Origin: an uncultured bacterium
Lineage (GTDB): Bacteria > Cyanobacteriota > Vampirovibrionia > Gastranaerophilales > Gastranaerophilaceae
Direction of reading: 5' to 3'
DNA length: 64,000 nucleotides
NCBI GenBank assembly: GCA_902765215.1
Contig: CACWZA010000011.1
Span: 10,897 to 74,896 of the forward strand
Shown: positions 1 to 64,000 of the stretch, piece by piece
How positions within the stretch are numbered: the stretch's first letter is position 1
Layout: every line of letters starts with the position of its first letter
Program-made: the position numbers and the translations under genes
Notes under the pieces: model-generated
Told to the model about the DNA's origin: nothing
The model's input: only the letters and a program-made list of their open reading frames with translations
Databases searched by the model: none

Positions 1-3000
1 AGATTCATTATCAACAATCAACGCATTATCATATGTGGAATGACCGGAAGGATTATCAAGTTCAACTTCTGCAACATTTTCCTTATGGACTTCATCATAG
101 TCACTATCAACACCATATCGTGCAGTGATAGTTACTTCATCATAAGGCGCTTTCACCTGATAAGTTTTATAATTTTCACCATGGTTATAGGTTGTTGCTT
201 TCAGATTCAGTGCATAATATCTGTCTTCAAGTTCGCCTGTTTCTTCATTATAAACAGGTTTATTGATAACATTTTCACCTTCTGCGGTTTCCTGAGGGGT
301 CAGAGTATAACCGCTGAAAGGAAGAAGTATTTTATTATATGTATAGAATTTATCGCCATAAGAGAAGACAGGGTTATCGTCCTCTGTTGTTTCCATAAGT
401 GCGAGTCCACACGCATTAACAAGATTTGTCAAAGTTTCTCTCAATTCGTCACTTGGAGTGAAGTAAAGGACTTCATTCCCGATTTTAACACTAACCGCAC
501 CCTCAGATTGCACATCTGTGAGTTCGATAGGTTCTCGTTCTGTGTCATCAAGATAATTAGCACTTGATACATGAATCTTGTCAATAGTTCCGTCACCAAA
601 ATTAGTCGGTGCATCTACAGTAAATGTCAATATACCCGTTTCAGGATCATAAGTAACTAAATAATTATTATAAACATTCGCAGCCTTCATAATATTTCTC
701 TGGAAATTATCAGAAAGGGCGAATGCACTCAAAAGTTCAGGATCGTCTGTCAGAACAACCTGTGTCACGTACTCACGAGCTTCTTTAAAGATAGCAATAG
801 AATCTAAAACGAGATGGTTACCGTTTGTTTCTAAGTCACCAATATTAAATCTGTCAATCGCTCTGAGTGACAAATCAGTATCTATTCCGAGTTTCAAATC
901 ATTATTAAGGTTGATTGCATCAATTGTATGAACCCCGATTTCATCATTATTTGTTATGAATTTACCACCGTTTACATCTAATAAAGCATTTATATTTGCA
1001 ATATTAGAAATAGAAATTATACCCGAGTTTAGAGTTACTTTATCCTGTACAATATCTTGTTCAAATCTTACAATACCATCGCCTGTAATATCAATTTTAC
1101 CTGTAGGGGTTTCAGCATTATCGACTATCTTCCCGTAGAAAGATATTGATTTTTTCTCAACCGTATTCAGGTTAAGTGTTCCCGTGTTATGTATATCAAT
1201 ACTGTCTTCACCAGTAACACTGCCTGAGAAAACAATTCCTTTGTTAATCGCACGGATAGTTGTTGTTCCCGAGTTGTTGAGAGTTCCGCCTGCTGTGTTG
1301 GTGTTATCAGTAAATGTAACATCTTCAAGAAGCATAGTTCCTGAGTTTGTAATTGTATTTCCTTCAGTTGCCGTATTATTTGAAATAACGACATTCTTGA
1401 GTGTCATTGTTCCTGAGTTAGCAAGAGTTGAACCTGTTGATGCAGTGTTACCCGTAACAGTTGCGTTTTCAACAAGCATTGTTCCTGCGTTATTGAACAT
1501 TTTATCGAAGTTTGTCAAAGTAACATTTTTAAATGTAAGGGTTTGACCAACCGCAACATTTGAACCGCTATGGCCATCGGCATCAACCGTATAACCTGCA
1601 CCGTCAATAACTTTTATGGTATCACCCATATCGCCCCAGTCTACATCTGAGGTTTCATCTTCAGACATTGTATAGCTAAGATTATAATAATCGATATCCA
1701 ATGCAGCATAGATACTTGCAAGACTGAAAGTCAAATTACCATCTTCGTTATTATAAGTAACATAGTATTTGTAACCGTCTTTCTTACCGTCAATTTTTAT
1801 TTTGTCTTCTGTAAGTTTGAAATAAGATTTCAAATTTTCATTAACAATACTAACCGATACAGGATCAGGAGTAGTCATATCGCCGACAACTCCGATATCA
1901 GAAATAACAAACATTGCATTATTATATCTGTAATTCATTGTACCGCTAAAGGTATCAGCCTCAGGGTTAGCGGCATCTGCCAAATCAACATCAAGAGCCA
2001 TATTTAAATCATAAGCAAATCTGTTAGCGGCTTGAGAATTAAGACCAACAGAACCAAAATTATGCGCATCCACATGATTATTACGGGTATCAAGCATAGC
2101 TCCTGCTGACGGTACAATAAGTGAATTTGCATTCAACACCCCGTAGCTCATTTCCCCGTTTTCCTGAAGTTTTGAACCGAGTTTTACATTCTGACCATAT
2201 ATGCGGAACTGAACCCCTGTAACTGCATTATTAAATATATATTCACCGCCATTTTCAACAGGAACTGCGGTACTTGTTGCCGTTCCGTCATCATTTATTA
2301 CATATTCCGTTCTTGAAGTAATTTCACCCAAAGACAAATAGTTATTATTATTTGACCTGATTGTTCCGTCAAAAATAACAGATCTTCCCTCTTTTGCACT
2401 CAAATATACACTACCACCGTTTGTCATAAATAAATCGTTATATGTGAAATTATCCGAGATAGTAATTTCACCAGTAGTGTCATCACGGGTAATTGTTGCA
2501 AGTTTGTTACCCGTAAAGATGACATTGCCTTCATCCGCAATAATTCTGACCGGACCACCTGCATATATAGCACCACCATTACCAGCAGCTATATTATTTC
2601 TAAAGACAGCATCCCTTACATAAGTAGCGCCACTCCAAGTACGAATTGCACCGCCCTGACCTTCTGCTGCACCATTCGTTCTGAAATTATAGTTATTTTC
2701 AAACAACCCTGATATATTATATATATTTCCACCATTGGTATACAGTACAGCACCAAGACCTGTCCCCCAAGAACTATACACCATATTATCTCTGAATTCA
2801 CCTGTTATGGAACCTATTGTGCCCGAAATATTATATATAGCACCTCCAAAACTTTGTTGACTAAACACAGTTTGGTTACCAAACAGGGAAGCGGTAATAT
2901 TGCCTATTTTCCCGCCGTCATTACGTATAACACTCCCGTGCTGAGCTTGTATTTTTTGGTAATTGTTTATAAAATCCATTTCAATATTTTGGATTGTACC

Positions 3001-6000
3001 GGAATTATTAATAAGTGCACCGCCATTGCTTGTAAATGTACCGTTCCAGTCACCCATTCTATTATTAATAGCTTTACCGGTAATGTTCTTTACAAAACCC
3101 GGGGAATAATTAGATACCAAACCGCCATACAAGTATGGAGTAGTATTCACATACATACGGTTGTCAGAGAATAACACATTTTGAATATCCAATGTTCCAC
3201 CGTTACGGAAAATCCAACCTGTTGTAAAGTTATTAATCCCCTTTGCGCCTTCAACAACTTCACCTTCAGAGGTCATACCGATATTCCTTGCATTGAGGGT
3301 TTGACCTGCCTGAACAACAATACCTGAATGCATATAACCGTTAATATCATAACCGTTACCATCAATTGTCATTGTGGTATTATCGCCCTGCATTGTACCA
3401 AGGTCTACATATACATCTTCATTTTTAGACATACTGTAAACCCTGTTATTAGTCGTATCGTGTACTGCAAAATACAACCCAAAATTATCAGCACCCGCAA
3501 ATATCAAATCACCTGCAAGGGCATCATAACCAACATACAAATCTGCACCGCCGGGAAGTGCATCATAATGCAATAAATCAGACACCTTAAAATATTGACG
3601 CAATGCTTCATCCGCTATATTTATGGATAATTTACCTGATGTACCGAGTTCTGTTCTGTTTTGTAAATCTATATCCGTAACAATAAATCTGCCTGCGTAG
3701 TTACCGTAGAACTTTGTTGCACTAAAACTATCGGCAGTGAGTGCTGTCATATCAGCATCTATTTTCAGATTAATATTACTTTTTGCGGTAATTGTACCCA
3801 GCGTATTTGTATCCATATGAGAGTTTTGAAAATCTAAAACAGCGCCTGCCGTATTATCCAAAAGAACTTTACTTGAAAGATTCAAAGAACCATAAGTTGT
3901 AGTGCCATCCTCCTGAACAACAGAACCAAACTTGACATAAGGATTATTGGCAAGAACGAGACCACCAACACTAACGGTATTATTAAATAGGTATGTACCG
4001 CCTATTTGATTGGCACTAACCAAATCATACCCGCTCAAATCATCTTTTACCACTCTGTATGATTCTGAGGTAAATCCGATTTTAACTTCGGATCCGGTAT
4101 TAGTACCGGTTATTCCACCGTCAAATCTTATTGTTCTCCCTTCAGCTGCATTTAAATATATAGGTGAATTTGCACTGATAAATACATCGTTATAAGTTCC
4201 GCCTGATGCTTTATAATTTCCTGCTGAACCTGTAATTGTCGCACCACTTTTGTTATTTGTAAAAAGAACATCTGCATTCTCAGCAATAACATACACCCAG
4301 CTTGACATATAAAGACCGCCGCCGCTATTTTTTGCAAAGTTATCTTTTACAACAGAATCAACCAGTGCAAAAGGTCTGCCCTCTGCAGTTATTGCACCGC
4401 CATTATACGCAATATTGCCAGAGAACAAAGAATTGATAACGGTTGTGTTTGAACTTCCGATAAGCGCACCGCCATTACCCTGATTAGAGCCGTTATAAGA
4501 TATGTTTCCTTTGAAAACACTATCTCTTACGGTCAAATTACCATAACCTCTGTTTTTGAGAGCACCACCCTGATTTGTAGAATAATTACCAAGGAATACA
4601 GAATTTTCAATTAAAGCAGTACCGTATTCATTACGGAATAAACCGCCCTGACCGGTTGAATGGTTACCGATGAATATACTGTTTGCGATATGTGTTTTTG
4701 AATCTTCCGCATCACTATATATAACTGCATCAGAAGAAGTACCGCCGTTATTCATAAAGACAGAATTTGTTATATCCAAAGTTCCGCCACTATTTGAAAT
4801 CGTTCTTGCGTTTACACCATTAAGGTTATTATAAAATGCACTGTTTGAGATATTCAGAGCAGAACCGTTATTCAATACAAAGAGTGCACTTGTACCCGTT
4901 CCGTTCCAAGATTCATCAATTTTAACCTTATCAACCTCTGCGATATGGTTAGTAAAATCAGTAACCTGATTCCCGTCGCTATCATAAGCTCTGAATGTAC
5001 CGACATCTGCAACATTTATGGTTTGACCGCTTGCTAATGTTGCTCCGCCGTTACCCTGCATATTAACAGAACAACCATAACCCTGAATAGTTAATTCAGC
5101 GTTAGAACCCGCCATAGTGCCGAAGGTCTGCGCAACATTTTCATCGCCATAAACATCGTACACTCTTGATGATGCAGTATTAACATGTATTGCATCATAC
5201 AGGCTCGAACCTTCATTAAAAGTCAGATAACCTGTTGTATTATCATAAGTCACAAGATATGTGCCTGATGAATAACCTGATACATTCAAATGAGGGAATG
5301 AAAGTGCGATTATTCCCATCAAAGTCGGGTTAGAAGTAATCTGAACAGCCGTTCCGTAACTGTTATCAGAAAGTGCTTTTATACTTCTTATCAGAAGTTT
5401 ATGATCATTCGATTCAATAGTACCTGAAGCATCAATAGTGTCCATAACAGTATTTGCCAAATCTGCATCAAGATAAAGCAACATATCGTCGTTGAGTGTT
5501 AAATCACCGAAGTCAATCGTATCAACACCGCTGTTTTGTACATTAAATGCGCCGCCGCCCATAACGGTTGAGGAGTAATTTTTTGTTCCTGCCGTAGTAA
5601 GTCTTGTAGTACCTGTTCCGAAACCGACATTAGAATTATTGAGAACATTAACTGTAAAAGTATTACCAACTCCAGGGTTAAATCTTACACTACCCGCACC
5701 TGAAATAGTGCCTGTTACTCCGCCCGCTGCGTTGATAACGAGTTCGCCGTCATTAACAAGATTATTAGTTACAACCAGATTACCCGTAAAAATTACTTTC
5801 CCTGTCTGTACATTAATATTTCTTTGAAGGACATCACCATTCACATCAACAGTACCTGTATAATAGTGCATCATCATTTCACTATCTAAATATGTACCGC
5901 CGAAGTATAAATTACCTGCTGTAAAACCTGCACCTGTATCACTGATACCGCCGCCAAGTGTCATTGTTCTGTCTGCATCTGCCTGCAGATAAAGAGTTCC

Positions 6001-9000
6001 GCTGTTATAGATATCGTTAGCTTCCCCGTTTGCAGTATTACCGGAGAACACAACATCTTCAGTTTTTGCTATTACATACGCAGTTCCCGCATTGTGTATT
6101 GCACCACCTGATACATCTGATGTGTTGTTAATGAAATTTGTATCCTCGACACTCAGAGAGCCAATATTCTTAATTGCACCACCTGCAGTTGTTGATGCCA
6201 TATTTTTCCAGTTACCCATATCATATATAGTTAAGGTTTGACCTGCTAAAACAGTCACACCTGCGTAGTGTTCATCAACATAATCATCATAACCGTTAAC
6301 ATCAAAGTCACGACCGTCAATAGTAAGACTTGAATCAACACCACCCATATTACCGAGATCACACCACAGTTCTTCTTCCTGTGTCATAACATAACTTCTG
6401 TCTGAGTCAGTATTGCTAATAGCTGTGTATAAATCTGCACCGAGTGTTCTGAAGGCAAGGTTACCCGTTTCGTTTGAATATGTAACGAGATAATTCTTTG
6501 TTGTACCTGATGCGTTAATACGCTTTCTTGATAAACCGATATGACCCTTCATAACATTATCTGCAATATTAACAAATAAATCAGCATAATCTTCCGAATC
6601 AGAGATTGCAACAACATTATCAAGGATAAATTTATATGTCGTATCATTTATTGAAGTTGCCGTAAAGTAATCACCCACAGGTGTTTCACCTGCCAATGAT
6701 ACATCAATCTTGATTGTAACATCACTGTTCAAAACAACATCGCCCAAAGCGGTTGTCCCAATATAATTGTTTTGGGTATCCAATACTCCGCCTTCAGCAT
6801 CGTTAGTGAACCCTGCAAGGGTAAGAGTACCATGAGTAACAGTAGAATCAGGCTGAGTAATAGTGCCCAGTTTAATATTTGAACCGTTATTTAAATCAAG
6901 AGTAGCACCGCTCACAACATTATTAAACTGATAAATACCACCGTGCTGAGATACACTGTAAGTTGATCTTGTTAAATCAGATGAAATTACATCAACAGTG
7001 TCACCTGTCTGGTCAAAATAGATTTTGTAACCGCTTCCTTCGATTGTACCGTCAAATCGTATTGTTCTTGTATCAAACCCGTGCTGATTAGCATTAAGAT
7101 AAATATCCGCAGTAGAATAAATGTCGTTATATCTTGCATCTTCAATATTCACAACACCCGAATCAGAAACGGTTACCGTTCCCGCACGGTTGCCTCTGAA
7201 GGTTACATCACCGGAATCTGCAATAATATAAAGTTTTTGAGCATTATTATAAATCGCACCGCCTAATGTTGCTGTGTTATTGTTAAAGACAGGATCTACA
7301 AATGCTGCTATTCCGGACTGATAAACAGCACCACCGTTACCGCCTGCTGCGTTATTTGTAAATATAGAGTTGAAGTAAACTTCTTCCGCATTTGTATTTA
7401 TAATAGCACCACCGTTACCGCTTGTTGCATAGTTGCCCGTATATGTCACGCCGTAACCCGTTAATCTTTGGACATCAGCAACAGCAGCACCGCTAGCCGC
7501 TCTGTTGTTTTTAAATATTGTATTTGATACATACATATCGGCAGCACCACTGATCGCACCGCCTTCAGTTGCAGCATAGTTTCCGAGGAAAAGTGAATCT
7601 GTTATTTTTACTTTTCCGCTTTCTGCATAGATTGCACCGCCTTCATCACTTTGATTACCAACAAAGACTGCAGATATATTATTAACCACACCGTCATTAC
7701 CTGTGTAAATAGCACCGCCTTTATCAGCATCTGCTTTACCGTTATTACTGAACACACCTGTTATATTTGTGATTGTTCCGCCGTCGTTATATATAGCACC
7801 GCCTGATTTGCCGTCAACATAATTGCCTGAGAATACAGAATTTTCAATATCTAAGGTTGCGCCATTAGAAACATATATAGCACCACCATCAGTACTATCG
7901 TTGTATGCACTGTTCCACGCATTAGTAACATTAACGCTTGCAACCTCACTCAAATCGGTTGTCGGATTACCTGAACCGTCGAGAAATTGTGCCGTACCAA
8001 CAGAATTAACCGTGAGAGATTTACCGCTTGCAATGGTAACACCCTCATTATCATTCATATCTATACTGTATCCGTTACCGTTGATTGTAAGATCACCTGT
8101 TGTCATTATACCCATCGGGCCGTCTATATTTTCCGCAAAAGCCAGATTGTAGGTCAAAACATCAACCCCTAAGTGCATAGCACCTGCCAAACTTGCCTTT
8201 GTGAACAAAAGATTACCGACAGAATTTATATCATCAACAACATATCTGATAAAATATGTACTTATAGTATCAGCAAAGTTCACAATCTCAGAAGGAAGTG
8301 CAACCTGATACATGGTTACGCTGTCCGCAACAGGTATAATAACTGTTTCCGTACCCAAGTCACGACCGGTAATCAATTTAATATCATCAATTATAAATTT
8401 ATGAGAACCCATAATACTTGTTGCAGTAATCATATCGGCTGCAGGATTTTCGGAAGGATTTGCCGCACCTGTCAGGTCAACATCAATCTTCATAGTAAGG
8501 TCACTACCCAAAGCAGCACTACCAAAGGAAAGTGTGTCTATATAATCGTTTTGAGCACTGATTACACCACCGTTTCCGTCGTTAGAGAACATATTAAGAT
8601 TCAGTGAACCATAAGTTCTTGTTGTTGCATCGTCCTGTAATTTTGTACCTAATATAACATTTGCACCGTGGTACATATACAAGTTAACATTATTTACGGC
8701 ACCATAGAATTTGTAATCACCGCCAACTTCCGTAATGTATTCAGGAGTTGAAATTGTATAATCAGGGTTCATGTGAGGAACTTTGTTTGTTGACTCATTA
8801 ATATAAATAGTAGCGACATCAGAAGGATCACCTTCGACAGAACCGCCAAACTCAATAGAACGGCCTTCTGCTGCATTAAGGTATAATCTTGCCTGTTCGC
8901 CAAAAGATATATCGTTATAAGTATAAGCACCCGCCATTGAGAACGAACCGTCACCGTTATTTGTAATCGCGCCTGTTTTGTTACCCGAGAACACTACATT

Positions 9001-12000
9001 ACTGTCACTTGCAATTATATATAAATCTTTTGTTGCAGACTGAATAGCACCACCTGCCGTAGCAGCCGCGTTACCTGTAAATGATGAATCTCTTAGGACA
9101 ACAAAACTGTCTTCATCAATAACCAACGCACCACCGTAACCTTCAGAACCATAAGCATAGTTACCGGTGAAAGTTGCGCTTAAATTATAAATGTCTGCAT
9201 CTTTAAAATATCCTGCACCACCATACGCAGAGAAGGTATCGTCTTTTGCTTCCGCATAGTTGCCTGAAAAAGTACCTGTTATACTACCGATAGCACCCTC
9301 TGCGTAGATTGCACCACCATAAGCACCTTCGCCCGAAGCAGTATAGTTACCCGAGAAACTTCCCGTAACATCATATATTTTACCTGCAGCAGTCTGGTAA
9401 ATCGCACTACCATAACCGACGCCCGAAGCTTCGGCAACACCGTCAAGATAGTTATTTACAAAATTTGCTTTAACATTTTGAATATATGATGCGTTATATA
9501 AAGTTGCACCATTTTGAGAGACACCGCCTGCAAACGCAATTCCGTTATTTGTAAAGACAACATTTCTGATATCAAGAGTACCTTCGTTCCCTACCGCATA
9601 ACCGTCAACGAAATCGCACCAGCCGTCACCCGTAACAGTGCCCGTTGAATCCATACCAACATTATAGATACCCAGCGTTTGGCCACTCTGAACATTTACA
9701 CCTGAAGCACCACTCGTTGCACGAACGGCATATCCGCCCCCGTCAACCGTGAAATTTGTTGTTTCCTGCATACCCAAACTAGAGCTTACGATTTCATCTT
9801 CAGACATTAAATAATCGTAACGGGAAACCCCCAAATGGAGCGCCCCTGATAAGTTTGCCATTGTGAATGTCAATTCACCTTTGGTTGGACCGTTAATATA
9901 ACTAACAAAATATGTATAACCGCCGCCCGTTGCAGCAATAATACTGTCAGTAAGTCCGAGATAGTTCTTTAATGTACCGTTAGCAAGAGTAATTGTTTTA
10001 GGAGTACTTCCTAAATTAGTCGCATTAAGTACATTAATATTTTCAATCAAAATTTTATAAGTAGTACCGCTTGTCCAGTTTGTAACATTGATTGTGTCAG
10101 CCGTACCTGCAGAAAAATCAACATCAATTATTGCATTTAAATCAGAGGCTAAAGTCAGTGTATTAACCGTAAGCGGAGCAGAAACAGAACCGTTTGCAAA
10201 GTCTAATAAACCGCCTGTTGCATCGTTTGTCATTGTTGTTATATTCAGAGCACCTGTTGATGTTGTACTGTCAGGCTGAACCATATCTCGTAATCTGATA
10301 TAAGGAGTATTATAAAGGTTCAGATTAGGAACGGTAACCGTATTTTTAAAGATAAATTCCCCGCCGACCTGATTAACAGTATCTGTTTGATACCCTGATA
10401 TATCTTCTTTTGCAGAGGCATATGTCATACCTGTTTTACCGATATTCAGGGTTGCGCCCGAACCTGACAAAATAGAACCGCCAAAGGATATAGTACGGTT
10501 TGTTCTGGCATTCAGATTGAGTGTCATACTATCAGCAATATAAACATCGTTGAAGGTTCCGCCTGTTGCCGTATAACTTCCGACAGAACCGCCGAGTGTA
10601 ACACCCGATTTGTTGTCTGAGAACTCAACATTACCAATATTTGCAATAATATTTACATCCATACCGACATACAACGCACCACCCTTGTTTGCAGTTTTAT
10701 TTCCTGTCAAAACAGAATCCATGATGGTTGCTGTTACTTCACTACCCTCAACACTAATCGCACCACCATATCCTTTAGCAATATTGTCTACAAATTGAGT
10801 GTTTTTAAACAGAACATGTCCGATTTCATTTGGAGTACCTGTGAATCGCCAAACACGAACAGCACCACCCATTGAAGCTGAATTATTACTGTCAAAAAGA
10901 ACCCCGTCCGTTGTCATATAAGTAATTACATAGATTGCGCCGCCACCTTTATTATCATTCGGGTTTGATGTTGAATCCGAACTATAATTCTTTCTGAAAA
11001 CAGAATCTTTTATATAGACAATACTGTTCTTCTCAAGGTTAATTGCACCGCCACGGGCAGTTGCCGAACTGTTAATAAAAGTCGAATCGGTTACTTTAAG
11101 CGCAGCACCTTCTGTTGTATTGAAAGCCGAACCACGTTGCCCAAGCCCGTTTGAAAACACGGTATTTGAAATATAACCCTTTGCGCCGGAACCGAACAAT
11201 CTTATTGCAACTCTGTTTTTACTCCCGTTGTTTCTTATTGAATAAAAAACAGAATCCGAAATATTCAACGTACCGTTTTGTATCTGTATAAAACCGTTAT
11301 CAGCAATAGATGTAACGTTAGCAATAGCGGTGTTATTGATGTTTAAGACAGCATTCGTAGAATTCATAGATGCAAAATAAGAGCTCATACCGGACCACGC
11401 CCTTGTTACGGTTACACTCGTGATATCCTCACCTGTCCTGTTTATTGTGAACAAGCCGACATCATTGATAGTGAGGGTTTTACCCGCGCCAATGCTAACA
11501 CCGTTTTTACTGTTACCGTTAACCCCGTAATTATCCCCAATAATCTCGAGTATTGTACCACCAAGAGTACCCAAGTTAGCAGACAGCGTTTCGGTTGTTG
11601 TCAACTCATAAGTCTTATCCGCATCTGAGGATGTAATCGCCTCATTAATACTTGCGTATGCCAACAGTTCAGAAGCAAAGCCCGTAGGAGCTTCTTTCGG
11701 GTCAGTAGTCATACTTTTACGGACACTTTGAGGCTGATTTTTTGCGTCCACCCCTTTTTGAATAGTTTTTGAGGAATTTTGAGGTAATTTTTCGGTATAT
11801 GAGAAGATGTTTGTCTTTTTATCATTCATCAGTCCGGATATTGATGAATTAAGACTTGTCATAGCAAGACAGTCAGCATTGTACGAAATCTCTTCCGCCA
11901 TAACCGCAGTACCTATCGTCAAACAACACAAACCTAAAAGCATTCCGAATAAAATCTTTCCAAAACTCTTGCCACCAGCTTTCAAAGCCAAGCAAAGGTT

Positions 12001-12060
12001 ATTGGAGCAGAGATTAAATCCGGAGTTAATTCTCTTTCTCATAACTTTAAACTTCCTCAT
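1..12060 (-). CDS. Giant secreted Pmp-repeat / autotransporter-passenger-type adhesin, first 4,020 codons (3' end runs off the left edge of the window)
   Basis: The minus frame (plus-strand triplets starting at 3k+1) shows no tta/cta/tca in every 60-nt line I spot-checked between base 1 and the ATG at 12060 (alternative ATG at 12042). The track lists no long competing minus ORF here, consistent with an ORF lacking an in-window stop. The N-terminus MRKFKVMRKRINSG...LLGLCCLTIGTAVMA is a long signal region. The body is full of Pmp-type GGAI(Y)/FxxN motifs, e.g. ARGGAINLEKN, KGGALYVG, FSDNKSG, GGAIYAE. All plus-strand ORFs listed in 40-12085 are antisense artefacts. Confidence 0.85.
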   Translation of the reverse strand, partial: MRKFKVMRKRINSGFNLCSNNLCLALKAGGKSFGKILFGMLLGLCCLTIGTAVMAEEISYNADCLAMTSLNSSISGLMNDKKTNIFSYTEKLPQNSSKTIQKGVDAKNQPQSVRKSMTTDPKEAPTGFASELLAYASINEAITSSDADKTYELTTTETLSANLGTLGGTILEIIGDNYGVNGNSKNGVSIGAGKTLTINDVGLFTINRTGEDITSVTVTRAWSGMSSYFASMNSTNAVLNINNTAIANVTSIADNGFIQIQNGTLNISDSVFYSIRNNGSKNRVAIRLFGSGAKGYISNTVFSNGLGQRGSAFNTTEGAALKVTDSTFINSSATARGGAINLEKNSIVYIKDSVFRKNYSSDSTSNPNDNKGGGAIYVITYMTTDGVLFDSNNSASMGGAVRVWRFTGTPNEIGHVLFKNTQFVDNIAKGYGGAISVEGSEVTATIMDSVLTGNKTANKGGALYVGMDVNIIANIGNVEFSDNKSGVTLGGSVGSYTATGGTFNDVYIADSMTLNLNARTNRTISFGGSILSGSGATLNIGKTGMTYASAKEDISGYQTDTVNQVGGEFIFKNTVTVPNLNLYNTPYIRLRDMVQPDSTTSTGALNITTMTNDATGGLLDFANGSVSAPLTVNTLTLASDLNAIIDVDFSAGTADTINVTNWTSGTTYKILIENINVLNATNLGSTPKTITLANGTLKNYLGLTDSIIAATGGGYTYFVSYINGPTKGELTFTMANLSGALHLGVSRYDYLMSEDEIVSSSLGMQETTNFTVDGGGYAVRATSGASGVNVQSGQTLGIYNVGMDSTGTVTGDGWCDFVDGYAVGNEGTLDIRNVVFTNNGIAFAGGVSQNGATLYNASYIQNVKANFVNNYLDGVAEASGVGYGSAIYQTAAGKIYDVTGSFSGNYTASGEGAYGGAIYAEGAIGSITGTFSGNYAEAKDDTFSAYGGAGYFKDADIYNLSATFTGNYAYGSEGYGGALVIDEDSFVVLRDSSFTGNAAATAGGAIQSATKDLYIIASDSNVVFSGNKTGAITNNGDGSFSMAGAYTYNDISFGEQARLYLNAAEGRSIEFGGSVEGDPSDVATIYINESTNKVPHMNPDYTISTPEYITEVGGDYKFYGAVNNVNLYMYHGANVILGTKLQDDATTRTYGSLNLNMFSNDGNGGVISAQNDYIDTLSFGSAALGSDLTMKIDVDLTGAANPSENPAADMITATSIMGSHKFIIDDIKLITGRDLGTETVIIPVADSVTMYQVALPSEIVNFADTISTYFIRYVVDDINSVGNLLFTKASLAGAMHLGVDVLTYNLAFAENIDGPMGIMTTGDLTINGNGYSIDMNDNEGVTIASGKSLTVNSVGTAQFLDGSGNPTTDLSEVASVNVTNAWNSAYNDSTDGGAIYVSNGATLDIENSVFSGNYVDGKSGGAIYNDGGTITNITGVFSNNGKADADKGGAIYTGNDGVVNNISAVFVGNQSDEGGAIYAESGKVKITDSLFLGNYAATEGGAISGAADMYVSNTIFKNNRAASGAAVADVQRLTGYGVTYTGNYATSGNGGAIINTNAEEVYFNSIFTNNAAGGNGGAVYQSGIAAFVDPVFNNNTATLGGAIYNNAQKLYIIADSGDVTFRGNRAGTVTVSDSGVVNIEDARYNDIYSTADIYLNANQHGFDTRTIRFDGTIEGSGYKIYFDQTGDTVDVISSDLTRSTYSVSQHGGIYQFNNVVSGATLDLNNGSNIKLGTITQPDSTVTHGTLTLAGFTNDAEGGVLDTQNNYIGTTALGDVVLNSDVTIKIDVSLAGETPVGDYFTATSINDTTYKFILDNVVAISDSEDYADLFVNIADNVMKGHIGLSRKRINASGTTKNYLVTYSNETGNLAFRTLGADLYTAISNTDSDRSYVMTQEEELWCDLGNMGGVDSSLTIDGRDFDVNGYDDYVDEHYAGVTVLAGQTLTIYDMGNWKNMASTTAGGAIKNIGSLSVEDTNFINNTSDVSGGAIHNAGTAYVIAKTEDVVFSGNTANGEANDIYNSGTLYLQADADRTMTLGGGISDTGAGFTAGNLYFGGTYLDSEMMMHYYTGTVDVNGDVLQRNINVQTGKVIFTGNLVVTNNLVNDGELVINAAGGVTGTISGAGSVRFNPGVGNTFTVNVLNNSNVGFGTGTTRLTTAGTKNYSSTVMGGGAFNVQNSGVDTIDFGDLTLNDDMLLYLDADLANTVMDTIDASGTIESNDHKLLIRSIKALSDNSYGTAVQITSNPTLMGIIALSFPHLNVSGYSSGTYLVTYDNTTGYLTFNEGSSLYDAIHVNTASSRVYDVYGDENVAQTFGTMAGSNAELTIQGYGCSVNMQGNGGATLASGQTINVADVGTFRAYDSDGNQVTDFTNHIAEVDKVKIDESWNGTGTSALFVLNNGSALNISNSAFYNNLNGVNARTISNSGGTLDITNSVFMNNGGTSSDAVIYSDAEDSKTHIANSIFIGNHSTGQGGLFRNEYGTALIENSVFLGNYSTNQGGALKNRGYGNLTVRDSVFKGNISYNGSNQGNGGALIGSSNTTVINSLFSGNIAYNGGAITAEGRPFALVDSVVKDNFAKNSGGGLYMSSWVYVIAENADVLFTNNKSGATITGSAGNYKASGGTYNDVFISANSPIYLNAAEGRTIRFDGGITGTNTGSEVKIGFTSESYRVVKDDLSGYDLVSANQIGGTYLFNNTVSVGGLVLANNPYVKFGSVVQEDGTTTYGSLNLSSKVLLDNTAGAVLDFQNSHMDTNTLGTITAKSNINLKIDADMTALTADSFSATKFYGNYAGRFIVTDIDLQNRTELGTSGKLSINIADEALRQYFKVSDLLHYDALPGGADLYVGYDALAGDLIFAGADNFGLYFAVHDTTNNRVYSMSKNEDVYVDLGTMQGDNTTMTIDGNGYDINGYMHSGIVVQAGQTLNARNIGMTSEGEVVEGAKGINNFTTGWIFRNGGTLDIQNVLFSDNRMYVNTTPYLYGGLVSNYSPGFVKNITGKAINNRMGDWNGTFTSNGGALINNSGTIQNIEMDFINNYQKIQAQHGSVIRNDGGKIGNITASLFGNQTVFSQQSFGGAIYNISGTIGSITGEFRDNMVYSSWGTGLGAVLYTNGGNIYNISGLFENNYNFRTNGAAEGQGGAIRTWSGATYVRDAVFRNNIAAGNGGAIYAGGPVRIIADEGNVIFTGNKLATITRDDTTGEITISDNFTYNDLFMTNGGSVYLSAKEGRSVIFDGTIRSNNNNYLSLGEITSRTEYVINDDGTATSTAVPVENGGEYIFNNAVTGVQFRIYGQNVKLGSKLQENGEMSYGVLNANSLIVPSAGAMLDTRNNHVDAHNFGSVGLNSQAANRFAYDLNMALDVDLADAANPEADTFSGTMNYRYNNAMFVISDIGVVGDMTTPDPVSVSIVNENLKSYFKLTEDKIKIDGKKDGYKYYVTYNNEDGNLTFSLASIYAALDIDYYNLSYTMSEDETSDVDWGDMGDTIKVIDGAGYTVDADGHSGSNVAVGQTLTFKNVTLTNFDKMFNNAGTMLVENATVTGNTASTGSTLANSGTMTLKNVVISNNTATEGNTITNSGTMLLEDVTFTDNTNTAGGTLNNSGTTTIRAINKGIVFSGSVTGEDSIDIHNTGTLNLNTVEKKSISFYGKIVDNAETPTGKIDITGDGIVRFEQDIVQDKVTLNSGIISISNIANINALLDVNGGKFITNNDEIGVHTIDAINLNNDLKLGIDTDLSLRAIDRFNIGDLETNGNHLVLDSIAIFKEAREYVTQVVLTDDPELLSAFALSDNFQRNIMKAANVYNNYLVTYDPETGILTFTVDAPTNFGDGTIDKIHVSSANYLDDTEREPIELTDVQSEGAVSVKIGNEVLYFTPSDELRETLTNLVNACGLALMETTEDDNPVFSYGDKFYTYNKILLPFSGYTLTPQETAEGENVINKPVYNEETGELEDRYYALNLKATTYNHGENYKTYQVKAPYDEVTITARYGVDSDYDEVHKENVAEVELDNPSGHSTYDNALIVDNES

Positions 12061-12381
12061 AACATACTATTCAGTTTTACCGTAAGCTATGCTATACATA
12101 CTCCCTAAACATAGCACAGGCGTACCCCTTAGCCTCATAAGGGAACTTTTTCTTAATACACTATGTGTTCATATATATATAATATGTAGTCTTGAATCCC
12201 ACGTCTGACATTCACAAAAGACTAATTTATTTCAAACATAACTTATAATATTATTATAAGCCGTTCGTCGAAAGTTTTCAACAATATTAAGCATTTTTTT
12301 ACATTTTTAACAACAATTTTTATATCCCCCGAATACACGATATTTTGTTTCAAGAAAACATGTTAGTGGTACTATATTATT

Positions 12382-14265
12382 ATGGCTTTGAGTTACGAGG
12401 ACGTTATATCACAGATTAAGGATAGGTTAGACATCGTTGATGTAGTATCCCAAACCGTTGTTCTTAAAAAACGGGGCGCGAATTACTGGGGACTATGTCC
12501 GTTTCACGATGACAAAAAACCGTCTTTTTGTGTAAGCCCAACAAAAGGAATATACAAATGTTTTGCGTGCGGCGAAGGCGGTGATGCCCTGACTTTCCTG
12601 CTCAAAACCAGAAATCAGGATTTCAAAGAACTTATCGCTGAACTTGCTGAAAAATTCGGGATAGAAATGCCTAAGAATATGGGCTACAAATCTCAAAATA
12701 AGGAACTCAAAGACCAAATGAAAGAAGCCTGCAAAGAGGCAGCAAAATTCTATCAAAAACAACTGACACTTGATAAAGACAGCGCAAAAGCAACATCATA
12801 CCTGAAACAGCGAAGCATCGGCGACGATATAATAGAGTTGTTTACTCTCGGCTGGGCACCTAACTCTTACACAAAATTATATGACGCGCTTTGCGGCAAA
12901 TTCTCCGATGAAGTTCTGGAAAAAGCAGGACTTATATTGCAAAGTTCAAAAGGCGGCTGGATAGACAGATTCAGAAACCGTATCATTATCCCTATCCAAA
13001 ACGAAAACGGGGAATATGTTGCCTTTGGAGCACGCGCTGTAGACGAAGGTCAGAATCCTAAATATCTGAACTCGTCTGATTCACTGATTTATAACAAAAG
13101 AAAAATCCTGTTTGGTTTGTATACCGCACAAGATGCAATAAAAGAAGAAGATGCCGTTATTATTATGGAAGGTTACTTTGACGTAATATCAACTCAGGCA
13201 CACGGAATAAAAAATTGTGTTGCATCGTGCGGAACGGCCTTCACACAGGAACACGTAAGATTATTATCCCGCTACACAAAATCAAGAAGAATTTTCCTGT
13301 CATTTGACACTGATGCAGCAGGGGTTAACGCAACGACTAAAGGCGGCGAAACCATTAGAGAAGTATTTGCATCATTAGGAAACATTAAACAATTTGACGA
13401 AAGCCATGTATCAACCGGAAATGAAGATTATGCGTGCGAAATACGTGTTGTATCTCCGCCTGAAGGGAAAGACCCTGATGAATATGTCAGAGCCTACGGG
13501 GCAGAGGCACTCAAAAATCACATCAAGAACGCACCGTTATTGATTGATTTTGAGTTAAACAATGTCCTTAAAAAAGGACATGCCGCTAAAACTCCGCAGG
13601 AAAAATCAAAAATTGCAGAGGAAGTCATCCCTATTCTGTGCGAGATTCACAACAGAATTGTTCAGGGTGAATACATTAAAATGGTTGCAACAGCCCTCGA
13701 TATATCAGAGGACAGTCTGACACTCGAAGTAAAAAAACAATCTCAATTCACTGAGGACAATATGTTCGTACCGGTTACAACAGTAAAATCTAATGTAACA
13801 AAAACTTCACAAATCAATGAATTAGCGCAAAAAAATTTATTGAGCATTTATTTAGTAAGCGGAAATCAGATTACTTTACCTCAATTAAGTGAAATGATAC
13901 CGGTTAACATTTTTTCTAACGAAATGTTAATAATTGTAAAAAATACAATTGACAAAATTATAAATACAGTGAATAATGCTAGGGGTCTTCGCGAAAGATT
14001 ATTTACAGAATTCGTTGAAGATGCCGCGATTACGCGACTGTTAACCGAGTTAGTGTATATAGCAGATTCCTATAAAGGACTAACAACTGACGAGATTATA
14101 CAAGCAATCGACGATATGAAACTAAAAATTATAAGGTTAGCGAACGATAGGGAAACCAGGGAATTACAGAAGCGGTATAGTGCTGTGAATGACGACGATG
14201 CAAAATCGTTGGAATTACAGATGGCACTGAGGGACAAGTTAAAAGCAAATGGAGATTTAAGTTAA
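12382..14265 (+). CDS. dnaG: DNA primase
   Basis: 627 aa. CHC2 zinc finger [30 protein letters not shown], followed by a Toprim region ([10 protein letters not shown] ... SFDTDAAG). Confidence 0.95.
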
Positions 14266-15332
14266 TGAATAAAAATGACCCAAATTCATCAATAGTAAGT
14301 GTAGCGGAAGATGAAAGACTTGATATAATTGATTTTGAAGAAGATAAAACCGATTACATCACGGAAAGTTTAGCATCAGATAGTATAGAGGATATTGTCG
14401 CATCAAATTCTATGCCTTCTATGAAGAGCAGCGAATATATGACAGAAGATTCTTCTCTGCTTACCCCTTCTTTGGATATGCCAAAAGGTGTTGCAGTTGA
14501 AGATCCTGTAAGATTATATTTAAGAGAAATCGGCCGTATCAAATTATTATCTACTGCAGAAGAAATTGAACTTGCACGCAAGATTATGGAAGGCGGCAAG
14601 TCAGGTGATAAAGCAAAAAGAAAATTAGTACAGGCAAACTTGCGTTTGGTTGTAAGTATCGCAAAGAAATATGTTGGTCGTGGTATGTTGTTCTTAGACC
14701 TTATTCAGGAAGGTAATTTAGGTCTTATCAGAGCAGCAGAAAAATTCGATCACGAAAGAGGATTCAAGTTCTCAACTTATGCAACATGGTGGATTAGACA
14801 GGCAATAACAAGAGCAATTGCCGATCAGGCAAGAACAATCCGTATTCCTGTTCACATGGTTGAAACTATTAACAAACTCAAAAAGGTTACAAGACGTTTA
14901 GCTCAAGAACGTTCAAGAAAACCGACCGAAGAAGAATTAGCAGCAGAAATGGGCGTTTCTATCTCTAAACTCAGAGATATCGTTAAAATCGCTCAGGAAC
15001 CACTTTCTTTAGAAACACCTATCGGTAAAGAAGAAGATTCAAGATTAGGCGATTTCATTCAGGACGATTCTGCTGATGCTCCTATCAAAACAGTTGCTTC
15101 AGAACTTCTTAAAGAAGATTTGGCAGAAGTTCTCTGCACACTTTCACCTCGTGAAAGAGATGTTTTGAGATTACGTTTCGGTATGGATGACGGTCGTCAA
15201 AGAACATTAGAAGAAGTTGGTCAATTGTTCGGTGTTACCCGTGAACGTATCAGACAGATTGAAGCAAAGGCTTTAAGAAAACTTCGTCACCCTAACAGAC
15301 GCAAAAAACTGGAAGAATATGTTGAAATCTAA
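14265..15332 (+). CDS. rpoD: Primary-type sigma-70 RNA polymerase sigma factor
   Basis: 355 aa. Regions 2-4 are canonical ([75 protein letters not shown]). The start overlaps the dnaG stop (TAATG), giving a dnaG-rpoD operon. Confidence 0.93.
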
Positions 15333-15350
15333 GACAAACATAAATTTAAC

Positions 15351-15386
15351 AAAAAAAGATGTGGATAATACCACATCTTTTTTTAT
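15351..15386. terminator. Bidirectional rho-independent terminator
   Basis: Stem agatgtgg / ccacatct (15357-15378) flanked by an A-run and a T-run. It lies between the rpoD stop and a convergent small ORF. Confidence 0.6.
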
Positions 15387-15399
15387 TTCTTTTTCCGGA

Positions 15400-15549
15400 C
15401 TAATTATCCGACTTTGCCATATCCGATATGTCCGTCAATATATCGATTATGTCCTTTTCAGAAAGCGGTTCAAGTTTCTCTTTCAAAGTTTTAATCAATA
15501 TATTTAGACTGTATTCCACTTTTTTCAACTTTTCTTCTGCTGTTTCCAT
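15400..15549 (-). CDS. Small hypothetical protein (49 aa; below the track's size cut-off)
   Basis: My own translation: METAEEKLKKVEYSLNILIKTLKEKLEPLSEKDIIDILTDISDMAKSDN. A good SD (agaggtg) lies 6 nt upstream of the ATG, and the ORF ends at the shared terminator. The overlapping plus ORF 15319-15507 looks spurious. Confidence 0.35.
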   Translation of the reverse strand: METAEEKLKKVEYSLNILIKTLKEKLEPLSEKDIIDILTDISDMAKSDN

Positions 15550-15714
15550 AATATGCACCTCTATTTTTAATTTTACATTATAATTTTGTTTTTGACAATT
15601 TTAAATCCATCGCACATTCTTAATATAAATTCACTATAACGCAATATCATTCACCATAAAATGTAATAATACATTTTATCAATATTTTTGTCAACATTAT
15701 TTTATAATAATTAA

Positions 15715-15924
15715 ATGGATGTAAAGAGCGAGATAAAGAGTATAATAGCAAAAAGAGCAAAGACTCTTAAAGAAGTGTGTTCCGAAATTGAACAAAAACA
15801 CGGGATATGCATTAAACCTAACAACATTTCCAATAAATTCAGACGCAAAACAATCAAATTTGACGAGATAGAAAAAATACTGGATATATTAGATTATCAT
15901 ATTGAATTTGTTCAGAATAAATAG
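15715..15924 (+). CDS. Small XRE-like HTH DNA-binding protein (69 aa)
   Basis: TLKEVCSEIEQKHGICIKPNNISNKFRRKTIKFDEIEKILDILDY resembles short Cro/CI-type regulators (HTH followed by NxSNKxxR). Motif-level call only. Confidence 0.5.
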   Translation: MDVKSEIKSIIAKRAKTLKEVCSEIEQKHGICIKPNNISNKFRRKTIKFDEIEKILDILDYHIEFVQNK

Positions 15925-16037
15925 GTTTTACAAAGAAAAAAACTTAATATTATTTACAATTATTGTATTTACCACTTGTAATATAAACATCTTTACGATA
16001 TTCTAGTATTACACTAGTTATAAAGGAAGGACTTATT

Positions 16038-16229
16038 ATGTCAAAACAATGTGAAATTTGTGGTAAGACTCCACTTAAAGCAGCAAAAAGAACTTTTTCA
16101 AATAAACAAATCGTACATAGACAAACTCCTAATTTACAAACAATTAGAGTTAACGCAAACGGTACTACAAAGAAGATGACTGTATGTACATCTTGTTTAA
16201 AAGCAGGAAAAGTACAAAAAGCTGTTTAG
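16038..16229 (+). CDS. rpmB: 50S ribosomal protein L28
   Basis: 63 aa. MSKQCEICGKTP...SNKQ...PNLQTIRV..NG..KKMTVCTSCLKAGKV matches the L28 pattern. SD aaggaagg lies upstream. Confidence 0.9.
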   Translation: MSKQCEICGKTPLKAAKRTFSNKQIVHRQTPNLQTIRVNANGTTKKMTVCTSCLKAGKVQKAV

Positions 16230-16252
16230 TAGCTTTGAGAAATATTTTTAGC

Positions 16253-16285
16253 AAAAGCCTTGTTATATTAACAAGGCTTTTTTCA
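16253..16285. terminator. Bidirectional rho-independent terminator
   Basis: aaagccttgtt-atat-taacaaggcttt followed by a T-run, between rpmB and the convergent GT8 gene. Confidence 0.6.
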
Positions 16286-17101
16286 TTACTCTATTTTTAT
16301 CCCGCTTGTTGCAGTCAATAACTGGGTTAATAAGTCCGCATACATAAACCAAAACTCGCCATGCTTAACCATACCCGACCATGGTTTATTAGTATAGTGA
16401 AGAATTATCGCATTCTCAAGCGCGTTTTCATATTCTTCTCTGCGGTTTGCATAAACTTCTTTGTTATCTTCTTCCATCGCCATAAGGTTAAACACCAAAG
16501 GCAAAGACAAAATTTTACCCCTGCATATATCGTTAATAACATCCTGATCGGTATAAAATTTACTCTCTCGTAATTTTGCAAAAATTTTTTCCTCTAAATT
16601 ATCCTCTCTGAAGCGTTTCAGGTTCATCAGCTGAACCCCGCCGTTTATGAATGTTTCACCATCTTTTAAATTTACCCTTTTACGCATTTTTGTTGAAAGT
16701 TTATCCTCAATAGCAGCCAAATAATAGTCTGACACATCGTAAGAATAGAGTTTCTTAATATCATCAAGCACTATTGTATCCGCATCAAGGTATAAAATCT
16801 TGTCATCATCAACAAGTGACGGCAATTTCAGTCTGTAAGAGGACGACACCCCAAGCCAGTCATGGATAGCGCCGTCAAATTCAGAATTATCCATTAAAAG
16901 AAACTTATAATCCGCTTTTTTAATCTCGTTAAGGGCTTTTACCATAGGTTCAAAATTGATATCCGTAGTATCACACATAATATAGAACTTAAAAGAATCG
17001 TCCTCCTCAGCATTAGCAAGTATGGAACATATTGTCACATAGACATATCTTAACCACGCCTCAGTAACTCCAAAAGCAACATTTATAGTTTCTTTCATCA
17101 A
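16286..17101 (-). CDS. Glycosyltransferase family 8 (LPS/glycan alpha-glycosyltransferase-like)
   Basis: 271 aa. Has the YLDADTIVLDDI (DxD) and NGGVQLMNL motifs typical of GT8. Confidence 0.75.
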   Translation of the reverse strand: MMKETINVAFGVTEAWLRYVYVTICSILANAEEDDSFKFYIMCDTTDINFEPMVKALNEIKKADYKFLLMDNSEFDGAIHDWLGVSSSYRLKLPSLVDDDKILYLDADTIVLDDIKKLYSYDVSDYYLAAIEDKLSTKMRKRVNLKDGETFINGGVQLMNLKRFREDNLEEKIFAKLRESKFYTDQDVINDICRGKILSLPLVFNLMAMEEDNKEVYANRREEYENALENAIILHYTNKPWSGMVKHGEFWFMYADLLTQLLTATSGIKIE

Positions 17102-17108
17102 AACTCCT

Positions 17109-17948
17109 TTACATAATCATCAAGATTTCACGGATAACCTTAGATGCAACCGCAGTTGAACACCCTGAGGTGTCGTAATCAGGAGCAAGCTCCACTACAT
17201 CTGCCCCGATTATATCAAAATCTTTTATGTATTCAAACCAGCCCATCAACTCATTGAAGGTCATACCGCCGCTTTCGGGAGTACCTGTTCCGCTCATTAC
17301 GGAAGGATCTAACACATCTAAATCAACCGTAACAAACACTTTCTTACCTTTTAATGAGTCTAAATCAGAATAATTTTTAGCAAGAGTATTATTTACTCTC
17401 ATAAACTCCCATTCTTCCTTCATGCCGGAGCGAATACCGACCTGTTTTATGTTCTTAGGGTTAACTAACTTGGTTGAAAGCCTTATAACAGCAGAATGAG
17501 ATAATTCTTCTCCAAGATATTCTTCTCTTAAATCGGTATGAGCATCAAAATGAATAATCGCCAAATCATCGCCATACACCTTAGAAACCGCTTCAATCTC
17601 AGGATATGTAACAAGATGCTCTCCGCCGATACCCAAAACTCTTTTACCGTCTTTATATATCTGCTCAACATTTTCTTTTATCATTTCAAGTGAGCCTTTT
17701 GTGTTACCGAGAGGAAACTCTAAATCACCTGCATCGTGGAAATTACAGTCAGCAAGTTCTTTATCAAAACGCGGAGAATATTCTTCCAGTCCCCAGCTTG
17801 CAAGTCTGATTTGCTCAGGTGCAAACCTTGAACCTGAACGATAAGAAACAGTACCGTCAAAAGGCAAACCCAACATAACTATATCTGATGAGTTATAATC
17901 AGGGTTTTGTCCCATCCAGTTCCTGTCTAAAAACGGACCTTTAAGCAT
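17109..17948 (-). CDS. speB: Agmatinase (ureohydrolase family)
   Basis: 279 aa. Mn-binding motifs GGEHLVT, HFDAHTDL, VDLDVLDPS and EL.P..D are present. Confidence 0.85.
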   Translation of the reverse strand: MLKGPFLDRNWMGQNPDYNSSDIVMLGLPFDGTVSYRSGSRFAPEQIRLASWGLEEYSPRFDKELADCNFHDAGDLEFPLGNTKGSLEMIKENVEQIYKDGKRVLGIGGEHLVTYPEIEAVSKVYGDDLAIIHFDAHTDLREEYLGEELSHSAVIRLSTKLVNPKNIKQVGIRSGMKEEWEFMRVNNTLAKNYSDLDSLKGKKVFVTVDLDVLDPSVMSGTGTPESGGMTFNELMGWFEYIKDFDIIGADVVELAPDYDTSGCSTAVASKVIREILMIM

Positions 17949-17959
17949 TTATCATTCTC

Positions 17960-18760
17960 CTAAATATTTTTAACTATTTCCAAGACCAATCGTTTAAAAT
18001 CGACTTTTGCCTTTTCAGCCGCTTCAAGTACTTCTTTATGAGAAAGCCCTATTGTACCTAACCCTGCAGCAGAGTTACAAATACAACTTATACCGAGGAC
18101 ATTCAGCCCCATCCAGTTAGCAACAATCGCTTCCGGTACAGTTGACATACCAACAGCATCAGCACCTAAAAGGCGGAGCATATTTACTTCTGCAGGAGTT
18201 TCATAAGAAGGCCCCGTAAGTGCAATATAAACCCCTCTTTCAACAGGGATAGTCAGCTTTTCGGCACAAGTATATGCTATTTTTCTTAAATCTTTTGAAT
18301 AAACTTCACTCATATCAGGGAAGCGTTCGCCGAGTGAATCGTCATTACGCCCGATTAAAGGGTTTGTTCCCATAAAGTTGATGTGATCTCTTATAATCAT
18401 CAATGATGACGGTTTAAAGAACGGATTAATACCGCCTGCCGCATTGGTCAGGATAATATTTTCCACTCCTAGTTTCTTCATAACTTTAACGGGGTAAGTA
18501 ACCGTTTCCATTGAATGACCTTCATAAAAATGGAAACGCCCCTGCATCATAACAACCCTTTTACCGTCTATTTCCGCAAAAACAAGGTTTCCGTTATGAC
18601 CTTTTACCGTTGATTCAGGAAAGTTCGGAATATCCTTATAGGCAATCTTTATGTCACAATATTCGTCTGCCAGTTCCCCCAGACCAGAACCTAATATAAT
18701 AGCTGTTTGAGGTTTAAAATCACCTATTTTTTCCTTTATATATTTGACCGTTTCATTCAT
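17960..18760 (-). CDS. punA: Purine nucleoside phosphorylase (PunA type)
   Basis: 266 aa. GSGLG, MQGRFHFYEGH, TNAAGG, GPSYETPAE and GADAVGMSTVPE motifs are present. Confidence 0.9.
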   Translation of the reverse strand: MNETVKYIKEKIGDFKPQTAIILGSGLGELADEYCDIKIAYKDIPNFPESTVKGHNGNLVFAEIDGKRVVMMQGRFHFYEGHSMETVTYPVKVMKKLGVENIILTNAAGGINPFFKPSSLMIIRDHINFMGTNPLIGRNDDSLGERFPDMSEVYSKDLRKIAYTCAEKLTIPVERGVYIALTGPSYETPAEVNMLRLLGADAVGMSTVPEAIVANWMGLNVLGISCICNSAAGLGTIGLSHKEVLEAAEKAKVDFKRLVLEIVKNI

Positions 18761-18792
18761 TATATATATTTACCCCTTTAATTTACGCATAA

Positions 18793-18828
18793 AAATAGGG
18801 CAGATTAACACATAACAGCCCTATTTTT
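18793..18828 (-). terminator. Rho-independent terminator downstream of 18842-19090
   Basis: aaatagggc ... gccctattt hairpin with flanking A/T runs. Confidence 0.5.
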
Positions 18829-18841
18829 AATAAACCTATAA

Positions 18842-19090
18842 TTACCCTACTAACTCGTTATCATCTGATTCAGATGCTTTTACCATGATAGCGTGTTCAA
18901 CAGGGTTTTCCTTCTTAAACTGTTTATCAGCACCGACAAATTCTTCAAAACCGAAATCTTCACGTGCTTTTTTAAGTTGAGTTTCGTCAACTAATTTTTT
19001 TGCTAATTCCGCAATTTCATAAACTAACTGATATCTGTTATCACAGTTGTCGTTTAATTCCCATGCGATTTTTACTATCTGATCCATCAT
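18842..19090 (-). CDS. Putative RNA polymerase omega subunit
   Basis: 82 aa. The NRYQLVYEIAELAKKL core and the later NPVEHAIMV segment resemble RpoZ (NRY..v...A.RAK ... kPv..Ai.E). Motif-level call only. Confidence 0.45.
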   Translation of the reverse strand: MMDQIVKIAWELNDNCDNRYQLVYEIAELAKKLVDETQLKKAREDFGFEEFVGADKQFKKENPVEHAIMVKASESDDNELVG

Positions 19091-19201
19091 AATATTTATT
19101 TCCTCACTGTTTTCGTTAATTCAATATTATAACAACATTTCTCATTTGTCCAGTATATATGGCAAACATATCTGCCACCTCAACTGTACACGCATTTAAC
19201 C

Positions 19202-20236
19202 CTAGAATTGTTCAAGGAAGCGTTTATCGTTGTTAAAGAACAATCTGATGTCGTCGATTGCATATTTAAGCATAGCAAGTCTTTCAACCCCCATACCGAA
19301 GGCAAAACCTGTATAAACATCAGGGTCAATTCCAACCCCTTTGAGAACATTCACATCTACCATACCGGCACCGAGAACTTCCAGCCAACCTGTACCGCTG
19401 CAGGTGCGACAGCCTTTTCCTTCACACATAATACACTGAACATCAATCTCTACTGACGGCTCAGTAAACGGGAAGAAACTGCTTCTGAATCTTGTAGGTC
19501 TTGCAGAACCAAAGTATGAACGGATAAATTCGTTCAAAACCCCTTTCAAATCACCAAAGGTAACATTCTTGTCAACATACAAACCTTCAATCTGGTGGAA
19601 GAAGTTATTCTTACGGGCATTAAGAGTTTCATTTCTGTAAACTCTACCCGGAGCAATAATTCTGATAGGAGGTTTCATAGACTCCATTGCTCTGATTTGA
19701 GCGTTAGAAGTTTGGCTTCTGAGAACCGTAAACGGTGCAAGTTTTGTATAGAATGTATCCTGTACATCACGCGCAGGGTGATCTTGCGGAACATTCAGCA
19801 TATCGAAGTTAAAATATTCTGTTTCTACTTCAGGAGCATTCGCCGTAGGGATAAGAGAAAACCCTAAGTTTTGGAAGATTTTAACAATCTCGTCCGTTGT
19901 AGAAGTCAAAGGATGAACCTTCCCGCGAGGGATATATTTCCCCGGAAGGGTGATATCTATTTTATCCTTTTGAAGTTTTGCATCTAATTCTTTTCTGTAA
20001 AACTGTTTATATTTATCGGCTATCGCTGACTCAAGTTTCTGGGTTATTTCGTTAGCCAAAGAACCAACAATCTTCTTTTCCTCAATAGATAAATCTTTCA
20101 ACCCTTTTTTAATAGTGTTTAATTCGCCCTGACGGGTTAAATACTTCAGTTTGATATCGTCTAAATCCGCACTTGATTGTGCTTTTTCAATATCGCTGTT
20201 TGCCAATTCATATATATTTTTTAACTTCTCTTGCAT
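19202..20236 (-). CDS. pheS: Phenylalanine--tRNA ligase alpha subunit
   Basis: Class II aaRS motifs are present (HPARD.QDTFY, FRSSFFPFTEPS, GFAFGMGVERLAM). I moved the start to the internal MQEKLKN because the longer track ORF overlaps the upstream gene. Confidence 0.93.
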   Translation of the reverse strand: MQEKLKNIYELANSDIEKAQSSADLDDIKLKYLTRQGELNTIKKGLKDLSIEEKKIVGSLANEITQKLESAIADKYKQFYRKELDAKLQKDKIDITLPGKYIPRGKVHPLTSTTDEIVKIFQNLGFSLIPTANAPEVETEYFNFDMLNVPQDHPARDVQDTFYTKLAPFTVLRSQTSNAQIRAMESMKPPIRIIAPGRVYRNETLNARKNNFFHQIEGLYVDKNVTFGDLKGVLNEFIRSYFGSARPTRFRSSFFPFTEPSVEIDVQCIMCEGKGCRTCSGTGWLEVLGAGMVDVNVLKGVGIDPDVYTGFAFGMGVERLAMLKYAIDDIRLFFNNDKRFLEQF

Positions 20237-20246
20237 TTTCCTGTCC

Positions 20247-20861
20247 TTACTGTACAAAACTATTATACTTCTTCTCATATTCTACCGAGGTATCAGCTCC
20301 GTGTCCCGTGTAGATTATCACATTATCATCAAGTGTAAAAATTCTTTCCTTAATACTGTTGACGAGTGTCTGATGATTACCGCCCGGCAAATCTGTTCTG
20401 CCGATACTGTTCATAAATATTGTATCACCCGCAAAAAGCCAATGCTCATATTTATATCCAACCCCGCCGGGAGTATGCCCCGGAAGATGAATAACATCCA
20501 ATTCAGCATTTCCGACTTTTACCTTATCACCATCTTTTAAGTATACATCAACCGTCGGGATTTCAATAGGGTCCATACCGACAGCCGTCAAAAAATTATT
20601 TGTGCCATCAAGAATTTCTTTTTCATCCTGATGCATATAAACCTTTATCGAATACTTATCCTGAAGTGCTTTTAACCCCATAATATGGTCAAAGTGTGCG
20701 TGGGTCAGGAAAACATATTTTAATTCTGCATTGTTTTCTTTCAAAACAGCATCGAGTTCAGGGATAGTGCCTGTCACATCGATAAGTGCAGCCTCACCGT
20801 TATCGACAAGAAGATAATTATTATTTCCCATTTCACCAACAGTAAACTTCTTAAATATCAT
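20247..20861 (-). CDS. MBL-fold metallo-hydrolase (glyoxalase II-like)
   Basis: 204 aa. THAHFDH motif, plus later HLPGHTPG and TGH motifs. Confidence 0.85.
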   Translation of the reverse strand: MIFKKFTVGEMGNNNYLLVDNGEAALIDVTGTIPELDAVLKENNAELKYVFLTHAHFDHIMGLKALQDKYSIKVYMHQDEKEILDGTNNFLTAVGMDPIEIPTVDVYLKDGDKVKVGNAELDVIHLPGHTPGGVGYKYEHWLFAGDTIFMNSIGRTDLPGGNHQTLVNSIKERIFTLDDNVIIYTGHGADTSVEYEKKYNSFVQ

Positions 20862-20864
20862 TGA

Positions 20865-21680
20865 TTATCCCTTTCTTACTATCTCAAAAATCTCTTTGCA
20901 AACAGAGAAAACTTTTTCCGCATCTTTTAAGTATAACATATTCGGGCCGTCGCAGAGTGCTTTATCAGGATCAGGATGAATTTCAAAGAACAATACATCT
21001 GCGCCTGAAGCCATAGCCGCTCTTGCAAGCAGCGGAACAAATCTTCTGTCACCACCCGTACTGTCACCGTTAGAACCCGGCATCTGAACGCTGTGTGTAG
21101 CATCAAACACAACAGGATATCCAAATTCTTTCATTATCGGTATTGAACGGAAATCTGATACAAGGTTGTTATACCCGAAGGTGGTTCCTCTGTCTGTCAG
21201 CATAATTCTGTTATTTCCGCTGTCCTCAACTTTTTTGACAAGCGATTTCATCTGTTGAGGTGCTAAAAACTGACCTTTTTTAATGTTAACTATTTTACCC
21301 GTTTTTGCGGCAGCAACAAGTAAATCTGTCTGTCTGCACAAAAATGCAGGTATTTGCAAAATATCAGCTACTTTACTTACAGGCTCTGCCTGATCGGGAG
21401 TATGGATATCTGTCACTATAGGCAAATCATATTTAGACTTGATTTCAGCAAGCATCTCCAGACCTTTTTCCATTCCCGGGCCTCTGAATGAGGTTATTGA
21501 AGAACGGTTTGCCTTATCAAAAGATGATTTGAAAACATAGTTTATATCGAGTTTTTGACAAACTTCTTTAAGTGCAGCAGCCGTTTCATCAAGTACAGAC
21601 TGCGATTCTATCGCACAAGGCCCTGCTAATATTGTTAATTTATTCTCTCCGATTGTAAAATTATTTAATTTTATAGCCAT
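20865..21680 (-). CDS. kdsA: 3-deoxy-8-phosphooctulonate (KDO8P) synthase
   Basis: 271 aa. GPCAIES, KSSFDKANRSS, FLCRQTDL and FDATHSVQ.PG motifs are present. Confidence 0.93.
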   Translation of the reverse strand: MAIKLNNFTIGENKLTILAGPCAIESQSVLDETAAALKEVCQKLDINYVFKSSFDKANRSSITSFRGPGMEKGLEMLAEIKSKYDLPIVTDIHTPDQAEPVSKVADILQIPAFLCRQTDLLVAAAKTGKIVNIKKGQFLAPQQMKSLVKKVEDSGNNRIMLTDRGTTFGYNNLVSDFRSIPIMKEFGYPVVFDATHSVQMPGSNGDSTGGDRRFVPLLARAAMASGADVLFFEIHPDPDKALCDGPNMLYLKDAEKVFSVCKEIFEIVRKG

Positions 21681-21781
21681 ATCTTTATTTTAGCGAAAAC
21701 ATGGATAATTGACAAATTATTGTTTAGGGGGTGGGTAAATGTATAATTTACATCTCACCCTATTTATGGTTTAATAGAACT

Positions 21782-22990
21782 ATGAGAGAATTTGAATTAA
21801 AAAACGGCATCAAATCCGTATACAAAAAGAACACTGAAACACCAAGAATGGCATTAACAATCAACTTTTCCATCAACAACGAGGAAAAGTTAGCAGGTAC
21901 ATATTCTCTTATGACCAGATTGCTTTTGCAGGGTACAAAAACCTACAACAACGAAGAACTGGCAAAAATTCTTGACGAAAACGGGATTGAACTTATTGCC
22001 GATATGAAACAAGATTACCTGCGTTTCAGACTGCTTTGCCTCAACGAAGATTTCCCAAAAGCATTAGAACTTTTGGAAGATATTATTAAAAATTCGACCT
22101 TTGTTGAGTTTGATAAAGAACGAACAAAAATGAACGGTGAACTTGTTGCAGAACTGGATTCTGCAAGACTTAAAGTATCAGATGCATTTGTTAAAACGAT
22201 TTATGAAGGCCACTACTATGGTCATACATATACAAACATTTTAAATTCACTTGATAAAATATCAAAAGATGATGTTATAAACTCTTACAAAAATATCCTT
22301 TCAAACGGCAAAAAAGTTATTGCTGTTGTGGGAAGTATTGAAGAAAATGATGTCGTAAACTCACTTGAAAAGCACTTTGGAGATTTACCAAACAATGAAA
22401 AAGGTGAAAGAGATTATACTGCACCGATATTAAATACTCCAAAGAGAACAGAAGTTATAAAAGAAGATGCACAGCAGGCACAAATTCTAAAAGGCTGGAT
22501 TATCCCTACCTACAAAGAAGAAGACTATCCTGTGATGCTTGTTATCAATACAATTCTTGGCGCAAGCGGACTTTCTTCAAGATTATTCCGTGAATTAAGA
22601 GAGAAAAAAGGGCTGGCATATACAGTGAGAACATCTTGCGAAGTCAAAGCTTTAGCTGCAATCTTCAGCATCTATATTGCAACAGAACCTTCCAATATTG
22701 AAACATGCCTGAACGGTTTCACGGAAGAAGTTGACAAACTGAAAAAGGAACTTGTATCGGAAGAAGAATTGCAAAATGCTAAAAATAATATAGACGGCAA
22801 ACATCAATTTATAGTCGAAACGAACTTCCAACAATCTTCATCAATGGCATATTACGGAATAAACGATTTACCGTTCGGCTATTATGATACAATGCACAAA
22901 AAGATTTCTGCCGTTACCCCTCAACAGGTTATGGATTGTGCAAAAAAATACTTTAATGACAATTCCGTAATCGCTATTTTACACCCGTAA
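21782..22990 (+). CDS. M16 (pitrilysin/insulinase) family homologue lacking the HxxEH zinc motif
   Basis: Start moved to ATG 21782 (MREFELKNG). The M16 architecture is recognisable (GxxSRLFRELREKKGLAY). GTYSLMTRLLLQGT sits where HxxEH is expected. Confidence 0.8.
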   Translation: MREFELKNGIKSVYKKNTETPRMALTINFSINNEEKLAGTYSLMTRLLLQGTKTYNNEELAKILDENGIELIADMKQDYLRFRLLCLNEDFPKALELLEDIIKNSTFVEFDKERTKMNGELVAELDSARLKVSDAFVKTIYEGHYYGHTYTNILNSLDKISKDDVINSYKNILSNGKKVIAVVGSIEENDVVNSLEKHFGDLPNNEKGERDYTAPILNTPKRTEVIKEDAQQAQILKGWIIPTYKEEDYPVMLVINTILGASGLSSRLFRELREKKGLAYTVRTSCEVKALAAIFSIYIATEPSNIETCLNGFTEEVDKLKKELVSEEELQNAKNNIDGKHQFIVETNFQQSSSMAYYGINDLPFGYYDTMHKKISAVTPQQVMDCAKKYFNDNSVIAILHP

Positions 22991-23116
22991 AATTAGTTTT
23001 TAACAAACCTGTATTATTACTACGAAAATAATATTACCGTAATGATTATCTTATTAACGATTAAAAAATTATCATAAGGGGGAAATAATACTTATGATAA
23101 TACGGAGGATAATCTT

Positions 23117-23689
23117 ATGAAAACAAAAATACACAAATCACCCGCCAAAATAGAGAGCTCAAAGAAGCTTTCCGATTTTTTGGAAAAAACAAATTTACAC
23201 AAAAAAGATTTTGCTCAAATGATTGGGGTAACACTGTCTTATGTCTACAACCTTATTGATAACACAATCCCGTTTTCAACGAGAGGAACAACACTTGAGC
23301 GAATTGCAACGGTAATGGAGGTCGAACCCGAAATATTTGAGGAATACAAACTTCCACAGGAGCCGATACTTATTGACGATTCAATATCAAAAATAAAACA
23401 TATACTTAAATCAAAAAATACTAGCATAGTAGATTTTTTAAAATCATTCCCGCGAACAAAACGGCTTGATATAGTAGATATGCTGAGGGGCGCAATTCCG
23501 GTACCGATAGATTACACAGAACTTCAATCCATCGGGGAAATTGTCGGAATGTCAAAAGAAGAAATCTTTGATATTTGGGAAGAACGATTTAAACAGGTTA
23601 TGGAAAGCAGCGGAATGAATATTTATTCAAACAACGATCTCATAAACAATATGTTAGAATGTGCAAAAAAATATACAAAATCAAAATAA
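23117..23689 (+). CDS. XRE-family HTH protein with a C-terminal domain of unknown function
   Basis: 190 aa. LHKKDFAQMIGVTLSYVYNLIDN is an HTH_3-like motif. Confidence 0.7.
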   Translation: MKTKIHKSPAKIESSKKLSDFLEKTNLHKKDFAQMIGVTLSYVYNLIDNTIPFSTRGTTLERIATVMEVEPEIFEEYKLPQEPILIDDSISKIKHILKSKNTSIVDFLKSFPRTKRLDIVDMLRGAIPVPIDYTELQSIGEIVGMSKEEIFDIWEERFKQVMESSGMNIYSNNDLINNMLECAKKYTKSK

Positions 23690-23694
23690 TGGAT

Positions 23695-23720
23695 AAAGGG
23701 GGTTTACACACCCCCTTTTA
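23695..23720 (+). terminator. Rho-independent terminator
   Basis: aaaggggg-tttacac-accccctttt. Confidence 0.6.
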
Positions 23721-23762
23721 ATTTTGTATAATGTTTAAAATCAGACAAGGACGGAGTTATTT

Positions 23763-24257
23763 ATGGATAAAAATGTATTAAGACAGTTATCATACGGTGT
23801 ATACGCAGTATCAACCTTAGACGGTGAAAGAGCCGTTGGCTGTATTGCAAACAGCATTATTCAGGTCACTTATGACACTGTTGCGGTGAGCATGAACCAC
23901 ACAAACTTTACACACGAATGTATGGAAAAAACCAAAAAATTTGCAATATCAATTCTTGCAGAAGATACCGAGATGAACACAATTGCCTTTTTAGGTTTCC
24001 AATCCGGCAGAGAGAAAAACAAATTTGAACATATAGAAACAATAACCGTTGACGGACTGAGCATTGTCAAAAACGCAGTCGGTTATCTTATTTGCGAACT
24101 TGTTGACAAAATGGATACGGAAACTCATTCTGTCTTTCTTGGCAAAATCACTGACGGCGCTGTCTTGAGCGATTCTAAAAAGCCGATGACTTATGCATAT
24201 TATCACGAGGTTAAGAAAGGTAACAGTCCGAAAGCTGCTCCTACTTACTTAGGTTAG
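23763..24257 (+). CDS. Flavin reductase-like FMN-binding domain protein
   Basis: 164 aa. LSYGVYAVST..GE...C.ANS..QV is the typical start of a Flavin_Reduct domain. Confidence 0.8.
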   Translation: MDKNVLRQLSYGVYAVSTLDGERAVGCIANSIIQVTYDTVAVSMNHTNFTHECMEKTKKFAISILAEDTEMNTIAFLGFQSGREKNKFEHIETITVDGLSIVKNAVGYLICELVDKMDTETHSVFLGKITDGAVLSDSKKPMTYAYYHEVKKGNSPKAAPTYLG

Positions 24258-24444
24258 TAGTAAGCTCAAAAATTAATATTAAATTTTTCAAAATAAGGAA
24301 TTAGAATATACCTAAATTTCAGAGAATTGAATTGTATTTTTTACACTTTAAAATCGCTGTATCACTATTTATATTTGGGTTTTAGGCTTGCATACCATTT
24401 ATTTATATCTTATAATTAGGGTGGTCATAAATGAGGTGTTTGTT

Positions 24445-24678
24445 ATGAAAGTAGTACTTCCCATTACAGGGTTATGTCACACTTCAAAGGATATTATGCC
24501 GGCAAGCTGCATATCCAAACCGCAAATATCCTGCACATCAGTACCAAAAGTAAAAGTGAATGAAGGTTTATCAAACCAAGAGATTTATGAAGGTATAGTT
24601 AGTATTAAGGAAAGAATTTCATCACTTTTCAGCGGTAGTAACAAGAAGCCTGCTCACCCTGTGAATTATTTAATTTAA
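24445..24678 (+). CDS. Hypothetical protein (77 aa)
   Basis: Start moved to the ATG preceded by SD gaggtg. No recognisable domain. Confidence 0.4.
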   Translation: MKVVLPITGLCHTSKDIMPASCISKPQISCTSVPKVKVNEGLSNQEIYEGIVSIKERISSLFSGSNKKPAHPVNYLI

Positions 24679-24836
24679 GTTAACAAAGATTTGGCGGATA
24701 CGCCATCGGGCACTCGTGTGCCTCTTTATTGAATAGCATGGGCAATCCGCCGCCAAAATTTTAGTCGAGATATAAATAGTTTTATCTAACTTCCTCCCCG
24801 TTTTTTTGCGTGCGAAAAAGTCAGAAAAATATCTCG

Positions 24837-25904
24837 TTAGCACATCGCAGATGTTTTGAACGCATCTGCAATAGACTTGTTGTAATCAGGTCTTAGAATT
24901 CCGACTTCTGTTATGATACCTGAAATAAGTTCATGCGGAGTTACATCAAATCCCGGGTTAATGACATTAACTCCTTCTGCACAAACGAGTTTGCCGTTTA
25001 TTGTTGTAACTTCATCGTGAGAGCGTTCTTCGATAGGGATTTCATCGCCTGACTTGATTGAGGTATCAATAGTTGAAAGCGGTGCTGCAATATAGAACGG
25101 AATATTGTGATATTTAGCGGCAATTGCAACCGTATAAGTACCGATTTTGTTTGCCGTATCACCATTTGCAGCAATTCTGTCTGCGCCTACTACAACCATA
25201 TCTATCATACCTTTTTTCATAAAGTATGAACACATACCGTCAGTAATCATGGTAACAGGGATACCGTCCATTTTAAGTTCAAAAGTAGTTATTCTTGAAC
25301 CCTGCTGGCGAGGTCTTGTTTCGTCAGAGAATACCTGAATAGTATTGTCTTTTGCATAAGCAGAACGAACAACCCCGAGTGCCGTACCGTAACCGACTGT
25401 GGCTAAGGCACCTGCGTTACAGTGAGTAAGAATTGTTGCCCCTTTTGGAACGACTTCTGCTCCGTTATCACCTATTCTTTTATTGATTGATATATCGTCA
25501 TTCTCCATTTTGATACCGTTTTGTTTTAATTCTTCAATTATTCCGGATATATCTGACTGAGAATTTTTTATAAGTTCTATCTGTTTATTTACCCCCCACA
25601 TAAGGTTAACAGCGGTAGGTCTTGATGTTTTTAAATATTCTGATTTTTCGATTAATTTTGAGATAAACTCATCTCTCGAAAGATTTTGTTTTGCAAGCTC
25701 CTGAGCATATAAAACAACACCGTGAGCAGCAGAAACACCGATAGCAGGTGCGCCTCTCACTATCATTGTTTTGATTGCATCATACATTTCGTCACCCGTT
25801 TTAATGTCAACGGTCACATATTCATAAGGAACTTTGGTCTGGTCAACCATTCTTGATACATTCCCCACCCATTCAATAGTTCTTATTTTTGATTCAAAAG
25901 CCAT
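24837..25904 (-). CDS. mtnA: S-methyl-5-thioribose-1-phosphate isomerase
   Basis: 355 aa. eIF-2B-related family motifs are present: RGAPAIGVSAAHG, SRPTAVNL, THCNAGALATVGYGTALGV, ETRPRQQG, VGADRIAANGDTANKIGTY. Confidence 0.92.
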   Translation of the reverse strand: MAFESKIRTIEWVGNVSRMVDQTKVPYEYVTVDIKTGDEMYDAIKTMIVRGAPAIGVSAAHGVVLYAQELAKQNLSRDEFISKLIEKSEYLKTSRPTAVNLMWGVNKQIELIKNSQSDISGIIEELKQNGIKMENDDISINKRIGDNGAEVVPKGATILTHCNAGALATVGYGTALGVVRSAYAKDNTIQVFSDETRPRQQGSRITTFELKMDGIPVTMITDGMCSYFMKKGMIDMVVVGADRIAANGDTANKIGTYTVAIAAKYHNIPFYIAAPLSTIDTSIKSGDEIPIEERSHDEVTTINGKLVCAEGVNVINPGFDVTPHELISGIITEVGILRPDYNKSIADAFKTSAMC

Positions 25905-25923
25905 TTATATTTCCCCTTATAAA

Positions 25924-26412
25924 TTATCTTAATGTAAATTTTTCGTTATCCTCTTTTTGCATATTAGCAAGTACTTCGTAAATATATACCGTAACACCGC
26001 CCCCGAAACAATTCATCAAACCGCATAATAATGACGCAAGGAACAGTAAAAACAGAAGTGTGAACAAATAGAGCGGGCTTGTAAACCCGTACTTAACTAA
26101 TGTCGCAACAGGATTTATATAATTGTTATTCAACAGTGAAATTATTAAAGCAATAGGCACATAAGAGCAATAAAGCCCTATCATGGAAGTGATGCCTGTT
26201 ATTGCACCAAAGATAGCACCTTCTTTAATAGATATTTCACCTAAGATGTTATTCTTTTTCAGGTAGATTATTAAACTTGCAGAAAATAACATAAAATATA
26301 AGACAAATACCAGACTGCCGACAACAGGGATAATAGAAACCAAGCCTACTACCATACCTATCATCACGCTGAGTAAACTAACCTGTTTTAATAATGTTAT
26401 ATTCATTTTCAT
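25924..26412 (-). CDS. Polytopic membrane protein, unknown function
   Basis: 162 aa with about 4 hydrophobic spans. Confidence 0.7.
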   Translation of the reverse strand: MKMNITLLKQVSLLSVMIGMVVGLVSIIPVVGSLVFVLYFMLFSASLIIYLKKNNILGEISIKEGAIFGAITGITSMIGLYCSYVPIALIISLLNNNYINPVATLVKYGFTSPLYLFTLLFLLFLASLLCGLMNCFGGGVTVYIYEVLANMQKEDNEKFTLR

Positions 26413-26541
26413 AATCTAACCCTCATTATTCTCACCCCTTAAATATATCACAAAATCGTAAACATTAAAAAATTCTTAACAGGGGATAACAAAATTTCAA
26501 AATGATGTATAATATGGTTGTAGTTAAATAAGGAGATTAGT

Positions 26542-27255
26542 ATGTCAAACCCAATATTAAATGACAGATTTATGGAAACTGAAGGGGTTGTTGGCGGTCA
26601 GATAATGACTGTTAACGGGACTTTAGACAAGACATTTTTACTATTTTTATGTGCATTGTTACCTGCGGCATACACCTGGCAGCTTGCAGGCACCGATCAG
26701 GGGAACATGCTCACAATGGTTGGGGCAATAGCAGGTTTTGTTATTGCAATGATAGTTGCGTTCACCAGAAACAAATACCTGACTCCTGTATATGCAGTCT
26801 GTGAAGGTTTGTTTTTAGGCGGTATATCTGCAATGTTTAACGCAGCATATCCGGGGATAGTGATTCAGGCAGTACTCGGAACATTTGCTGCAATGTTCAC
26901 AATGCTCGGTCTGTACAGAATCGGAGCAATCAAATGCACAGATAAATTCAGAAGTGTTATTTTCACGGCAACAATATCAATTGCTGTATTATACCTTATC
27001 CAATGGATAGGCTCATTCTTCCACTACAGTATTCCTGCAATCTTTGGTGCAGGCACTATCGGAATAGGGTTCAGCGTTCTTGTTGTTGCAATTGCGGCAC
27101 TCAATCTTATCTTAGACTTCGATTTCATTGAAAAAGGTTCACAGGCAATGCTTCCTAAAGATTACGAATGGTACGGTGCTTTCGGTCTTATGGTAACACT
27201 TGTTTGGTTGTATATCGAAATCCTGAGATTGCTCGCAAAATTGCGTGACAGATAA
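26542..27255 (+). CDS. Bax inhibitor-1/YccA family membrane protein
   Basis: 237 aa with about 7 TM spans. The MSNPILN N-terminus and the length/topology are typical of BI-1/YccA. No profile search was run. Confidence 0.65.
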   Translation: MSNPILNDRFMETEGVVGGQIMTVNGTLDKTFLLFLCALLPAAYTWQLAGTDQGNMLTMVGAIAGFVIAMIVAFTRNKYLTPVYAVCEGLFLGGISAMFNAAYPGIVIQAVLGTFAAMFTMLGLYRIGAIKCTDKFRSVIFTATISIAVLYLIQWIGSFFHYSIPAIFGAGTIGIGFSVLVVAIAALNLILDFDFIEKGSQAMLPKDYEWYGAFGLMVTLVWLYIEILRLLAKLRDR

Positions 27256-27274
27256 GGTTTAATTAAATCTAAAC

Positions 27275-27310
27275 AAAAAAAACGGATAATCTGAGATTAT
27301 CCGTTTTTTT
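27275..27310. terminator. Bidirectional rho-independent terminator
   Basis: aaaaaaaacggataatc-tga-gattatccgttttttt, between convergent genes. Confidence 0.65.
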
Positions 27311-27313
27311 ATT

Positions 27314-27820
27314 TTATTTTCTTACATTGTTTTTAATTATATCCGATACCCACGGTACATAACTGTACATCCCTCTCAGGGAAGTCAGAACAAGATATAT
27401 AATCACCAGCCATAAGAAGAGCTGGATAACCGACAACTGCCATATAAACACATGAATAACAGGCATTTGGAACGGTGTTAAGATAAACGGAATAATATTT
27501 TTCACAAAAGGAATACAATACAATATTCTTGTAATCATTTCAACAAAAATACCCAACAGTATCCACAACATTACAAGGAAAAAGCTTTGGAAGATGTGAT
27601 ACTGCATAAACGGTGATATTCTGCCGCCTTTTATTGCGTTCACAATAAGACAAATAAAACCGAATAATCCAAACCAAATGTAATTAAGTGCAACTATTAA
27701 TCTGTCCAGTAAAGACGGTTCTGAGCCTTTCCAGTTATAGACAGGCAACACCGCAACTAAACAGCACAGCATAATAGTCAGGGAATGTTGTTGTAAAAAA
27801 TATACCAAATTTAAAATCAT
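27314..27820 (-). CDS. Polytopic membrane protein, unknown function
   Basis: 168 aa with about 4 TM spans. Confidence 0.7.
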   Translation of the reverse strand: MILNLVYFLQQHSLTIMLCCLVAVLPVYNWKGSEPSLLDRLIVALNYIWFGLFGFICLIVNAIKGGRISPFMQYHIFQSFFLVMLWILLGIFVEMITRILYCIPFVKNIIPFILTPFQMPVIHVFIWQLSVIQLFLWLVIIYLVLTSLRGMYSYVPWVSDIIKNNVRK

Positions 27821-27846
27821 ACTGACCTCTTATAAAATTGCAGAAT

Positions 27847-28929
27847 TTAGAAATCTGCAACTATTTCGTCCTTTCTGCTCTGCTCGATAAAGTCCTCAAC
27901 AACCTGAATATAAACGAGTTTGAACTCATCATTTTCAGGACTGAGACCAACAGCTGCTTTATACGAATATATAGAACGCTCGATTTCGTTGTTCATATAA
28001 TATGTATTTGCAATCAAGATATACAAATCAGGGTCGAGTTGAGTAATCTTGAGTGCGTTTGTATAAGCTTCTTCTGCTTCCTTGAACTTTCTCTGGTTAG
28101 AGTACATATTCCCGAGAAGAATATGTGCCTTTGCCTGATCAGGTTCAAGCTCAATTGCTTTTTTATAAAGTTCAATTGCTTCGTCATAGTGTCCGAAATC
28201 TGATTTAGAAATCGCATAACAGATATATGCTCTGTATTGACTGTCACCTTGAAGCTTCAGCGCGCGTTCAAAATACTGGTTAGCACGGGCTTCGTCTTTT
28301 TTAAGCGAAAGCGTGTTAGCCAGACAGAGTGCAACTGTTTGGTTATCAGGTTCTAAACTGAAAACTTGTGAATAATATTTGAAGGCACCGTCGTAATCAA
28401 ACAACTTGAAACAAACATTACCCAAATCTACTAATGCAGTGAGGTTTTGAGGATCTAAAGACAAAGCCTTTTCGTAATATGCTTTTGCTTCAACATAGTC
28501 CTCAAAATCGTGATATAACAATGCAATTGAATTATAAACTTCCGGTTCGTTGGATATAAAGTCTAATGTTCTGTTATACCAACGCAAAGATTTTGCAAAG
28601 TTCTTCATTTCAGCATAAGTATTAGCAAGGTTATAATAAACGAGGTAATCACTCGGGTTTACTACCATTGCTTTTTCAAAATACTTAAGTGCTTTTCTGT
28701 ATTCTTTTTCAAAGAAATAAATACTACCGACATTCAAAAGTGCCTGTTCATCGTTAGGATCGATAGACAAAAGTGATTCGTAAACGGAAATAACCTTGTC
28801 ATAATCTTCCTGCATTGCGTAGTATTTTGCAAGTTCGTGGTAATTTTCCGTATTTTTCGGATCTCTTGCCATTGCAAGTACCACTTTTTGTATTGACTGT
28901 CTTAACTCTAATTCTTCCTGATTTTCCAT
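27847..28929 (-). CDS. Tetratricopeptide (TPR) repeat protein
   Basis: 360 aa. Serial 34-aa units with (Y/F)..A...(Y/F)..AL..(D/N)P. Confidence 0.85.
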   Translation of the reverse strand: MENQEELELRQSIQKVVLAMARDPKNTENYHELAKYYAMQEDYDKVISVYESLLSIDPNDEQALLNVGSIYFFEKEYRKALKYFEKAMVVNPSDYLVYYNLANTYAEMKNFAKSLRWYNRTLDFISNEPEVYNSIALLYHDFEDYVEAKAYYEKALSLDPQNLTALVDLGNVCFKLFDYDGAFKYYSQVFSLEPDNQTVALCLANTLSLKKDEARANQYFERALKLQGDSQYRAYICYAISKSDFGHYDEAIELYKKAIELEPDQAKAHILLGNMYSNQRKFKEAEEAYTNALKITQLDPDLYILIANTYYMNNEIERSIYSYKAAVGLSPENDEFKLVYIQVVEDFIEQSRKDEIVADF

Positions 28930-29034
28930 AATTATTTTATAAATCCTTTATGCTGCTTAATTGCCAAAAGCAATACGGTAACAATTTTATCTTATTTTTT
29001 AGTTTTCGTAAAGGGTTAAATAAAAATTACCCTT

Positions 29035-29433
29035 CTATTTATATTCTGAATATTCTTCAGATTCTTTCAACCACTCTTTAGAGGATATACTGAAAGCATG
29101 GTTCCAGAATTTTTCTATTGCATAGGTTTCTCTTTCTTCCTTATGCAGAATATGGACTACAACATCACTGTAATCGAGCAGGTTCCAGCGGTTACGCTGA
29201 TCGTTTTCAATTCTGACCGGCTGACGGGTGAAAAATTCTTTTAATTTCAACTTTACAGCCTCTGTCAGCGCTTTAACCTGAGTGCTTGCTTCCGCAGAAC
29301 AGATTACAAAATAATCTGCAAAGGAAGAAACATTACTGATATTCAAAATTGTGATATCTTTCCCCAGTTTTTCGTCTAAAACTCTCGCGATTACACAAGC
29401 CAATTTGTATGATGTTACTTCTTTTTCTGTCAT
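29035..29433 (-). CDS. rsfS: Ribosome silencing factor RsfS (iojap family)
   Basis: 132 aa. DYFVICSA.S..QV.AL and W.LLDYSDVVVHIL..E.RE.Y.IEKFW motifs. Confidence 0.9.
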   Translation of the reverse strand: MTEKEVTSYKLACVIARVLDEKLGKDITILNISNVSSFADYFVICSAEASTQVKALTEAVKLKLKEFFTRQPVRIENDQRNRWNLLDYSDVVVHILHKEERETYAIEKFWNHAFSISSKEWLKESEEYSEYK

Positions 29434-29442
29434 ATATTCCCT

Positions 29443-29886
29443 TTATTTATTCTCAATCTCTTCAATTAAATTAAGTCTTTTTATATGTCTTTCACCGTTT
29501 GAGAACGGAGTTTCAAGCCATATTTTAACAATATCTATTGCTAAATCTTGTCCCGTAATCCGTTCACCCAGACACAAAATATTAGAATTATTATGTTCTC
29601 TTGTCATTCTTGCAGAGAAGGTGTCTGTACAGTGTGAAGCTCTGATTCCTTTAAACTTGTTTGCGGCGATAGACATACCGATACCCGTACCGCAAACTAA
29701 AATTCCTCTGCCGTTTGTTTCGAGCACTTTACGGGAAACTGCTTCAGCATAAACGGGATAATCACAGGACTCTACTGAGTTAGTACCCATATCCTCAAAC
29801 TCATAACCCAAAGGCGAAAAAACTTCTTTTATTTTTTCTTTTAAATTAAATCCGCCGTGGTCAGAACCGATAAAAATTTTAGTCAT
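29443..29886 (-). CDS. rpiB: Ribose-5-phosphate isomerase B
   Basis: 147 aa. IGSDHGGF and LVCGTGIGMSIAANKFKGIRA motifs. Confidence 0.92.
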   Translation of the reverse strand: MTKIFIGSDHGGFNLKEKIKEVFSPLGYEFEDMGTNSVESCDYPVYAEAVSRKVLETNGRGILVCGTGIGMSIAANKFKGIRASHCTDTFSARMTREHNNSNILCLGERITGQDLAIDIVKIWLETPFSNGERHIKRLNLIEEIENK

Positions 29887-29971
29887 ATAATTTACCCTCT
29901 ATGCTCCCCTCTATTGTAACAAAAAGTTAAGCTTATAACAAGTTATTTTTTTACAATCATTGAATAATTGT

Positions 29972-31819
29972 ATGCATACAACATTCATCACAAGCGGACA
30001 AGTGGTATACAATCCACAAAAATTCCCTGACAAAAAATCTACAATTACTCAAAATGTCACATACGATAAAATGCCCCGTGTGACATTAAATTACTACCAC
30101 CCTAGTTTTTGCGGAATGAAGAAGAATGCTTTTGAAGGAGTTGATTATTATGTTGTCGACAAATATAAAGCCCCGATTGAAAAATTCAGAACTGTTGATT
30201 ATCTTTATGAATGGGCTGATGAACAATGTGACAAAATTATAGAAAAAGATTATTATGGCAGAACTCCTGAAACAATGGCTCAGCGTGTTGCAATGCTTGA
30301 TGAATGGAAAGATTACTTTGAAAATGAAAATAAAGAATATTCTCCAACGGAAAGACTTATTATATGGAATGGAATAACAAAAAATTTAAAACCAAATGAT
30401 GATACAATCCCGCCTGTTTTAAATAAAGGGGTATTGGCAGATACAATTTACAACTTTAAAAACGATTTAAAAACTAACAAAAACTCTACATTTAATTTCT
30501 CAAAAATTTATGAGAATAATCTGAGAGCATATTATATGACAGATGTATCAACAGGCGAAACAGGTACAAAATGGGTTGTTATAAAATCAAAAGAACATGA
30601 CCCTGATAATTTCAAACAAAATGTGGAAAAACTTCAAATGTTATCTCACAAGTCGTGGTGTACCAAATCTAATGCTGCTGAACCATATTTAGAAAAAGGT
30701 GATTTTCATGTCTATTTAGAAAACGGACAGCCAAAAATCGGGATAAGGTTTGATGAAGATAATATTGCAGAGATACAGGGCGAAAAAAATAATTCACAAA
30801 TCCCGATGAATTATTTTAAAAAAGTAAAAACTTATATATCTGACAATAAATTTGAACTCAGCAAACAAGCAAAATATGAGTTATCAACTGCAGAAACTAA
30901 ATATAAAAAATTAACAAAGATAAAAGAATATTTGAAACCTATTATCGATGAGAACGATAATATAAAATTGTTCAATGAACTTGGATTTAATACAGAATCT
31001 GATGAAAACGGTAATATTATTTTGGATAAATACGGAACTCCTGAAAAATATGACGATTTCACAGTAAGCGAATTAGGAATAGATGAGAAAAAATTATTTG
31101 AAAATGTCGTAAAAATCAAAGGCGATGCTGATTTTTCCAAATCTACAATACACAAGTTTGATAACTTAAAAGAAGTTGAAGGAGATTTAATTTTATTAAT
31201 GAACACCAGTATCGATTCTCTTGGTTCTGTTGAAAAAATAGGCGGAACTCTTTACGCAACCGATACAAAACTTTCAGACTTGGGTGAATTAACTGAAGTG
31301 GGAAATATTACCGCTTTTGATATGAAATTAAAATCACTTGGGAAGTTGAAATATATCAATGGTTCCATGACTACTCACAGTACTACACTTGAAGATTTAG
31401 GCGATTTGGAATTTGTCGGAGATGAATTGAATTTAGGTTTTACAAAAAGTTTAAAGACATTAGGGAAGTTGAAACATGTGGGATGGAATTTGTATTTAAG
31501 AGGTTCTTCTATTGAAGATTTAGGAGAATTAGAAAGTATTGGCGGTGAATTAAATTTGGAAGAAACAAAAAATCTTAAATCACTCGGAAAATTAAAAACA
31601 GTTAGCGGAAACTTGGATTTATATAATTCATCAGTTGAAGATTTAGGAATGTTAGAATCTGCAAAATCAATAGATATAAGAGAAACAAATATTGATAGTT
31701 TGCAAAATATTCGTGAAATAAAATTTATAAAAATGAAAAACAAAAAACAGCTAAAAGACTTGGGCGCACTGAGTGATAAAAGTCTTGTAAAATATACAGA
31801 TACTTTTTTGATTGTCTAA
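29972..31819 (+). CDS. Hypothetical protein with a C-terminal array of about 20-21-aa leucine-rich repeats
   Basis: Start moved to ATG 29972. The C-terminal third repeats LG.L..(V/I)(G/N)G.L.L....(L/I).(D/S), e.g. LGELTEVGNITAFDMKLKS / LGKLKYINGSMTTHSTTLED / LGDLEFVGDELNLGFTKSLKT, about 8 units. The N-terminal two-thirds have no domain I can name. Confidence 0.75.
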   Translation: MHTTFITSGQVVYNPQKFPDKKSTITQNVTYDKMPRVTLNYYHPSFCGMKKNAFEGVDYYVVDKYKAPIEKFRTVDYLYEWADEQCDKIIEKDYYGRTPETMAQRVAMLDEWKDYFENENKEYSPTERLIIWNGITKNLKPNDDTIPPVLNKGVLADTIYNFKNDLKTNKNSTFNFSKIYENNLRAYYMTDVSTGETGTKWVVIKSKEHDPDNFKQNVEKLQMLSHKSWCTKSNAAEPYLEKGDFHVYLENGQPKIGIRFDEDNIAEIQGEKNNSQIPMNYFKKVKTYISDNKFELSKQAKYELSTAETKYKKLTKIKEYLKPIIDENDNIKLFNELGFNTESDENGNIILDKYGTPEKYDDFTVSELGIDEKKLFENVVKIKGDADFSKSTIHKFDNLKEVEGDLILLMNTSIDSLGSVEKIGGTLYATDTKLSDLGELTEVGNITAFDMKLKSLGKLKYINGSMTTHSTTLEDLGDLEFVGDELNLGFTKSLKTLGKLKHVGWNLYLRGSSIEDLGELESIGGELNLEETKNLKSLGKLKTVSGNLDLYNSSVEDLGMLESAKSIDIRETNIDSLQNIREIKFIKMKNKKQLKDLGALSDKSLVKYTDTFLIV

Positions 31820-31953
31820 TTGATTATAAAACTTTTTCATACCCCGATTAGTATGTAACAAATTGTAAAAATTAACCTGAATTATTTAAAGTTTCACATT
31901 ATACGAGCCGTAAAACAATATGTTAGTACAATAGATTGATTAGGGGTATCTGT

Positions 31954-32154
31954 ATGGATAAATATTTTAATTTGAGCGTTGATGTAGATGAGATGATGGT
32001 TGACTTCGCTGAAATGACAGGGTTCAACTTCAATTGCGAATCATTTCAGGAAATTAAAAGAGAAGCAGGGGAGTATGCAAAACAACCTTATACCTTTAAA
32101 TATGGCAACTATGACATGATGGATTACATGCAATCTTTGTATCAGGGAGCTTAA
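31954..32154 (+). CDS. Small acidic hypothetical protein (66 aa)
   Basis: ATG preceded by aggggt. Tightly coupled to the next ORF (TAATAATG). Confidence 0.45.
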   Translation: MDKYFNLSVDVDEMMVDFAEMTGFNFNCESFQEIKREAGEYAKQPYTFKYGNYDMMDYMQSLYQGA

Positions 32155-32156
32155 TA

Positions 32157-32369
32157 ATGAATAAAAAAGATTTTGAACGAGGTTGTTTCAGTCTTGGCTG
32201 GACTGTTGACAACGATTCTGCAATAGAACAGAAGCAGAAAAAAGATTTGGCTACCTTACTCTTGGAACTGGAGGATATAAAAAAAGATTTTGAACGAATA
32301 ATGGCAAACAAAGACAGATTGACAAATCTGCTTAAATTCTACGACGGAAGTTTGCTCACAGAAAATTGA
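32157..32369 (+). CDS. Small hypothetical protein (70 aa)
   Basis: Directly follows the previous ORF. Predicted helical/coiled (LLLELEDIKKDFERIMANKDRL). Confidence 0.5.
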   Translation: MNKKDFERGCFSLGWTVDNDSAIEQKQKKDLATLLLELEDIKKDFERIMANKDRLTNLLKFYDGSLLTEN

Positions 32370-32416
32370 TTTTTCTCAAACACAGAAAACACAGCACACT
32401 GGCAGTGTAAATAGCA

Positions 32417-32445
32417 AAAGGGTTTGGCTAACACCAAACCCTTTT
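32417..32445. terminator. Bidirectional rho-independent terminator
   Basis: aaagggtttgg-ctaaca-ccaaacccttt. Confidence 0.6.
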
Positions 32446-32450
32446 ATTAT

Positions 32451-33083
32451 TTACGGTTTTATAATTTTTGCGATATTTTTAATCTCTTTTTTAACAGAAT
32501 CCGTAAGGATTTTATTTCTTCTGAAGAATTTTTCATAAGCAAGACTGTCTGCTTTAAACTGATGAACCGCAACATTTCTGTCAAGTTCCCTTTCCCATGT
32601 TGAGCCTATACCTGCAGAACGATAGTGACCTATTTTTGAATATTCGTTTGCGTTAGCATCAAAATCTCTTTTGGTTATTCCCATATCTTTGACTTTGTTA
32701 TCAAGTGCATCAATTATTCTGTTATAATCACTTTCACCCGATATAGATCTTATATTCGGTCTTGTTTTTCTTGCTATATCGTTAAACTCTTTCACTCTTG
32801 CAGAATCTTTTGCAAGCGCAGTACCTTCAAACAGGTTTCTGTATGCAACAGAATCAAGTGATGACTGAAGAAAAGATTCTTTAAAATAAATAGTTTTTCC
32901 GTTCAGTCCTTCTATTATTTTGTCATACTCTTTGACAGGTTTTTCGGCTAAGACTTCCGATAAAACTTTTCGTCTTGACTGCTCCGCATCAGACTGATAT
33001 TTGCTCGAATCACACCCTGAAAGTGTCATGGCCGTACCCATAATTACAGGGGCAATTGCCGTTTTAATTATATTCATACACAA
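32451..33083 (-). CDS. Putative lipoprotein, unknown function
   Basis: 210 aa. The signal peptide ends in the lipobox MTLSG|C. Confidence 0.7.
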   Translation of the reverse strand: MCMNIIKTAIAPVIMGTAMTLSGCDSSKYQSDAEQSRRKVLSEVLAEKPVKEYDKIIEGLNGKTIYFKESFLQSSLDSVAYRNLFEGTALAKDSARVKEFNDIARKTRPNIRSISGESDYNRIIDALDNKVKDMGITKRDFDANANEYSKIGHYRSAGIGSTWERELDRNVAVHQFKADSLAYEKFFRRNKILTDSVKKEIKNIAKIIKP

Positions 33084-33243
33084 TACCTCTTAAATCTGTT
33101 CTTTATTACAAACATTATAAGGGAAATTTGTTTTATAAATCACGACTTATTACAAATTGTAAATGGGAAAATATTATTTAGCAAAATATTTTTTGTTGAC
33201 ACGTTATATACATGCTGAGAATACATATTTGAAAGGAATTAGC

Positions 33244-33642
33244 ATGAATTTAATATCAGGTTTTAGATCTAAAGAAGCTTTAGCGAAAAAATTAGCAAAA
33301 AGAAATGCTGAACGAATTTCTGATTACACTCTTGTATCAAGTGCTTTCAAGCCTGAAGATGTAAAAATCATAAACGATAATCTTGATTCAATTGCAAGAT
33401 TTGCAGAACGCAAAAATATCAATTTGAGATTTGAACCAAGCTCTGCAGATATGAGCTCTGCAAAGATGAAAGTTTATAAAAGAGGGGTAACACTAATGAA
33501 TGATGTATTGGGCGATCCTTCATGGGCAGTACCTGTAGAAAACTACAGAGGTTCTGCAAAACTTCCTGCAGGAATTGAATCAAAAGAAGATTTGATGGAA
33601 GCAATCAAAAAGAGTGCAGCAGAAATCTTATACAAGAAATAA
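33244..33642 (+). CDS. Hypothetical protein (132 aa)
   Basis: Start moved to ATG 33244 (SD aaagga). No recognisable domain. Confidence 0.55.
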   Translation: MNLISGFRSKEALAKKLAKRNAERISDYTLVSSAFKPEDVKIINDNLDSIARFAERKNINLRFEPSSADMSSAKMKVYKRGVTLMNDVLGDPSWAVPVENYRGSAKLPAGIESKEDLMEAIKKSAAEILYKK

Positions 33643-33654
33643 AAAGTTTCATTC

Positions 33655-33692
33655 ATAAAAAAAGCAGATTGCATAATTGCAGTCTGCTTTTT
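33655..33692 (+). terminator. Rho-independent terminator
   Basis: aaagcagattgca-taa-ttgcagtctgctttttt. Confidence 0.6.
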
Positions 33693-33770
33693 TGTTGGCA
33701 AAATAAAAAAACCATGCCTGTTAATACTTTCTGATAATAACTTTATGCTACAATAAAACTACAAACACAC

Positions 33771-33857
33771 GGAGAGGTGTCCGAGTGGTTTAAGGTGCAA
33801 ACCTGGAACGTTTGTGTGGGGGAAACTCCACCGCGGGTTCGAATCCCGCCTTCTCCG
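33771..33857 (+). tRNA. tRNA-Ser (anticodon GGA), class II with long variable arm; CCA not encoded
   Basis: GGAGAGG acceptor stem pairs with CTTCTCC. Anticodon stem CAAAC/GTTTG with loop CTGGAAC. Long variable arm TGTGGGGGAAACTCCACC. T arm GCGGG-TTCGAAT-CCCGC. Aligns base-for-base in layout with E. coli tRNA-Ser(GGA). Confidence 0.9.
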
Positions 33858-33865
33858 AATAAAAC
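33843..33865 (+). repeat. att-like direct repeat, copy 1 (3' end of tRNA-Ser plus 8 nt)
   Basis: atcccgccttctccgaataaaac is identical to 40001-40023. A 16-nt core recurs at 34083-34098. Confidence 0.8.
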
Positions 33866-33895
33866 CCGCAACCCTTATGGGTGGCGGGTTTTATT
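33861..33895 (+). terminator. Rho-independent terminator after tRNA-Ser
   Basis: aaaacccgcaaccc-tta-tgggtggcgggtttt. Confidence 0.6.
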
Positions 33896-33989
33896 ATTAG
33901 GGATGAGAACCACAAAACGAAGTTTTGTTTAGGTTCGAACAAGCCCGAGCAGAGGAATGAGCAATGTGGAATGGGTTGTATAGCAACTC

Positions 33990-34082
33990 ATTCCGCGAGC
34001 GAAAGGTGAAGCACGACTCGGCGGAAGTGTTGACTTCCGACGGGAGTGCGAACGGTTCCGTTTAACGCGAGGGCGCAGCTGC
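33990..34082 (-). repeat. Copy of a GC-rich structured intergenic repeat family (inverted relative to 55595-55908)
   Basis: cggttccgtttaacgcgagg (34053-34072) is the exact reverse complement of 55656-55675. The flanking agcacg..gtg..ga block is loosely similar to the reverse complement of 55873-55907. The track's Arg-rich minus ORF 33929-34144 lies inside this element and looks spurious. Confidence 0.5.
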
Positions 34083-34098
34083 CCCGCCTTCTCCGAAT
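34083..34098 (+). repeat. att-like direct repeat, partial middle copy
   Basis: cccgccttctccgaat is a 16/16 match to the tRNA-Ser 3' end. Confidence 0.6.
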
Positions 34099-34269
34099 TT
34101 AAATTAAGACGGCAGCGACGGTTGTCGTCTTTTTTATCATTCAATTTAACTATTTTAATTTTCAGGAAAATATGTTAATATAATTATGTAGGGCAGCTCC
34201 CAGTAAGTCCCTCCTATACGCACAGCAACATCCAACTGGAGTATGGTGTAAGAAAGGAGGGAGCCGCTT

Positions 34270-34353
34270 ATGAAAAACAATTGGCGTGAAATAGCAAAAG
34301 GCGTCCTATTCGTAGTAGGACACCTTTGCATTTACTTTTCACAAAAACTGTAG
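34270..34353 (+). CDS. Candidate type I toxin-like small hydrophobic peptide (27 aa)
   Basis: My translation: MKNNWREIAKGVLFVVGHLCIYFSQKL. A perfect SD AGGAGGGA (34255-34262) lies 7 nt upstream of the ATG. An exact anti-SD TCCCTCCT lies at 34208-34215. A TATAAT lies at 34179-34184. A 3' hairpin GTAGGGA..GAGGTG-loop-CACCTC-TCCCTAC (34350-34392) embeds the stop codon. The region is locally GC-rich in an AT-rich setting. Confidence 0.35.
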   Translation: MKNNWREIAKGVLFVVGHLCIYFSQKL

Positions 34354-34433
34354 GGAACTGGACGAGGTGTCTCGCCGGGCACCTCTCCCTACGCTATTAT
34401 TATAAACTATTTTTTAGAAAATACAAGTATTGT

Positions 34434-34652
34434 TTAAAAATCTATTAATTGGGATAATTTCATCTTGTATGCATCTGCAAGTTTTAACAATGTAAGATAC
34501 TTTGGCTCAACAATACCTTGTTCTATACGGCTCACTGTTGAGGGTTCTAAACCATTTTTGTAGCACAAAGCCTCAAGGGTTAATTTGCGTTGTTTTCTAA
34601 GGGTTTTTATGTGCTGACCTAACTGTAATAATTTCTCATTATCTTCTTGCAT
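34434..34652 (-). CDS. XRE-family HTH transcriptional regulator (72 aa)
   Basis: MQEDNEKLLQLGQHIKTLRKQRKLTLEALCYKNGLEPSTVSRIEQGIVEPKYLTLLKLADAYKMKLSQLIDF is a complete Cro/CI HTH_3 domain. I reject the 64-aa N-terminal extension in the track ORF. Confidence 0.8.
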   Translation of the reverse strand: MQEDNEKLLQLGQHIKTLRKQRKLTLEALCYKNGLEPSTVSRIEQGIVEPKYLTLLKLADAYKMKLSQLIDF

Positions 34653-34703
34653 ACATGCAATTATAATGTTATAATTGTCTAAATTTTTGCACGCATGCAA
34701 AAA
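34647..34703. promoter_or_regulatory. Divergent promoter region with two related palindromic operator candidates
   Basis: TTGCAT-ac-ATGCAA (34647-34660) overlaps the XRE start codon. TTTTTGCA-cgca-TGCAAAAA lies at 34684-34703. Both share TTGCA/TGCAA half-sites and are centred about 40 bp apart. Confidence 0.45.
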
Positions 34704-34716
34704 ATGGAAGGAACGT

Positions 34717-35211
34717 ATGAAAAAGTTATTGATTATTATGATACTTTCTCTTTTAAATATGCAAATAAGCGCATTTGCAAGTGTTAAAATTCCTGAAAAT
34801 ACTGAAATTACACTTATACCTGTTGAAACTATTACAAGCCGCACTGCAGGTAAACAACTAAAATTAAAAATAAAAGAAGATGTTTTAATTGATAATTCAG
34901 TTATTTTTAAAAAAGATAGTAAGGCCTATTTAAAAATCGTAGATACGGAATTGGCATCGCAAATGGGTATGCCAGGTTCAATAGAAATATGTGATGGATA
35001 TGTATTTGATTCAAAAGGTAATAAACATGAAGTTGCTATAGATAAAAAAATTTATGGAAAAGAACAAGTATGGGCACAGATTTTATTTTCACTTGGATTT
35101 ACTATAATACTTTGTCCTTTATTTTTATTTGGTTTTGTAAAAGGCACAAATGCAAAAATAAGTCCTGAAAATGAGTTGGAAGTAATGTTAAAAGAGGAAT
35201 TTATATTTTAA
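34717..35211 (+). CDS. Secreted/membrane-anchored hypothetical protein
   Basis: Start moved to ATG 34717 (SD ggaagga). Signal peptide MKKLLIIMILSLLNMQISAFA and a C-terminal TM span (ILFSLGFTIILCPLFLFGFV). Confidence 0.7.
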   Translation: MKKLLIIMILSLLNMQISAFASVKIPENTEITLIPVETITSRTAGKQLKLKIKEDVLIDNSVIFKKDSKAYLKIVDTELASQMGMPGSIEICDGYVFDSKGNKHEVAIDKKIYGKEQVWAQILFSLGFTIILCPLFLFGFVKGTNAKISPENELEVMLKEEFIF

Positions 35212-35223
35212 GTGAGGTGTATT

Positions 35224-35826
35224 ATGAAAAAAATTTTAGTTAGTATTTTGTTTTTATTTTTATTAAATATTGGTTTGCAGTCTAATGCTGAATTATTGAA
35301 TAAATCAGATTACATTCGTATTCAGGATATTGGTAATAAATTAATACAAGCGAACAATATTAAACACAGATTTACATTCAATTTTACATCAATTGGACAA
35401 CAAGGAGCATATCCGATTTTGCTTGATACATCATTTAGTAATGATATGAATTTGCATAATAACAGATGTATTAGTCTTTATTTTGCAGATTATTTAAGAT
35501 TAAGTTCTGATGACGAGGTTGCTGCGTTAATAGCACACGATTTGGCACAAGGCGAACATAGTTATACAGGGATATTAAATGGGCAATTGATGTTTACTAA
35601 AAACGGTTTCTTTCCATTCAATTATTTTGCAAAAAGAAATGAAATGCAATTTGATAAAACTGCAGTAAATTATCTTGTTAATGCAGGTTATGATCCTAAA
35701 GCATTTGTATCTGCACTGAATAAAACAACTGGAGAATGGAGAGGAACATTCTGGGGCAGACATAATAAAACACAAAAACGAGTAAAATCAATAAATAAGT
35801 ACATTGAAAGTAAATATTCAAAATAA
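35224..35826 (+). CDS. Secreted M48-like pseudo-peptidase (HExxH replaced by HDLAQ)
   Basis: Signal peptide MKKILVSILFLFLLNIGLQSNA. VAALIAHDLAQGEH sits at the HExxH position. The downstream EMQFDKTAVNYLVNAGYDPKAF matches the M48 E..aD.....l..AGYDP segment. Confidence 0.6.
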   Translation: MKKILVSILFLFLLNIGLQSNAELLNKSDYIRIQDIGNKLIQANNIKHRFTFNFTSIGQQGAYPILLDTSFSNDMNLHNNRCISLYFADYLRLSSDDEVAALIAHDLAQGEHSYTGILNGQLMFTKNGFFPFNYFAKRNEMQFDKTAVNYLVNAGYDPKAFVSALNKTTGEWRGTFWGRHNKTQKRVKSINKYIESKYSK

Positions 35827-35868
35827 TTTATGTAATTTTTAAAAATTTATATAAGAAAGGTGTTAAAT

Positions 35869-36558
35869 ATGAACAAGAAAATTTTAGTGTTAGTAATAGT
35901 TAGTGTATTATCGTTATCATTAGTATCTTATGCAAGTGACAATTTAGATAATATAGCAAAGTCAAAGGCTTGCGTTGAACAAGCAAGGGAATTTACTCGC
36001 AAATCAGATTTTGTAAATGCTGAAAAGAAATTAAATGAAGCAATTAAATTAAATAATAAAAATGACGAAGCATATTTTTATTTAGGTCGTTATTGGGGTT
36101 ATTGGGGGGCAAGAAAAGATAGCAAGAGGGCAGTTGAATATTTTTCTAAAGCAATTTCTATAAACCCACAAAAAGATGAATATTATATACAAAGAGCTGC
36201 TGAGGAATCTCTATTGAATGATTTAAAATCTGCTATAAAGGATTTTAATAAAGCCATAGAAATTAATCCTAGAAATCAGTTTGCGTATATAGCATTGGGA
36301 ACATTGCATGGCAAATATGGATATTTTAAAGAAGCACTTGATTATTTTAACAAAGCAATAGAATATTCAGACGGTGCAATTGAAGATTTATATGTTTTTC
36401 GCTCAGAGGTAAAAGTATATTTAAAAGATTACGCAGGTGCGATTGAGGATTTGAAAAAGGCAATGAATATTGCAAAAAAGAAAAATGTTAAAGAATTGGT
36501 TATAAAACTTAATGACCAAATCAAAGATATCCAAGCCGGCATGGAAGTGTTTAAGTAG
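35869..36558 (+). CDS. Secreted TPR-repeat protein
   Basis: Signal peptide MNKKILVLVIVSVLSLSLVSYA, then TPR units (A...F.KAI.(I/L)NP). Confidence 0.75.
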   Translation: MNKKILVLVIVSVLSLSLVSYASDNLDNIAKSKACVEQAREFTRKSDFVNAEKKLNEAIKLNNKNDEAYFYLGRYWGYWGARKDSKRAVEYFSKAISINPQKDEYYIQRAAEESLLNDLKSAIKDFNKAIEINPRNQFAYIALGTLHGKYGYFKEALDYFNKAIEYSDGAIEDLYVFRSEVKVYLKDYAGAIEDLKKAMNIAKKKNVKELVIKLNDQIKDIQAGMEVFK

Positions 36559-36572
36559 GAAAGGAGAATATT

Positions 36573-37154
36573 ATGTTTTGTAAGAATTGCGGAAGTGAAA
36601 TAGGAAAAGATGACAAATTTTGTGCAAATTGCGGATATGATTCGGTAGAATCATCGAATGATTTAGATGGTGTAACTAAAATATCTACACCATTGTTTAT
36701 ATTGTTCAGTATTTTGACATTAGGAATTTATCCTATTATAAAATGGTATAGAATAACAGGTGATATAAGAAAAATTGTTCCAAAAAATGAAACAGTTTCT
36801 CCGTTAATTATTACTTCGTGGCTCATTATATCGTTTCTTTTTAGATTAGTAAAACCTGATTTTGATGCAGCTTATCAAATAGTTAATTCTGTATCACAAA
36901 ATACTAAGATAGTAGAATTTATAAATGAGTGTGTTGTTGTAAATACAATTGCGGGTATATTGTTATCTGTTGTTGGGATAATATTATATTGCCATATATT
37001 ATATCGTATATTAAACAATATTCAAAAAATTGCTCGTATAAAACAGAATAAAGATTTAAAATATAATAAATTTTGGGCATTTATTTTTAATATTATTTAT
37101 ATAAATTTTGTTATAAATACTTACGACCAGAGATTAGTAGAGAATAAGAAATAA
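36573..37154 (+). CDS. Zinc-ribbon plus DUF4234-like membrane protein
   Basis: N-terminal CKNCGSEIGKDDKFCANCG zinc ribbon, then FSILTLGIYPIIKWYRITGDI, which resembles the DUF4234 signature. Confidence 0.65.
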   Translation: MFCKNCGSEIGKDDKFCANCGYDSVESSNDLDGVTKISTPLFILFSILTLGIYPIIKWYRITGDIRKIVPKNETVSPLIITSWLIISFLFRLVKPDFDAAYQIVNSVSQNTKIVEFINECVVVNTIAGILLSVVGIILYCHILYRILNNIQKIARIKQNKDLKYNKFWAFIFNIIYINFVINTYDQRLVENKK

Positions 37155-37197
37155 TGTAAATACAAGCAGGCATGGATGTGTTTAAATAGGTAGTTTT

Positions 37198-37326
37198 ATG
37201 AGTAACGATAGCAAAAACTTAATAATAGGGCTTTTAGTATTTACCATTTTATTTATGGTAAATCCTGCATTAGCATTAATTCCAATTGGGATTTTTCTTT
37301 TGATTGATATGATAGGCACATGGTAA
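37198..37326 (+). CDS. Possible 42-aa membrane peptide
   Basis: My translation: MSNDSKNLIIGLLVFTILFMVNPALALIPIGIFLLIDMIGTW. It is co-oriented with the operon. I prefer it over the antisense track ORF 37182-37376. The RBS is weak. Confidence 0.3.
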   Translation: MSNDSKNLIIGLLVFTILFMVNPALALIPIGIFLLIDMIGTW

Positions 37327-37348
37327 GTTTCAAGTAAGTGAGAAATCA

Positions 37349-37651
37349 ATGAAAAAACAAAAACAAATGAATACAATTATTGCAATAGTAGTAGCTTGGT
37401 TGATATCAACAGTAATCTGCTATGTTGTTGGGTGTTATTGGGTTCCTGCATTTTTAGAATACCCTTTAAACCATTCGATTCCACTTACTTATTTAATCTA
37501 TCCGCTATGCAAAAACAATTTTAATTATGAAATTGCATATCCAAGTATATTTTCATTAATTGGAAGAATTATTACGGCTTTTACAATACTAATAATTTTA
37601 AATAGTCTCCACCCGTTGGCTGAGCAAATTCGAATGAATCAAATTTCTTAA
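37349..37651 (+). CDS. Small membrane protein (100 aa)
   Basis: Hydrophobic spans; co-oriented with the operon. Confidence 0.6.
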   Translation: MKKQKQMNTIIAIVVAWLISTVICYVVGCYWVPAFLEYPLNHSIPLTYLIYPLCKNNFNYEIAYPSIFSLIGRIITAFTILIILNSLHPLAEQIRMNQIS

Positions 37652-37679
37652 AAAGATATAACAAATATAGGAGTTATAT

Positions 37680-37970
37680 ATGGATGAAAGGAAAAAAGAA
37701 TTTATAAAAATATATTGTGGTATTGCCGGATGGTTAGTATTTTTTATACCTATTTGCAAAATAACACCAAACGGTGCTGTAATAAGGGCAGCATTTCCAG
37801 ATAAGTATATGCCTCTTGTGGAATTTATAAAATATAAATCTAATAATATTTATATAGATTGGTCATTACTTGCTATCGAGATTATATTACTTACTTTTAT
37901 TTTTATATGCACCTATTTGTCAAATGAAAATGAAGTTAAAAATAATGCAAAGGATAAAAAGAAAGAATGA
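37680..37970 (+). CDS. Small membrane protein (96 aa)
   Basis: SD aggag upstream, two TM spans. The stop overlaps the next start (ATGA). Confidence 0.65.
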   Translation: MDERKKEFIKIYCGIAGWLVFFIPICKITPNGAVIRAAFPDKYMPLVEFIKYKSNNIYIDWSLLAIEIILLTFIFICTYLSNENEVKNNAKDKKKE

Positions 37971-45967: not shown

Positions 45968-46288
45968 ATGAAAATAGGAGAGATTACAATAGTAAACGAG
46001 TTCACAGAAGAAAAAGCGTATGAGATTACAGATTTCCTGCAAAACAATTCGGACCGTATTAAGGGAATAGGGATTGAGGCTTTCAGCAGTACTGATAAGT
46101 CAATACCAGTACAGTTAAATTTTGTCAGGGAAGTAAAATATGTGTTAGAAACCATAAATGATTTTGATTCACAGATTCCAGGTTCTCTTGTTGCAGTATA
46201 TGGAGAAGAAATGAAAGAAGAAATCTATAAGATTGTTATAAAGTTTTTTGACGGGGAATTCTCTCTTTGTTCTCCTATTTTTGCATAA
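45968..46288 (+). CDS. Hypothetical protein (106 aa), island cargo
   Basis: SD aaaggag upstream and a terminator downstream. No recognisable domain. Confidence 0.6.
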   Translation: MKIGEITIVNEFTEEKAYEITDFLQNNSDRIKGIGIEAFSSTDKSIPVQLNFVREVKYVLETINDFDSQIPGSLVAVYGEEMKEEIYKIVIKFFDGEFSLCSPIFA

Positions 46289-46295
46289 TAAAGTA

Positions 46296-46329
46296 AAAAG
46301 CCCCGTTGTGAAATGGGGCATTATTTTTT
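46296..46329. terminator. Bidirectional rho-independent terminator
   Basis: aaaaagcccc-gttgtgaaat-ggggcattatttttt. Confidence 0.6.
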
Positions 46330-46516
46330 AGAAACCAATAGTATTTTTCAACTCTGTTGATTTCTTTATTTTAACCTCGTCTTTAAGCATTTTAATCAAT
46401 TCATACTTATCCGTTATCTTTAAGAAATCTGCTTTCTTTTTAACCGTAACAAAATCACCTGCGGTTAATCCCTTTATATTTATATCGGCATTTTTAATCT
46501 TAAAGAAATGGTACAT
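46328..46516 (-). CDS. Hypothetical protein (62 aa), island cargo
   Basis: ORF only; no recognisable domain. Confidence 0.35.
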   Translation of the reverse strand: MYHFFKIKNADINIKGLTAGDFVTVKKKADFLKITDKYELIKMLKDEVKIKKSTELKNTIGF

Positions 46517-46569
46517 TGCACGATTAGCCTGCTCAATAGTGAGGAAGTTAAATTTAATCTTAAATGTAA

Positions 46570-47097
46570 ACCGTCTTAGGAATCAATGAAAGAGATATAT
46601 TCATTGATAAATGTAGCGGTAAGGATTTTGACCGTCCACAATATCAGGCACTAAAACTTCAATTAAGGGAAGGGGATGTTCTTGTTATCAAATCAATAGA
46701 CCGTCTTGGAAGAAATTATAAACAGATTTGTAATGAATGGAGAGAGATTACCCGTGATATAAAAGCAAATATCAAAGTGATTGATATGCCTATACTTGAT
46801 ACCACAAGAACTGAGGGACTCATTGGGGAAGTTATATCTGATATAGTCTTGCAACTGCTCGGTTTTGTTGCTGAACAGGAAAGAGCCTTTATAAAACAAA
46901 GACAAGCAGAGGGGATTAAGTTAGCCAAAGAAAAAGGGAAAAGACTTGGAAAACCACCTATCGAATACCCTGTTAATTGGTCCGAAGTTTATACTATATG
47001 GAAATCAGGTTCAATTACTGCAAGAGAAGCAATGAGAAGAACAAACTTAAAACCTACTTCTTTTTACAAATTGGCAAAGAATTATAAAGTGGCATAA
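46570..47097 (+). pseudogene. 5'-truncated serine recombinase (resolvase/invertase family)
   Basis: The open frame begins right after stops at 46561-46569. TVLGINERDIFIDKCSGKDFDRPQYQALKLQLREGDVLVIKSIDRLGRN... aligns with Hin/Gin from about residue 30 onward. The N-terminal strand with the catalytic Ser (YxRVSTxxQ) is absent. A C-terminal HTH is present. The track only shows the GTG-started tail 46777-47097. Confidence 0.7.
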
Positions 47098-47113
47098 TCT
47101 TAGTATTTGTACA

Positions 47114-48424
47114 TTAAATTATAGAATTAAAATTTCCTATTGCATAGAGCGGAATATCATACAAATTATTATCGTTTAATTTATAATCTGCCAAAGATGT
47201 TCTGATTGAAATTTGTGGCTTATGTTCCTTAATAAAATTATTCAGACTCTTGGCTCTCAAATTTGTCGTAGATTTAACCTCAATAGGAATAATATTGCCT
47301 TCATGCTGTATAATATAATCTATTTCAGCCTGACTTCTTTCGTTTGTCCAATAATAAATCGGTAAATTCGGCATTGTCTTTAATTGTTGTAATACATACT
47401 GTTCTGAAAATGTTCCTTTAAATTCTTCAAAAACAGCATTCCCATCTATCAATGTTTTAGAATCAAGATTTGCCATTGCACCTAACAAACCCACGTCTAA
47501 TATATAAATTTTGAAAATATCAAAATCCTCATAAGCAATTAGAGGTAAATTAGGTTTTTTAACTCTGTGGACCATATAAATTAGACCGCTATCTCTTAAC
47601 CATGCCAACGCTAATTCAAAATCTTTTGCTCTTGCCCCTTTTTTTACGGCATTATATATAAATTTTTTGTTTTCTTTTGCAAGTTGACTCGGAATAGAAT
47701 GCCATAACATTCTTATTTTTTCCACGGTATTTGGCTGTATATGTTTTGAAAAATCCTGTTCGTAAGTTTCAAGAATAGTGTTTTGCTTATCTCTGACAGA
47801 ATTAAAATCGTGATTATTGACAAATTCATTTACAACGTCTGGCATACCACCTATGTATAAATATTGTTTTAACAAATACTCATAGTCATTTTTAAATGTT
47901 GAAACCGTATCAAATGCGTTATTTTTTATAGGTTCAATAAAACGTTCATTTCCTGTTGCCATTAAGAATTCCATAAAATCAAGCGGATAAAGTTTCAAAA
48001 ATTCAACTTTACCGACAGGAAAACCTGTTCCCTCGTGGTGAGCAACACCTAAATAACTCCCTGCTGCAATAATGTCATACTCGGGAGCATTTTCATTAAA
48101 ATATTTCAATGAAGTCAATGCTAACGGGCACTCTTGAACTTCGTCGAATATAATTAGAGTGTTTGCAGGTTCAATCTTGAATCCAACATTAAGACTTAAT
48201 TCTGTAATTATTTTTTCTGTATTAAAACCTTTGCTGAAAACTTGTTTAACGGTTTCATTTGTATCAAAAGTAATATAGGCAACATTTTTATAATACTGTT
48301 TACCGAATTCTTTCATTAACCACGTTTTACCGACTTGTCTTGCACCTTGCAGAATTAGTGGTTTATGATTTTTCTTATTTTTCCATGTTAATAATTCTTC
48401 TATTGCTTTTCTATACATGTTCAC
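47114..48424 (-). CDS. AAA-type ATPase of the AAA_14/DUF4143 family
   Basis: 436 aa. Walker A GARQVGKT and Walker B LIIFDEVQ. The overall pattern is typical of the widespread 'ATP-binding protein' family common on mobile elements. Confidence 0.8.
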   Translation of the reverse strand: MNMYRKAIEELLTWKNKKNHKPLILQGARQVGKTWLMKEFGKQYYKNVAYITFDTNETVKQVFSKGFNTEKIITELSLNVGFKIEPANTLIIFDEVQECPLALTSLKYFNENAPEYDIIAAGSYLGVAHHEGTGFPVGKVEFLKLYPLDFMEFLMATGNERFIEPIKNNAFDTVSTFKNDYEYLLKQYLYIGGMPDVVNEFVNNHDFNSVRDKQNTILETYEQDFSKHIQPNTVEKIRMLWHSIPSQLAKENKKFIYNAVKKGARAKDFELALAWLRDSGLIYMVHRVKKPNLPLIAYEDFDIFKIYILDVGLLGAMANLDSKTLIDGNAVFEEFKGTFSEQYVLQQLKTMPNLPIYYWTNERSQAEIDYIIQHEGNIIPIEVKSTTNLRAKSLNNFIKEHKPQISIRTSLADYKLNDNNLYDIPLYAIGNFNSII

Positions 48425-48449
48425 CTCAACTAAATTTTAGCACATTATT

Positions 48450-48528
48450 ACATTTTTTACAAGGAATATTTTGCCAAAACACACATTTTTTACAAGGAAC
48501 TTTTTGGTGAAATATACATTTTTTACAA
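48450..48528 (+). repeat. Three direct repeats at 33-bp spacing (iteron- or operator-like)
   Basis: acattttttacaagga occurs at 48450 and 48483, and acattttttacaa at 48516. They lie immediately upstream of the ATPase start codon. Confidence 0.55.
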
Positions 48529-48638
48529 TATAAGCATTAATATTTCAATAATTAATTATGCAATTATGATTCTTGACTATTTTATTATATTTGATAACTC
48601 AATAATATTATAAGGGCTTTTTAATTAGTCATTAGTCA

Positions 48639-48900
48639 CTAATAAATCAAATTGGGTGAAGTCATAAAACCTTGTTTTGCAGGAATAAATTCATTAGTAA
48701 AGCCCATTCTTATAATATTTCTTCCAAACCTCTGTTCAAGTTTATCTATTGCAAGTCCGAAATTCTCTTTTTGTTTTATACACAATATCTTCAAACAGGT
48801 TTAATTATTTATACTGCACACGGATAAAATCTTCTAATACTATTCCGATACTTCTGTATATTATATTAGGGTTAAACATACAGTCTAATAATTGAAATGT
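48639..48900 (-). pseudogene. Remnant of a Y-family DNA polymerase (DinB/UmuC-like) C-terminus
   Basis: Minus-strand translation reads ..YRSIGIVLEDFIRVQYK*LNLFEDIVYKTKRENFGLAIDKLEQRFGRNIIRMGF... This resembles the conserved Y-family tail (R.iGv....l ... q..LF ... aiD.i..rfG...i). It is interrupted by a stop and lacks the catalytic domains. Confidence 0.45.
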
Positions 48901-49306
48901 TGATTTAGATATATCAAATTCAAAATTAGTTGGTGTTTCTAATTAATGATATTGGAAATTTTGGACAATGTGCGGTCTTCGTGCGGTTTGTATGAAGTTG
49001 CACATAACTAAAACACAGTTATAGTCGCAAATTTTATTCAACAATTAGTCCTTCTTTTGTCGTTAAAATTACCGAAATTTTTAGAAATATTAACTTTTCT
49101 AACGATTTTTTCGTGTAAAATAAGCACGATTTCACTACCTTTGTGGATTTTCTGATTTCTTCCTCTTATCATATATATGTACATTAGCGGAGGTTTATTA
49201 AATCAAGTTATAAGTAGAAATTAACCGTAGGTTACACCAAAAGAAAGGTTAGATAACCCCTTAGTAGAATTTGTGCCTGAAATAGCACAACAAATTAATC
49301 GGCAAT

Positions 49307-50410
49307 ATGCCGAAAAAAAACGTCATAGTGCAGAATTCAAAGAAAGGAATAGCAACAAAAATGATAAAGAAAGAAAACAAAAGAGGCAATTTAAAGATAC
49401 ACTATATTGATCCCGATCAAGGCGACTTTTTGATGTTGCCTAAAGAACCTCTGTTATCAAACAGAGATTACGGATTGATGTCATTACAGGCATTGGGTCT
49501 GTACTATCGGTTGAGTTCTCTTCCTCCAAATTGGGAATACAATGACCGAGGAATGGCTATTATAAGTGGTTGTGGGGTCGATAAGGTTAAAACAGCAAGG
49601 AAAGAACTTGAAAAATTTGGATATTTTGAAAGTAAAAAACAAGAGAGAAACGATAAAGGACACTTCAAGCCTACACAGTATGTATTTAAACAATCTATTG
49701 ATAATACCTACCTGAAAGAATTCCCGTATGAAGAAGAACCGATTGCAGAAATTCCGTATGCCGAGAAAAACGCTCAATATAATACTATAAATAATAAAAA
49801 AAATAAACAAATAAAAGATATAAAAAAATATAATAATGCAGAAACAAGTTCCTGCAAGAATGATGAGGGTAGTTTAACTATTAATTATACTAAAGATGAA
49901 CCATGTAACCAGGATACATGTATACATGATTCACATGATACCTCAACCATTAGGAATAACATGATTCATGATTCCCATGGCAAAAATCAAAATCCAGATG
50001 AACAAACTGTAGATGGGGCGAAAATTTCAGACGGCAACATAAAGCCGAAGAAAAAGGAAACCAGAAGAAATCGTTTGACGCGACAAATCCACGACCAAAT
50101 AGATCAGGACTTTTCTAATGAGGAAATTCGGACAAACTTCAAAGATTTCATTTCAATGCTTGCCGAACAAGGTATTAGCACCACAATCGTGCAATACGAA
50201 CGTTTCAAACAAGACTTAGAAAAGTACAAAAATAATACCGACCGTGTTAAGGCACTTGATATTGCCATTAGTTATGGCAAGCCAAAACTAAATTATGATT
50301 TGAATAAAAAAACTAATTATCAAAAAACACCTAATAATAATTTGGTTGCAGACATCGATTATTATATTGATGAACAAGGTTTCTTTCATAGAAAGAAAAT
50401 CTCAGTATAA
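49307..50410 (+). CDS. Putative replication-initiation / replisome-organiser-like protein of the element
   Basis: 367 aa. The N-terminal ~120 aa (SLQALGLYYRLSSLPPNWEYNDRGMAIISGCGVDKVKTARKELEKFGYF) look like a winged-helix Rep/DnaD-type domain. The middle is low-complexity. The function call is tentative. Confidence 0.45.
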   Translation: MPKKNVIVQNSKKGIATKMIKKENKRGNLKIHYIDPDQGDFLMLPKEPLLSNRDYGLMSLQALGLYYRLSSLPPNWEYNDRGMAIISGCGVDKVKTARKELEKFGYFESKKQERNDKGHFKPTQYVFKQSIDNTYLKEFPYEEEPIAEIPYAEKNAQYNTINNKKNKQIKDIKKYNNAETSSCKNDEGSLTINYTKDEPCNQDTCIHDSHDTSTIRNNMIHDSHGKNQNPDEQTVDGAKISDGNIKPKKKETRRNRLTRQIHDQIDQDFSNEEIRTNFKDFISMLAEQGISTTIVQYERFKQDLEKYKNNTDRVKALDIAISYGKPKLNYDLNKKTNYQKTPNNNLVADIDYYIDEQGFFHRKKISV

Positions 50411-50578
50411 TATTTTGGAAACAAAAAAATAAAGGAAACCTAAAATGATGAGAAAAAAGATAAAAAAATGGGTAATACCCCAAAGCAACAGTTAAATAAA
50501 TAAAACAAATAGATAGTAATAACGTGGGTTGGAATTAAGAAACTTACCACGGTGAAGAAATAATAGAAAGGGTAAGAA

Positions 50579-50806
50579 ATGGAAGAACTTATTTCCAACA
50601 ACGACTTCTGCAATGATGCAGATACAAGAAACACCGTAACATTAAAAGAAGCAGCCGATATATTAGGTTTAAAATATCATACTGCAAGAAACCTAATGTT
50701 GAATAATTCAAAAATCGGATATATAGATTACGGTTGTAAAAGATTGTGGTTAAGGGATGAAGTAGTGAAATACAAAATAGAGCATTACAACCGCCCTAAT
50801 GAATAA
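50579..50806 (+). CDS. Excisionase-like HTH DNA-binding protein
   Basis: 75 aa. VTLKEAADILGLKYHTARNLMLNN ... RLWLRDEVVKY is an MerR/Xis-type HTH_17 pattern. It lies directly upstream of the integrase. Confidence 0.65.
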   Translation: MEELISNNDFCNDADTRNTVTLKEAADILGLKYHTARNLMLNNSKIGYIDYGCKRLWLRDEVVKYKIEHYNRPNE

Positions 50807-50983
50807 GTTGGGGGACCGTAGGTACTAATGCCATAGTTATATAACTATGCAATATTAGTACCTGCCAAGCAAAACTTCATTGATAGGGAAGTAGATTAGA
50901 ACAAAAAATAAATACGGTTGAAATAACGATGGTACCGCGTTAATGTCTTCCGTATTGAAATATAAATAAAAAGGAGAAAAATT

Positions 50984-52141
50984 ATGTCAGTAGGTAAATA
51001 CTTCACAAATAAAGCAAAAACAAAAAGTAAATGGTGGTTTGTAACAAGAGTAAAAACAGGTGAATTTGACAGATTCGGAAATCCAATAACAAGGCAAATT
51101 CGTAAAAAAGGATTTGCTACAAGAGAAAAAGCAAAAGAAGCAGAAAGAAAATTCCTGAATGATTACGACAATAATAAGGTTGAAACAAATAAAGATTTAA
51201 CTCTTGGTGATATATCTCAATTATTCTTTGACTACATTGAAAATGAAGGTCAATATGCCAAAAGTACAATCTATAACTATAGAGTCTACTATAATAAGTA
51301 TATAAAAGAACCACTTGGGAATATTCCTATCTCAAAACTATCATTTGATATAGTGCAGAAGTTCTTCAGGAAACTATATAATGGCGTATCGGTACATGTG
51401 TATAATCATTGCCTTAAATTCGTAAAAAGAGCCTTCAATTATGCGATTGAAATAGATAAGATTGCGGTAAATCCTTTCACTAAAATTAAACCGTTAAGAT
51501 GTGAAGATAAGGTCAGAAACCGTTTCTCTGTAGAAGAGATGAAGATTGTAATGGAAAAGTGTAAAAAAATAATGCCTGAATTCTACTGCATATTGGTGTT
51601 AGGGGCAATGACAGGTATGAGATTAGGTGAGTATTCGGCACTCCGCCCAAATGACATAAAACCAAAAGGAAATCACTATGCTGTTTATGTATGCAAGCAA
51701 ATAACCAAAAACGAATATAAGAATGAACTTAAAACAAAAAAGTCAAGAAGAGTGGTAGATATATCTGATAATGTGTATGAAATAATTCAATGGCATATTA
51801 GAAAATATAACATTGCTAATGATAACTTTTTATTCAAAACCAGTACGGGTAGAATGTTATATCCAAAATGGGTACAAAGAAGATTTGAGAGATTACTTGA
51901 AATTTGTGGTTATCCTGAAAAATATATGAGAGTTCACGACTTGCGTGGTCAGTATGTTGATTTTATGCATTTATGCGGTGTACCTACGGTTTATATTGCT
52001 CAACAGGTGGGGCATAGTGACGAGAAAGTAACATATAGGACATATACTCAAATCCTGAATGAACTCCCTGAAGGTGCTAACAGAAAATTGGATAGTTTAA
52101 TCTTCGGACCAAAAGAAGATAATGAAGAAAATAAATCTTAA
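50984..52141 (+). CDS. Tyrosine-type site-specific integrase
   Basis: 385 aa. R (GMRLGE), HDLRG and GH...TYRTYTQ (catalytic Tyr) motifs plus an N-terminal SAM-like/arm-binding region. Adjacent to tRNA-Glu. Confidence 0.9.
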   Translation: MSVGKYFTNKAKTKSKWWFVTRVKTGEFDRFGNPITRQIRKKGFATREKAKEAERKFLNDYDNNKVETNKDLTLGDISQLFFDYIENEGQYAKSTIYNYRVYYNKYIKEPLGNIPISKLSFDIVQKFFRKLYNGVSVHVYNHCLKFVKRAFNYAIEIDKIAVNPFTKIKPLRCEDKVRNRFSVEEMKIVMEKCKKIMPEFYCILVLGAMTGMRLGEYSALRPNDIKPKGNHYAVYVCKQITKNEYKNELKTKKSRRVVDISDNVYEIIQWHIRKYNIANDNFLFKTSTGRMLYPKWVQRRFERLLEICGYPEKYMRVHDLRGQYVDFMHLCGVPTVYIAQQVGHSDEKVTYRTYTQILNELPEGANRKLDSLIFGPKEDNEENKS

Positions 52142-52383
52142 ATCTGTCCCCTCTGTCACGCCCACGATCGCATTTAAAAGATTTCCGTGTGAAATATATC
52201 CTCTTGATACTTAAGAATGTGACACGGTCCGTGTGGGTACCGTAAGAATTAATTATAAATATAATTAGATCTCAATTCTATGATTTTGTCATAAACCGAT
52301 AATTCAATTAAGAGTTTTAGGTTTTTCTTTGTTAATACTTGTTTAAGTATGTAAGCATTTATTAATTTTCTATTACAATTTTT

Positions 52384-52406
52384 TTGTGACCAATTTTGTG
52401 ACCACT
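52384..52406 (+). repeat. Arm-type site candidate (right arm)
   Basis: ttgtgaccaattttgtgaccact is the same as 45606-45627 with one extra T. It lies about 140 bp inside the att repeat. Confidence 0.5.
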
Positions 52407-52550
52407 ACAGTAAAAATAGGGCAAAAAACAGAAAAATAAGAAAGTTAAAAGGCAATAGAATCAACTCTTTTCAATACATACACCCTAAAAAACCTTATGT
52501 GCTAACGATTTGCATTAAAAAAGAGGGCTGAAACCCTCTTTTTATTTATA

Positions 52551-52626
52551 TGGTACCCCCAAGCGAATTCGAATCGCTGTCTACACCGTGAAAGGGTGTT
52601 GTCCTAGGCCTCTAGACGATGGGGGC
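52551..52626 (-). tRNA. tRNA-Glu (anticodon UUC), CCA encoded
   Basis: Reverse complement: GCCCCCATCGTCTAGAGGCCTAGGACAACACCCTTTCACGGTGTAGACAGCGATTCGAATTCGCTTGGGGGTACCA. It has the GTCTAGAGGCCTAGGAC D arm, anticodon stem ACACC/GGTGT with loop CTTTCAC, and T arm AGCGA-TTCGAAT-TCGCT. Confidence 0.9.
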
Positions 52627-52642
52627 TTACTGACATAAGTAT

Positions 52643-52670
52643 ATTGTACTTAGTCAAAATTTTATGTCAA
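52643..52670 (-). promoter_or_regulatory. Sigma-70-type promoter for tRNA-Glu
   Basis: On the minus strand, TTGACA (52665-52670), 16 nt, then TACAAT (52643-52648), 16 nt upstream of the tRNA 5' end. Confidence 0.55.
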
Positions 52671-52760
52671 GCAATCTTTTCCTCTTACCCTATCCCCAAA
52701 ATTCACCAATATACCCTCATATCACCGATTTTTCTATGTAAAGCTTTGTTAATACGCAAT

Positions 52761-52788
52761 TTGACAATATCAGAAAAAAGTGTATAAT
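52761..52788 (+). promoter_or_regulatory. Near-consensus sigma-70 promoter with extended -10
   Basis: TTGACA (52761-52766), 16 nt, then TG-TATAAT (52781-52788). Confidence 0.6.
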
Positions 52789-52836
52789 CATGTCTAACGA
52801 ACAATGAAATTTAAATAATGATTGGGGAAAATCTAT

Positions 52837-52962
52837 ATGATTACGGGTATTATTACAACAGGTTTTATCTTCACGGCAATACTACTGTGCAACAGCATTT
52901 CAATTGACAACAACACTGCTCCGCTGCCTGTATATTGTCGGGATGACGATGAATTATGTTAA
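52837..52962 (+). CDS. Possible 41-aa hydrophobic, Cys-containing peptide
   Basis: My translation: MITGIITTGFIFTAILLCNSISIDNNTAPLPVYCRDDDELC. SD gggga upstream. It lies about 45 nt downstream of the consensus promoter. About 135 nt of untranslated RNA follow before the terminator at 53098-53125. Confidence 0.35.
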   Translation: MITGIITTGFIFTAILLCNSISIDNNTAPLPVYCRDDDELC

Positions 52963-53097
52963 AATGACCTCCAAAGGTCAACCAACCTCAACATGACCCT
53001 AACATCAGTTTGGTATTCACTTACTATGGAGCAGGTCTCAGCGAAACAAACTTACTTGCCAAACGGATGTTCAAAACTAGACTAACAACACAAACTA

Positions 53098-53125
53098 AAG
53101 GATTACACAACCGTGTAATCCTTTT
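53098..53125 (+). terminator. Rho-independent terminator
   Basis: aggattacac-aacc-gtgtaatccttttt. Confidence 0.6.
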
Positions 53126-53136
53126 TGCGTTTATAC

Positions 53137-54000
53137 CTATCTTATGAGTTTCAAAGCCAGCTCATCAAATATTGTATCAGGTTTCATTTTCAACGGAAGT
53201 TCTTTTTTCGATAACTCAACAGATCTTATATCATCAACCAAAAACCGTTGACCAGGGTTACTCTTCAAAACCCCCAACATATAATTCTGCATCTGTTCCA
53301 AAACAACCTCAGCCCCATTCTCGTCTGCCGCCGTCATAAGCCGTTCAGAAAAATCAAACGCCTCAGCACGCGGGATTTCCCAATAATTAGCAATAACCTT
53401 CTCTACCTTGTCATAACTGAAATCTGCCCGCTCTTTTGTCGGAACATAAAAACACTGCGAACGGGATACAATCGTAGATATCAAATCTTCTCTATCTCTA
53501 GCCAAAAATATAAAAGTGACATTTTCAAACGGTTCTTCCGTTGATTTAAGCAATGTATTAGCAGACTCTTCACCAAAATTAAACCTGTTCAAACCCTGTA
53601 TCTTTGCACCATCCTCGTCAGAATCTTTGTCACAGAAGATAAAAACCTTGTGATAATCGTTTGATATAACCAACGATTTTACGATAGAACGGACAACCTC
53701 TACAGGAATACTCTGTTTTGCTTTCGATTTTGAATCCTGATGAAAACGCGTGATAGTCTGCACCCCTGGATGTTTACCCTCTCGTATCCATTTACAGTTT
53801 AAACACTGACAATTATCAGACCTGTCACCGGTACAATTCAATAACCTCGCAATCTCTAATGCCAATGTGTACTGAGAGTCCAAATCGTTGCCATATAACA
53901 ATATACTGTGCGACAACCGTTTCTGTGATGAATCAGCACCCACCCCGATTGCGGTCTCAAAAAAGTTTGTCAAAAACGGATATTTATCTGATAACAGCAT
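53137..54000 (-). CDS. holB: DNA polymerase III delta' subunit
   Basis: 287 aa. HSILLYG, a degenerate P-loop, and the Zn module C..C..C..C followed by GKHPGV. Confidence 0.8.
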   Translation of the reverse strand: MLLSDKYPFLTNFFETAIGVGADSSQKRLSHSILLYGNDLDSQYTLALEIARLLNCTGDRSDNCQCLNCKWIREGKHPGVQTITRFHQDSKSKAKQSIPVEVVRSIVKSLVISNDYHKVFIFCDKDSDEDGAKIQGLNRFNFGEESANTLLKSTEEPFENVTFIFLARDREDLISTIVSRSQCFYVPTKERADFSYDKVEKVIANYWEIPRAEAFDFSERLMTAADENGAEVVLEQMQNYMLGVLKSNPGQRFLVDDIRSVELSKKELPLKMKPDTIFDELALKLIR

Positions 54001-54988
54001 TCTCTAATTCCTCCTCCGGACTAAAAGTCTTACCCGTTTTTATCCTGTACTCAGCCTCAGTTATATTCTCTCTTAACTCGATTAAACTCTTAACTTTTAT
54101 ATTCCTCATAGCATCCAATGCCAGCTTGACACGGTACTCATGAACCCGTCCCAGTCGTTCGCCAATCTCTTTGTTACTCATCTTACCCGCGTTCAGCTTC
54201 ATAAAAATCCACTGTTTTAACATTGTCTGCAACGGAACAATTATCTCGAGCGGATATTTCGTTATCAATAACCTTCTCAATTCCAAGAGCGCCTCGCCCT
54301 TTTTCCCAGTCATAAGATAATTAGTCAGATTGAATAAATCCTCAGTCGCAGAACAGATTTCTTCAACCATAGACTTTGTTATAGTCGTTTCAGGATGAGC
54401 ATACACCCCGAGCTTGTCTAACTCAACATCATAAGCTCTTAAATTATTACCCTTACTGTCTATCAGCGCCTCAATACCGTCCTGAGTTATTTTTAACTTT
54501 TTACTCTTTGCCATGGATGAAATAATATTGCCCAACTCTGCGCGCTTAAACGCAGGAATCGAAGTAAACTGCTGAGATACATACTTAGACAAAACCTTAA
54601 AAATTTTTCTGCGGGAATCGGGACTTTTCTTTTTATCATCTTTCGCGTATTTTTCAACAAAAAATATATCCACAGTATCTGCGTTGTTTTCCATATTCCC
54701 GTCTAATGCCGACTCAATCTCTGCAATCTGTTTATCGTCTAACGATACCGACAAAAGGCTCTCGGACTTAACTGAAGTTCCGCACAAAGAATGAGTGTTA
54801 ATAACAATCATCATTTTCCCGAACATCATCGGCTGAGTTTTCAAAACGGTTATTAAATCGCCAAACTCTAATTTGTCATATACGGCATAATTCATCTCAG
54901 AAAAGTTCTTATCAAGCTTCTGTCTGAACTTTTCTAACTCTTTATCTATCAGATAATCTTCATCACCGTAGAAAAAATACACGCCCAT
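53984..54988 (-). CDS. holA: DNA polymerase III delta subunit
   Basis: 334 aa. The YFFYGDEDYLI N-terminus, length and helical C-terminal domain are typical of HolA. Overlaps holB by 17 nt. Confidence 0.8.
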   Translation of the reverse strand: MGVYFFYGDEDYLIDKELEKFRQKLDKNFSEMNYAVYDKLEFGDLITVLKTQPMMFGKMMIVINTHSLCGTSVKSESLLSVSLDDKQIAEIESALDGNMENNADTVDIFFVEKYAKDDKKKSPDSRRKIFKVLSKYVSQQFTSIPAFKRAELGNIISSMAKSKKLKITQDGIEALIDSKGNNLRAYDVELDKLGVYAHPETTITKSMVEEICSATEDLFNLTNYLMTGKKGEALLELRRLLITKYPLEIIVPLQTMLKQWIFMKLNAGKMSNKEIGERLGRVHEYRVKLALDAMRNIKVKSLIELRENITEAEYRIKTGKTFSPEEELENAVIR

Positions 54989-55127
54989 ACTCTTAGTATA
55001 GTAAGAACAAATAGAAAAGTAAATTATTGCTCAGGGGTAAATATATAATTAACCCTCACCCGCGGATAGGTTATTTTTTCATTTACCCCCGATAAACAAT
55101 TATTTATTTTTATAATAAAATATAACC

Positions 55128-55577
55128 ATGGGCAGAAAGATAATACACACAAACAGAAAAGCTTTCCACGACTATACAATCCACGAAAAATATATAGCGG
55201 GAATCGTCTTAACAGGTACTGAAATCAAATCCGTCAGGAAAAATGCAGTGAACCTGAAGGATAGCTTTGCCCGTGTAGAAAAAGGCGAAGTCTGGCTGTA
55301 CGGCTGTCATATATCACCCTACGAACAGGGAAACCGTTATAACCATAAACCCGACAGAGTCCGCAAACTGCTCCTGAACAGAAAAGAAATCCTTAAACTG
55401 GAAATAAAAATCAAAAAAGAAAGTTATACCATAGTTCCGTTAGAAATGTTCTTCCAAAACGGACTGGCTAAACTGGAAATAGCACTCGCTAAAGGTAAAA
55501 AACTCTACGATAAAAGAGAAAGTATCGCCAAAAAAGACCAGACAAGAGATATCCAACGACAAATGAAACGCGGATAG
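55128..55577 (+). CDS. smpB: SsrA-binding protein
   Basis: 149 aa. NRKAFHDY, GIVLTGTEIKS, W.L..CHISPYE and RKLLL.RKEI motifs. Confidence 0.93.
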   Translation: MGRKIIHTNRKAFHDYTIHEKYIAGIVLTGTEIKSVRKNAVNLKDSFARVEKGEVWLYGCHISPYEQGNRYNHKPDRVRKLLLNRKEILKLEIKIKKESYTIVPLEMFFQNGLAKLEIALAKGKKLYDKRESIAKKDQTRDIQRQMKRG

Positions 55578-55594
55578 GGGGTAAATGTAGTTAC

Positions 55595-55908
55595 CTCTTG
55601 AATTATTCGGGTAGGCATAGCGGTGCTTTCATTTAAATGTATTTACCCCCGACGTCCTCGCGTTAAACGGAACCGTGTCAAAACAAATCCAAAAGCGTGG
55701 TTTTGGATTATAAATTTTTTGACTCTCACTTTGTTCGTGGCTCTGTGCGTGCTGCTCTCTTGAATTATTCGGGTACGCATAGCGGTGCTTTCTTCGGAAC
55801 TCTACGCACGCACATTAAACGCCACCGCAAAAAATTTAAAACCAAAAGTGTGATTTTGGTTTATAAATTTTTTGACTCTCACTTTGTTCGTGGCTCTGTG
55901 CGTGCTGC
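55595..55908 (+). repeat. Two tandem copies (161 and 152 nt) of a GC-rich structured intergenic element
   Basis: The 5' ~36 nt (ctcttgaattattcgggta.gcatagcggtgctttc) and the 3' ~60 nt (ttataaattttttgactctcactttgttcgtggctctgtgcgtgctg) are near-identical between copies, while the middles diverge. Each copy holds an internal hairpin (atccaaaa..ttttggat / aaccaaaa..ttttggtt). The track ORF 55697-55927 repeats YKFFDSHFVRGSVRAA because of this duplication and is spurious. Confidence 0.75.
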
Positions 55909-56180
55909 AAAAAAAAACCGCTCTTAAAAGAGTGGTTTGGAATTTTTTGTGTAATTCCTCGTGTGTAGAAGGTTAGTGTGTGTAGGTTGTGTGTATGAAA
56001 GGTTTTTATAAATCTTGTTTATTACTTACATATATATAAAGTATTTTAGTATATACTAATTGCATACCAATGATATATTTGTTACATAAATTAATAAACC
56101 AAAACACAAAAACCAACCGCAAGTCAATAAAGACAACGCAATCAGGCAGTTAACAATCGGGCAGAATGTACGTAATAAAA

Positions 56181-57269
56181 CTATGTAATAGTAAATACTT
56201 TTCTGTAATATAAATATGTTCCGATAACCGTCAGAATTATGTTCGGCAGAAATGCAGCCAAGAACGGATGGATAGAACCCGCCTCACCAAACGATAACGA
56301 CAACGCACGTATCAGATAATAAGCAAAAATAATCAATATACTGAATAAAAATCCTCTGTTATACCGCACTCGCGGTGGAGTAATTGCCAGCGGAACCCCA
56401 ATAAGCACAAGTACAATCGTAGTCAGCGGCAGAGCAAGTTTATCGAATAATGATATAATCAAATCTGTCCTGTAATCAAGTGTCTTGTTATGTGCAATAA
56501 AGACACACAATTGGAGGAAGTTATGCTCGTTTGCAACATTTCGCTTTAATTCCTTTTTAAGATTTACCCCAAACTGTGCTACCGTCTTTCCAAAATAAGT
56601 AGCATTCAGTATCTTTCCGCTGTCAGCAATCGTATATACAATACCGTTATTGAAGATCCAGCCCTTAGGCGATGAACCGCCGGACTGCGCCTGCAATATG
56701 TGTATCGCATCAGGTTTCGACATATCCAGTACAGTAACATTGTTAAACTGCTTATCCTCACAGGATTCAACATAAAACAGCCGCTTTAATGACCTGTCCT
56801 CGTTTACCTCCTGGAAGGTAAAGTCATGCTTACCCTCAGGAATATTCTTCTGACAAAATGCCCACAACGCCAAATCCTTAGACTGCTTTGTCATAACAGG
56901 CACAATCGTTTCATTAATAAAGAAACTCGCAAAACACATTACTGTCGCAAAGATAAAAACAGGTTTTGCTATTCTGTTGAAACCTATTCCGCATGCCCGC
57001 ATTACTGTCAGCTCAGATGCCAGACTCAGTTTATTCAAAGTCATTACAGTCGAAAGCAATACCCCCATAGGTATCGTCATTACAAATATTGACGGCAAGC
57101 TCAATATGACAAGTATCAACGCAACCTTAAACGGAATACCGTATTTTGCTATCTGTTTGATTAATGTCATAAAAGTATCCGATGCAAAGATAATGGAAGT
57201 AAAAACCAATACCCCCATAATAAACATTTCAATTACCTGCTTAAGTATATACTTATCAAGCAATTTCAT
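56181..57269 (-). CDS. LptF/LptG-family LPS export permease
   Basis: Start moved to MKLLDKYILKQV, the typical family N-terminus. 6 TM spans with a large periplasmic loop. Confidence 0.85.
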   Translation of the reverse strand: MKLLDKYILKQVIEMFIMGVLVFTSIIFASDTFMTLIKQIAKYGIPFKVALILVILSLPSIFVMTIPMGVLLSTVMTLNKLSLASELTVMRACGIGFNRIAKPVFIFATVMCFASFFINETIVPVMTKQSKDLALWAFCQKNIPEGKHDFTFQEVNEDRSLKRLFYVESCEDKQFNNVTVLDMSKPDAIHILQAQSGGSSPKGWIFNNGIVYTIADSGKILNATYFGKTVAQFGVNLKKELKRNVANEHNFLQLCVFIAHNKTLDYRTDLIISLFDKLALPLTTIVLVLIGVPLAITPPRVRYNRGFLFSILIIFAYYLIRALSLSFGEAGSIHPFLAAFLPNIILTVIGTYLYYRKVFTIT

Positions 57270-57460
57270 ATTTTCAACTTTGAAATTTTTAATCTCTTCT
57301 AGCATATAAATATTGTAACCTAAAAAAAGATAAATAACCCCTTTTTCTAATTTTTTATAATCATATTTTCTAATGTAATTATCCGCAAACAAACTAAGAT
57401 GAAGTATATATAATCCTCATCGCTCATTCCTCTCTGCTCTGGAGAGGTTTTTTTACGGAA

Positions 57461-60400
57461 TTACATGTCGTCAGAGTCAAACGGTTTGCGTGTCAAAGGA
57501 AGTCTGCTTTGCATGGTTTCAAATGCACTGTAAACAGGTGTTTCCTGAGGTTGTTGTGCTCTATAACCGTTAACAGGTGTAACAACTGCAACAGGTCTGT
57601 ATTCAGGCTCGATAGGAGCTCTTTGCTGTTCAACCACAGGCTGAACAGGTTTTACAACAACTGTTCTCTGTTCTGTATATGTTCTCTGTTCAACCTTTAC
57701 AGGTGTGAATGTTGATTCCTTTACAACTTCTTTTACCGACTGTTGAGCAACAACAGGTTTTTGTTCTGCTACAACAGGTTTAACTGTCTGTACAGGTTTC
57801 TGCTCTGCTACAACAGGAGCAACTGCCTTTGGTTCAACCTTCACAGGAGTAAATGTCTGTACAGGTTTTTGTTCAGCCACAACAGGCTTAACTGTTTGTA
57901 CAGGCTTAACTTGTTCAACAGGTTTTACTACAGCCGCAGGTTTCTGTTCCGCTACAACTGGTTTAACCGTTTGTACAGGCTTAACTTGTTCAACAGGTTT
58001 TACTACAGCCACAGGTTTCTGTTCTGCTACAACAGGTTTGACCGTTTGGACAGGCTTAACTTGTTCAACAGGTTTTACCACAACTGCAGGTTTTTGTTCT
58101 GCTACAACTGGTTTTACAACAGCCTTTGGTTGAGCCTGTTGGATAACGACAGGTTCAAACGGCTGAACTGTTCTCAACGGTCTTGAAACTGTTTCTTGTT
58201 TTACCACCGCAGGTTGTTGCGCTATAACAGGTTTAACCTGTTCAACCGCAGGCTTTTGCTCTGCAACGACAGGTGCAACTGCCTTTGGCTCAACCTTCAC
58301 AGGGGTAAAGGTTTGAGCAGGTTTATCCTGAACTATTTTCTTAATAGGAATTTCCGGTATTCTTTGTTCAACAACAGGTTTCACAGGTTGAGCTACCGCA
58401 ACAGGAGCGACAACTTCTGTCTTTGGTTGTACCACCTGCTTCTTTGGTTCTGTATATGCAGGCTTGCTTTCAGCTACTTTTACAGTTTTTTCTTCCTTTA
58501 CCTTAACAGGTTTTGGTTGTTCAACCTTAGCAACCTTTACAGGCTTTTCTTCTTTTACCTTAACAGGTTTCGGTTGTTCTGCTTTTGCAACCTTAACAGG
58601 TTTTTCTTCCTTCACCTTAACAGGTTTCGGCTGTTCTGCCTTTGCTACCTTCACAGGTTTTTCTTCCTTCACCTTAACAGGTTTCGGTTGTCCTGCCTTT
58701 GCTACCTTCACAGGCTTTTCTTCCTTTACCTTCACAGGTTTTGGCTGTTCTGCCTTTGCTACCTTCACAGGTTTTTCTGCAGCCTTAGGAGCAGGCTGAG
58801 TTTTCGCAACCTTTAAAGGTTCCGGTACCTTAATTGTATTACCTGCTAACACATTATTTGTAATTTGTTTATCTGTCGGAACTGATTCAAATTTCTTAGG
58901 TTGTTCTTTTCCAAGTGCCGATGCTAATGCTGCTCTTGTAAAGATTGTGTTATTAACAACAGGAGTTACAACAGCAGACTCTTTTGCTTTAACAGGTTTG
59001 CTTTCAGCAACTTTTACAGTTTTTTCAGTTTTCACCTTTTCAGCCTTTGGCTGTTCAACCTTTGCAACCTTTACAGGTTTTTCTTCTTTCACCTTAACAG
59101 GTTTTGGCTCTTCAACTTTAGCTACCTTTACTGGCTTTTCTGTTTTCACCTTTTCAGCCTTTGGTTGTTCAACCTTAGCTACTTTAACAGGTTTTTCTTC
59201 CTTCACCCTAACAGGTTTTGGTTCTTCTGCCTTTGCAACCTTTACAGGTTTTTCCTGAGCAACAGTTTTTTGCTGCTTAGTCTTTGCATTTGCAAGAATT
59301 TCAGAATTTCTGTCTATATCAAATTCATCATTTTCTTTTGACTTAACAACAAAATTCTTAGTTATATCTGTTTCAATTTTTTGTGGTCGTTCATTTTTTA
59401 CAACTTCAGTTGTTTTATTTTCAGCAACTTTCACAGGAGCAGCAGGTTCAACCTTTACTTCCTCTGCTTTAGCAGCAGTTACAGGTTTTGATTCTTCTGC
59501 CTTAGCAATAGTTATCGACTTTTCTTCTTTTACCTTTTCAGCCTTTGGTTGTTCAGCTTTGGCTACTTTAACAGGTTTTTCTGCTTTCACTTTTTCAGCC
59601 TTTGGTTTTTCAACCTTAGCAACCTTCACAGGTTTTTCTTCCTTAACCTTTACTGGTTTCGGTTCTTCTGCTTTGGCCACTTTAACAGTTTTTTCTGCTT
59701 TCACTTTTTCAGCCTTTGGTTGTTCAGCCTTAGCAACCTTTACAGGTTTTTCCTCTTTCACCTTAACAGGTTTTGGTTCTTCTGCCTTAGCAATAGTTAC
59801 AGGCTTTTCTTCTTTTACTTTTTCAACCTTTGGTTGTTCAACTTTAGCAACCTTCACAGGTTTTTCTTCCTTAACCTTTACTGGTTTCGGTTCTTCTGCT
59901 TTGGCTACTTTAACAGGTTTTTCAGTTTTCACCTTTTCAGCCTTTGTTTGTTCAGCTTTAGCTACCTTTACAGGCTTTTCTTCCTTCACCTTTACTGGTT
60001 TTGGTTCTTCTGCTTTAGCTACCTTAACAGGTTTTTCAGCTTTCACCTTTTCAGCCTTTGGCTTTTCAACTTTAGCAACCTTTACTGATTTTTCTTCCTT
60101 AACCTTTTCAGGTTTAGCCAATTTTAAATTTTCACGCGCTACGCGTTCATTTTGTTTTTTATCAATTTTTGCCTGAGCTTTGTCAGACTTTTCCGTTCCG
60201 AAATAGTTAGAATTAATCTTTCCGTAATCTTCCGGTGACTTCGGAGCGACAAAATTTGTCTGCTGATAAGGAGTCTGTGCCTGAGCAACAGTTTTATTAT
60301 CCTGCGGAACAGATTTAGCAGAATTACCCATAGCAACAGTTTCTGTCTTTTCTTTTTTAAATAACCCGAGGAAACCGCCTTGTTTCTGAGTTTTAGCAGA

Positions 60401-61054
60401 TGCAATCTTTTCCTGTTTTTCCTTTTGTTCTCTTGCCAGCTTTTCCTGTTTTTGCTTTTGCGCTTTAGCAAGCTTTTCAGCTTTTTCTTTATCTTTTTGA
60501 GCCTTAGCAAGTTTTTCCTTTTGTTCTCTTGCCAGCTTTTCCTGTTCCTGCTTTTGCTTCAACTCTTTAGCAAGTCTTTCTTCCTTTTGTTGTTTTACAA
60601 ATTCTTTGATATCTGTTACATGGTCGACATCAATATTTTCAATTTCATCACCAATAAGCTCCTCTTGCATTTTGTACTTTTTAAGATGAGGAGTCATGAC
60701 CTTTTCGACACACTTTGACGAACTGTTAATTTTATAACCCTGTATAACATCCGCCTTAGGTTTCATTTGTTTTTTTGCGTTGGCATCCAAGTCCAGCTCA
60801 AGATTAAAGTCATTATCAATAATCTTTGCAATAGACATGCCTGCATCGATATCAATTACACTTTCACCGATATCAGGGGGAGTAAATATATTATCGACAG
60901 GGACTGTGCTTAATGCCATCAATCTGTCATAATCACAGGAGATATAATTGAATTTTATATCTGAGTCCGGGGTATAAGTAATATACGCATCAGAGCAGCT
61001 TTGAACTGCCAATAGTGATGCAATTACCATAGATGTACATAAAAATTTTTTCAT
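57461..61054 (-). CDS. 1197-aa secreted (possible lipo-)protein built from K/P/V/E/A/Q tandem repeats
   Basis: Signal peptide MKKFLCTSMVIASLLAVQS|C (Cys20, imperfect lipobox). An E/K/Q coiled-coil-like stretch (KELKQKQEQEKLAREQKEKLAKAQKDKEKAEKLAKAQ). Three arrays of a 19-aa unit EKPVKVAKAEQPKPVKVKE and a C-terminal array of a 25-aa unit VKPVVAEQKPVAVVKPVEQVKPVQT. Confidence 0.85.
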   Translation of the reverse strand: MKKFLCTSMVIASLLAVQSCSDAYITYTPDSDIKFNYISCDYDRLMALSTVPVDNIFTPPDIGESVIDIDAGMSIAKIIDNDFNLELDLDANAKKQMKPKADVIQGYKINSSSKCVEKVMTPHLKKYKMQEELIGDEIENIDVDHVTDIKEFVKQQKEERLAKELKQKQEQEKLAREQKEKLAKAQKDKEKAEKLAKAQKQKQEKLAREQKEKQEKIASAKTQKQGGFLGLFKKEKTETVAMGNSAKSVPQDNKTVAQAQTPYQQTNFVAPKSPEDYGKINSNYFGTEKSDKAQAKIDKKQNERVARENLKLAKPEKVKEEKSVKVAKVEKPKAEKVKAEKPVKVAKAEEPKPVKVKEEKPVKVAKAEQTKAEKVKTEKPVKVAKAEEPKPVKVKEEKPVKVAKVEQPKVEKVKEEKPVTIAKAEEPKPVKVKEEKPVKVAKAEQPKAEKVKAEKTVKVAKAEEPKPVKVKEEKPVKVAKVEKPKAEKVKAEKPVKVAKAEQPKAEKVKEEKSITIAKAEESKPVTAAKAEEVKVEPAAPVKVAENKTTEVVKNERPQKIETDITKNFVVKSKENDEFDIDRNSEILANAKTKQQKTVAQEKPVKVAKAEEPKPVRVKEEKPVKVAKVEQPKAEKVKTEKPVKVAKVEEPKPVKVKEEKPVKVAKVEQPKAEKVKTEKTVKVAESKPVKAKESAVVTPVVNNTIFTRAALASALGKEQPKKFESVPTDKQITNNVLAGNTIKVPEPLKVAKTQPAPKAAEKPVKVAKAEQPKPVKVKEEKPVKVAKAGQPKPVKVKEEKPVKVAKAEQPKPVKVKEEKPVKVAKAEQPKPVKVKEEKPVKVAKVEQPKPVKVKEEKTVKVAESKPAYTEPKKQVVQPKTEVVAPVAVAQPVKPVVEQRIPEIPIKKIVQDKPAQTFTPVKVEPKAVAPVVAEQKPAVEQVKPVIAQQPAVVKQETVSRPLRTVQPFEPVVIQQAQPKAVVKPVVAEQKPAVVVKPVEQVKPVQTVKPVVAEQKPVAVVKPVEQVKPVQTVKPVVAEQKPAAVVKPVEQVKPVQTVKPVVAEQKPVQTFTPVKVEPKAVAPVVAEQKPVQTVKPVVAEQKPVVAQQSVKEVVKESTFTPVKVEQRTYTEQRTVVVKPVQPVVEQQRAPIEPEYRPVAVVTPVNGYRAQQPQETPVYSAFETMQSRLPLTRKPFDSDDM
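57743..58186 (-). repeat. In-frame 75-bp (25-aa) tandem repeat array
   Basis: gtacaggcttaacttgttcaacagg recurs at 75-bp spacing (e.g. ~57898 and ~57973). It encodes VKPVVAEQKP.AVVKPVEQVKPVQT units. Confidence 0.8.
58464..60120 (-). repeat. Three blocks of an in-frame 57-bp (19-aa) tandem repeat (58464-58800, 58947-59258, 59549-60120)
   Basis: ccttaacaggttt recurs at 58501, 58558 and 58615 (57-bp period). Some units are near-identical. Confidence 0.85.
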
Positions 61055-61180
61055 TGAAACGTTTCCTATTTATACACAATTATATTAGATATAACCATCT
61101 TTCGACAACGAAAGATTGAAAAAATCATTCATATAACCTAGTAAAAATAAATCTCCCTCATTAATATTTTACCAAAAAAA

Positions 61181-61250
61181 ACCCAATTTGGTTCAAATTG
61201 GGTTAAAAGGGGAAACAAACTTTTACAAAACTCTGTTTGTAAAAGTTTGC
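61181..61250 (-). terminator. Two hairpins downstream of the autotransporter gene, the second a rho-independent terminator
   Basis: caaacttttacaaa-cagagt-tttgtaaaagtttg, then aacccaatttg-aac-caaattgggtt followed by T8 (read on the minus strand). Confidence 0.6.
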
Positions 61251-61254
61251 AAGG

Positions 61255-64000: not shown

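Follow-up and report, generated by a model that had tools for sequence, protein, structure and literature searches.

What does a 205-base locus with a very short ORF do at the edge of a tRNA-Ser island in an uncultured gut melainabacterium? The locus lies in a stretch of 64,000 nucleotides, called the window here, and the genome carries three copies of it. A sequence-only reading of this DNA had proposed a type I toxin-antitoxin (TA) module, in which a hydrophobic peptide with a sequestered Shine-Dalgarno (SD) sequence is controlled by an antisense RNA. The placement at the island edge is correct, as the 3' end of the tRNA-Ser is repeated at 34083 and 40003. The functional proposal is also supported, as each hallmark on which it was built is conserved in more than 30 diverged copies. 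The locus is probably a type I TA module of a previously undescribed family.

BLAST across the family mostly returned promoter-sized fragments, and the copies were collected by pattern scans and a covariance model. More than 30 distinct, diverged copies were found in MAGs of Gastranaerophilales/Melainabacteria. The covariance model matches 29 of 151 genomes (~19%) and 16 of 60 genera of one Gastranaerophilales family, with one to three copies per genome, and none of 118 genomes from ten sister families of the class. Pattern matches in Bacteroidota, Patescibacteria, Spirochaetes and other groups were rejected as chance, being plain GTAGGGAC...GTCCCTAC palindromes without the ORF, the SD or the upstream GTAGGG. 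In the family alignment, which was itself fitted to the model, both sides have changed in 14 of 30 pairs and 93.5% of the cells are paired. The covariation score of the alignment, 0.327, is reached by none of 500 shuffles, which score 0.114, and slid controls give 0.06-0.08. Since the features of the locus recur in more than 30 distinct copies of other genomes with compensatory changes, they are far beyond chance.

Table 1. Features of the locus in the window.
Feature	Position	Strand	Remarks
Sense (toxin) promoter, extended -10 TG-n-TAATAT, weak -35	34173..34181	+	6 nt before the GTAGGG start
Predicted toxin mRNA, 205 nt, GUAGGG to CCCUAC	34188..34392	+	Fold; conservation in >30 copies; metatranscriptome contigs
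5' closure segment	34188..34201	+	nt 1-6 pair with terminal CCCUAC; nt 7-14 with GGGAACUG just past the stop
Anti-SD UCCCUCCU	34208..34215	+	Part of a longer 5'UTR strand pairing with GUGU, the SD and the AUG region
Repeat X (AACUGGA)	34234..34240	+	Apical part of the 5'UTR hairpin; proposed second antisense target
Shine-Dalgarno AGGAGGGA	34255..34262	+	Every intact copy has GGAGG or GGGGG 6-10 nt upstream of its start codon
ORF, 27 codons	34270..34353	+	Polar/basic N-terminus, ~17-residue hydrophobic stretch to the C-terminus; UAG stop within GUAGGGA
Antisense terminator inside the toxin ORF (terminator-like)	34285..34327	-	Stem-loop 34327-34297, then U-rich tail
Predicted antisense RNA, ~100 nt, starts GUAGGG	34288..34392	-	5' hairpin domain, spacer, terminator
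Repeat X' (AACUGGA)	34356..34362	+	Directly past the stop codon; identical to X
3' hairpin of the mRNA (5' hairpin of the antisense RNA on the other strand)	34364..34385	+	GAGGTG/CACCTC, covarying arms
Terminal CCCUAC	34387..34392	+	Partner: 5' GUAGGG, alternatively the internal GUAGGG at the stop
Antisense (antitoxin) promoter TTGTAT, 16 nt, TATAAT, 6 nt to GUAGGG	34399..34426	-	Conserved in copies

The predicted toxin mRNA is strongly structured. A 213-nt RNA folds at -77 kcal/mol (z = -4.69), and none of 200 shuffles is as stable. The SD/anti-SD helix, 5'-3' closure and 3' hairpin that had been read from the sequence all appear in the minimum-free-energy fold. The closure between the terminal CCCUAC and the 5' GUAGGG is seen in the minimum-free-energy folds of all copies and covaries in the family. 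CCCUAC is invariant across the 33 copies of alignment A5, and more distant copies carry the matched pair UAGGGU/ACCCUA in its stead. The closure pair nt 9/171 is GC in 11 copies, AU in 8 and GU in 1, with no mismatch, and the arms occur as CAAUUCC/GGGAUUG, AGUCC/GGACU, AGUUCC/GGAACU and GCAGUCC/GGGACUGC.

The translation initiation region is locked because nt ~12-48 of the 5'UTR pair with the SD and the AUG. The complementarity of AGGAGGGA to the upstream TCCCTCCT, on which the proposed sequestration was based, holds, and SD sequestration is conserved across the family. For group A and the copy in the window, the SD is paired with a probability of ~1.0. The lock of group B is formed by CCUUU and an anti-AUG strand (AUGG/CCAU). 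SD/AUG is sequestered in the folds of all copies. The 3' structure is as first described, with GTAGGGA (34350-34356) holding the TAG stop, followed by the GAGGTG/CACCTC hairpin and CCCTAC. This hairpin has 24 distinct sequences, every one of them self-complementary, and both sides have changed in six of seven pairs. The duplex energy of its arms is -11.2 kcal/mol for cognate and -4.1 kcal/mol for non-cognate combinations. Over 13 nt the hairpin is complementary to the 5' end of the tRNA-Ser, a match that is absent from other copies and likely due to chance.

The two promoters of the locus converge. A TATAAT is present at 34179-34184, where the toxin -10 element had been placed, but the family alignment sets the -10 at TG-n-TAATAT, which overlaps it 3 nt upstream. 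TGnTAnnAT is found in 22 of 28 distinct upstream regions, and its 6-nt distance is fixed in 20. The best candidate for the sense -35 mostly has three matches out of six. On the minus strand, TTGTAT (34426-34421), 16 nt and TATAAT (34404-34399) were identified correctly, and this convergent promoter is conserved in the family. Its -10 is a perfect TATAAT in all 33 copies compared. The -35 reads TTGAAA in 24 of them and TTGTAT in 7; 30 copies have a spacer of 16 nt, and in 31 GTAGGG follows the -10 after 6 nt. The family form TTGAAA-16-TATAAT-6-GUAGGG is near consensus, and the antisense promoter is predicted to be the stronger of the two. A specific link between the toxin promoter and CRISPR repeats, suggested by a shared 15-mer, was rejected. 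The motif occurs at five ordinary promoter-like sites as well as in the CRISPR repeats, so it looks like the usual extended -10 form of the organism.

At the level of sequence, the locus contains an antisense gene that has a promoter and a terminator of its own and whose product would be complementary to the toxin mRNA. The overlapping RNA that had been postulated is predicted in the whole set of 33 copies with the conserved promoter. The antisense folds share the same two-domain shape in 21 of 22 copies (-36 to -50 kcal/mol), and the exception, L041, is a mis-extracted segment. The pairs of the terminator covary (AU/GC/UA and AU/GC/CG/UA). In the ORF hairpin, the mismatch C·A in the sense RNA, which is G·U in the antisense RNA, occurs 23 times and the opposite kind twice, indicating that the hairpin is a terminator of the antisense strand. 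The antisense strand forms the more stable hairpin in 24 of 34 copies, and the tail has a mean of 8.1 U per 13 nt.

The antisense RNA may recognize a second site. X and X' form a direct repeat of 7-9 nt that co-varies in at least 11 variants, e.g., AACUGGA versus AUUGUGCAA, and the pattern holds in divergent copies too. The mean longest common substring of X and X' is 7.4 nt for cognate and 4.3 nt for non-cognate pairs, and the duplex energies at the second site are -16.0 and -11.3 kcal/mol, respectively. In most copies, the segment of the antisense RNA complementary to X' makes up the unpaired internal loop of its 5' hairpin.

RNA from such loci appears to be present in metatranscriptomes. 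Two bovine-gut contigs cover the predicted transcript alone, without flanking sequence; contig X2 (199 nt) extends from 34192 to ~34389 and contig X3 (168 nt) from 34221 to ~34387. The contig ends are within 3-4 nt of the predicted transcript ends, though Logan contigs carry no strand and DNA carry-over in RNA libraries is possible.

The 27-aa hydrophobic ORF was confirmed, and the family shows the coding signature of a hydrophobic helix. Family ORFs have 24-29 codons, and the UAG stop lies within the second GUAGGG. The mean Kyte-Doolittle hydropathy is +1.9 in the ORF frame, against -0.3 and -0.4 in the other frames. The peptide has no match in Pfam, NCBIfam and PDB profile searches. With a pN/pS of ~0.87, a value that is uninformative at the divergence of the family, residue identity seems barely constrained. 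The most conserved residues (I-x-K, A-L and G-H/Q) coincide with the antisense terminator stem and U-tract, and so may be conserved for RNA reasons. On the reverse strand, a 58-aa ORF (34331-34155) was rejected, with start, length and presence all unconserved.

Such a peptide may have a function other than toxicity. Many bacterial small membrane proteins of similar size are non-toxic, and an ORF that is coding and hydrophobic with weak constraint on residue identity would also suit a harmless membrane protein under cis-antisense control, modulating a transporter or a sensor with no TA logic. The distribution of the copies argues against this. The one to three copies in about 19% of the family genomes are patchily distributed, sometimes in tandem and often adjacent to tRNA genes, and their contexts are unrelated (the tRNA-Ser island edge, tRNA-Lys, tRNA-Ile and the cas9-cas1 gap). 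In the last case, copy b is inserted antisense between cas9 and cas1. A genome of the same genus (G130) has cas9 (70% amino acid identity) and no module; comparison of the two intergenic regions at the DNA level gave no alignment fit to define the insertion ends. Decayed copies have lost toxin features, namely the start codon, the SD, the frame or the 5' half. The antisense promoter is retained in two of three decayed copies, and in L060 its -35 is degraded as well. The patchy multi-copy spread, the unrelated contexts, the decay, the triple translational lock and an antisense promoter that outdoes the sense promoter fit a selfish module and not a housekeeping regulator, which makes the harmless membrane protein unlikely.

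It is less probable still that the locus encodes only a pair of structured non-coding RNAs, such as an sRNA and its sponge, in which the ORF is incidental and untranslated. The strongest conservation and covariation are indeed in RNA helices, and the most conserved codons are those that overlap the antisense terminator. The ORF nevertheless behaves as a coding sequence. An SD precedes the AUG at the same narrow distance in all intact copies, and length differences between copies are whole codons wherever the in-frame start survives. T is found at codon position 2 with a frequency of 0.60, against 0.24 at position 1 and 0.31 at position 3. In the 78-nt ORF alignment, stops interrupt the +1 frame in 34 of 34 copies and the +2 frame in 16 of 34. 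Hydrophobicity is kept in the loop and C-terminal codons despite their sequence variation.

Some leaderless peptides have comparable size and hydrophobicity, and the 24-29 residues of the family recall them. A secreted cytolytic or bacteriocin-like peptide of this kind, similar to the phenol-soluble modulins and acting on other cells, is very improbable. The polar head and hydrophobic tail are not amphipathic over the full length, the neighbouring ORFs scanned in two contexts contain no exporter, immunity or modification Pfam domain, and the elaborate antisense and translational lock are typical of self-toxic products. A leader peptide or attenuator controlling a downstream gene is hardly credible, for although a short ORF with its stop codon within a hairpin resembles ribosome-sensing attenuators, a conserved convergent promoter lies immediately downstream in every copy, and the locus is followed by no gene in the same orientation (the next one in the window, 34434-34652, is on the opposite strand; after copy b comes the 3' end of cas9).

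The type I TA module is envisaged to work as follows. The weak extended -10 promoter would give a ~205-nt toxin mRNA, the ends of which would be tied by GUAGGG with CCCUAC and by nt 7-14 with the segment past the stop. The C-terminal helix of the 27-residue peptide is expected to insert in and damage the inner membrane. The stronger convergent promoter would give a ~100-nt antisense RNA, also starting with GUAGGG and ending at the terminator hairpin within the ORF. This RNA would be fully complementary to the 3'UTR and the last two-thirds of the ORF, and its unpaired internal loop would also be complementary to the apical 5'UTR loop copy of the co-evolving repeat (7-9 nt). The mRNA would be silenced both by an extended duplex with the antisense RNA, leading to decay, and by the antisense RNA bound near the ribosome-binding site. 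We infer toxicity, antitoxin action, RNase involvement and the relative stability of the RNAs.

Does the module belong to a known family? It has three traits of the type I class: a hydrophobic ORF of fewer than 60 aa with its own SD (27 aa; 24-29 aa in the family), the antisense gene predicted from the sequence, and an mRNA fold that combines SD sequestration with a 5'-3' long-distance interaction. The hydrophobic stretch of only ~17 residues counts against the class assignment. Rfam gave no match at the locus at gathering score; gathering and permissive scans returned tRNAs and noise alone, and within 34150-34430 no relevant entry came up even at E values as high as 10, the check that the sequence-only reading had asked for. 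None of the covariance models of Rfam antitoxin families (Sok, RdlD, Sib, IstR, OhsC, OrzO, RatA, SR4-type, par RNA II and others) matched.

In par of Enterococcus faecalis pAD1 (Fst/RNA II), the promoters also converge and the RNAs are complementary at their 3' stem-loops (PMC7472228). A DNA direct repeat there creates a second region of complementarity near the translation start, an analogous logic with other placement, and an intramolecular stem sequesters the SD while the extreme 5' terminus of the toxin mRNA is buried in a helix (PMC7472228). Unlike par, the locus has no shared bidirectional terminator; its ~100-nt antisense RNA covers two-thirds of the ORF and has its own terminator within it. 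Both repeat copies are in the toxin mRNA, one in the 5'UTR loop and one in the 3'UTR, and the mRNA 5' end pairs with the 3' end, whereas that of par pairs with an upstream helix. The Fst peptide has a hydrophobic N-terminal domain with PXXXG and a charged C-terminal tail. The layout of the locus peptide is the opposite, and its alignment has no proline, PXXXG or charged C-terminal tail. The Fst/Ldr Pfam profiles do not match the peptide, nor does Rfam the locus.

TxpA/RatA, BsrG/SR4 and YonT/SR6 of Bacillus subtilis likewise have an antisense RNA encoded on the 3' side, where it reaches across the 3'UTR into the 3' part of the ORF, as well as a partly sequestered SD and a location in prophage- or island-like regions (PMC3834814, PMC8594479). 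These families are known from Gram-positive bacteria only (PMC8594479), whereas the host of the locus belongs to a diderm lineage. The toxins are longer (38-59 aa) with no sequence or profile similarity to the locus peptide, and a repeat-created second target site is undescribed for these systems. Since the geometry of TxpA/RatA and BsrG/SR4 is the same but sequence homology is absent, the resemblance is organisational and does not imply family membership.

Full-length hok and AapA1 mRNAs also have 5'-3' long-distance pairing and a sequestered SD that keeps the primary transcript translationally inert (PMC9841398, PMC6733600). Sok and IsoA1, however, target the 5' region and lie wholly within the mRNA, while the locus antisense RNA is at the 3' end. 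hok needs the mok leader ORF, and the locus has no overlapping upstream ORF. The hok and AapA1 mRNAs are activated by 3' trimming, whereas the SD lock of the locus is local to the 5'UTR with no obvious dependence on the 3' end, a point against the type I TA reading. No Hok/Gef domain was found with Pfam, and there is no homology to hok/Sok or AapA1/IsoA1.

ShoB and Ibs of E. coli are likewise very short peptides (19-26 aa), without sequence similarity to the locus peptide. [quoted passage not shown] OhsC is divergently encoded with no shoB overlap and Sib spans the whole ibs ORF, in contrast to the two-thirds covered at the locus. MsoT1/MsoA1 of Microcystis aeruginosa is a candidate type I TA whose cis antisense RNA covers the 3'UTR together with the 3' end of the ORF; MsoT1 has 63 aa and two predicted membrane helices and is unrelated to the locus peptide, and the host is a photosynthetic member of the wider lineage, Cyanobacteria, and not of Melainabacteria (PMC12390103).

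A joint reading of these features is tentative. The antitoxin RNA may read the toxin mRNA at two places via the co-evolving direct repeat, and three interdependent hexamer copies (5' GUAGGG, stop-codon GUAGGG and 3' CCCUAC) may freeze the ends of both RNAs into an interlocked switch. Through the copy that separates cas9 from cas1, a cell could come to depend on retaining its CRISPR-Cas locus.

The natural covariation, with more than 30 copies and at least 11 repeat variants, allows the two-site recognition model to be put to a direct test with compensatory mutations. The 27-codon ORFs match no curated NCBIfam model, and the covariance model can be used to annotate such loci in gut and rumen MAGs. 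No type I TA in the bacterial lineage of the host was found in the literature searched. With this family, a sister lineage of Cyanobacteria that is uncultured and non-photosynthetic would have a complete type I architecture, which RNA features alone sufficed to recognise. The family joins traits of Gram-positive systems (3'-overlapping antisense RNA and repeat-based second-site pairing) with a Gram-negative trait (5'-3' closure) that are otherwise split.

The sequence-only reading had called 34179-34426 a candidate type I toxin-antitoxin module, and its elements are found where it placed them: the ORF, the SD with its exact upstream complement, the two GTAGGG motifs, the second of which encloses the TAG stop, the GAGGTG/CACCTC hairpin followed by CCCTAC, and the opposing promoter. 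The RNA from 34188 to 34400 folds at -77 kcal/mol (z = -4.69; 0/200 shuffles equal it). The SD/anti-SD helix, the 3' hairpin and the proposed 5'-3' closure all appear in the computed fold. No known Rfam family matches the module. Only the sense promoter needs revision: the proposed TATAAT is present, but the -10 conserved in the family is an extended one that overlaps it.

Features of the module and its surroundings in the window
Feature	Position	Strand	Remark
tRNA-Ser(GGA) 3' end	33845-33859		recurs twice downstream
GC-rich segment	33893-34135		-95 kcal/mol, z -5.65
tRNA 3'-end repeat, left	34083-34097		16 nt at 34083
Palindrome ATTTTCAGGAAAATA	34158-34172		AT-rich
Sense extended -10 TGTTAATAT	34173-34181	+	overlaps TATAAT
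5' GTAGGG	34188	+	predicted mRNA start
SD complement	34208-34215	+	exact
X, AACUGGA	34234-34240	+	apical part of 5'UTR hairpin
SD	34255-34262	+	
Candidate toxin ORF	34270-34353	+	27 codons
Antisense terminator-like stem-loop	34327-34297	-	terminator call; stem inside toxin ORF
Second GTAGGGA	34350	+	encloses TAG stop
X'	34356-34362	+	repeats X directly after stop codon
CCCTAC	34387-34392	+	
Antisense promoter TTGTAT-N16-TATAAT	34426-34399	-	
Palindrome ATTTTTTAGAAAATA	34409-34423		AT-rich
XRE-family HTH gene	34434-34652	-	72 aa
tRNA 3'-end repeat, right	40003-40017		24 nt at 40000-40023
Phage GP30.3-domain gene	40084-41061		Pfam, E 1e-38

The mRNA structure is upheld by covariation, with 14 of 30 pairs changed on both sides among 33 copies. 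Paired cells amount to 93.5% in this alignment, which was fitted to the model and so favours structure. The covariation score is 0.327 versus 0.114 ± 0.009 for shuffles (0/500 reach it) and 0.06-0.08 for slid partners; the slid controls and hand-read variants are consistent with the model-fitted result. The 3' hairpin occurs in 24 different versions, each self-complementary, and its arms pair at -11.2 kcal/mol when cognate versus -4.1 when non-cognate. The pairing of the mRNA 5' end has two components. The first joins GUAGGG to the terminal CCCUAC and, being invariant, is uninformative for covariation. In the second, nucleotides 7-14 pair with GGGAnnUG just after the stop; one covarying position here shows GC in 11 copies, AU in 8 and GU in 1, with no mismatch. 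Variants of the closure arms include CAAUUCC/GGGAUUG, AGUCC/GGACU and GCAGUCC/GGGACUGC. The invariance of GUAGGG/CCCUAC is attributable to its triple use as the mRNA 5' end, the stop-codon context and the mRNA 3' end, which is also the antisense 5' end, so that one change would need three compensating ones. Every copy has a GUGU element, the SD and the start-codon region paired to 5'UTR nucleotides ~12-48. This lock is CCUCC/CUCC plus CAUAAG:CUUAUG in group A, and CCUUU plus AUGG:CCAU in group B. A 13-nt complementarity (12/13) between the tRNA-Ser 5' end (33771-33783) and the hairpin 3' arm (34376-34388) is absent from other copies and probably arose by chance.

Intramolecular pairing cannot account for a second conserved relation, the direct repeat X/X'. 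Both members, of 7-9 nt, change together across copies, with variants that include AACTGGA, ACTGACC, ACTGTCA, AACTGGTT, ATTGTGCAA, TTGGACAA, CTGCATA, ACTGGCAA, ATTGAGCAA and ACTGTGCAA. The longest common substring averages 7.4 nt for cognate X/X' versus 4.3 nt for non-cognate ones, and the rule holds also in divergent copies with other end motifs. In the 5' hairpin of the predicted antisense RNA, the internal loop, which is unpaired, is the complement of X'. It follows that the 5'UTR loop, which lies 12-15 nt before the SD, is also complementary to it; the duplex of the antisense loop with X reaches -16.0 kcal/mol for cognate versus -11.3 for non-cognate partners. The DRa/DRb repeats of the par locus follow the same logic (PMC7472228).

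The promoter of this antisense RNA lies downstream of CCCTAC on the other strand and is consistently nearer consensus than the sense promoter. TATAAT is perfect in 33/33 copies, the -35 is TTGAAA in 24 and TTGTAT in 7, the spacer is 16 nt in 30, and in 31 the -10 stands 6 nt from the complement of CCCTAC. On the sense side, an extended -10 (TG-n-TAnnAT) is present in 22 of 28 distinct copies, 6 nt from the 5' GTAGGG in 20, with a poor -35 (mostly 3/6 matches). Flanking sequence outside both promoters is not alignable among copies. Both RNAs are accordingly predicted to begin with GUAGGG. In the window copy, similar AT-rich palindromes occupy the spacer regions of both promoters and could be operator-like sites; they are not general among family copies.

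The predicted antisense RNA adopts the same fold in 21 of the 22 copies folded; the exception, L041, was a mis-extracted segment. Its 5' domain is GUAGGG...CCCUAC around a variable hairpin and an asymmetric internal loop, followed by a spacer, a stem-loop and UUUUAUUAUUU-like tails, with a mean of 8.1 U per 13 nt. The terminator stem covaries (AU/GC/UA at one position, AU/GC/CG/UA at the next) and in 24/34 copies its antisense-strand form is the more stable. Imperfect pairs are sense C·A, that is antisense G·U, in 23 cells versus 2 of the opposite kind. Such an imbalance provides direct sequence evidence for selection of the hairpin within the ORF as part of a predicted minus-strand RNA.

The ORF has 24-29 codons across copies, and its length differs by whole codons wherever the in-frame start survives. 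In the last 16 codons, T makes up 60% of position 2, versus 24% at position 1 and 31% at position 3, and position 2 also varies least. Mean hydropathy is +1.9 in the ORF frame versus -0.3 and -0.4 in the others. In the 78-nt ORF alignment, stops interrupt frame +1 in 34/34 copies and frame +2 in 16. The pN/pS of ~0.87 points to selection on hydrophobic character, not residue identity. The best-conserved residues (I-x-K, A/V-L and G-H/Q) overlap the antisense terminator and U-tract, and H-to-Q and A-to-V changes accompany compensatory base changes in the stem. The peptide has no match in Pfam, NCBIfam or PDB, and a reverse-strand ORF is not conserved among copies.

Transcription is indicated by two bovine-gut metatranscriptome runs, in which 41% of the words sampled from the 261-nt locus are present. 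Assembled contigs of 199 nt (34192-~34389) and 168 nt (34221-~34387) carry no flanking sequence and differ in the hairpin loop, and three of their four ends lie 2-5 nt from those predicted for the mRNA. They support a discrete RNA of ~200 nt; DNA carry-over is possible, and the contigs are strandless and thus silent on the antisense RNA.

Two pattern scans (one genome per GTDB species) yielded >30 distinct copies, all from the Gastranaerophilales/Melainabacteria lineage or gut bins. Matches in other phyla were simple palindromes without the remaining features. R1, a covariance model built on the SD-to-CCCTAC part, scores every copy (60.9 bits for the window copy) and matches 29/151 genomes and 16/60 genera of one Gastranaerophilales family, with 1-3 copies per genome. 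At class level, 13/32 genomes of the same family are positive, versus 0/118 from ten other families. A perfect member on a 6.5-kb contig in a 'Bacteroidaceae' bin (L080) is probably mis-binned. An 'Acutalibacteraceae' MAG (L073) has only the antisense-promoter geometry and a GTAGGG...CCCTAC hairpin, without ORF or R1 match. Decayed copies have lost the start codon and antisense -35 (L060), the entire 5' half (L069), or the SD and reading frame (L094); the latter two retain the antisense promoter and hairpins. In L042, a copy from another genome, the 5'UTR is interrupted by a repeat element.

A GC-rich dispersed repeat separates the window copy from tRNA-Ser(GGA), which lies 330 nt upstream of it. 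As had been proposed, it stands at the edge of a tRNA-Ser island, on the left border of a ~6-kb segment that has a repeat of the tRNA 3' end on either side. None of the ORFs scanned there matches an integrase domain; their Pfam domains are an XRE-family HTH regulator, TPR, zinc-ribbon/DUF4234 and TonB_C, and several have no Pfam match. The phage GP30.3-domain gene lies just past the island. The dispersed repeat (33893-34135) is highly structured, has 24 partial matches in the genome and no Rfam match, and resembles a MITE/REP-type element; the insert in the L042 5'UTR is a related piece of ~85 nt. The XRE-family HTH gene adjoins the antisense promoter, and an 86% identical copy is found with the module on a rumen MAG contig (L058). 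In this sub-lineage at least, the regulator and the module move as a pair. The genome from which the window comes (2.15 Mb, 36% GC) has two further module copies on contig C7, with 72% and 69% identity. Copy a repeats the order seen in the window, behind tRNA-Lys and the same dispersed repeat. Several copies elsewhere lie near tRNA-Ile, and two loci have tandem copies.

What the comparison establishes, at the level of predicted elements, is a pair of convergent promoters that differ in quality, a strongly locked mRNA that encodes a short hydrophobic peptide, and a putative antisense RNA gene under selection with two complementarity sites on the mRNA. An antisense RNA that overlaps the ORF from the 3' side is the organisation of Gram-positive families in T1TAdb (PMC8594479). 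Second-site pairing through repeats is shared with Fst/RNA II and SprA1, and 5'-3' closure with hok and AapA1. The peptide departs from the Fst definition in having no PXXXG and an inverted polarity. Since the module also matches no profile and no covariance model of known families, it belongs to none of the families described. Reports of type I systems are confined to Proteobacteria, Firmicutes and Tenericutes, apart from a 2025 Microcystis candidate whose 63-aa toxin is unrelated (PMC12390103). For Melainabacteria or Gastranaerophilales, searches of full texts turned up no account of type I systems. On the model of par, BsrG/SR4, TxpA/RatA, hok and AapA1 (PMC7472228, PMC3834814, PMC8594479, PMC6733600), the peptide would damage the membrane. 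Excess antisense RNA would pair first via the exposed loops and then over ~100 nt, blocking ribosome access and making the duplex a substrate for RNase III. If the locus were lost, the more stable, end-protected mRNA would be translated.

Copy b is found within a type II CRISPR-Cas locus on contig C7 (L095 9547-15104; cas9, cas1, cas2 and 12 repeats of 36 nt). At 9557-10310, the CRISPR repeat ends in an extended -10, TGTTATAAT, and shares the 15-mer AAAATATGTTATAAT with the copy b sense promoter (cf. window 34166-34181). Promoters embedded in repeats are typical of type II-C arrays. The form AAATATGTTAWWAT occurs 20 times in the genome versus ~1 expected (12 repeats, 3 modules and 5 ordinary promoter-like sites) and is probably the usual strong extended -10 of this organism. 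Copy b (11841-12084) is inserted, in antisense orientation, in the gap of 328 nt that separates cas9 from cas1. A same-genus genome (G130) has cas9 at 70% amino acid identity without the module, so that the insertion is strain-specific. Read-through from cas9 would add antitoxin-sense RNA, and copy b could stabilise the CRISPR-Cas locus.
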